In this document: positions 1 to 28,625 of the stretch, piece after piece | Layout of the letters: every line of letters begins with the position of its first letter | How positions within the stretch are numbered: the stretch's first letter is position 1 | From: Candidatus Firestoneibacteriota bacterium | GTDB lineage: Bacteria; Oederibacteriota; D2-FULL-39-29; CAIOVX01 | DNA: 28,625 nt | Direction: 5' to 3' | Assembly: GCA_037141215.1 (NCBI GenBank) | Contig: JBAXDA010000001.1 | Span: 1-28,625, forward strand | Translations under genes and position numbers: made by a program | The notes under the pieces: generated by a model | Seen by the model: only the letters and a program-made list of their open reading frames with translations | Databases searched by the model: none | Told to the model about the DNA's origin: nothing

Positions 1-2
1 TT

Positions 3-488
3 GAAGTCGCCAGGAATGTGGCTAAAAAATACCCCGACATTGAGTTTGGAGATGTTATCGTAGATAATATGTGCATGCAATTGGTTCAAAAACCGGAGCT
101 TTACGATGTACTCGTACTCCCGAACCTCTACGGCGACATAATTTCTGATCTTTGCGCCGGACTCGTTGGCGGGCTTGGAGTCGCTCCGGGCGCGAATATC
201 GGACCGGAGTCAGCGGTATTTGAAGCAACCCACGGAAGCGCCCCCAAATACAAAGGCTTGAACAAAGTAAACCCCGCCGCCCTCATACTCTCCGGAGCCC
301 TTATGCTTGAGCATATAGGAGAGCATGACGCATCAAAACGGCTAGAAAGAGCAGTTGCCGAGGTCATAAAGGAAGGCAGGAATGTGACCTATGATATGAA
401 AGCCGACAGGAACGATCCGAGCGCGGTCGGTACCCGTGAAATGGGAGACGCTATTATCAAAAAGTTGCGGCAAGGCAAAGGCTGCTGA
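3..488 (+). CDS. icd: Isocitrate dehydrogenase (IDH/IPMDH family), C-terminal part; 5' end lies outside the window; probably NADP-specific
   Basis: Frame is open from position 3 ([15 protein letters not shown]...). Motifs [19 protein letters not shown] and [10 protein letters not shown]. The KY pair and VTYD match NADP-type IDH rather than the NAD-type HGSAPD. Adjacent to mdh and fumarase. Confidence 0.85.
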
Positions 489-560
489 TTTTTTGAGGAT
501 AGGTTTAGTCCTGCTGTCTCTTTATCCTTTAAAAAGTAATCAAATACAACAGGAGCCAAT

Positions 561-1490
561 ATGAAAAGAGCTAAGGTTTCAGTTATCGGAGCCGGGCAGG
601 TTGGCGGAATAGTCGCCTTCCAGATCGCCCAAAAGGAACTTGCAGATATAGTTCTCGTGGATATAGTAGAAGGGATGCCTCAGGGCAAGGCGCTTGATAT
701 CAGCCAGTCGGCCGGCATTGAGCATTTTGACGCCAGGGTCAGCGGCACTAACAATTATGCCGACATCAAAGAAAGCGATATAGTTGTTATTACGGCAGGC
801 GTGGCAAGAAAACCCGGTATGACCAGGGAAGACCTTCTCAAGATAAACTCTGAGATTGTTAAAAAGGCCTCCGAGGCCGTAAAAGCTTACGCTCCGAACG
901 CTTTTGTTATCTCTGTAACAAATCCCCTGGATATTATGACCCAGCTTGTTTACAAAACTACAGGGTTTAAAAAGAATAAAGTCCTGGGCATGGCAGGGGT
1001 TCTGGATTCTGCCAGGTTCGCTCTTTTTATTGCTGAAGAGCTTGGGGTTTCCGTTAAAGATATTTTTCCGATGCTCCTCGGCAGCCACGGGGATACAATG
1101 GTCCCTCTTCCTCGCTATACCACGGTCTCCGGAATTCCTCTTACAGAACTGCTTCCCGCGGATAAAATAAGCAGTATTGCGGAACGCGCGAGGAACGGAG
1201 GGGCCGAGATTGTAGCTCTGCTCAAGACCGGAAGCGCTTATTTCGCGCCCGGCAGTTCCGCTGTTGCTATGGTGGAAAGTATTCTTAAAGACCAGAAACG
1301 CATCCTTCCCTGCTCGGTATATCTTGACGGAGAATATGGCATTAAAGGTGTTTTCATAGGGGTTCCCGTTAAACTCGGGAAAGACGGCGTTGAACAGATA
1401 ATCGAAATGAAATTGACAGCCGAAGAAACGGCAGCGCTTAAAAGATCCTCCGAGGCAGTGGCTAAGGGAGTTAAAGAACTCGGAATCTAG
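561..1490 (+). CDS. mdh: Malate dehydrogenase (LDH-like MDH)
   Basis: Rossmann motif GAGQVG, GKALD, TAGVARKPGMTREDL, VTNPLD, GVLDSARF, GSHGD. SD AGGAG upstream. Confidence 0.95.
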   Translation: MKRAKVSVIGAGQVGGIVAFQIAQKELADIVLVDIVEGMPQGKALDISQSAGIEHFDARVSGTNNYADIKESDIVVITAGVARKPGMTREDLLKINSEIVKKASEAVKAYAPNAFVISVTNPLDIMTQLVYKTTGFKKNKVLGMAGVLDSARFALFIAEELGVSVKDIFPMLLGSHGDTMVPLPRYTTVSGIPLTELLPADKISSIAERARNGGAEIVALLKTGSAYFAPGSSAVAMVESILKDQKRILPCSVYLDGEYGIKGVFIGVPVKLGKDGVEQIIEMKLTAEETAALKRSSEAVAKGVKELGI

Positions 1491-1505
1491 CGCAAAGTTG
1501 GAAAG

Positions 1506-2354
1506 ATGATCTCACAAAAAACAATAATAAACGCAGTCCGCGATCTGTGCATCAAGGCAAACCTTGAACTGCGCCCTGATGTTGTTAAAGCGTTGGGCTC
1601 TGCGTTGAAAAAGGAGAACACCCCCGGCGCAAAAAGACTGCTCTCCATCCTTCTTGAAAATTGCTCAATAGCAAAGAATGACCGAATACCGATCTGCCAG
1701 GACACCGGAATGGCTGTAGTATTTGTCGAGCTCGGCCAGAATGCAAAGATACAGGGCAGCCTTTCCTCCGCAATAAACAAGGGTGTGGCGGCCGGCTACA
1801 AGAACGGCTTCCTGCGGAAATCCATAGTTTCAGATCCTCTCCTTCGGAAGAATACGGGAACGAATACACCCGCCGTAATTTATTATGACCTGCTTCCGGG
1901 CCGTTCAATTAAACTGACTGTCCTCCCGAAAGGGTTCGGCTCTGAGAACAAATCAAAACTTTATATGCTAAACCCTACCGCCGGTTACAAAGAGATAGTG
2001 AACTCTGTTCTCCAAGCGGTAAAAGAAGCAGGGCCTGACGCCTGCCCCCCTTATGTTGTCGGAGTCGGCATAGGCGGTGACGCGGCAAAAGCCTGTTATC
2101 TCGCAAAGAAAGCTCTCACAAAACCTGTCGGGTTCAACGCCGAGAAGCCGCACTTCAGAATTATGGCAAAAGAAATTCTTTTAAAAGGTAATAAATTCAA
2201 GATCGGACCTCTCGGCGCAGGAGGCAAACCCACACTTCTGGGCGTGAATATCCTCTCCATGGCGACGCATATAGCAGGACTCCCGGTGGCGGTTAATATA
2301 TCATGTCATGCACTGCGGTCTGCGACCGCAGTAATCCCAAGTACCAGAGGCTGA
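1506..2354 (+). CDS. Class I Fe-S fumarate hydratase / tartrate dehydratase family, alpha subunit
   Basis: PICQDTG, PKGFGSEN, DACPP and NISCHALR supply the three Fe-S cysteines. TCA gene context favours fumarase. Confidence 0.9.
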   Translation: MISQKTIINAVRDLCIKANLELRPDVVKALGSALKKENTPGAKRLLSILLENCSIAKNDRIPICQDTGMAVVFVELGQNAKIQGSLSSAINKGVAAGYKNGFLRKSIVSDPLLRKNTGTNTPAVIYYDLLPGRSIKLTVLPKGFGSENKSKLYMLNPTAGYKEIVNSVLQAVKEAGPDACPPYVVGVGIGGDAAKACYLAKKALTKPVGFNAEKPHFRIMAKEILLKGNKFKIGPLGAGGKPTLLGVNILSMATHIAGLPVAVNISCHALRSATAVIPSTRG

Positions 2355-2884
2355 TGGAGCTTATGCGACAAGTCTTTTTGCCAATAACGGAGAAGGTTAT
2401 CTTCTCTTTAAAAGCGGGTGAGCAAGTCTTATTGTCAGGCAAGCTGATTACCGGGCGCGACCAGGTCCATCTCCGCTTTACCGAGGCTCTTAAAAAAAGG
2501 CGCAAGCTCCCTGTGACTATTAAAGGACAGACAATTTACTACGTCGGGCCTTCGCCTGCTAAACCGGGTGAAATAATAGGCGCCTGCGGACCCACCACCG
2601 GAAGAAGAATGGACGCTTTCTCCCCCCTCCTGATTAAAAACGGGCTTAAAGCAATGATAGGCAAAGGCGGGCGCGGCGAAGAGGTCGTTGCTGCTATTAA
2701 GCGCTTTAAAGGTATTTATTTTATCTCTGTTGGCGGCGCCGGAGCCTATCTGGCAAAACGAGTAAAATCCTCAGAAGTCATTGCCTATCCGGAACTGGGG
2801 CCCGAAGCAGTTTTTCAGCTTACTGTTTTTGATTTTCCGGTAATAGTCGCTATAGACTGTGAAGGCCGGTCGATTTTCAACTGA
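2354..2884 (+). CDS. Class I Fe-S fumarate hydratase family, beta subunit
   Basis: LKAGEQVLLSG, GRDQVH, YYVGPSP, GPTT..RMD, MIGKG, GGAGA. The start at 2354 overlaps the alpha-subunit stop (TGATG); the ORF-track start at 2303 looks over-extended. Confidence 0.9.
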   Translation: MELMRQVFLPITEKVIFSLKAGEQVLLSGKLITGRDQVHLRFTEALKKRRKLPVTIKGQTIYYVGPSPAKPGEIIGACGPTTGRRMDAFSPLLIKNGLKAMIGKGGRGEEVVAAIKRFKGIYFISVGGAGAYLAKRVKSSEVIAYPELGPEAVFQLTVFDFPVIVAIDCEGRSIFN

Positions 2885-2999
2885 TTCCGGTGCTTCTGTG
2901 TTGCAATTTTTAACCTTAAGCAGAAAGATACCCGAAAGCATCCGTTGGGTCGGAATCTGACGCAGATACCGGAGATTGTCCTGACTAAGGAGACTTAGA

Positions 3000-4385
3000 A
3001 TGAGTATTCCCTGGAATCGCGTTAAAATAATAGCCACCGCAGGGCCCTCCTGTTCTTCTTACAAAATGATGAAAAGACTTATCCTTAGCGGACTTGATAT
3101 CGTAAGGGTAAATTTTTCCCACGGAAAACACTCCGAACATGCCGCGGTAATCAGAACCGTTCGCCGCATTGAGAGTGAAATCAAAAGGCCGATAGGCATT
3201 CTCGCGGATGTTCCCGGACCCAAGCTCAGGATCAGGAATCTTTCGGATAATATACCCGTAAAGAACGGTACAGTTTTTGCTTTGAAGACGGAAAATTTTT
3301 CGCATAGAGAAATAGTCGGAGCTCTCAGGGTCGGGTCAGCTATATTCCTGAGCGACGGCAAAGTGAAGCTGGTAGTTCTTAAGGCCGGGAAAAATACAAC
3401 TATCTGCCGGGCTTTGAATGACGGCGAAGTTAAAAACGGCGCAGGCCTGAATTTTCCCGACATTGAACTTCCGGTAGCGCCTGTGACCAAGGAAGACTAC
3501 CAGCACATAGCCTTCGCGGCGAGTCAGGGTGTTGATTTCCTGGGACTCTCTTTCATAAAGGATGCCTCCGATGTGCTGCGCGTCAGGAAGTTTCTCAAAA
3601 GAAAGAAGAAGCATATGTTTATAATTTCAAAAATCGAACGGCCCCTGGCAGTAAAAAACCTCGGTGAGATTGTATCCGCAAGCGACGGGATAATGGTTGC
3701 AAGGGGAGATCTTGGCGTAGAGATGCCGGTGGAAAATATTGCCGTTACTCAGAAGGCAATAATTAAGATCTGTAATGCAGCGGGCAAACCGGTTATAACC
3801 GCGACCCAGATGCTGGAATCAATGATAGAGAACCCCTCTCCTACACGGGCTGAAGTCTCCGATATTGCAAACGCTATACTTGACGGCACTGACGCCATAA
3901 TGCTTTCCGGTGAAACAGCCGTCGGAAAATATCCTGTTCAGGCAGTCGAAATGATGGTGAAAACTTCAAAAATAATGGAAGGTGAGAGCGGCTTTAATAC
4001 AAAAGGCCTCTGCTCCTCTACCCCGGAGGCGGCAGACATAGTGGCCTCCAGCGTCTCTACTATCTCGCAGCTTTACGGGACTAAAGCCGTAATTATCCCT
4101 ACAGTTTCCGGAAGCACCGCGCGGAGAATTTCAAAATACCGGCCTTTCGCAATGATCATAGCGCTGACCGTCGACAAGAGAGTGCTCAGAGAATTAACTT
4201 TATCGTGGGGGGTCTTCCCGGTGCTCACGGAGAAATACAAGAACACTCAAGCGGTACTGCATAAAGTCGATAATTTCGTGAAGAAAAGCCCTCTCTTTAA
4301 AAAGAAAGACAAGGTGATAATTGCAACAGGTTCGTTTGACAAGGCACACAGGATGAGCAATCTGATAAAGATAACAGAAGTCTGA
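3000..4385 (+). CDS. pyk: Pyruvate kinase (Lys in GPKLR suggests the K+-independent type)
   Basis: RVNFSHG, GPKLR, SKIE, DGIMVARGDLGVE, ATQMLESM, PTRAEVSD, MLSGETAVG. SD AAGGAG upstream. Confidence 0.95.
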   Translation: MSIPWNRVKIIATAGPSCSSYKMMKRLILSGLDIVRVNFSHGKHSEHAAVIRTVRRIESEIKRPIGILADVPGPKLRIRNLSDNIPVKNGTVFALKTENFSHREIVGALRVGSAIFLSDGKVKLVVLKAGKNTTICRALNDGEVKNGAGLNFPDIELPVAPVTKEDYQHIAFAASQGVDFLGLSFIKDASDVLRVRKFLKRKKKHMFIISKIERPLAVKNLGEIVSASDGIMVARGDLGVEMPVENIAVTQKAIIKICNAAGKPVITATQMLESMIENPSPTRAEVSDIANAILDGTDAIMLSGETAVGKYPVQAVEMMVKTSKIMEGESGFNTKGLCSSTPEAADIVASSVSTISQLYGTKAVIIPTVSGSTARRISKYRPFAMIIALTVDKRVLRELTLSWGVFPVLTEKYKNTQAVLHKVDNFVKKSPLFKKKDKVIIATGSFDKAHRMSNLIKITEV

Positions 4386-4449
4386 CGGTAGTGCTTCAAA
4401 AAATCGCAATACCGGCTCAAAGAATTCGCGGAAGTTTTTTAGCAATCTG

Positions 4450-6885
4450 TCAGAACAGCTTTATCCTCTTCACATCCAGCTTCTTTACATCCTGCTCGGG
4501 ACAATCAAGCAATATTGCCAGGAGCTTATAGATACTCGTAACCCCGCCGCGGTTAAGTTTTACCGCAAGAACAAGCCTGCCGTCTTCCTCGTTCATATTC
4601 TCAACAGCCTCAGGCTTGACAACATCTTTTCTCAACTTAATTCCCTGCAGCGCTGTCTCATAAACGGCATACGAAAAATCGCTTTTGATAACAGCAGGTA
4701 TTTTATCCACCGCTAATACGCGTATTCCTGACGGCGAAGCTGCTTGGAGGGCCGGATTCACGGAATCAATTTTTACGCTTCCGTAGAGTTCAAGATCGAA
4801 ACTTTCAACTGCGCTGTAAACCCCGACAGGCAGGGCAGGACTGAAAGAAGTTTTAAGGTGGGGATTGAAACCCGAAGTAAACACAGCCGGAACTCCCGAT
4901 CTTATTATCAGCCTGTGTATCGTGTTCAGCACATCAAGATGGGAGAGGAATTTCGCGCTCTCTTCCTTGGAGTATTTCACCCGCACTTTAAGAATACTTC
5001 CGGAGATCTGCGTTTTCAGCCTCGGCGCCGGGACGCCGGCGGTAAAAATCTTTCCCTGCAGGGAGGAGCACTCAGGTTCCAGCCCGCAGGAGAGACAGCC
5101 CGCAGGCCTGCAATCCGGCGTCAACTCCTCTTTCTCTGCTTTCTGTTTCTCAAGAAGCAGAAAATCAACGGTAACTCCCGGATCAATATGCGACCAGGGC
5201 AGTTTCTCTGTTATCTCCCTCTTTCTGCAAGCGTAATATTCGGGAGATACACCTGCCTCTTTAAAACTCTCAAGCCATCTGTCCATTGCGAACACTTCGC
5301 CCCAAGCGTCAAATCTCGCTCCTTTCCTGTAGGCGCTCAAAACTACAGAGGAAAGCCTCCGGTCTCCGCGCGCAAACACACCTTCAAGAAGCGAAAGCTC
5401 AAGACTATGCCACCTTATCCATCGCGGGTTAATCTTAGACCTTAACAAATCTATCTTTTTTTTAAGAGTCTCGGTATTGTCTTGCGCCTCCCACTGGAAC
5501 GGGGTATGGGGCTTGGGAACATAAAATGCCACATTTATGGTAATCCCTTTAAACCCTTTTCCTGAGGCGCGGCCCAGCGCATTTAGCTTTTTTGAGAGCT
5601 CTGCTATTGCAAGCACATCCTCTTCGGTTTCGGTAGGCAGTCCCAGCATGAAATACAGTTTTATGGAAGGCCAGCCTGCTTTAAAAGCTGCGGCGGCTGT
5701 CTTCAAAAGCTCCTCTTCAGAAATATCTTTGTTAATAACCCTGCGCAGGCGCTCAGTTGCGGCTTCAAGCGCAAAAGTCAGAGTGGACCTTCTAACCGGA
5801 TTTATTCGTCCCGCAAGTTCCGCAGAAAAAGCGTCAATCCTTGAGGACGGCAGGGAAACAGAGACCTTTCTGCTTTCGAAATCACCGGAAACCTTTTCCG
5901 CTATTTCTTCTATGCAGGAATGGTCGGTAGAGCTCAAAGAAGCAAGGGAGATCTCGTCATAGCCTGAATTCTTATAAGTTTCCTCTGCCTGCAAAGAAAG
6001 TGTTGCGCTTCCCCTCTCCCTTACGGGTCTTCCTGTCATACCGCTTATGCAGAAACGGCAGCCGCGCGTGCAGCCGCGCATAATCTCAAGCATAATTCTG
6101 TCCTGCACTGCCCCGGCATAAGGAATAACCGGTTTAACGGGATAATATGCGGAATCAAAATCTTTAAGCAGAGCTTTTCTTATCCTGTCAGGAGCTTCAC
6201 TGTTAAGTTTTTCCAGCCCCGCAAATCCGCCGTCCGCCGCGTATTCCGCGCGATAGAACGAAGGTATATACATCCCTTGTATGCGCGAAAGCTCCAGCAG
6301 TAATCTCTGCCTGTTCCAGCCCTCCTGCTTCTTCTTTTTTAGCGCGTCAACAATAAGATTAACCGCCTCTTCCCCGTCGCCGATTAGAATGGCATCAAAA
6401 AACTCCGCCACGGGCTCCGGATTGTAGGCACAAGGGCCGCCGCCGAGCACGAGCGGCGAGTTATCGTCCCTGTCTTTCGCGGCCAAAGGTATCCCCGCAA
6501 GGTCAAGCATGGATAAAATGTTAGTAAAGGTCATTTCGTACTGCAAAGTAAAACCCACGCAGTCAAAATCTTTTGCGGGAGTAAAGGTCTCAAGCGAATA
6601 GAGCGGTATCCCGTTATCTTTCATTGCCTTTTCCATATCCAACCAGGGGGCAAAAACCCTCTCCGCAGAAGCATCCGCTCTGGAATTAATAATGCCGTAA
6701 AGTATCTTGAAGCCCAGGAAAGACATCCCTATCTCATAAGTTTCAGGAAAAGCCAGGAGCATCCTGACCCCTCCGGCAGGAAGTTCTTTAACAACGGAAT
6801 TATATTCTCCGCCCGCGTACCTGACGGGTTTCTGAACGAAAGGCAGAACCTCTCTGAATAGTTTTTTTCTGAGCAAATCTTCCAT
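4450..6885 (-). CDS. B12-binding radical SAM protein (TIGR03960-like) fused to a C-terminal DUF2344/TIGR03936-like domain
   Basis: KPVRYAGGE, FPETYEIGMS, GGPCAYNPEP, radical SAM motif CTRGCRFC, Cys cluster DCRPAGCLSC, then a C-terminal domain with KFLSHLD...GFNPHLKTSFSPALPVG. Confidence 0.85.
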   Translation of the reverse strand: MEDLLRKKLFREVLPFVQKPVRYAGGEYNSVVKELPAGGVRMLLAFPETYEIGMSFLGFKILYGIINSRADASAERVFAPWLDMEKAMKDNGIPLYSLETFTPAKDFDCVGFTLQYEMTFTNILSMLDLAGIPLAAKDRDDNSPLVLGGGPCAYNPEPVAEFFDAILIGDGEEAVNLIVDALKKKKQEGWNRQRLLLELSRIQGMYIPSFYRAEYAADGGFAGLEKLNSEAPDRIRKALLKDFDSAYYPVKPVIPYAGAVQDRIMLEIMRGCTRGCRFCISGMTGRPVRERGSATLSLQAEETYKNSGYDEISLASLSSTDHSCIEEIAEKVSGDFESRKVSVSLPSSRIDAFSAELAGRINPVRRSTLTFALEAATERLRRVINKDISEEELLKTAAAAFKAGWPSIKLYFMLGLPTETEEDVLAIAELSKKLNALGRASGKGFKGITINVAFYVPKPHTPFQWEAQDNTETLKKKIDLLRSKINPRWIRWHSLELSLLEGVFARGDRRLSSVVLSAYRKGARFDAWGEVFAMDRWLESFKEAGVSPEYYACRKREITEKLPWSHIDPGVTVDFLLLEKQKAEKEELTPDCRPAGCLSCGLEPECSSLQGKIFTAGVPAPRLKTQISGSILKVRVKYSKEESAKFLSHLDVLNTIHRLIIRSGVPAVFTSGFNPHLKTSFSPALPVGVYSAVESFDLELYGSVKIDSVNPALQAASPSGIRVLAVDKIPAVIKSDFSYAVYETALQGIKLRKDVVKPEAVENMNEEDGRLVLAVKLNRGGVTSIYKLLAILLDCPEQDVKKLDVKRIKLF

Positions 6886-6917
6886 TTTGGCCGGTATCCT
6901 TATTTTATCTATATTTT

Positions 6918-8003
6918 TCAGAACTTTTTAATTGTATTATTCACATTAAGCAGAACACCAATAAGCATCATACTAAAAAGCATGGAGGAGCCGCCGTAAC
7001 TCATAAAAGGAAGCGGCACGCCCACGACAGGCAGGATGCCAAGAGTCATGCCAATATTCATAAAGAGCTGGGTAGTGATAAGCGCCACCACGCCAGCGGC
7101 AAGCATAGAACCTTCCATGTCTTTCGCGTGCTTTGCAATTTTAATGCCTTCCATTATTATGGCAAAGAATAACATTATTATTACCAAGACTAAGAAAAAC
7201 CCAAGCTCTTCTCCAATTACCGAAAAAATAAAGTCAGTATGATGTTCGGGTATAAAATTCAGCTGGCTCTGCGTGCCTTTCATAAAACCTTTTCCAAAAA
7301 GGCCGCCCGACCCTATCGCTATCTTTGATTGTATGATTGAATAACCGCTCCCGAGCGGATCGGCTTCCGGGTTCATAAAACTTATCAGCCTCATCCGCTG
7401 GTAGTCTTTCATAAAATACCAGGAGGCAACGCCGGCCGGTATGAGCAAAGAAATTGAGTAAACAATATATCTGGTACTGACTTTCCCCACATAAAGAAGG
7501 CAGAAAAAAAGAGGTATAAAAACCAGTCCGGTACCAAGATCAGGCTGAATAACTATCAGAACCAGAGGCAGGCCCAGAAGCAGTGAAATTTTTGCAAAAC
7601 CCATTAGAACATCAACTTTTCCTTTATTATCAAGAATAAACCTGGTAAGGGCAAAAAGCATGGTTACCTTCGCAAATTCTGAAGGCTGGAAAGTAAAAGG
7701 CCCTATATGAAACCATCTCATACTCCTGCCAAAAATGAGCAGCGCCAACAACATTGCAATGGTTATCCAGTATAGTTTACCTGCCAGTTCTATCCAGATT
7801 GTATAACTTATTCTGCTTACCAGAAACATTAAAGCCGTGCCGAGAACGGCCCACATTAGCTGCTTCAGATAGTAATTACTGTAAACGGTACTAATCTCAG
7901 AACTGTGCGTCGTGCTGTAAACCATAGCAATGCTTATAGAAAGCAAAAGAAAGAGAAAAATCAGTATGGCTGTATTAAAAGTCCTTACTTGCGCTCTTGG
8001 CAT
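6918..8003 (-). CDS. rodA: Rod shape-determining protein RodA (SEDS glycosyltransferase)
   Basis: Multi-TM protein with FQPSEFAK, QPDLGT, GYSIIQSKIAIGSGG, PEHHTDFIF and LPFMSYGGSS; follows mrdA. Confidence 0.95.
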   Translation of the reverse strand: MPRAQVRTFNTAILIFLFLLLSISIAMVYSTTHSSEISTVYSNYYLKQLMWAVLGTALMFLVSRISYTIWIELAGKLYWITIAMLLALLIFGRSMRWFHIGPFTFQPSEFAKVTMLFALTRFILDNKGKVDVLMGFAKISLLLGLPLVLIVIQPDLGTGLVFIPLFFCLLYVGKVSTRYIVYSISLLIPAGVASWYFMKDYQRMRLISFMNPEADPLGSGYSIIQSKIAIGSGGLFGKGFMKGTQSQLNFIPEHHTDFIFSVIGEELGFFLVLVIIMLFFAIIMEGIKIAKHAKDMEGSMLAAGVVALITTQLFMNIGMTLGILPVVGVPLPFMSYGGSSMLFSMMLIGVLLNVNNTIKKF

Positions 8004-9750
8004 ACTTTTCCTTTTTAATTTTAAAATATGACTCGACTACGGATTTTACAACCGGAGCTGCTGCTTCTCCGCCTCCGGTTCCAGAACCTTCAAAAAACGC
8101 TATTACCGAGATTTCAGGATTGTTAAATGGGGCAAAGCCTATAAACGATGCGTGCGCCGGCCCGTGAGGATTCTCGATAGTAGCCGTCTTTCCGGCAATG
8201 CTGAAATTTGATTTTGCCCTCCAGCCGGTTCCACCGGGCCTGTTTACGGCTTCCCATAATCCCTTTTTTATTACGGCAAGTGTTTCCGGCTTTAGCGCAA
8301 CTTGCTTGATTAATTCCGGCTTTACTTCGCGATCACCGGCGTATTTTACTATATGAGGCTTGAAAAGAGAGCCGTTATTTGCAATTATGTTGTAAGAATT
8401 AAGCATCTGCAGGGGAGTAGCCAGCAGATACCCCTGCCCTATTGAAAGCTGTATGGTGTTACCCGGGAACCAATGGGCGTTATGCTGCCTCTCTTTCCAT
8501 TCCGCCGTCGGAACAACTCCTTTCCGCTCTCCGTCAAGGTCTATTAAGGTCTCGCTCCCAAAACCGTAAAGTTTTGCATAATCAGCAAGTTTCGAGACTT
8601 TAACCAACAGTCCCGCCTGGTAGAAAAAGATATCGCAGGAATAACAGAGTGCTTCTATAATATTGACACTCCCGTGGCCGTCAAGTTTCCAGCAGTTGTA
8701 GTTCCAGTCTGAGTACCAGTAAATCCCGTGACAGACAAACAGGTCCCTCTCCGTCAATAATTTTTCCTCAAGAGCCGCCGTTGCAGGAACTATCTTATAG
8801 GTTGAGCCCGGGGAATAGGAACCGCCTATAGCCCTGTTCAGAAAAGGCTGTTCCGGATTATCCGAAAGGGCACTCCATTCCTTCCGGTCAAGCCTGCCGT
8901 TGAAAATATTAGGATCATACCCGGGAGTACTCACAAGCGCGTAGATCTCTCCGTTCTTAGGATTCATCGCTATAATGGCGCCTCTTCTCCCCTTCACAAG
9001 ATCCTCGCAGGCTTTTTGAAGTTTCATATCTATAGTAAGAACAAAATCAGCGCCTTTAACAAAGGCCTTGCTTCCCGCGGGTTTAATCTGCCTGCCGTTA
9101 GAATCAACAACTATCTCGCGGGAACCGTTCTCGCCGCGGAGTTCTTTATCGTATCTTTTTTCCACGCCGGCCCTGCCAATAATGTCTCCTATGCTGTATT
9201 TGCCGGTACCCAGTTCCTCCATGCCGGCTTCTCCCGTATAGCCCAGGACATGACAGGCTGTCGATTTATAAGCATAATTTCTTTTTGGTTCCGTGTGCAC
9301 GATGACGCCGGGCAGGTCCAGGGAATGTTCTTCTATTATGGAGACTATTTGGGAAGTCACATCGCTTTTAAGTTTTACCGCTTCAAAAACCCTGTACTTT
9401 TGTTTTTCAAGTTTATCCAATATTTCCTGTTCATTCAAGTCAAGCATCTTAGCGAGTTCTGCAATAACTTTTTCTTTATTCCGGAGATCAGCAGGGATGA
9501 CGGAAACGGTGTAGGAAGGTACATTATTTACCAGAACTTCAAGATTGCGGTCGAAGAGAACGCCCCTGCAGGCCCTGTCAGGGATTACTCTGGTGCTGTT
9601 ATTTGCCGCTTTCTGGGCGTAGGAGCCGGACAATATAACCTGAAGCCAGATAAGCCTTAAAATAAGGATGCCGAACACAAACAACACAATGGCAATGAGA
9701 GTTCTAAAGCGGACTTCATCTTCGCGCCCTCTCAATTTCCTATACTCCAT
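7975..9750 (-). CDS. mrdA: Penicillin-binding protein 2 (class B transpeptidase)
   Basis: Single N-terminal TM, RGVLFDRN, GVEKRYD, motif 1 STYK, motif 2 SCD, motif 3 KTA(T). Start set at ATG 9750 with AAGGA upstream. Confidence 0.93.
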   Translation of the reverse strand: MEYRKLRGREDEVRFRTLIAIVLFVFGILILRLIWLQVILSGSYAQKAANNSTRVIPDRACRGVLFDRNLEVLVNNVPSYTVSVIPADLRNKEKVIAELAKMLDLNEQEILDKLEKQKYRVFEAVKLKSDVTSQIVSIIEEHSLDLPGVIVHTEPKRNYAYKSTACHVLGYTGEAGMEELGTGKYSIGDIIGRAGVEKRYDKELRGENGSREIVVDSNGRQIKPAGSKAFVKGADFVLTIDMKLQKACEDLVKGRRGAIIAMNPKNGEIYALVSTPGYDPNIFNGRLDRKEWSALSDNPEQPFLNRAIGGSYSPGSTYKIVPATAALEEKLLTERDLFVCHGIYWYSDWNYNCWKLDGHGSVNIIEALCYSCDIFFYQAGLLVKVSKLADYAKLYGFGSETLIDLDGERKGVVPTAEWKERQHNAHWFPGNTIQLSIGQGYLLATPLQMLNSYNIIANNGSLFKPHIVKYAGDREVKPELIKQVALKPETLAVIKKGLWEAVNRPGGTGWRAKSNFSIAGKTATIENPHGPAHASFIGFAPFNNPEISVIAFFEGSGTGGGEAAAPVVKSVVESYFKIKKEKYAKSASKDF

Positions 9751-10240
9751 ATATCCTTGTCGCCTTTTTTGAGTTTGGTTCAAAGAGGGAACCTGCAACC
9801 AAGAGAACAAAAATAATAATTCCCGTATACAGGGCGTTAGGCAGGACCCTGAGGAAGAAAGCGCCGCCAATATTAAAGCTGCCTGCGGTAAAATAGAGTA
9901 TAAGAAGAGAGGCAAGTCCGTCGGAGAGCGTAACTATAATACCTATGGCGGCTTTGGATATAAGATTATCGCTGAAAGTCTGTCTTTTTAAAAGACCTAT
10001 AAGGAAGCCGTCAAGAACCTTTACAATAAGCCCGGTTCCAAAAGCCGCTCCTGAAATAAGATCCTGAAAAAGTCCTGCCACTATGCCGGTTTTGATCCCG
10101 TTGCCGGGTCCTTCCTTGGAAATAATCAGCACAAGGCCGATAATAACGAAATTTGGCATGGCGTTCCCTACCGCCATAAAACCGGTAAAACTGGTCTGCA
10201 GAAGAAAACAGATAAACATCCAGAAAAATTTCTGAAACAT
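9740..10240 (-). CDS. mreD: Rod shape-determining protein MreD
   Basis: 166-aa hydrophobic protein with PNFVII and GLFQDL, located between mreC and mrdA; translationally coupled to mreC. Confidence 0.88.
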   Translation of the reverse strand: MFQKFFWMFICFLLQTSFTGFMAVGNAMPNFVIIGLVLIISKEGPGNGIKTGIVAGLFQDLISGAAFGTGLIVKVLDGFLIGLLKRQTFSDNLISKAAIGIIVTLSDGLASLLILYFTAGSFNIGGAFFLRVLPNALYTGIIIFVLLVAGSLFEPNSKKATRIYGV

Positions 10241-11055
10241 CAGTATTTCCCCACAACAAACACTTCTTCTAGCCTCAGGACATTAACTGAGGGCTTTACA
10301 GACACATCATAACTCATTCCGTCAGAAGTCGGAGAGACAGCCGTAACTTCTCCCACAAGTATCCCTTTGGGAAAGATCTTCCCGTCGCCGCTGGTAATAA
10401 TTTTGTCCCCCGCCTTCACATCGTCATTTATGGAGAGGTACTTCATCTCACAAAGATCCTGGCCTTTACCCCTTACGCTTCCGACACCTCTGCTGCGCTG
10501 TACCAGACAGCTGATACTGCTTCGTAAATCGCTGATGAGAAGGACCCCTGAGGTATCCTCCGTTACCGACATAATTTTTCCGACAAGACCGTCGGGAGAG
10601 ATTACCGGAAGATCCTTTTCTATCCCGTCTTTCGAGCCGAGATCAATCGTTATTACTCCAAAATAATTATTTGGATCGTAGCCGATGACCAGAGAGCCTT
10701 TTACGCGATAGGGGGTTTTCTTTTTAAAATTTAATGCGGAGCGGAGGCGCTCGTTCTCTTTTACGGCCTCGGTAAGTTCGTTATTCTGCTGTTTTAGGAG
10801 AGCAAGCTCGTTATTCAATTTAACATTGTCGGCCTTAAGACTGAAGAAGAAGATAACATTTTGCCAGGCGTGATTTGCCGTTCTGCCTGCTCTTGTTGTA
10901 AGTTTCTGCCAGGGGGAAAGCGCGTCAGCCGCAAAGGAACTCCCGGCAGACTGGCGGGTGCTGCTTCTGTTGACAAAAATAAACGCTCCTACAATGATAA
11001 GCAGCAAAAAAAGAAATGCGTAAATCCTGTATTTCCAAAATGTTTTCTGCCACAT
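10240..11055 (-). CDS. mreC: Rod shape-determining protein MreC
   Basis: N-terminal TM, coiled coil (ENERLRSAL), IDLGSKDGI, GLVGKI, GDKIITSG, FPKGILVG. Confidence 0.93.
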   Translation of the reverse strand: MWQKTFWKYRIYAFLFLLLIIVGAFIFVNRSSTRQSAGSSFAADALSPWQKLTTRAGRTANHAWQNVIFFFSLKADNVKLNNELALLKQQNNELTEAVKENERLRSALNFKKKTPYRVKGSLVIGYDPNNYFGVITIDLGSKDGIEKDLPVISPDGLVGKIMSVTEDTSGVLLISDLRSSISCLVQRSRGVGSVRGKGQDLCEMKYLSINDDVKAGDKIITSGDGKIFPKGILVGEVTAVSPTSDGMSYDVSVKPSVNVLRLEEVFVVGKY

Positions 11056-11094
11056 GCAAGCCCCGTTCCAACCTTTAAAGGTTATTTTTCGAGT

Positions 11095-11138
11095 CCCTTA
11101 CCCTTAAAGAATACAAGCTAAGGCTTAAGGGTTAAGGG
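11095..11138. repeat. Inverted repeat of TTAAGGG/CCCTTAA heptamer units between mreB and mreC
   Basis: CCCTTACCCTTAA (11095-11107) pairs with TTAAGGGTTAAGGG (11125-11138) with one bulge. Confidence 0.6.
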
Positions 11139-12182
11139 TTAGAAATATTCTTTTTCAAAAACAGAAACCTGCTCAAGCAGCCCGGAATCATCCTCAATAA
11201 GCTTTCCGACACCCTGAACAACACAGGTAACGGGGTCTTCGGAAAGATTCACCGGAACGCCGGTCTCATACCTCAGGCGTTCAGAGAAACCTTTGAGTAG
11301 AGAAGTTCCTCCCGCAAGAATAATTCCTTTATCCACTATATCAGCCGAAAGCTCCGGAGGAGTCCTCTCAAGCGTATCTTTTATCGCTTCAATTATTTGA
11401 GAAACAGGATCCTTGATGGCTTCCCGGATCTCTTCAGAGGATATTTCCAGGGTTCTGGGAAGTCCGGTAACAAGGTCTCTTCCTCTGACATTCATCTTAA
11501 GCTCTTCCTTCAAGGGGAAAGCCGAACCTATTTTCATCTTTATCTCTTCGGAGGTTCTTTCCCCGATAAGAACATTATAGGCGCTCTTCAGGTGCTGGGA
11601 GATAGCGTCGTTCAATTCATCCCCGCCTACCCTTACCGAAGTGTTACAGACAATACCTTTAAGGGAAATAACGGCAACCTCTGTGGTTCCGCCGCCGATA
11701 TCGGCTATCATATTCGCAGTGGGTGTTTCTATGGGAAGCCCTGCCCCTATAGCAGCTGCCATGGGCTCCTCAACAAGATAAACTTTCCTCGCTCCAGCCT
11801 GCTCGGCAGAGTCTCTAACAGCCCTCTTTTCAACCTCGGTGACGCCGGAAGGAATGCCGATAACTATTCTGGGTCTTACCGGTGTTCTCTTATTATGAAC
11901 TTTGTTGATAAAGTACTTGAGCATTTTTTCAGTTACTTCAAAATCAGCGATAACTCCGTCCTTCATAGGCCTTATTGCCGTAATATTAGTAGGAGTCCGG
12001 CCAAGCATAAATTTCGCCTCGCGTCCCACCGCCAGGATTTCGTTCGTGTCCCTCTTTAAAGCCACCAGAGAAGGTTCATTGAGCACAATGCCTTTCCCCT
12101 TAACATAAACGAGAGTAGTGGCCGTGCCCAGGTCAATGGCCATATCATTGGAAAAATATCCGAATATCCAGTCTAAAAACAT
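11139..12182 (-). CDS. mreB: Actin-like cell-shape protein MreB
   Basis: [44 protein letters not shown]; N-terminal amphipathic FLDWIFGYF; SD AGGAGG. Confidence 0.97.
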
Positions 12183-12267
12183 TTATCCTCCTAAACCAAT
12201 TTCTCGCGCTATTAACGGAAAGAAACTCCGGCCTTAATATCCTGCATTTTGCAAGGTCCCGCCGGTA

Positions 12268-12888
12268 TTAAACGCTGAAGCCGGCCAAGACTTCCTTCTC
12301 CAGTCTTTCGGACTCTTTAAGCATTTTAGAAATTATTTCATTCTTTTCATTCTTATATTTTTCGTCTCTCAGACAGGAGAAATTTATTTTTACATTTACA
12401 TGAGCTCCTTTAAGCGCCGCCAGCGCAAAGATTGCGGCAACCGCTACATCGCTTAAAAGATATTTATTTCCCTTCTCCATCATCGGCTTGCAGAGCAACA
12501 GTGTTTTATTGCAGGCCTGCATTATTTTAAACGGCACTTCGGCCGCTTTTTTTGTGAGTTCTTCCTTCTTTTTTGTTTTTTCTTCCGCGGAAACTCCGGC
12601 TGTTTTCAGTTCTTTATTGGCCTTAGAGACCATTGAATACGCGTCAATATCTTCTTTTATCAGCGAGAGCAGCTCGTCGCGAAGAGCTTCGGACTTGAGC
12701 AGCAAGGTTTCCATCTCGCTTTCAACCGCCTTATACTTCTCGTTCCCTATGGTAAAATTGGCCGTCATGCAGTTCAGCGAGGAAGCAAGCGCCCCCACGA
12801 GCGCTGAGGCTGAACCGCCTCCAGGCGCAGGCAGTCTGGCGCTGAGGTTTTCAATAAACTTTATCAGCGGTTCATTTAAATAATTCAT
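12268..12888 (-). CDS. fchA: Methenyl-THF cyclohydrolase / formiminotransferase-cyclodeaminase C-terminal family (FchA-like)
   Basis: PAPGGGSASALVGAL, EDIDAY, AAEVP, LLSDVAVA, NVKIN. Likely start ATG 12888, overlapping the 3' end of the Fhs-like gene by 17 nt. Confidence 0.85.
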   Translation of the reverse strand: MNYLNEPLIKFIENLSARLPAPGGGSASALVGALASSLNCMTANFTIGNEKYKAVESEMETLLLKSEALRDELLSLIKEDIDAYSMVSKANKELKTAGVSAEEKTKKKEELTKKAAEVPFKIMQACNKTLLLCKPMMEKGNKYLLSDVAVAAIFALAALKGAHVNVKINFSCLRDEKYKNEKNEIISKMLKESERLEKEVLAGFSV

Positions 12889-14485
12889 TTCTGAGCCTTT
12901 CAATGGAGAATTTGCCTGTATATGAAGGCATTCTCTCGTAATCATTCGCTTCCACCTGGATAACCCCTGCCCCGGCAAGCAGTCTGACATCTCTTACCTG
13001 CAGCACCTGCGCGGAAGTTAAGCTCCTGCTGAAATAAGGAGACCTGGCAATGCAAACGGGCAAGTTATGAGCCGAACCATTGTGTTCTATATGCTCTATT
13101 TCTTTTTCGGCTTTTGCTGAGTAGACAACTTTTGCCATGCCGTAGATTTCCTTGATAATAATCTTGACTTTTTCTTTTACCGTGAGGTCGAGCTCGTAAA
13201 TGGGCTTGTAATAACTTTTTTGCGAGCGCATTATTTCCAGGACGTTTTTTACAAGTTCGATGCCGTGTTTTACGGTTGAATTCCTGGCAGGAGTGTAGCC
13301 CACCTTCACGCCAAGGTTTGAGCAATACTTGTCAATAAGTTTTATCTCGTCTTTTGTCACTTCCCTCTGCTCGCTGACATTAAGAAGCACAGGAACGCCG
13401 AATTTTTTTGCCGACTCTATGTTCCTGAGCAGAACCTGAATACCCTTTTCCAGTTCCGGCATGTTCTTTTCGAACATTTTTTCCCGCTCCGCCCCGCCGT
13501 AATAATTCAGTTCGTTGACGAAGGTATTTAACACTATCATATCCGGTTTAATGCCCGTATCCCGGAGGGTAATGTTCATAAATTTTTCAAGACTCAAGTC
13601 AACAGAGCACTCCAGCTTTACCACTACATACTCCGAAAGACTTAACGCCGTTTTTATGGCGCTGAGGTTCCCCGGGGGAAGAGCTGCCGCTGACGCCGAG
13701 ATATTCGTAAAAACCGGATCGCCCTGATTGGTCTGCATAAGATTGGGCTTGAGGTTGTCGGAGAGCATAGCCGCAAGAACATCTTCAAGTTTCAAGTCGC
13801 GTATGTGGAGCGGAGCGCCGTGCTTATTCTGTCCGACTGTTATCTTCTCGAGGCTGGACTTTAATTCTTCAAAGCTTAAGGAGAGCGCGGCAACGGCCGT
13901 TATTTCAGAATTGAGAATATGTTCAAACTTCTCCTCTTTCAGGAATCTGTTTGGTTTGTGGTTATTCATGCCTGTAAGAATGCCGGTCAGCGATTCATCG
14001 GCAAAGGCAGAAGCCCTGTTCCAGGAGATATTGAACTGCCCCGTTTCCGAGTTGCCGTCAAGCACGGAGATGTTTGAAAGATAGGCAGAAATCAGATTGT
14101 GCGCCTGCAGTATGTTGTTCAGTTCCTGGGAACGGAAAAGCACATCCTCAACGGGATATACATTCGGATTGAAATATTCGCGGATTATTGAATCAACGGT
14201 AAACCCGGGAAGACAGAGTGATGTTTTCTTCCTAAGAAGGCCAAAAGCTTCCACAAGTCCGTCGCATAAAGCGCAATTATTGCTGACCGCGCCCTTCACA
14301 TGCTGAGTCCCCGTTACTACGATAAGCTTTCCCTGCCCTGTCGTTTTAAGCTTTGAAAGAAGGGAAAACCCGAGTTTTGCGGAGTATTTACCGTTAACCT
14401 CCAGATCTTTTTTCCTAAGCCCGATTTTGGAGGCAACTTCAATAGCTGATTTCATTTTAATTTGCTTGTTTTTACCTTTTTTCAT
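12872..14485 (-). CDS. Formate-tetrahydrofolate ligase (Fhs)-like protein with degenerate catalytic motifs (probable pseudo-enzyme)
   Basis: Fhs scaffold is recognisable end to end: GKYSAK, GKLIVVT, AHNL, KPNLMQT, IKTALSLSEYVV, EKF, KKFGVP, YKPIYELDLTVKEKV, EIYG, LPVCIA, VRDVRLLAGAG. The P-loop and active-site motifs are absent. Start is 14485 or 14455. Confidence 0.85.
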   Translation of the reverse strand: MKKGKNKQIKMKSAIEVASKIGLRKKDLEVNGKYSAKLGFSLLSKLKTTGQGKLIVVTGTQHVKGAVSNNCALCDGLVEAFGLLRKKTSLCLPGFTVDSIIREYFNPNVYPVEDVLFRSQELNNILQAHNLISAYLSNISVLDGNSETGQFNISWNRASAFADESLTGILTGMNNHKPNRFLKEEKFEHILNSEITAVAALSLSFEELKSSLEKITVGQNKHGAPLHIRDLKLEDVLAAMLSDNLKPNLMQTNQGDPVFTNISASAAALPPGNLSAIKTALSLSEYVVVKLECSVDLSLEKFMNITLRDTGIKPDMIVLNTFVNELNYYGGAEREKMFEKNMPELEKGIQVLLRNIESAKKFGVPVLLNVSEQREVTKDEIKLIDKYCSNLGVKVGYTPARNSTVKHGIELVKNVLEIMRSQKSYYKPIYELDLTVKEKVKIIIKEIYGMAKVVYSAKAEKEIEHIEHNGSAHNLPVCIARSPYFSRSLTSAQVLQVRDVRLLAGAGVIQVEANDYERMPSYTGKFSIERLRNELFK

Positions 14486-14493
14486 AGGTGTTA

Positions 14494-14522
14494 AGTTTAG
14501 CATTATTACATGAAATAGTCAA
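14494..14522 (-). promoter_or_regulatory. Sigma70-type promoter for the Fhs-like-fchA-mre operon
   Basis: On the minus strand: TTGACT-N17-TAAACT with a TGn extended -10; ATG (14485) lies 8 nt after the -10 box. Confidence 0.65.
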
Positions 14523-14603
14523 TAAAATATGACTTTTTGAAGAAACCACTGTTTTATCAGAGATTTTACTAGGAAAAGGCGGGGATTTGGGGGTACGACC
14601 GTT

Positions 14604-14649
14604 AAACCCTGAATTTACTCCGTGAATTCTAGCTCACAATCCGGGGTTT
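14604..14649. repeat. Imperfect stem-loop downstream of nadA
   Basis: AAACCC...GGGTTT outer stem and GTGA...TCAC inner stem. Confidence 0.4.
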
Positions 14650-14673
14650 GGCAGATTGATCTCTGAGCCTGAG

Positions 14674-15585
14674 TTATTTCTTGCCCAGCATTCTATTTAT
14701 CGCTCTCAGTGCCTTAACTCTAACTCCCTCAGGTACTTTTATCTCATACTTCATTTCCTCGAGAGCCCAGAGAACCTTCTCCAGCGTATTTTTTTTCATG
14801 TTCGGGCAGACCGCAAGTTCTGAGGCAGGAATAAAGTTCTTTCCGGGAGCTTCCTTCTTTAGACGGTGAAGCATTCCCGCCTCGGTTGCAACTATAATGT
14901 CTTTAGCCTCAGTTTTTCCGGCAAACCTTACAAAGCCTTCTGTTGAACAGACAATATCAGCAAGCTCGCAGACCTCTTGAGTGCATTCGGGATGCGCCAT
15001 TACCTTACCCAAAGGGTATTCTTTCCTTCTTTTCAAAATATCCTGCGGCATTATTTTAGCGTGAGTGGGGCAGTAGCCCTCCCACAAGATAAGCTCTCTG
15101 CCTGTCATCCGCGCAGTGTAAGCTCCCAGATACTTATCCGGAATGAAAATTATTTTTTCTTCGGTTACAGAATTAACTATCTCCGCGGAATTAGCTGAAG
15201 TACAGCAGTAATCGCTTTCGGCCTTCACTTCAGCAGAACTGTTAACATAGGCAACAACCGCGGCCCCCGGATGCTTTTTCTTAAGTTCAAGAAGTTGCGC
15301 GGCGGTTATCATATCCGCCATAGGGCAGCCTGAGGTTATGTCCGGAAGAAGCACCTTCTTCTCCGGGCAGATAATGGAAGCGGTTTCCGCCATGAATTTG
15401 ACGCCGCAAAAAACAATAGTTTCTGCACCGGTTTTTGCCGCCTCAAGAGAGAGTCCCAAGGAATCGCCGGTCAGATCCGCGATATCCTGCAATTCCGGAA
15501 GCTGATAATTATGCACAAGGAGGACGGCTTTGCGTTCCTTTTTTATTTTCATGATGTCTGCAATCAATTTAGCGTTCTTTGACAT
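14674..15585 (-). CDS. nadA: Quinolinate synthase A
   Basis: VHNYQ, GDSL, VFCGVKFMAET, GCPMAD, YVNSSA, FIPDKYLG, GYCPTH, AHPEC, CPNMK. Start ATG 15585 with GGAG upstream. Confidence 0.95.
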   Translation of the reverse strand: MSKNAKLIADIMKIKKERKAVLLVHNYQLPELQDIADLTGDSLGLSLEAAKTGAETIVFCGVKFMAETASIICPEKKVLLPDITSGCPMADMITAAQLLELKKKHPGAAVVAYVNSSAEVKAESDYCCTSANSAEIVNSVTEEKIIFIPDKYLGAYTARMTGRELILWEGYCPTHAKIMPQDILKRRKEYPLGKVMAHPECTQEVCELADIVCSTEGFVRFAGKTEAKDIIVATEAGMLHRLKKEAPGKNFIPASELAVCPNMKKNTLEKVLWALEEMKYEIKVPEGVRVKALRAINRMLGKK

Positions 15586-15639
15586 AGCAACTCCGCGATC
15601 AGGGATTACCAATTGAGGTTAAGTGATTAGGCAATATTA

Positions 15640-16698
15640 CTATTCTATTATTCCCCCGCCAATTACTTCTTTGCCTTTATAGAACACTGTAGATTGTCCG
15701 GGGGTTATTGCCCACTGAGAGGTTTTAAATTTCAAAAGAGCGGTTCCGCCGTTTATTTTCATAGAAGCCGCGCTCTCCCGGCTGCGGGATCTTATCTTTG
15801 CCTTTATATTAAGCGTTTTTTCTTTTGGATGTCCCTTCACAAAACTCAATTGTTTTGCCGTAAGTGTGTCCGAAAAAGCGTTTTCTTTATCACCCGCGAT
15901 TATCCTGTTCCCTGCAGGGTCAATCTTCAACACATAAAGCGGCGTCTTTGCGGCGATACCAAGCCCGCGCCTCTGCCCCAGCGTGTAATTGATAGTTCCG
16001 TTATGCCTGCCTATTGTCGCGCCGGCTGTATTAACAATGTCTCCCTGCTTTTGCGATATCCCGAAATGTTCTTTCAAGAATCCCGCGTAGTCGTCATCCT
16101 CAACAAAACAAATCTCCTGACTCTCTTCCTTCTCCGCTACCGGCAGTTTATATTCTTTAGCAAGGGCTCTCACTTTTACCTTCGTAATACCGCCCAAAGG
16201 AAAGAGTATTCTGCCCAGGTCTTTTTCTTTAAGCATATAAAGCACATAGGACTGGTCTTTTGCCGGGTCAACCGCCTTAAGCAGGGAGAAACTCTTTTTT
16301 CTTCTTACGATCCGCGCATAATGCCCCGTAGCAAGATAGTCGCACTTCAATTCCTCGGCTTTCTTAAACAGATAACCGAACTTGATATACCGGTTGCATT
16401 CCACGCAGGGGTTTGGAGTTCTTCCGGCCAGATACTCCCCGGCAAACGGCGCAATAACTTTTTCCCTGAAAATCTTCTTTGCGTTGAGTACATAATGAGG
16501 GATGCCGAGAAGCTGCGCGACACGGCGCGCGTCTTCTATTGAACTTAAGGAACAGCAGCCGGAATTTGTCTCTCCTCGGGCCGCCCAGACTTTCAAAGTA
16601 ACTCCAATAACTTCAAAACCCTTTTCTTTAAGCAAAACGGCGGCTACAGAACTGTCTACGCCGCCGCTCATCGCAACCAGAACCCTCTTTTTTCTCAC
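15640..16698 (-). CDS. mnmA: tRNA-specific 2-thiouridylase
   Basis: [51 protein letters not shown] start overlaps the iscU stop. Confidence 0.96.
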
Positions 16699-17150
16699 TT
16701 CTTCTCTTCGTCGGGGCAGGAATCAACTCCGTCGTGCTCGTGCCCTTCATCCTTAAAATCAAGATCCAGGCCTTTCCCTGTGGTTTTTTTCAGATAATCG
16801 TCTATTGCCCTTTTAAGCGCCTGTTCCGCCAGCACCGAACAGTGCATTTTTATTTTTGGCAGGCCGCCAAGGGCTTCCGCCACGGTCTGATTGGTAAGCC
16901 TCAAGGCATCCTTCAGGGATTTGCCCTTGATAAGTTCCGTGGACATACTGGAAGTGGCTATGGCCGCTCCGCACCCAAAGGTCTTGAATTTGGCGTCGGT
17001 TATTATTCCGTCCTTCACTTTAATGTAGAGCTCCATAATATCGCCGCAGACCGGGTTGCCCACATGCCCCACGCCGTCAGGGTTCTCCATCTCGCCGACA
17101 TTCCTGGGATTTCTGAAGTGGTCCATAACTTTATTGCTATAGCTTTCCAT
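16695..17150 (-). CDS. iscU: Fe-S cluster scaffold IscU/NifU-N with an acidic His/Cys C-terminal tail
   Basis: [38 protein letters not shown]; SD GGGAGG. Confidence 0.92.
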
Positions 17151-17260
17151 TTTTCCTCCCGGAACTTATTGTACAGATTACAGGCCTCGCTTTAACTTGT
17201 CTCCTAAATGTGCTCCACAGTATTATGCGTATATTTTACAGCCTGGTGTTATGACTACTA

Positions 17261-18124
17261 TCATACAGACTGACCGAGATCCCGCTCAACAGCCTCCAGG
17301 TTTTTAATCCTTCGGCCAAGCGTAGGGTGAGTAGAAAGCAGGTTCACAAAAAAGCTTTCTTTAAAAGGGTTTACAATAAACAGACTGGAAGTCGCGGGAG
17401 CGCCTCCTTCTATAGGCGCTTCTTTCACCCAATTGTGGAGCTTTTCCAGCGCTGTTACCAGGCTTCTGGGCCTGTTCGTAACCCTAGCCGCCCCTTCGTC
17501 TGCAAGATATTCCCTGGTCCTGCTAACCGCAAGTTGTATGAGCGGAGCGGCAATGAGAGCGAAGATATAAAGTCCAAGGACTACAAAAAGATTTGGCCCG
17601 TCATCGTCATCGCTTTTCCCGAACCCGAAGAAAGCCGCTATCCTGGCGAATTCGGCAAGGAAGGTTATGGCGGTGGCAAGTGCCACAGCTATCATCATTA
17701 CAAGTGTATCCCTGTTCTTAACATGCGTGAGCTCATGCGCAATTACAGCTTCAACTTCGTGCTGTTTTAATGCGGTCAACAACTCCGGACTTACCGCCAC
17801 TGAGGCTTTCTCCGGGCTTCTGCCCGTGGCAAACGCGTTTGGCGCGCCCATGTTTATGACATAGAGCTTCGGCATAGGAATATCCATCTTCGTGGAAAGG
17901 TTGTTTACTATATGATAAAGCGCCGGCTGTTCTGCTGCTGTTACGGGTTTTGCTTTATAAATTGCCAGCACCAGTTTATCGGAGAACCAATAGCTGAAAA
18001 AATTCAAAAGAAAAGCGAGTCCCAGAGCGATAAAAAGGCCGGTTCTACCGCCGAGCAGGCCTCCGATAAAAATCAGCAGGGCGCACATTAAGACGAGTAG
18101 AAGCGCAGTCTTCACATAGTTCAT
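17261..18124 (-). CDS. htpX: Membrane zinc metalloprotease HtpX (M48)
   Basis: Two N-terminal TMs, PNAFATGR, AHELTH (HExxH), SRTREYLAD, STHP. Confidence 0.93.
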   Translation of the reverse strand: MNYVKTALLLVLMCALLIFIGGLLGGRTGLFIALGLAFLLNFFSYWFSDKLVLAIYKAKPVTAAEQPALYHIVNNLSTKMDIPMPKLYVINMGAPNAFATGRSPEKASVAVSPELLTALKQHEVEAVIAHELTHVKNRDTLVMMIAVALATAITFLAEFARIAAFFGFGKSDDDDGPNLFVVLGLYIFALIAAPLIQLAVSRTREYLADEGAARVTNRPRSLVTALEKLHNWVKEAPIEGGAPATSSLFIVNPFKESFFVNLLSTHPTLGRRIKNLEAVERDLGQSV

Positions 18125-19066
18125 TTACAGCCTCCCGGTAAACGATGAACTCAAAATATTTTTATGCCCCCGCACAAAGTCTTCGGCCGGCATCTGCTTC
18201 TTTCCTTCGGGTTGAAGCTCTTTAATGCAGAGCGAACCCGACCCAGCCGCGACAACAAGTCCTAAGCCCTTTTCAAAACCGATAATCTTCCCGGGTTCGG
18301 TCTTTTCAGCCGAAGAAAAGACACCGGTCTTAAGTATCTTTAGTATCTTCCCGTTAAAGCAGGTCATCGCCCCGGGCGCAGGAGAAAGCCCCCTGACAAA
18401 ATTGTGAAGTTCCGCCGCGCTCTTTCTCCAATCCATAATTGCGTCTTTATTTAATATCTTTGGGGCTTTTGTTGCGTCGGTGTCGTTCTGCTTGACCCTT
18501 CCGGCTCTGCCTGATTCAATGAGTGTTACAGCTTCCGCGAGCATTCCGGCTGAAAGCAAAGAGAGCCTCTCCGCCAGGGAACCCGCGTCATCCTCGGGGT
18601 GTATATTCTCTTCACTCTGAAGGATAACATCCCCGCTGTCCAATTTTAACTCAATGTATTGTACCGTGACGCCTGTCACGGTATCCCCGTTCATTAAGGC
18701 CCTATTTATCGGGGCTGCGCCGCGAAGCTTCGGCAGAAGGGAAAAATGCGAATTTATTGAACCCCTGGCAGGAGCCTTTATCAGCCTTTCCGGCATTATC
18801 TGCCCGAAAGAGACAACAACACAAAGATCGAATTTTTCTTTTTCTATTCTCTCCAGGAACCCCTCTTCGTTTACGGAAACCGGTTGTATTACCTCGAGTC
18901 CTTTTGAGAGCGCATACTCTTTAACGGGAGAAGAAGAAACTTTCAGTCCCCGGCCCTTCTTGCTGTCAATACGGGTTACCACCTTGACTTCATTTTTCCC
19001 TGATTCAACAAGAGCCTTGAGGGACGGGACTGCTATGCCGGGAGTACCCATAAACAATAACTTCAT
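18125..19066 (-). CDS. fmt: Methionyl-tRNA formyltransferase
   Basis: FMGTP, HFSLLPKLRGAAPI, TGVT, LDSGD, LQPEGKKQM. Confidence 0.96.
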   Translation of the reverse strand: MKLLFMGTPGIAVPSLKALVESGKNEVKVVTRIDSKKGRGLKVSSSPVKEYALSKGLEVIQPVSVNEEGFLERIEKEKFDLCVVVSFGQIMPERLIKAPARGSINSHFSLLPKLRGAAPINRALMNGDTVTGVTVQYIELKLDSGDVILQSEENIHPEDDAGSLAERLSLLSAGMLAEAVTLIESGRAGRVKQNDTDATKAPKILNKDAIMDWRKSAAELHNFVRGLSPAPGAMTCFNGKILKILKTGVFSSAEKTEPGKIIGFEKGLGLVVAAGSGSLCIKELQPEGKKQMPAEDFVRGHKNILSSSFTGRL

Positions 19067-19083
19067 AAAGCCTCGGCTCGTTA

Positions 19084-19599
19084 TTAGCGCTTTTTCGATA
19101 GTTTCTTAAGCGCATCCAACTCTTTCTTCATCAAGAGTTTTTTCGCAAAACTCAGGTAATCTATGAAAAGAACCCCGTCCAGATGGTCAATTTCATGCTG
19201 TAAGGCCCTGGCAAGCAGCCCTTCAGCATCAGCTTCAAACTCCCTACCTTCCAGGTCTACAGCCCTTACCCTGACATAGGCCGGGCGCTCCACTTCTCCG
19301 CAAAGTTCCGGAAAGCTAAGACAACCTTCCTCTACCTTGAGTTTTCCTTCGTTGCGTATTATAACCGGGTTCAGAAGTGTATAAATCTCTCCTTTCGTGT
19401 CCCCGCGGTTGGTGTCTATTACACAGAGCCTGTCCAGCAGGCCCACCTGATTCGCAGCAAGCCCCACGCCCCTGGCTTTTCTCATGATTTCAAGCATCTT
19501 CGCGGCTTCAGTTCTTATTCTGTCATCTATTTTTTTGACAGGTTGGGCTTTCTTCCTTAATACAGGGTCGCCGTATAATTTTATTTTTGATTTTTCCAT
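19084..19599 (-). CDS. def: Peptide deformylase
   Basis: YGDPVLR, GVGLAANQ, EGCLSFP, QHEIDHLDG. ATG 19599 is preferred over the TTG at 19641. Confidence 0.96.
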   Translation of the reverse strand: MEKSKIKLYGDPVLRKKAQPVKKIDDRIRTEAAKMLEIMRKARGVGLAANQVGLLDRLCVIDTNRGDTKGEIYTLLNPVIIRNEGKLKVEEGCLSFPELCGEVERPAYVRVRAVDLEGREFEADAEGLLARALQHEIDHLDGVLFIDYLSFAKKLLMKKELDALKKLSKKR

Positions 19600-19608
19600 A
19601 TTGCTGAG

Positions 19609-19637
19609 ATTATAACAACTAAGGCCCTGAAAATCAA
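19609..19637 (-). promoter_or_regulatory. Sigma70-type promoter for def-fmt-htpX
   Basis: TTGATT-N17-TATAAT with TGn; ATG lies 9 nt after the -10 box and there is no SD. Confidence 0.7.
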
Positions 19638-19640
19638 GCA

Positions 19641-19669
19641 TTGACTAAGGGTTTTCATTGGGTTATACT
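19641..19669 (+). promoter_or_regulatory. Sigma70-type promoter for the pilT-family gene
   Basis: TTGACT-N17-TATACT, followed by SD AAAGGA and ATG 19702. Confidence 0.7.
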
Positions 19670-19701
19670 CATAAAATAGTCGGATTTTAAAAGGAAACAG
19701 G

Positions 19702-20883
19702 ATGAAAATTAAAGATCTATTGCAGCTTTGCATAGATAAAAAAGCCTCCGACCTGATTATTACAGCCAATACTCCTCCCATTCTCCGCAAGGACGGAGAG
19801 GTAATAAGGGCTGACCACGAAGCTCTTACTCCGGCAAAAACAAAAGAACTCATTGAAGAACTGCTCTCTGTAGCGAACAAAGAAGCCTTTGTAAAGGAAA
19901 AAGAGCTGGATTTCTCCTTCGAATTCCCGGGCGTAAGCAGGTTCAGGGTTAATGTTTATCTCCAAAAGAGCACCATGGCCGCCACCTTCAGGGCCGTCCC
20001 GCTTGAAGTTCCTACGCTGGCTTCTTTAGGTCTCCCGCCGGTTCTAAAAGAAATTGCTGCCATGCCTAGAGGCCTAGTACTGGTTACCGGACCGGCAGGC
20101 TGCGGAAAATCATCCACGCTCGCGGCTATAATCAACCATATAAACAAAACCAGGAAATGCCATATAATCACAATTGAAGATCCTATTGAATTTATCCACA
20201 AGAATCTGGAAAGCATAATTGAACAACGAGAGCTCAATATAGATACGGATTCTTTTGTCGGGGCGCTGAAACATGTAGTGAGACAGAGCCCTGATGTTAT
20301 CCTGGTCGGCGAAATGAGGGATCTTGAGACAATCACCACTGCAGTCACCGCAGCAGAGACGGGACATCTTGTGCTTGGAACTCTCCATACCATTGATGCG
20401 CCACAGTCCGTGAGCCGGATAGTGGATGTCTTCCCTACAGGGCAACAGGAACAGATAAGAACACAATTTGCGGGCTCTCTACTCGCGGTCATCTCCCAGC
20501 AGTTGCTCCCAAGAAAAGACGGAGAAGGCAGAGTACCGGCTGTTGAAGTGCTGATAAATACCCCCGGTATCAGAGCCCAAATAATGCACAATGACATTCA
20601 CCAGATTCCTTTGCACATTCATACCGGAAGGGATGTCGGCATGATCTCCATGAACAGATCGCTCAAAGCTCTTGTGGATAAAGGCATTGTTGACCTTGAA
20701 GTTGCCGCAAACAGGTCTTACTCGCCGACGGAGTTCAAGAGACTTTTCCTGAGATATTCCTCCTACAAGGCAAAAAATGCGAGAGCTATGTTTGCCGGCT
20801 TATTGAAACTTATGTTCAGGAGAAAATTCCTTCTATTTCTGTCTATAAAATACAGCATGTATAAATCCCGGCAGGAAACTTAG
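19702..20883 (+). CDS. pilT: PilT/PilU-family type IV pilus retraction ATPase
   Basis: ASDLII, Walker A GPAGCGKS, TIEDPIE, PDVILVGEMRD, AETGHLVLGTLHT. The AIRNLIRE motif is diverged (GIRAQIMH), so this may be a PilU-like paralogue. Confidence 0.82.
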   Translation: MKIKDLLQLCIDKKASDLIITANTPPILRKDGEVIRADHEALTPAKTKELIEELLSVANKEAFVKEKELDFSFEFPGVSRFRVNVYLQKSTMAATFRAVPLEVPTLASLGLPPVLKEIAAMPRGLVLVTGPAGCGKSSTLAAIINHINKTRKCHIITIEDPIEFIHKNLESIIEQRELNIDTDSFVGALKHVVRQSPDVILVGEMRDLETITTAVTAAETGHLVLGTLHTIDAPQSVSRIVDVFPTGQQEQIRTQFAGSLLAVISQQLLPRKDGEGRVPAVEVLINTPGIRAQIMHNDIHQIPLHIHTGRDVGMISMNRSLKALVDKGIVDLEVAANRSYSPTEFKRLFLRYSSYKAKNARAMFAGLLKLMFRRKFLLFLSIKYSMYKSRQET

Positions 20884-20942
20884 CCGAACGGCTTTATATT
20901 CTCGCCGCAGAAAATCTTCCTTAAGGAGACAATCAGCCAACT

Positions 20943-22112
20943 ATGAAGAAATATCCGATAACCTCAATATTCTACAGAGAAATGCTTGTAAATGATTGCC
21001 TGCCCTTCTGGCAGAAGAACTCTATTGACAGCAAGTACGGAGGATTCTTCACCTGCCTGGACCGGCAGGGCAATGTTTACGACACCGATAAATTCCTCTG
21101 GCTGCAGGGCCGGCAGGTTTGGACTTTTTCGATGCTTTATAACCGCCTCGAAAAACGGGAAGATTGGCTGAAAACGGCCGGACACGGAGCAGCCTTCCTT
21201 AAAAAGCACGGTCGGTCAAAAGACGGGAGCTGGTACTTCTCTCTTAACAGGCAGGGAAAACCTTTAATCCAGCCTTATAATATTTTTTCCGACTGCTTCG
21301 CTACGATGGCCTTCAGCCAATTCGGCCTTGCCTCCGGAGACGAAGAATCCCGGGAGATAGCCTACAACACATACAGGAATATCTTAAAACGGCGCTCTAA
21401 CCCCAAGGGACGGTGGACAAAAGGTATCGGAAAGACAAGGGCTTTAAAAAGTTTTTCCCTGCCTATGATACTCAGCAACCTGGTGCTTGAACTTGATTGG
21501 ATGCTTGAGAAAAATGAAATAGACAAGACCCTGGACAGTTGTATCCATGAAGTAATGGAGGTTTTTTATGACAAGCGTCGCGGGCTAATATTCGAGAATG
21601 TCAACGCCGACGGTTCCCATTCAGACAGTTTCGAAGGCAGGATATTAAACCCGGGGCACGGAATTGAGGCTATGTGGTTCTTAATGGAGATTGCAAAGCG
21701 CCGGAATGACCTGAAACTTATAAATAAGTGCTGCGATATAACCCTGGATATAATTAATTACAGCTGGGACAAAAAATACGGCGGGATCTTTTACTTCCTG
21801 GACGAGAAAGGTCAGCCCCCTCAACAGCTTGAATGGGACCAGAAACTCTGGTGGGTTCACCTTGAAACGCTTGTTGCGCTTATTAAGGGCTACAATTTGA
21901 CGGGCCGGAAAGAACTTCTGACTATGTTCAAGAAGATTCACGACTACAGCTGGGAACATTTTTCTGATACAAAATACGGCGAGTGGTTCGGGTATCTCAA
22001 CAGGCAGGGTGAAGTCTTGCTGCCGCTAAAAGGCGGAAAGTGGAAAGGTTGTTTTCATCTGCCAAGGGCGTTATTCATAATATCCCAAGAGCTGGAAAGA
22101 GCAGGCTGCTGA
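20943..22112 (+). CDS. N-acylglucosamine 2-epimerase (AGE family)
   Basis: [67 protein letters not shown]; SD AAGGAG. Confidence 0.9.
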
Positions 22113-22116
22113 AGCT

Positions 22117-22851
22117 TTAGTTAAGTTTGAATTTATCCCCGAGATAAAGGTTCTTCGCTTTCTCATCCAGCGATATTTCTTCCGGCGTACCGCTTAAAAG
22201 TATCTTGCCTGAATAAATAATATACGCCCGGTCGGTTATGGAAAGCGTCTCTCTAACATTATGGTCGGTAATAAGAATACCCAGTCCTTTCATTTTAAGC
22301 TGGGTAACAACCTGCTGGATATCCGCCACAGTTATCGGATCAATGCCGAGGAAAGGCTCGTCAAGCAGAAGGAATTTAGGCTGAGTCACAAGAGCCCGCG
22401 TTATTTCCACCCTTCTTCTTTCTCCGCCGGACAGGGTATAAGCCTGATGTTTCGCAAGATGCGCGATCCCGAATTCATTCAGCAATTCCTTCAGACGCTT
22501 CTGCTTTTCTTCTTTTGAAAGATCCAGGGTCTCAAGAATGGCCGAGATATTATCTTCAACGGTAAGTTTCCTGAAAATAGAAGGATCCTGCGGCAGATAG
22601 CCTATCCCATATCTTGCTCTTTCATAGGTGGGAAGCCCTGTTATATCTTTCCCGTCCAGAAGCACTCTTCCGGAATCAGGCTTAATAAGCCCTACCGCCA
22701 TATAAAAAGTGGTCGATTTGCCTGCTCCGTTCGGACCTAAAAGTCCGACAACTTCCCCCTGTTTAACATTGATATCAACTTCATCGACAACTGTTCTTTT
22801 TTTGTAGGTTTTAACTAATTTGACCGTGTTAAGAACGCTGGTCCCGCTCAT
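22117..22851 (-). CDS. lptB: LPS export ABC transporter ATPase
   Basis: GPNGAGKST, GYLPQDPSIFR, LSGGERRRVEI, LLDEPF, ITDHNVRETL. Confidence 0.96.
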   Translation of the reverse strand: MSGTSVLNTVKLVKTYKKRTVVDEVDINVKQGEVVGLLGPNGAGKSTTFYMAVGLIKPDSGRVLLDGKDITGLPTYERARYGIGYLPQDPSIFRKLTVEDNISAILETLDLSKEEKQKRLKELLNEFGIAHLAKHQAYTLSGGERRRVEITRALVTQPKFLLLDEPFLGIDPITVADIQQVVTQLKMKGLGILITDHNVRETLSITDRAYIIYSGKILLSGTPEEISLDEKAKNLYLGDKFKLN

Positions 22852-23507
22852 TCGCCGGCTCCTTTAACATAAAACTTTGCTGTTACATCCCCCTCCGCCA
22901 CAAGCAGCCTCTTGCCAAAGTAGATAGTAAGCTTTTTTCCCTTGAAAATATCATCAAGTTTGGTTACTACCGGGTTGTCTTCAAGAACAACACTGTCCTT
23001 TCTATCGTCAAGCAAGGCCGTCCCGCACTTTACTTTCATGTCCAGTCTTGAAATATCTACATTACCCCGTGCCACGGCCCTGTTCTCATTGCCGTAGAGC
23101 TCCATGACATCGGCCCGCACATTTGTTCTTACTTTCTCCTTATCCATTGAAACCAGGGTGGCATTTTCTTTCATAATCAGCTGTTTTGAGGATTTTAGAT
23201 ACTCAGCAAACTCTCCCGTCGTTCTCGTTCCGCTCTTCTCTGTGAATTCTATATGCTTTTCCGCTGTTATCATGTCACTATCAGGAAGTATCGTCACTTT
23301 TTCGGCTTTCATTATATTGCCGGCGTGCCTAACTTTGACTTCCCCGGTATAGGTAACGGCTTTTGTCCTGTTGTTAACATTCCAGGTAGAAGACTCTATC
23401 TCCAGGGGATCATCTTTCGAGATATTAACCTCCTGAGAGTATATAGGCAAAGCAACCGCTGCCGCCACCGCCAGAAGGGCTATATTCTTCAGCTTTGTCC
23501 TCACCAT
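22848..23507 (-). CDS. lptA: LptA/OstA-family periplasmic LPS transport protein (long form)
   Basis: Signal peptide (ALLAVAAAVALPIYS), beta-jellyroll-type strands (VTYTGEVKV, ARGNV, VLEDNP, GKKLTI), positioned between lptC and lptB. Confidence 0.8.
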   Translation of the reverse strand: MVRTKLKNIALLAVAAAVALPIYSQEVNISKDDPLEIESSTWNVNNRTKAVTYTGEVKVRHAGNIMKAEKVTILPDSDMITAEKHIEFTEKSGTRTTGEFAEYLKSSKQLIMKENATLVSMDKEKVRTNVRADVMELYGNENRAVARGNVDISRLDMKVKCGTALLDDRKDSVVLEDNPVVTKLDDIFKGKKLTIYFGKRLLVAEGDVTAKFYVKGAGE

Positions 23508-23513
23508 GTTTTT

Positions 23514-24053
23514 TTATTTCCTCTTTTTGAATTCGTCCAAATCGGTAATCTTGGTCAAAACCTTTTTCATTGTAATATTTTCAAGCATCATATCCGATTC
23601 TAAACCGATGCCTGTCATGGTATTGCTGCCTTTCGTTATCTTGACAAACATATTCGAGGAAAGCCTGTTCGTCTTATTCGACCAGATAAGTTTTTCAGTT
23701 TCCAGGATCGCGCCTTCCCGGGTTTTAAGCACCACATTTCCGGTCACCACCACATCATTGGTGGCGTTATTTATCGTTCCTTCTTTCGAAGTAAGATTTG
23801 AGGTCTCTTTTTCCTTCTCGAAATACCTGGCTTTTACCCCATAAAACCTCGTGTAATTCTCCCGGTGGAAAATCTGCGCTTCATCCGCTTTTATGATGAG
23901 TATGACTTTTCCGTCAAGGGTCTGCTTGAGTTCAAAGCCTTTCATGGAGATAATTCCCTTAGGCAGGTCTGTGATTATCTTAGTCGTTTCCCTTCCGCAG
24001 GAAGATAAAAACAGAAGGGCTGCTGCAAGAATAACAACCAGGAGCGTTCTCAT
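23514..24053 (-). CDS. lptC: LptC-family LPS export protein with a lipoprotein signal
   Basis: IIKADEA, VVVTGNVVL, LETEKLIW, GIGLESD in the canonical position upstream of lptA; lipobox LSSC at Cys19. Confidence 0.8.
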   Translation of the reverse strand: MRTLLVVILAAALLFLSSCGRETTKIITDLPKGIISMKGFELKQTLDGKVILIIKADEAQIFHRENYTRFYGVKARYFEKEKETSNLTSKEGTINNATNDVVVTGNVVLKTREGAILETEKLIWSNKTNRLSSNMFVKITKGSNTMTGIGLESDMMLENITMKKVLTKITDLDEFKKRK

Positions 24054-24059
24054 ATGGTT

Positions 24060-24088
24060 AGATTAGCATAAATAATTGAGTGTTGCAA
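24060..24088 (-). promoter_or_regulatory. Sigma70-type promoter for lptCAB, predicted leaderless
   Basis: TTGCAA-N17-TAATCT with TGn; ATG lies 6 nt after the -10 box and there is no SD. Confidence 0.62.
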
Positions 24089-24162
24089 TAATTTAGGTTC
24101 AAGAAGGCTTTAAAAGAAACCAATTGTCAGCACCTAACTAACATTATACCCGGTTAATGATG

Positions 24163-25128
24163 CTATTTTAATTTCAATAAATCGTGTAAATGTATAATCC
24201 CGATAAGTTCGCCGGGCCTATCCACCACCAAAAGAGTGCTGATAGATTTTTCCTCCGTCAGGCGCACGGCTTCGCTCACAAGCGCGTCTTTATGAATGGT
24301 TTTTGGATTCCGGGTCATTATATCCCTGGCTTTCTTCTTCAGAAAACTTTTCTCATTCTTAAGGTGCATTCTAAGATCCTGATCCGTTATTATCCCGGAA
24401 AGCTTTCCTTTTGAATTTAAAACCGCGGTACATCCTGTCTTTTTGACAGTCATCTCAACTATTACACTGCTCATGAGCATATTTTCTCTGACTGCCGGTA
24501 TTTCCTCTCCCTTCCTCATAATATCTTCAACTCTGGCGAGCATCCTGCCGAGACTACCGGCGGGGTGAAGCAGAGCATAGTCTTTTTCTTTAAATCCCCG
24601 TTTTATCAGCAGCGCGACAGCAAGCGCATCCCCCATTGCAAGTTCAGCCGTGGTGGAGGCCGTGGGAGCAAGCCCCAGAGGACAGGCTTCCTCTTTTACG
24701 GCAACGCAGACCGTAATATCAGAATTTTTCGCAAGCGTAGAGGCCTTCCCTCCTGTCAGGGCAATCACTCTTGCTCCTATCCGTTTTATGGCCGGCATAA
24801 TATCCAGCACTTCCTCTGTTTCTCCGCTGTTTGAAACAATTATCACGACATCATTTCTTAAGACGGTACCCAGGTCTCCGTGAACGCCTTCAGCGGGATG
24901 CATAAACAGCGCGGGCGTGCCGGTTGACGCAAGTGTCGCGGAGATCTTCCTCGCAATTATTCCGGCTTTTCCCATGCCGGTAACTATCACGCGGCCTTTG
25001 CACAAATAGAGCATTTTCACCGCTTTGACAAAGTCCCGGTTCACATACACCAGTAGTCCTTTGACGGCTTCCGCCTCTATTCTCAGGACTTTTTTTGCCT
25101 CGCTCAATATTTTTTTATCAGTGGCCAT
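24163..25128 (-). CDS. kdsD: Arabinose-5-phosphate isomerase (KpsF/GutQ family, SIS plus two CBS domains)
   Basis: TGMGKAG, ASTGTPALFMHPAEGVHGDLG, SNSGET, GLAPTAST, HPAGSLG, CBS repeats. Start ATG 25128. Confidence 0.93.
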   Translation of the reverse strand: MATDKKILSEAKKVLRIEAEAVKGLLVYVNRDFVKAVKMLYLCKGRVIVTGMGKAGIIARKISATLASTGTPALFMHPAEGVHGDLGTVLRNDVVIIVSNSGETEEVLDIMPAIKRIGARVIALTGGKASTLAKNSDITVCVAVKEEACPLGLAPTASTTAELAMGDALAVALLIKRGFKEKDYALLHPAGSLGRMLARVEDIMRKGEEIPAVRENMLMSSVIVEMTVKKTGCTAVLNSKGKLSGIITDQDLRMHLKNEKSFLKKKARDIMTRNPKTIHKDALVSEAVRLTEEKSISTLLVVDRPGELIGIIHLHDLLKLK

Positions 25129-25159
25129 AGCTTTGACTCCCGGGTAATTTGAGAATAAT

Positions 25160-25978
25160 TTACTTGATTGCTTCCGCAACTTTCTTAACTTTCTTGAGCA
25201 GTTTTTCCATATTTTTCAGGGGGAACACGGAAGAAGCATCACAAAGCGCTTTGCGCGGATTGGGGTGTGTTTCAATGAACAGGCCGTCAGCACCCGCGGC
25301 TACGCCTGCAAGCGCAAGCGGTTCTACGAAGCCGGGCTGTCCGCCCCTGGAGTCTGAGCTTGTAAAACCCGGAATCCTTACCGCATGCGTGACATCAAAG
25401 GTAACCGGATAACCAAGCTCTTTCATAAGCAAAAAGGACCTCATATCAACCACAAGATTGTTATAACCCAGGACGGTGCCCCGTTCCGTGAGTATTATTT
25501 TATTATTTCCCGTACTTTTTATCTTTTCCGCTATTTTTTTCATATCCCAGGGCGCAAGGAACTGCCCTTTTTTCACATTTATAATCTTTCCTGTTTCTCC
25601 GGCTCTCACCGCCAAGTCCGTCTGCTGGCACAGATAGGCGGGTATCTGGATGATATCGGCAACTTCGGCCACAGCATTAATATCATGCTTGCAGTGAAAA
25701 TCAGTCACTATAGGAACACCCGCTTGCTCTTTAACCGCCGCGAGTATCTTTAGCCCTTCCTTAAGCCCCGGCCCGCGGTAATTACCCACCGCCGTTCTAT
25801 TGGCTTTGTCATAGGACGCTTTGAATATATATGGAATCTTCAGCCTGTCCGCTATTTTTTTCAGCTTCTTCGCGGTGTCAAGGCATTGTTTTTCCGATTC
25901 AATGACACACGGGCCTGCCATGAGGAAAAAACCTTTCCTGCCAAAAATATATGACGCCAGTTCTTTTCCGCTACGCAT
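25160..25978 (-). CDS. kdsA: KDO-8-phosphate synthase, metal-dependent type, with a divergent active site
   Basis: AGPCVIES (metal-binding Cys), KASYDKANRT, KKGQF, ERG, DVTH, ETHPNP; kdsB-pyrG-kdsA-kdsD synteny. Confidence 0.88.
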   Translation of the reverse strand: MRSGKELASYIFGRKGFFLMAGPCVIESEKQCLDTAKKLKKIADRLKIPYIFKASYDKANRTAVGNYRGPGLKEGLKILAAVKEQAGVPIVTDFHCKHDINAVAEVADIIQIPAYLCQQTDLAVRAGETGKIINVKKGQFLAPWDMKKIAEKIKSTGNNKIILTERGTVLGYNNLVVDMRSFLLMKELGYPVTFDVTHAVRIPGFTSSDSRGGQPGFVEPLALAGVAAGADGLFIETHPNPRKALCDASSVFPLKNMEKLLKKVKKVAEAIK

Positions 25979-26055
25979 TTTTGCCTCCGAGCAAGCGCCC
26001 GCAAAATATCATTAACCGCTGTAATTTCCGTTCTTACCGCACTTATTTAAATCTC

Positions 26056-27663
26056 CTACAATTTCTTGCCTTTTTCCAACGCCGCTTTCACAAACTCCGA
26101 GAAGAGCGGGTGAGGCGCAAGGGGCCTGGACTTAAATTCGGGATGGAATTGCACCCCGACAAACCAGGGGTGATCCGGAACTTCAATTATCTCAACAAGA
26201 CCGCCGTCCTTTGTAGTGCCGCCAATCCTCAAGCCTTTGCCCGTAAGTCTTTCCTTGTACTCGTTGTTAAACTCAAATCTATGCCTGTGTCTTTCTGATA
26301 TCATTTCTTTGCCGTAAGCCGCTCTGGCGTTTGAGCCTGCTGTCAGCTTGCAATCCCAAGCGCCTAACCTCATCGTGCCGCCTTTATTCTCAACACCGTG
26401 CTGGCTCGCTAGCAGTGAAATAACAGGGTAAGGCGTCTTTTCATCAAATTCCGTGCTGTTCGCACCCGCCAACCCGCAGACATTCCTGGCAAATTCTATT
26501 ACCGCGCACTGCATGCCCAGACAGATACCGAAGAACGGAAGTTTTGTTTCTCTGGCGTATTTTATCGCCTCTATTTTCCCTTCTATGCCTCTTCCTCCGA
26601 ATCCGCCGGGAACAAGTATGCCGTCAATATCATGTAGGGCCTGTCCAGCGCCGTTCTTTATCACATTATCAGCGTCAATCCAGTGTAATTTTACTTTTGC
26701 GTTATTAGTTGTCCCAGCATGCACAAACGCTTCAATGATACTTTTGTAGGCGTCTTTTAACTCCACATATTTTCCGACAATACCTATATTCGCGGTCTTT
26801 GCCGGATACTTAATTCTTTCAACGACCTTTTCCCAGGGTGAAATATCCTGTTTCCCGTATCTTAAATTTAGAAGCTTCATCACGATAATATCAAGCCCTT
26901 CTTCCTTAAAGAGCAGCGGCACCTCATAAACGGTAGAGGCGTCCACGCACTGGATAACCCCTTCTTCTTCCACATTGCAGAACATGGAAATCTTGGCTTT
27001 CATGTCTTTTGAGATAGGATGGTTGCACCGGCAGATGAGTATATCCGGCTGGATGCCTATATTTCTCAGAGCCGCTACGCTATGCTGCGTCGGTTTAGTC
27101 TTCAATTCTCCGGCTGTTTCTATATAGGGCAGGAGCGTTACATGAACATATATAACATTCTCTTTACCGACGTCTTTTCTGAACTGTCTTATGGCTTCAA
27201 GAAAAGGCAGGCTCTCAATATCCCCGACAGTGCCTCCTATCTCGACAACCGCCACATCAACATTACTGTCCTTGGTTATCTTGTGAATCCTGTTCTTTAT
27301 CTCGTCGGTAATATGCGGAACAACCTGTATGGTCTTGCCGAGATAATCTCCTTTTCTTTCCCTGGAGATAACAGAAAAGTATATCTGCCCGGTTGTTACA
27401 TTATTATCTTTGCCCATCAAGGCGCCGGTAAACCTCTCGTAATGCCCGAGGTCCAGGTCCGTCTCCGCGCCGTCGTCCGTAACAAAAACTTCTCCGTGCT
27501 GATACGGATTCATGGTACCCGGATCTACGTTTATATAAGGATCAAATTTCTGATGTGTGACTTTTAAGCCGCGAGACTCCAGAAGGCAGCCTATTGAAGA
27601 GCTTGTTATGCCCTTCCCGAGCGACGAGACCACTCCGCCTGTCACAAAGATATACTTTGCCAT
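26056..27663 (-). CDS. pyrG: CTP synthase
   Basis: [67 protein letters not shown]. Confidence 0.98.
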
Positions 27664-27799
27664 TTTGGTTTCCCCCTCTTTACGGTTGTCAGACAGTTAT
27701 GCCGTTCAGCTTTTCGCGTCCGGCAGCGCTGGCGGAGCAATTCACCGTAAGAGGCAAGCTTACTCTCACTGGAAGATTATTGACTTTTGCAGGTTCTTA

Positions 27800-27805
27800 A
27801 TTATA
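27800..27805 (-). promoter_or_regulatory. Perfect -10 box (TATAAT), possible internal promoter for pyrG
   Basis: TATAAT on the minus strand about 135 nt upstream of the pyrG start; no convincing -35. Confidence 0.35.
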
Positions 27806-27829
27806 TACGGCAAACAATTCTTTACAGTA

Positions 27830-28555
27830 TTAAGACCTTAAAACTTTTAAAACTTTCTTCAGGTCTTCCGGTGTATCAACCGGGACCGTGTCATATTTTG
27901 TTACAACAGCTTTTATTCTGCAGCCGTTCTCCAGCGCTCTAAGTTGCTCAAGCTTTTCCGTCTTCTCCAGGCGTGATTGCGGCATTTTGACATACTTTAG
28001 CAAATAGTTTTTCTTGTAGACATACACCCCTATATGCTTGTAGAAGAAATCGAAGTTTTCGGCTCTCGCCTGTGAAGGTATGGGAGACCTGGAAAAATAA
28101 AGCGCGAAGCCGTCTTTGTCCAGGGCAACTTTGACTATATTGGGGTCTTCCATCATCTTTCTGTCGGTGACTTTACAGACAAGCGTGCTCATTTGAAGTG
28201 TCTTGTCTCTGTAAAAAGGAAGCACTGCTTCATCCAGGGCATCCGCGCGGATAAGCGGTTCATCGCCCTGAATATTCACTACTATGTCGGCCTTTAAACC
28301 CCGGACGGCTTCGGCTATTCTGTCTGTTCCGCTTTTGTGCCTGAGCCCGGTCATAACGGCGTTTCCGCCAAAATCCCTTACAATATTATAAATTTTTACA
28401 TGATCTGTAGCAACAAATATTTCGCTTATCGTTTCAGCTTTTCTGGCAGCCTCCCAGACATGCTGTATCATGGGTTTGCCGCCGATATCCGCAATTATTT
28501 TAGCGGGGAATCTGGTTGATCCCATTCTGGCGGGAATAACTCCGATTATTCTCAC
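27830..28555 (-). CDS. kdsB: CMP-KDO synthetase (3-deoxy-manno-octulosonate cytidylyltransferase)
   Basis: IPARMGSTRFPAK, SGTDRIAE, NIQGDEP, ALYFSRSPIP, KHIGVYVY, EKLEQLRALE, VDTPED; GTG start. Confidence 0.96.
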   Translation of the reverse strand: MRIIGVIPARMGSTRFPAKIIADIGGKPMIQHVWEAARKAETISEIFVATDHVKIYNIVRDFGGNAVMTGLRHKSGTDRIAEAVRGLKADIVVNIQGDEPLIRADALDEAVLPFYRDKTLQMSTLVCKVTDRKMMEDPNIVKVALDKDGFALYFSRSPIPSQARAENFDFFYKHIGVYVYKKNYLLKYVKMPQSRLEKTEKLEQLRALENGCRIKAVVTKYDTVPVDTPEDLKKVLKVLRS

Positions 28556-28625
28556 TTTAGCACTTCCCCCGTTTTACTGCTCCAGAGAGTTCCGCAGCAA
28601 TCTCTTGGGAGAGAGCCCCCATGCG

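Follow-up and report, generated by a model that had tools for sequence, protein, structure and literature searches.

A conserved Fhs-fold paralogue with the features of a pseudo-enzyme overlaps an FTCD_C-family gene in an uncultured freshwater order

The window, that is, the whole stretch of 28,625 nucleotides analyzed here, encodes a protein (FhsL) with the complete fold of formate-tetrahydrofolate ligase (Fhs), a textbook enzyme of one-carbon (C1) metabolism whose gene, fhs, is widely used as an acetogen marker. The reading of FhsL as a pseudo-enzyme without the ATP-, formate- and folate-binding residues of its family is well supported by sequence comparison, and the obligatory overlap of its gene with an FTCD_C/FchA-like gene is the strongest clue to its function. 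We tentatively propose that FhsL is the non-catalytic partner of a co-translated cyclohydrolase-like protein. The gene and the spacer upstream of it contain the following features:

12872..14485, minus strand: FhsL, an Fhs-fold paralogue that has lost the ligase active site; 537 aa when counted from the conserved Met7
14494..14522, minus strand: promoter-like TTGACT-17-TAAACT, no more than a match to the consensus, in the 170 nt between nadA and FhsL

The longest frame (12872-14503, minus strand) encodes 543 aa. Its Met7, at 14485, is the start that is conserved in orthologues, and alternative ATGs lie at 14503 and 14455. An earlier note, made from the letters of the sequence, had described an uninterrupted Fhs-homologue ORF at 12872-14485; we likewise found neither stops nor frameshifts, and all the strings that it quoted (GKYSAK, GTQHVKGAVSNN, LPGFTVDSIIREYF, NISASAAALPPG, VKLECSVDLSLEK, ARSPYF and VRDVRLLAGAG) are present in the ORF. 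Two independent lake metagenome runs contained the gene with no indels. Across the clade FhsL is 526-537 aa long, compared with ~556 aa for canonical Fhs. Promoter-like sites near FhsL were as many as expected by chance, none of the RNA runs that were searched contained the gene, and one metatranscriptome yielded only scraps of ~80% identity from other organisms.

Next, we compared FhsL with the family as a whole. Pfam FTHFS matched residues 13-530, i.e. the full length, at 293 bits. The AF2 model (pLDDT 87, pTM 0.89) was matched by Foldseek to 5a4j, 4jim and 4jjz (TM 0.88, rmsd about 2.5 Å), a superposition on Moorella and Tepidanaerobacter Fhs of which the earlier note had called for the former. 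The solved structures that best match FhsL are Fhs, at about 31-33% identity. FhsL has in common with Fhs/FTHFS (EC 6.3.4.3; PF01268; Moorella thermoacetica 1EG7/4JJZ, T. acetatoxydans 5A4J) a three-domain fold over its full length, at about 30-33% identity, and it keeps the structural Gly and Pro residues and the EKF, SE, KPxxxQ and MP motifs. By contrast, it is without the Walker A GEGK(T/S)T, R-E-P-S-L-G, the glycine loop, GPFAN and the 384/412 aromatic pair, and it has three deletions besides that of R-E-P-S-L-G. Against the NCBIfam Fhs equivalog (NF010030), FhsL scored 283 bits, below the cut-off of 652, whereas the canonical copy of the same genome scored 826. FhsL is only 25-30% identical to the canonical Fhs that coexists with it.

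The active-site motifs were compared in an alignment of 15 members of the FhsL clade with 38 canonical Fhs proteins. The earlier note had listed a series of replaced catalytic motifs, and these replacements were borne out. The altered segments are:

14267..14314, minus strand: former Walker-A/P-loop TGTQHVKGAVSNNCAL, residues 64-79; variable in the clade, with one residue more than in canonical Fhs
14171..14215, minus strand: deletion of R-E-P-S-L-G and lost KGGAAGGG, residues 97-111; a short helix in the model
13667..13708, minus strand: S-x-S-x-x-x-L-P-x-G-N in place of GPFANIAHG, residues 266-279
13580..13621, minus strand: TEAGFGADLGAEKF changed to VKLECSVDLSLEKF, residues 295-308; the charge is reversed (E to K/R) and EKF kept
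13493..13522, minus strand: clade-specific motif F-V-N-E-L-N-x-Y-G-G for T-(V/I)-R-A-L-K-x-H-G-G, residues 328-337
13346..13381, minus strand: Moorella Phe384 equivalent, residues 375-386; variable polar Q379, then clade-invariant Arg380
13031..13048, minus strand: ARSPYF for AKTQYS, residues 486-491; 6-7 residues are then deleted at the GRPxxF loop

The G-E-G-K of the P-loop is invariant in the canonical proteins (38/38) and absent from the FhsL clade (0/15); its K is changed to Q, N or S, and the replacement loop has no conserved Lys, Thr or Ser. The REPSLG motif and the glycine loop are lost from all clade members by a 6-residue deletion and a non-glycine replacement. In HGGPFANIAHG, the F of 38/38 canonical proteins has become S, D, T or N, the A has become L and the H has become P. 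Two further residues found in 38/38 canonical proteins, the E of the TE motif and the K of RALK, are K/R and N, respectively, in the FhsL clade. Neither for the P-loop Lys/Thr nor for FAN does the clade conserve a functional equivalent.

We take R-E-P-S-L-G-P, which contains Arg97 of the Moorella enzyme, and the KGGAAGGG glycine loop to be the formate/formyl-phosphate site, a role that has reportedly been described in earlier work, and Phe384 and Trp412 presumably form a pterin-stacking clamp. With the Moorella 384/412 numbering checked on the 4ioj alignment, FhsL position 379 is N, Y, K or Q, versus F (36) or Y (2) in canonical Fhs, and position 407 (Moorella Trp412) is K/R in 12/15 clade members, versus W, H or F. 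The loss of this presumed clamp weakens the case for FhsL still binding folate in the ancestral manner. More broadly, there are 117 canonical columns that are at least 95% identical; the FhsL clade keeps 31 of them, re-fixes 11, deletes 9 and varies at 66, and a further 25 positions are conserved only within the clade.

It is hard to credit, on these data, that FhsL remains active as a formate-THF ligase by way of an unconventional nucleotide site. The full-length fold and the retained EKF, SE, D169 and MP motifs would suit such an enzyme. However, the Walker A G, E, G and K are missing throughout the clade, the Arg/glycine loop has been deleted, FhsL reaches less than half of the score set as the NCBIfam equivalog cut-off, and a canonical Fhs is already present.

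The main rival explanation is that FhsL has been neofunctionalized, such that its remodelled cleft would carry out a different, ATP-independent reaction on folate or another substrate, with the FchA-like protein performing an adjacent step. We regard this as possible but unlikely. In its favor, the 11 re-fixed invariants include E to K/R296, K to N333, A to E331, T to F328 and G to S269; the invariant Arg380 and the mostly basic Trp412 position both lie in the old folate pocket; and EKF, S199-E200, D169, R163 and Q257 are retained. The new conserved polar residues (R380, K/R296, N333, E331, H135 and E190/E191) are likewise compatible with a new catalytic site. Moreover, 12/12 genomes keep the pair, even though FolD would otherwise make its cyclohydrolase function superfluous. 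Nevertheless, most of the former active-site columns vary (66/117), the whole former P-loop included, no new cofactor-binding or catalytic motif is recognizable, and the candidate roles that we examined (5-formyl-THF cycloligase and the formimino route) were not supported. We rejected FhsL as a replacement for 5-formyl-THF cycloligase, for which moonlighting formiminotransferases are said to offer an analogy: PF01812 is found in 9/12 genomes, including 5/5 of high quality. A stand-in for a formiminotransferase (histidine/formimino route) was not supported either, with both FTCD_N and urocanase absent from 12/12 genomes, hence a source of formiminoglutamate is not evident. Lastly, an accessory role in the Wood-Ljungdahl pathway is unlikely; acetyl-CoA synthase (ACS) is encoded in only 1/12 genomes.

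Intact FhsL orthologues, 40-61% identical, occur in 12/12 genomes of one uncultured freshwater order, labelled Firestonebacteria in one NCBI record. A tree, built in search of a clade that shares the motif loss, placed them in a monophyletic group with a support of 100. About 17 distinct orthologues were found, all of them intact, with a pS of about 0.8 (synonymous saturation) between families. In unsaturated pairs dN/dS was 0.20-0.27; for one pair of loci (L006 versus L007) it was 0.196 for FhsL and 0.075-0.229 for nine neighboring genes. Across the order, FhsL identity (44-61%) falls at the same pace as that of FTCD_C (50-58%), MreC, MnmA and Fmt. We noted that, in the same genomes, the evolution of FhsL is about 4-5 times faster than that of canonical Fhs (path lengths 0.69 vs 0.15), which is 83-88% identical within the order.

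This rate, together with the fact that the lost canonical invariants are mostly variable (66/117), is what a decaying, functionless relic, a pseudogene so far uninterrupted, might show. We nonetheless give this explanation next to no credence: some 17 orthologues have stayed intact at synonymous saturation with a dN/dS of about 0.2, like their neighbors, many residues are invariant in the clade alone, and both length and overlap are conserved. Barring error, the selection data already refute decay, and the view of the earlier note that the loss of catalytic motifs is not random decay is upheld by the same dN/dS.

When 1.84 billion representative proteins were searched with a profile, no FhsL members came up outside the narrow clade; the search returned four full-length and three fragmentary members, after which the score dropped from 820 to 321 bits. 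A search of the ESM Atlas returned canonical Fhs clusters only. The literature that was searched for Fhs pseudo-enzymes and Fhs-like proteins gave nothing relevant, in line with the earlier note, which knew of no such family. As to origin, it was not supported that FhsL arose by recent duplication of the fhs present in the order, the FhsL clade not being nested in the canonical Fhs of the phylum, and the long FhsL stem (about 1.2 substitutions per site) makes its placement in the tree uncertain.

A second, canonical fhs, which the earlier note had proposed to look for, was found in the source genome and in all 11 relatives, in unrelated housekeeping contexts and never adjoining FhsL; FolD is encoded in 11/12 genomes of the order. 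Collectively, the motif loss, the kept fold, the purifying selection and the presence of a canonical Fhs support the pseudo-enzyme reading, and FhsL shows two of the traits by which a pseudo-enzyme is operationally defined: homology to an enzyme family with loss of the active site, and purifying selection across species.

Pseudo-enzymes commonly take the form of dead paralogues that activate or regulate a live one, the trypanosomatid AdoMetDC prozyme being one example. FhsL resembles them in having lost catalytic residues under purifying selection with a live paralogue present, and it might in this way be a regulatory subunit that forms a hetero-oligomer with canonical Fhs, normally a homotetramer, and tunes its activity. 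A canonical Fhs accompanies FhsL in 12/12 genomes and the fold is fully preserved, both in favor of such a role. We consider it rather improbable, however: FhsL never lies next to canonical fhs, its fixed partner is FTCD_C, and at 25-30% identity the conservation of an oligomer interface seems doubtful. Unlike prozymes, FhsL is coupled in the genome to a different enzyme family.

We then turned to the gene to which FhsL is coupled:

12268..12888, minus strand: gene of the FTCD_C family, 206 aa (methenyl-THF cyclohydrolase of the FchA-like type, or cyclodeaminase)
12872..12888, minus strand: 17-nt overlap ATGAATTATTTAAATGA, FhsL stop/FTCD_C start, with AAAGG before it

This is the only FTCD_C gene in the genome. 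Its product scored 180 bits with Pfam FTCD_C, has 7vg4 (methenyl-THF cyclohydrolase) as its best PDB match (108 bits) and carries the APGGGS signature as LPAPGGGSASA. With the NCBIfam FchA equivalog it scored 158 bits, below the cut-off of 275, hence its own activity is uncertain. The partners do not look degenerate, since their Pfam FTCD_C scores (165-207 bits) are as high as that of a stand-alone homologue. An overlap of 17 nt preceded by AAAGG implies translational coupling. The FTCD_C gene lies directly downstream of FhsL, overlapping it by 11-25 nt, in 12/12 genomes of the order and on eight contigs from metagenomes; all FhsL examples come from this one order, so the conserved synteny could be partly inherited and not selected. 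The overlap speaks for co-expression and not for complex formation.

Taken together, we suggest that ATP-dependent formylation of THF would be beyond FhsL and would be the task of the canonical Fhs encoded elsewhere. FhsL and the FchA-like protein would be made together and in matched amounts, FhsL serving as the non-catalytic partner, probably as a scaffold or stabilizing subunit, or as a module whose remodelled cleft binds formyl- or methenyl-folate or some other anionic ligand. The earlier note had listed scaffold, sensor, filament and regulatory subunit as candidate roles, which our results do not tell apart. A pseudo-enzyme module in this three-step folate C1 pathway has a parallel in the MTHFD1L-type C1-THF synthases, in which a live synthetase (Fhs) domain is fused to a dead FolD-like dehydrogenase/cyclohydrolase domain and which resemble FhsL in linking the dead module to an active neighbor. 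The polarity is reversed, however: in our case the Fhs-family protein is the dead one, the partner is of the FTCD_C type and not of the FolD type, and the two are encoded by separate, overlapping genes.

The gene order is also that of the fhs-fchA(-folD) operons of acetogens and syntrophic acetate oxidizers, such as the fhs1-fchA-folD operon of T. acetatoxydans (PMC3584212), where an Fhs-family gene precedes a gene for an FTCD_C-type cyclohydrolase. The Fhs of these operons is canonical, active and part of a Wood-Ljungdahl cluster, whereas FhsL is without an active site, its genomes have folD and canonical fhs elsewhere, and acetyl-CoA synthase is absent from 11/12 of them. At the two canonical Clostridia loci where we looked for fhs-FTCD_C adjacency, it was absent. 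The arrangement may go back to the fhs-fchA operon found in acetogen-type C1 clusters; with a second fhs present, the ligase half would have become redundant, and FhsL might have survived because the complex was still needed.

The order nadA-FhsL-FTCD_C-(PilZ)-mreB-mreC-mreD-PBP2-rodA is kept in every locus that is long enough. FhsL could be a moonlighting structural or sensing protein that couples C1/folate status, or a polymerizing scaffold, to cell-wall elongation, which we judge very unlikely. Consistent with it, the FhsL/FTCD_C pair stands at the head of the (PilZ-)mreBCD-mrdA-rodA cluster, the gap between FTCD_C and mreB in the window is just 85 nt and has no terminator-like site, and the region upstream of mreB is unrelated in outgroup genomes. 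Gene order within a single order of bacteria may, however, reflect simple inheritance, and PilZ genes are inserted between the FhsL/FTCD_C pair and mreB in two of three families, hence the link to mreB is not tight. Speculative, and improbable in our estimate, is a reading in which FhsL joins its FchA-like partner in a new module of two proteins on an Fhs scaffold without a P-loop, either an ATP-independent folate/C1 enzyme or carrier with a rebuilt, Arg/Lys-lined pocket or a sensor of C1 status, with a functional tie to the mreBCD-PBP2-rodA elongation cluster at whose head it lies in every genome of the order.

FhsL is, as far as sequence can tell, a previously undescribed pseudo-enzyme within the known Fhs family, and the finding applies to one uncultured freshwater order. 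In public records FhsL proteins are named formate-tetrahydrofolate ligase, such that pathway reconstructions and fhs-based surveys would count as a ligase a protein that, on its predicted active site, is almost certainly not one. FhsL and FTCD_C provide a defined protein pair for testing interactions between folate C1 enzymes, and the conservation of an apparently dead Fhs paralogue suggests that the Fhs scaffold may be re-used without its ATP chemistry.

FhsL, a paralogue with the fold of formate-tetrahydrofolate ligase (Fhs), and its partner gene occupy these frames in the window:

12268-12888, minus strand: FTCD_C-family gene, the only one in the genome, downstream of FhsL
12872-14503, minus strand: longest open frame of FhsL (543 aa, protein P0001)

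The end coordinate given in the earlier note, 14485, is Met7 of P0001, the residue at which all orthologues start in the alignment; a database gene call (P0002) begins at Met17 instead. The stretch 14494-14522 (minus strand) resembles a promoter (TTGACT-17-TAAACT plus a TG extension, a consensus match only) that would put the transcription start ~2 nt before the Met7 ATG. No Shine-Dalgarno sequence is visible, hence the FhsL mRNA may be leaderless.

The earlier note had described an intact Fhs homologue whose catalytic motifs were replaced. Indeed, all motif strings that it quoted are present in the FhsL frame, and homology extends over the full length (Pfam FTHFS match, residues 13-530, 293 bits). 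Among solved structures, Fhs proteins come closest (31-33% identity). A confident AlphaFold2 model (64-sequence alignment, pLDDT 87, pTM 0.89) superposes on the Fhs structures 5a4j, 4jim and 4jjz (TM 0.88, rmsd ~2.5 Å, ~535 columns), and a structure search with this model returned no non-Fhs match above TM 0.26.

Fifteen members of the FhsL clade were aligned with 38 diverse canonical Fhs. The Walker A motif G-E-G-K is present in 38/38 canonical proteins and 0/15 clade members; its Lys position is Q/N/S in the clade, and the loop that replaces the motif varies and has one extra residue. A 6-residue deletion common to all clade members has removed R-E-P-S-L-G, and the glycine loop is absent from all of them. 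By alignment to 4ioj, the deleted segment includes Arg97 (Moorella numbering), which reportedly contacts formyl phosphate, while the equivalents of Phe384 and Trp412, said to sandwich the pterin, are N/Y/K/Q and mostly K/R, respectively. Residues invariant in all 38 canonical Fhs are also exchanged: F of GPFAN for S/D/T/N, E of the TE motif for K/R, and K of RALK for N (15/15). The GRPxxF loop after AKTQYS is deleted, as are 7 residues near the C-terminus. At the 117 columns where canonical Fhs reach 95% identity or more, the clade retains 31, carries a new conserved residue at 11, has lost 9 by deletion and is variable at 66. Against the NCBI Fhs equivalog model (cut-off 652 bits), FhsL scores 283 and the genome's other copy 826. 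Taken together, these data show that none of the ligase's recognised ligand-binding motifs survives in FhsL, which has kept the full Fhs fold; that it retains residual ligase activity is a lesser alternative that we consider very improbable.

Consistent with the earlier claim that FhsL is not decaying, dN/dS between orthologues is 0.20-0.27 for three pairs with unsaturated dS (other pairs: pS ~0.8, pN 0.10-0.42). For one genome pair, the FhsL value of 0.196 lies within the range of nine neighbouring genes, including MreB (0.075), NifU (0.095), NadA (0.106), FTCD_C (0.114), PBP2 (0.131), MreC (0.161), MnmA (0.211) and MreD (0.229). Across the order, identity to the window's FhsL is 44-61%; FTCD_C (50-58% identical), MreC, MnmA and Fmt have diverged just as fast, and canonical Fhs is 83-88% identical. 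The clade has many invariants of its own, including LLRKK, KEE(K/G)F, NSEL, LPxGN, FVNELNxYGG, Arg380 and KSY(F/Y)KPxY, and the gene is free of indels in two independent lake metagenome runs. FhsL is thus under ordinary purifying selection, and a functionless relic is scarcely credible.

A protein homologue search returned ten clusters (40-100% identity, 526-534 aa; one labelled Candidatus Firestonebacteria by NCBI), then a sharp fall to canonical Fhs at ~33%. Just four full-length members and three fragments came out of a profile search across 1.84 billion representative proteins, bits falling from 820 to 321 after the last. Among 99 genomes of the phylum, FhsL occurs in 12/12 genomes of one uncultured freshwater order (three families) and in no other. 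The motif loss is common to a single clade, monophyletic with support 100, which has a stem of ~1.2 substitutions per site and is not nested among the phylum's canonical Fhs proteins. The canonical copy of the order groups with the rest of the phylum and therefore looks vertically inherited.

Outside the clade, the full-length Fhs-like singletons P0148, P0176, P0194, P0211, P0242 and P0245 have a partly degenerate P-loop or glycine loop (e.g. GERAAL, SGSGAA, WEDPTI, GEGRTT); active-site loss may have happened repeatedly, or the gene calls may be poor. The 557-aa Fhs P0137, from the representative library, has W at many canonical invariant-G positions (WEGKTT, WLKWWATWGWY, MPWLP) and looks like a protein from an organism that reads TGA as Gly (code 25), translated here as if TGA were W.

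As the earlier note had asked, the genome does encode a second, canonical Fhs, and so does each of the 12 FhsL-bearing genomes. FhsL also coexists with FolD (11/12); 5-formyl-THF cycloligase is found in 9/12, and formiminotransferase and urocanase in 0/12. Acetyl-CoA synthase (PF03598) occurs in one genome, G016, on contig C52 ~7 kb from folD; since the two share a contig, a Wood-Ljungdahl cluster may exist in one family only. Canonical fhs sits in housekeeping contexts. Its neighbours are PGA_cap and a DHOD-B-type flavoprotein subunit in the window's genome (G000:C167, L001), and FtsK, LolA, RodZ, DUF520 and DnaJ upstream and cupin and GDH downstream in the sister genus (G006:C35, L030). C167 is only 4.4 kb, its binning not independently verifiable, and its Fhs is 88% identical to the sister-genus copy. 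With both proteins in every genome, FhsL could be a prozyme-like subunit of canonical Fhs, a lesser and rather unlikely alternative.

The FTCD_C protein carries the APGGGS signature and has methenyl-THF cyclohydrolase (7vg4) as its best solved relative, and it falls under the NCBI FchA equivalog cut-off. Its mechanical 240-aa ORF (12268-12990, minus strand) is over-extended; the ATG at 12888, backed by the Pfam domain, an AAAGG site and orthologues, gives 206 aa. From this ATG to the FhsL stop the two genes share 17 nt, and all orthologous loci (on eight metagenome contigs and in all 12 genomes) have an overlap of 11-25 nt, showing that FhsL is obligatorily coupled to the FchA-like gene. The pair lies in a conserved order, def-fmt-M48-nifU-mnmA-nadA-FhsL-FTCD_C-(PilZ)-mreB-mreC-mreD-PBP2-rodA; in outgroup genomes the genes upstream of mreB are unrelated. 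A role tied to this elongasome cluster is improbable. One or two PilZ-domain genes separate FTCD_C from mreB at five loci (L006, L007, L009, L011, L013), in two families and not in the window's family; PilZ-domain proteins are c-di-GMP receptors.

The main rival is that FhsL is a remodelled, ATP-independent enzyme. Polar and basic residues have been re-fixed in the old pocket, but most former active-site columns are merely variable, and we judge this reading possible, if somewhat unlikely. In the fhs-fchA-folD operon documented for T. acetatoxydans the Fhs is active (PMC3584212), hence the FhsL-FTCD_C pair looks to be derived from an arrangement already known. Public records label the clade proteins formate-tetrahydrofolate ligase, and a search of the literature for Fhs pseudo-enzymes or proteins resembling Fhs turned up nothing relevant. 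FhsL is a clean, well-supported and previously undescribed case, limited to one uncultured order, in which the paralogue may, as the most likely though tentative reading, act non-catalytically as a partner of the FchA-like protein with which it is co-translated.
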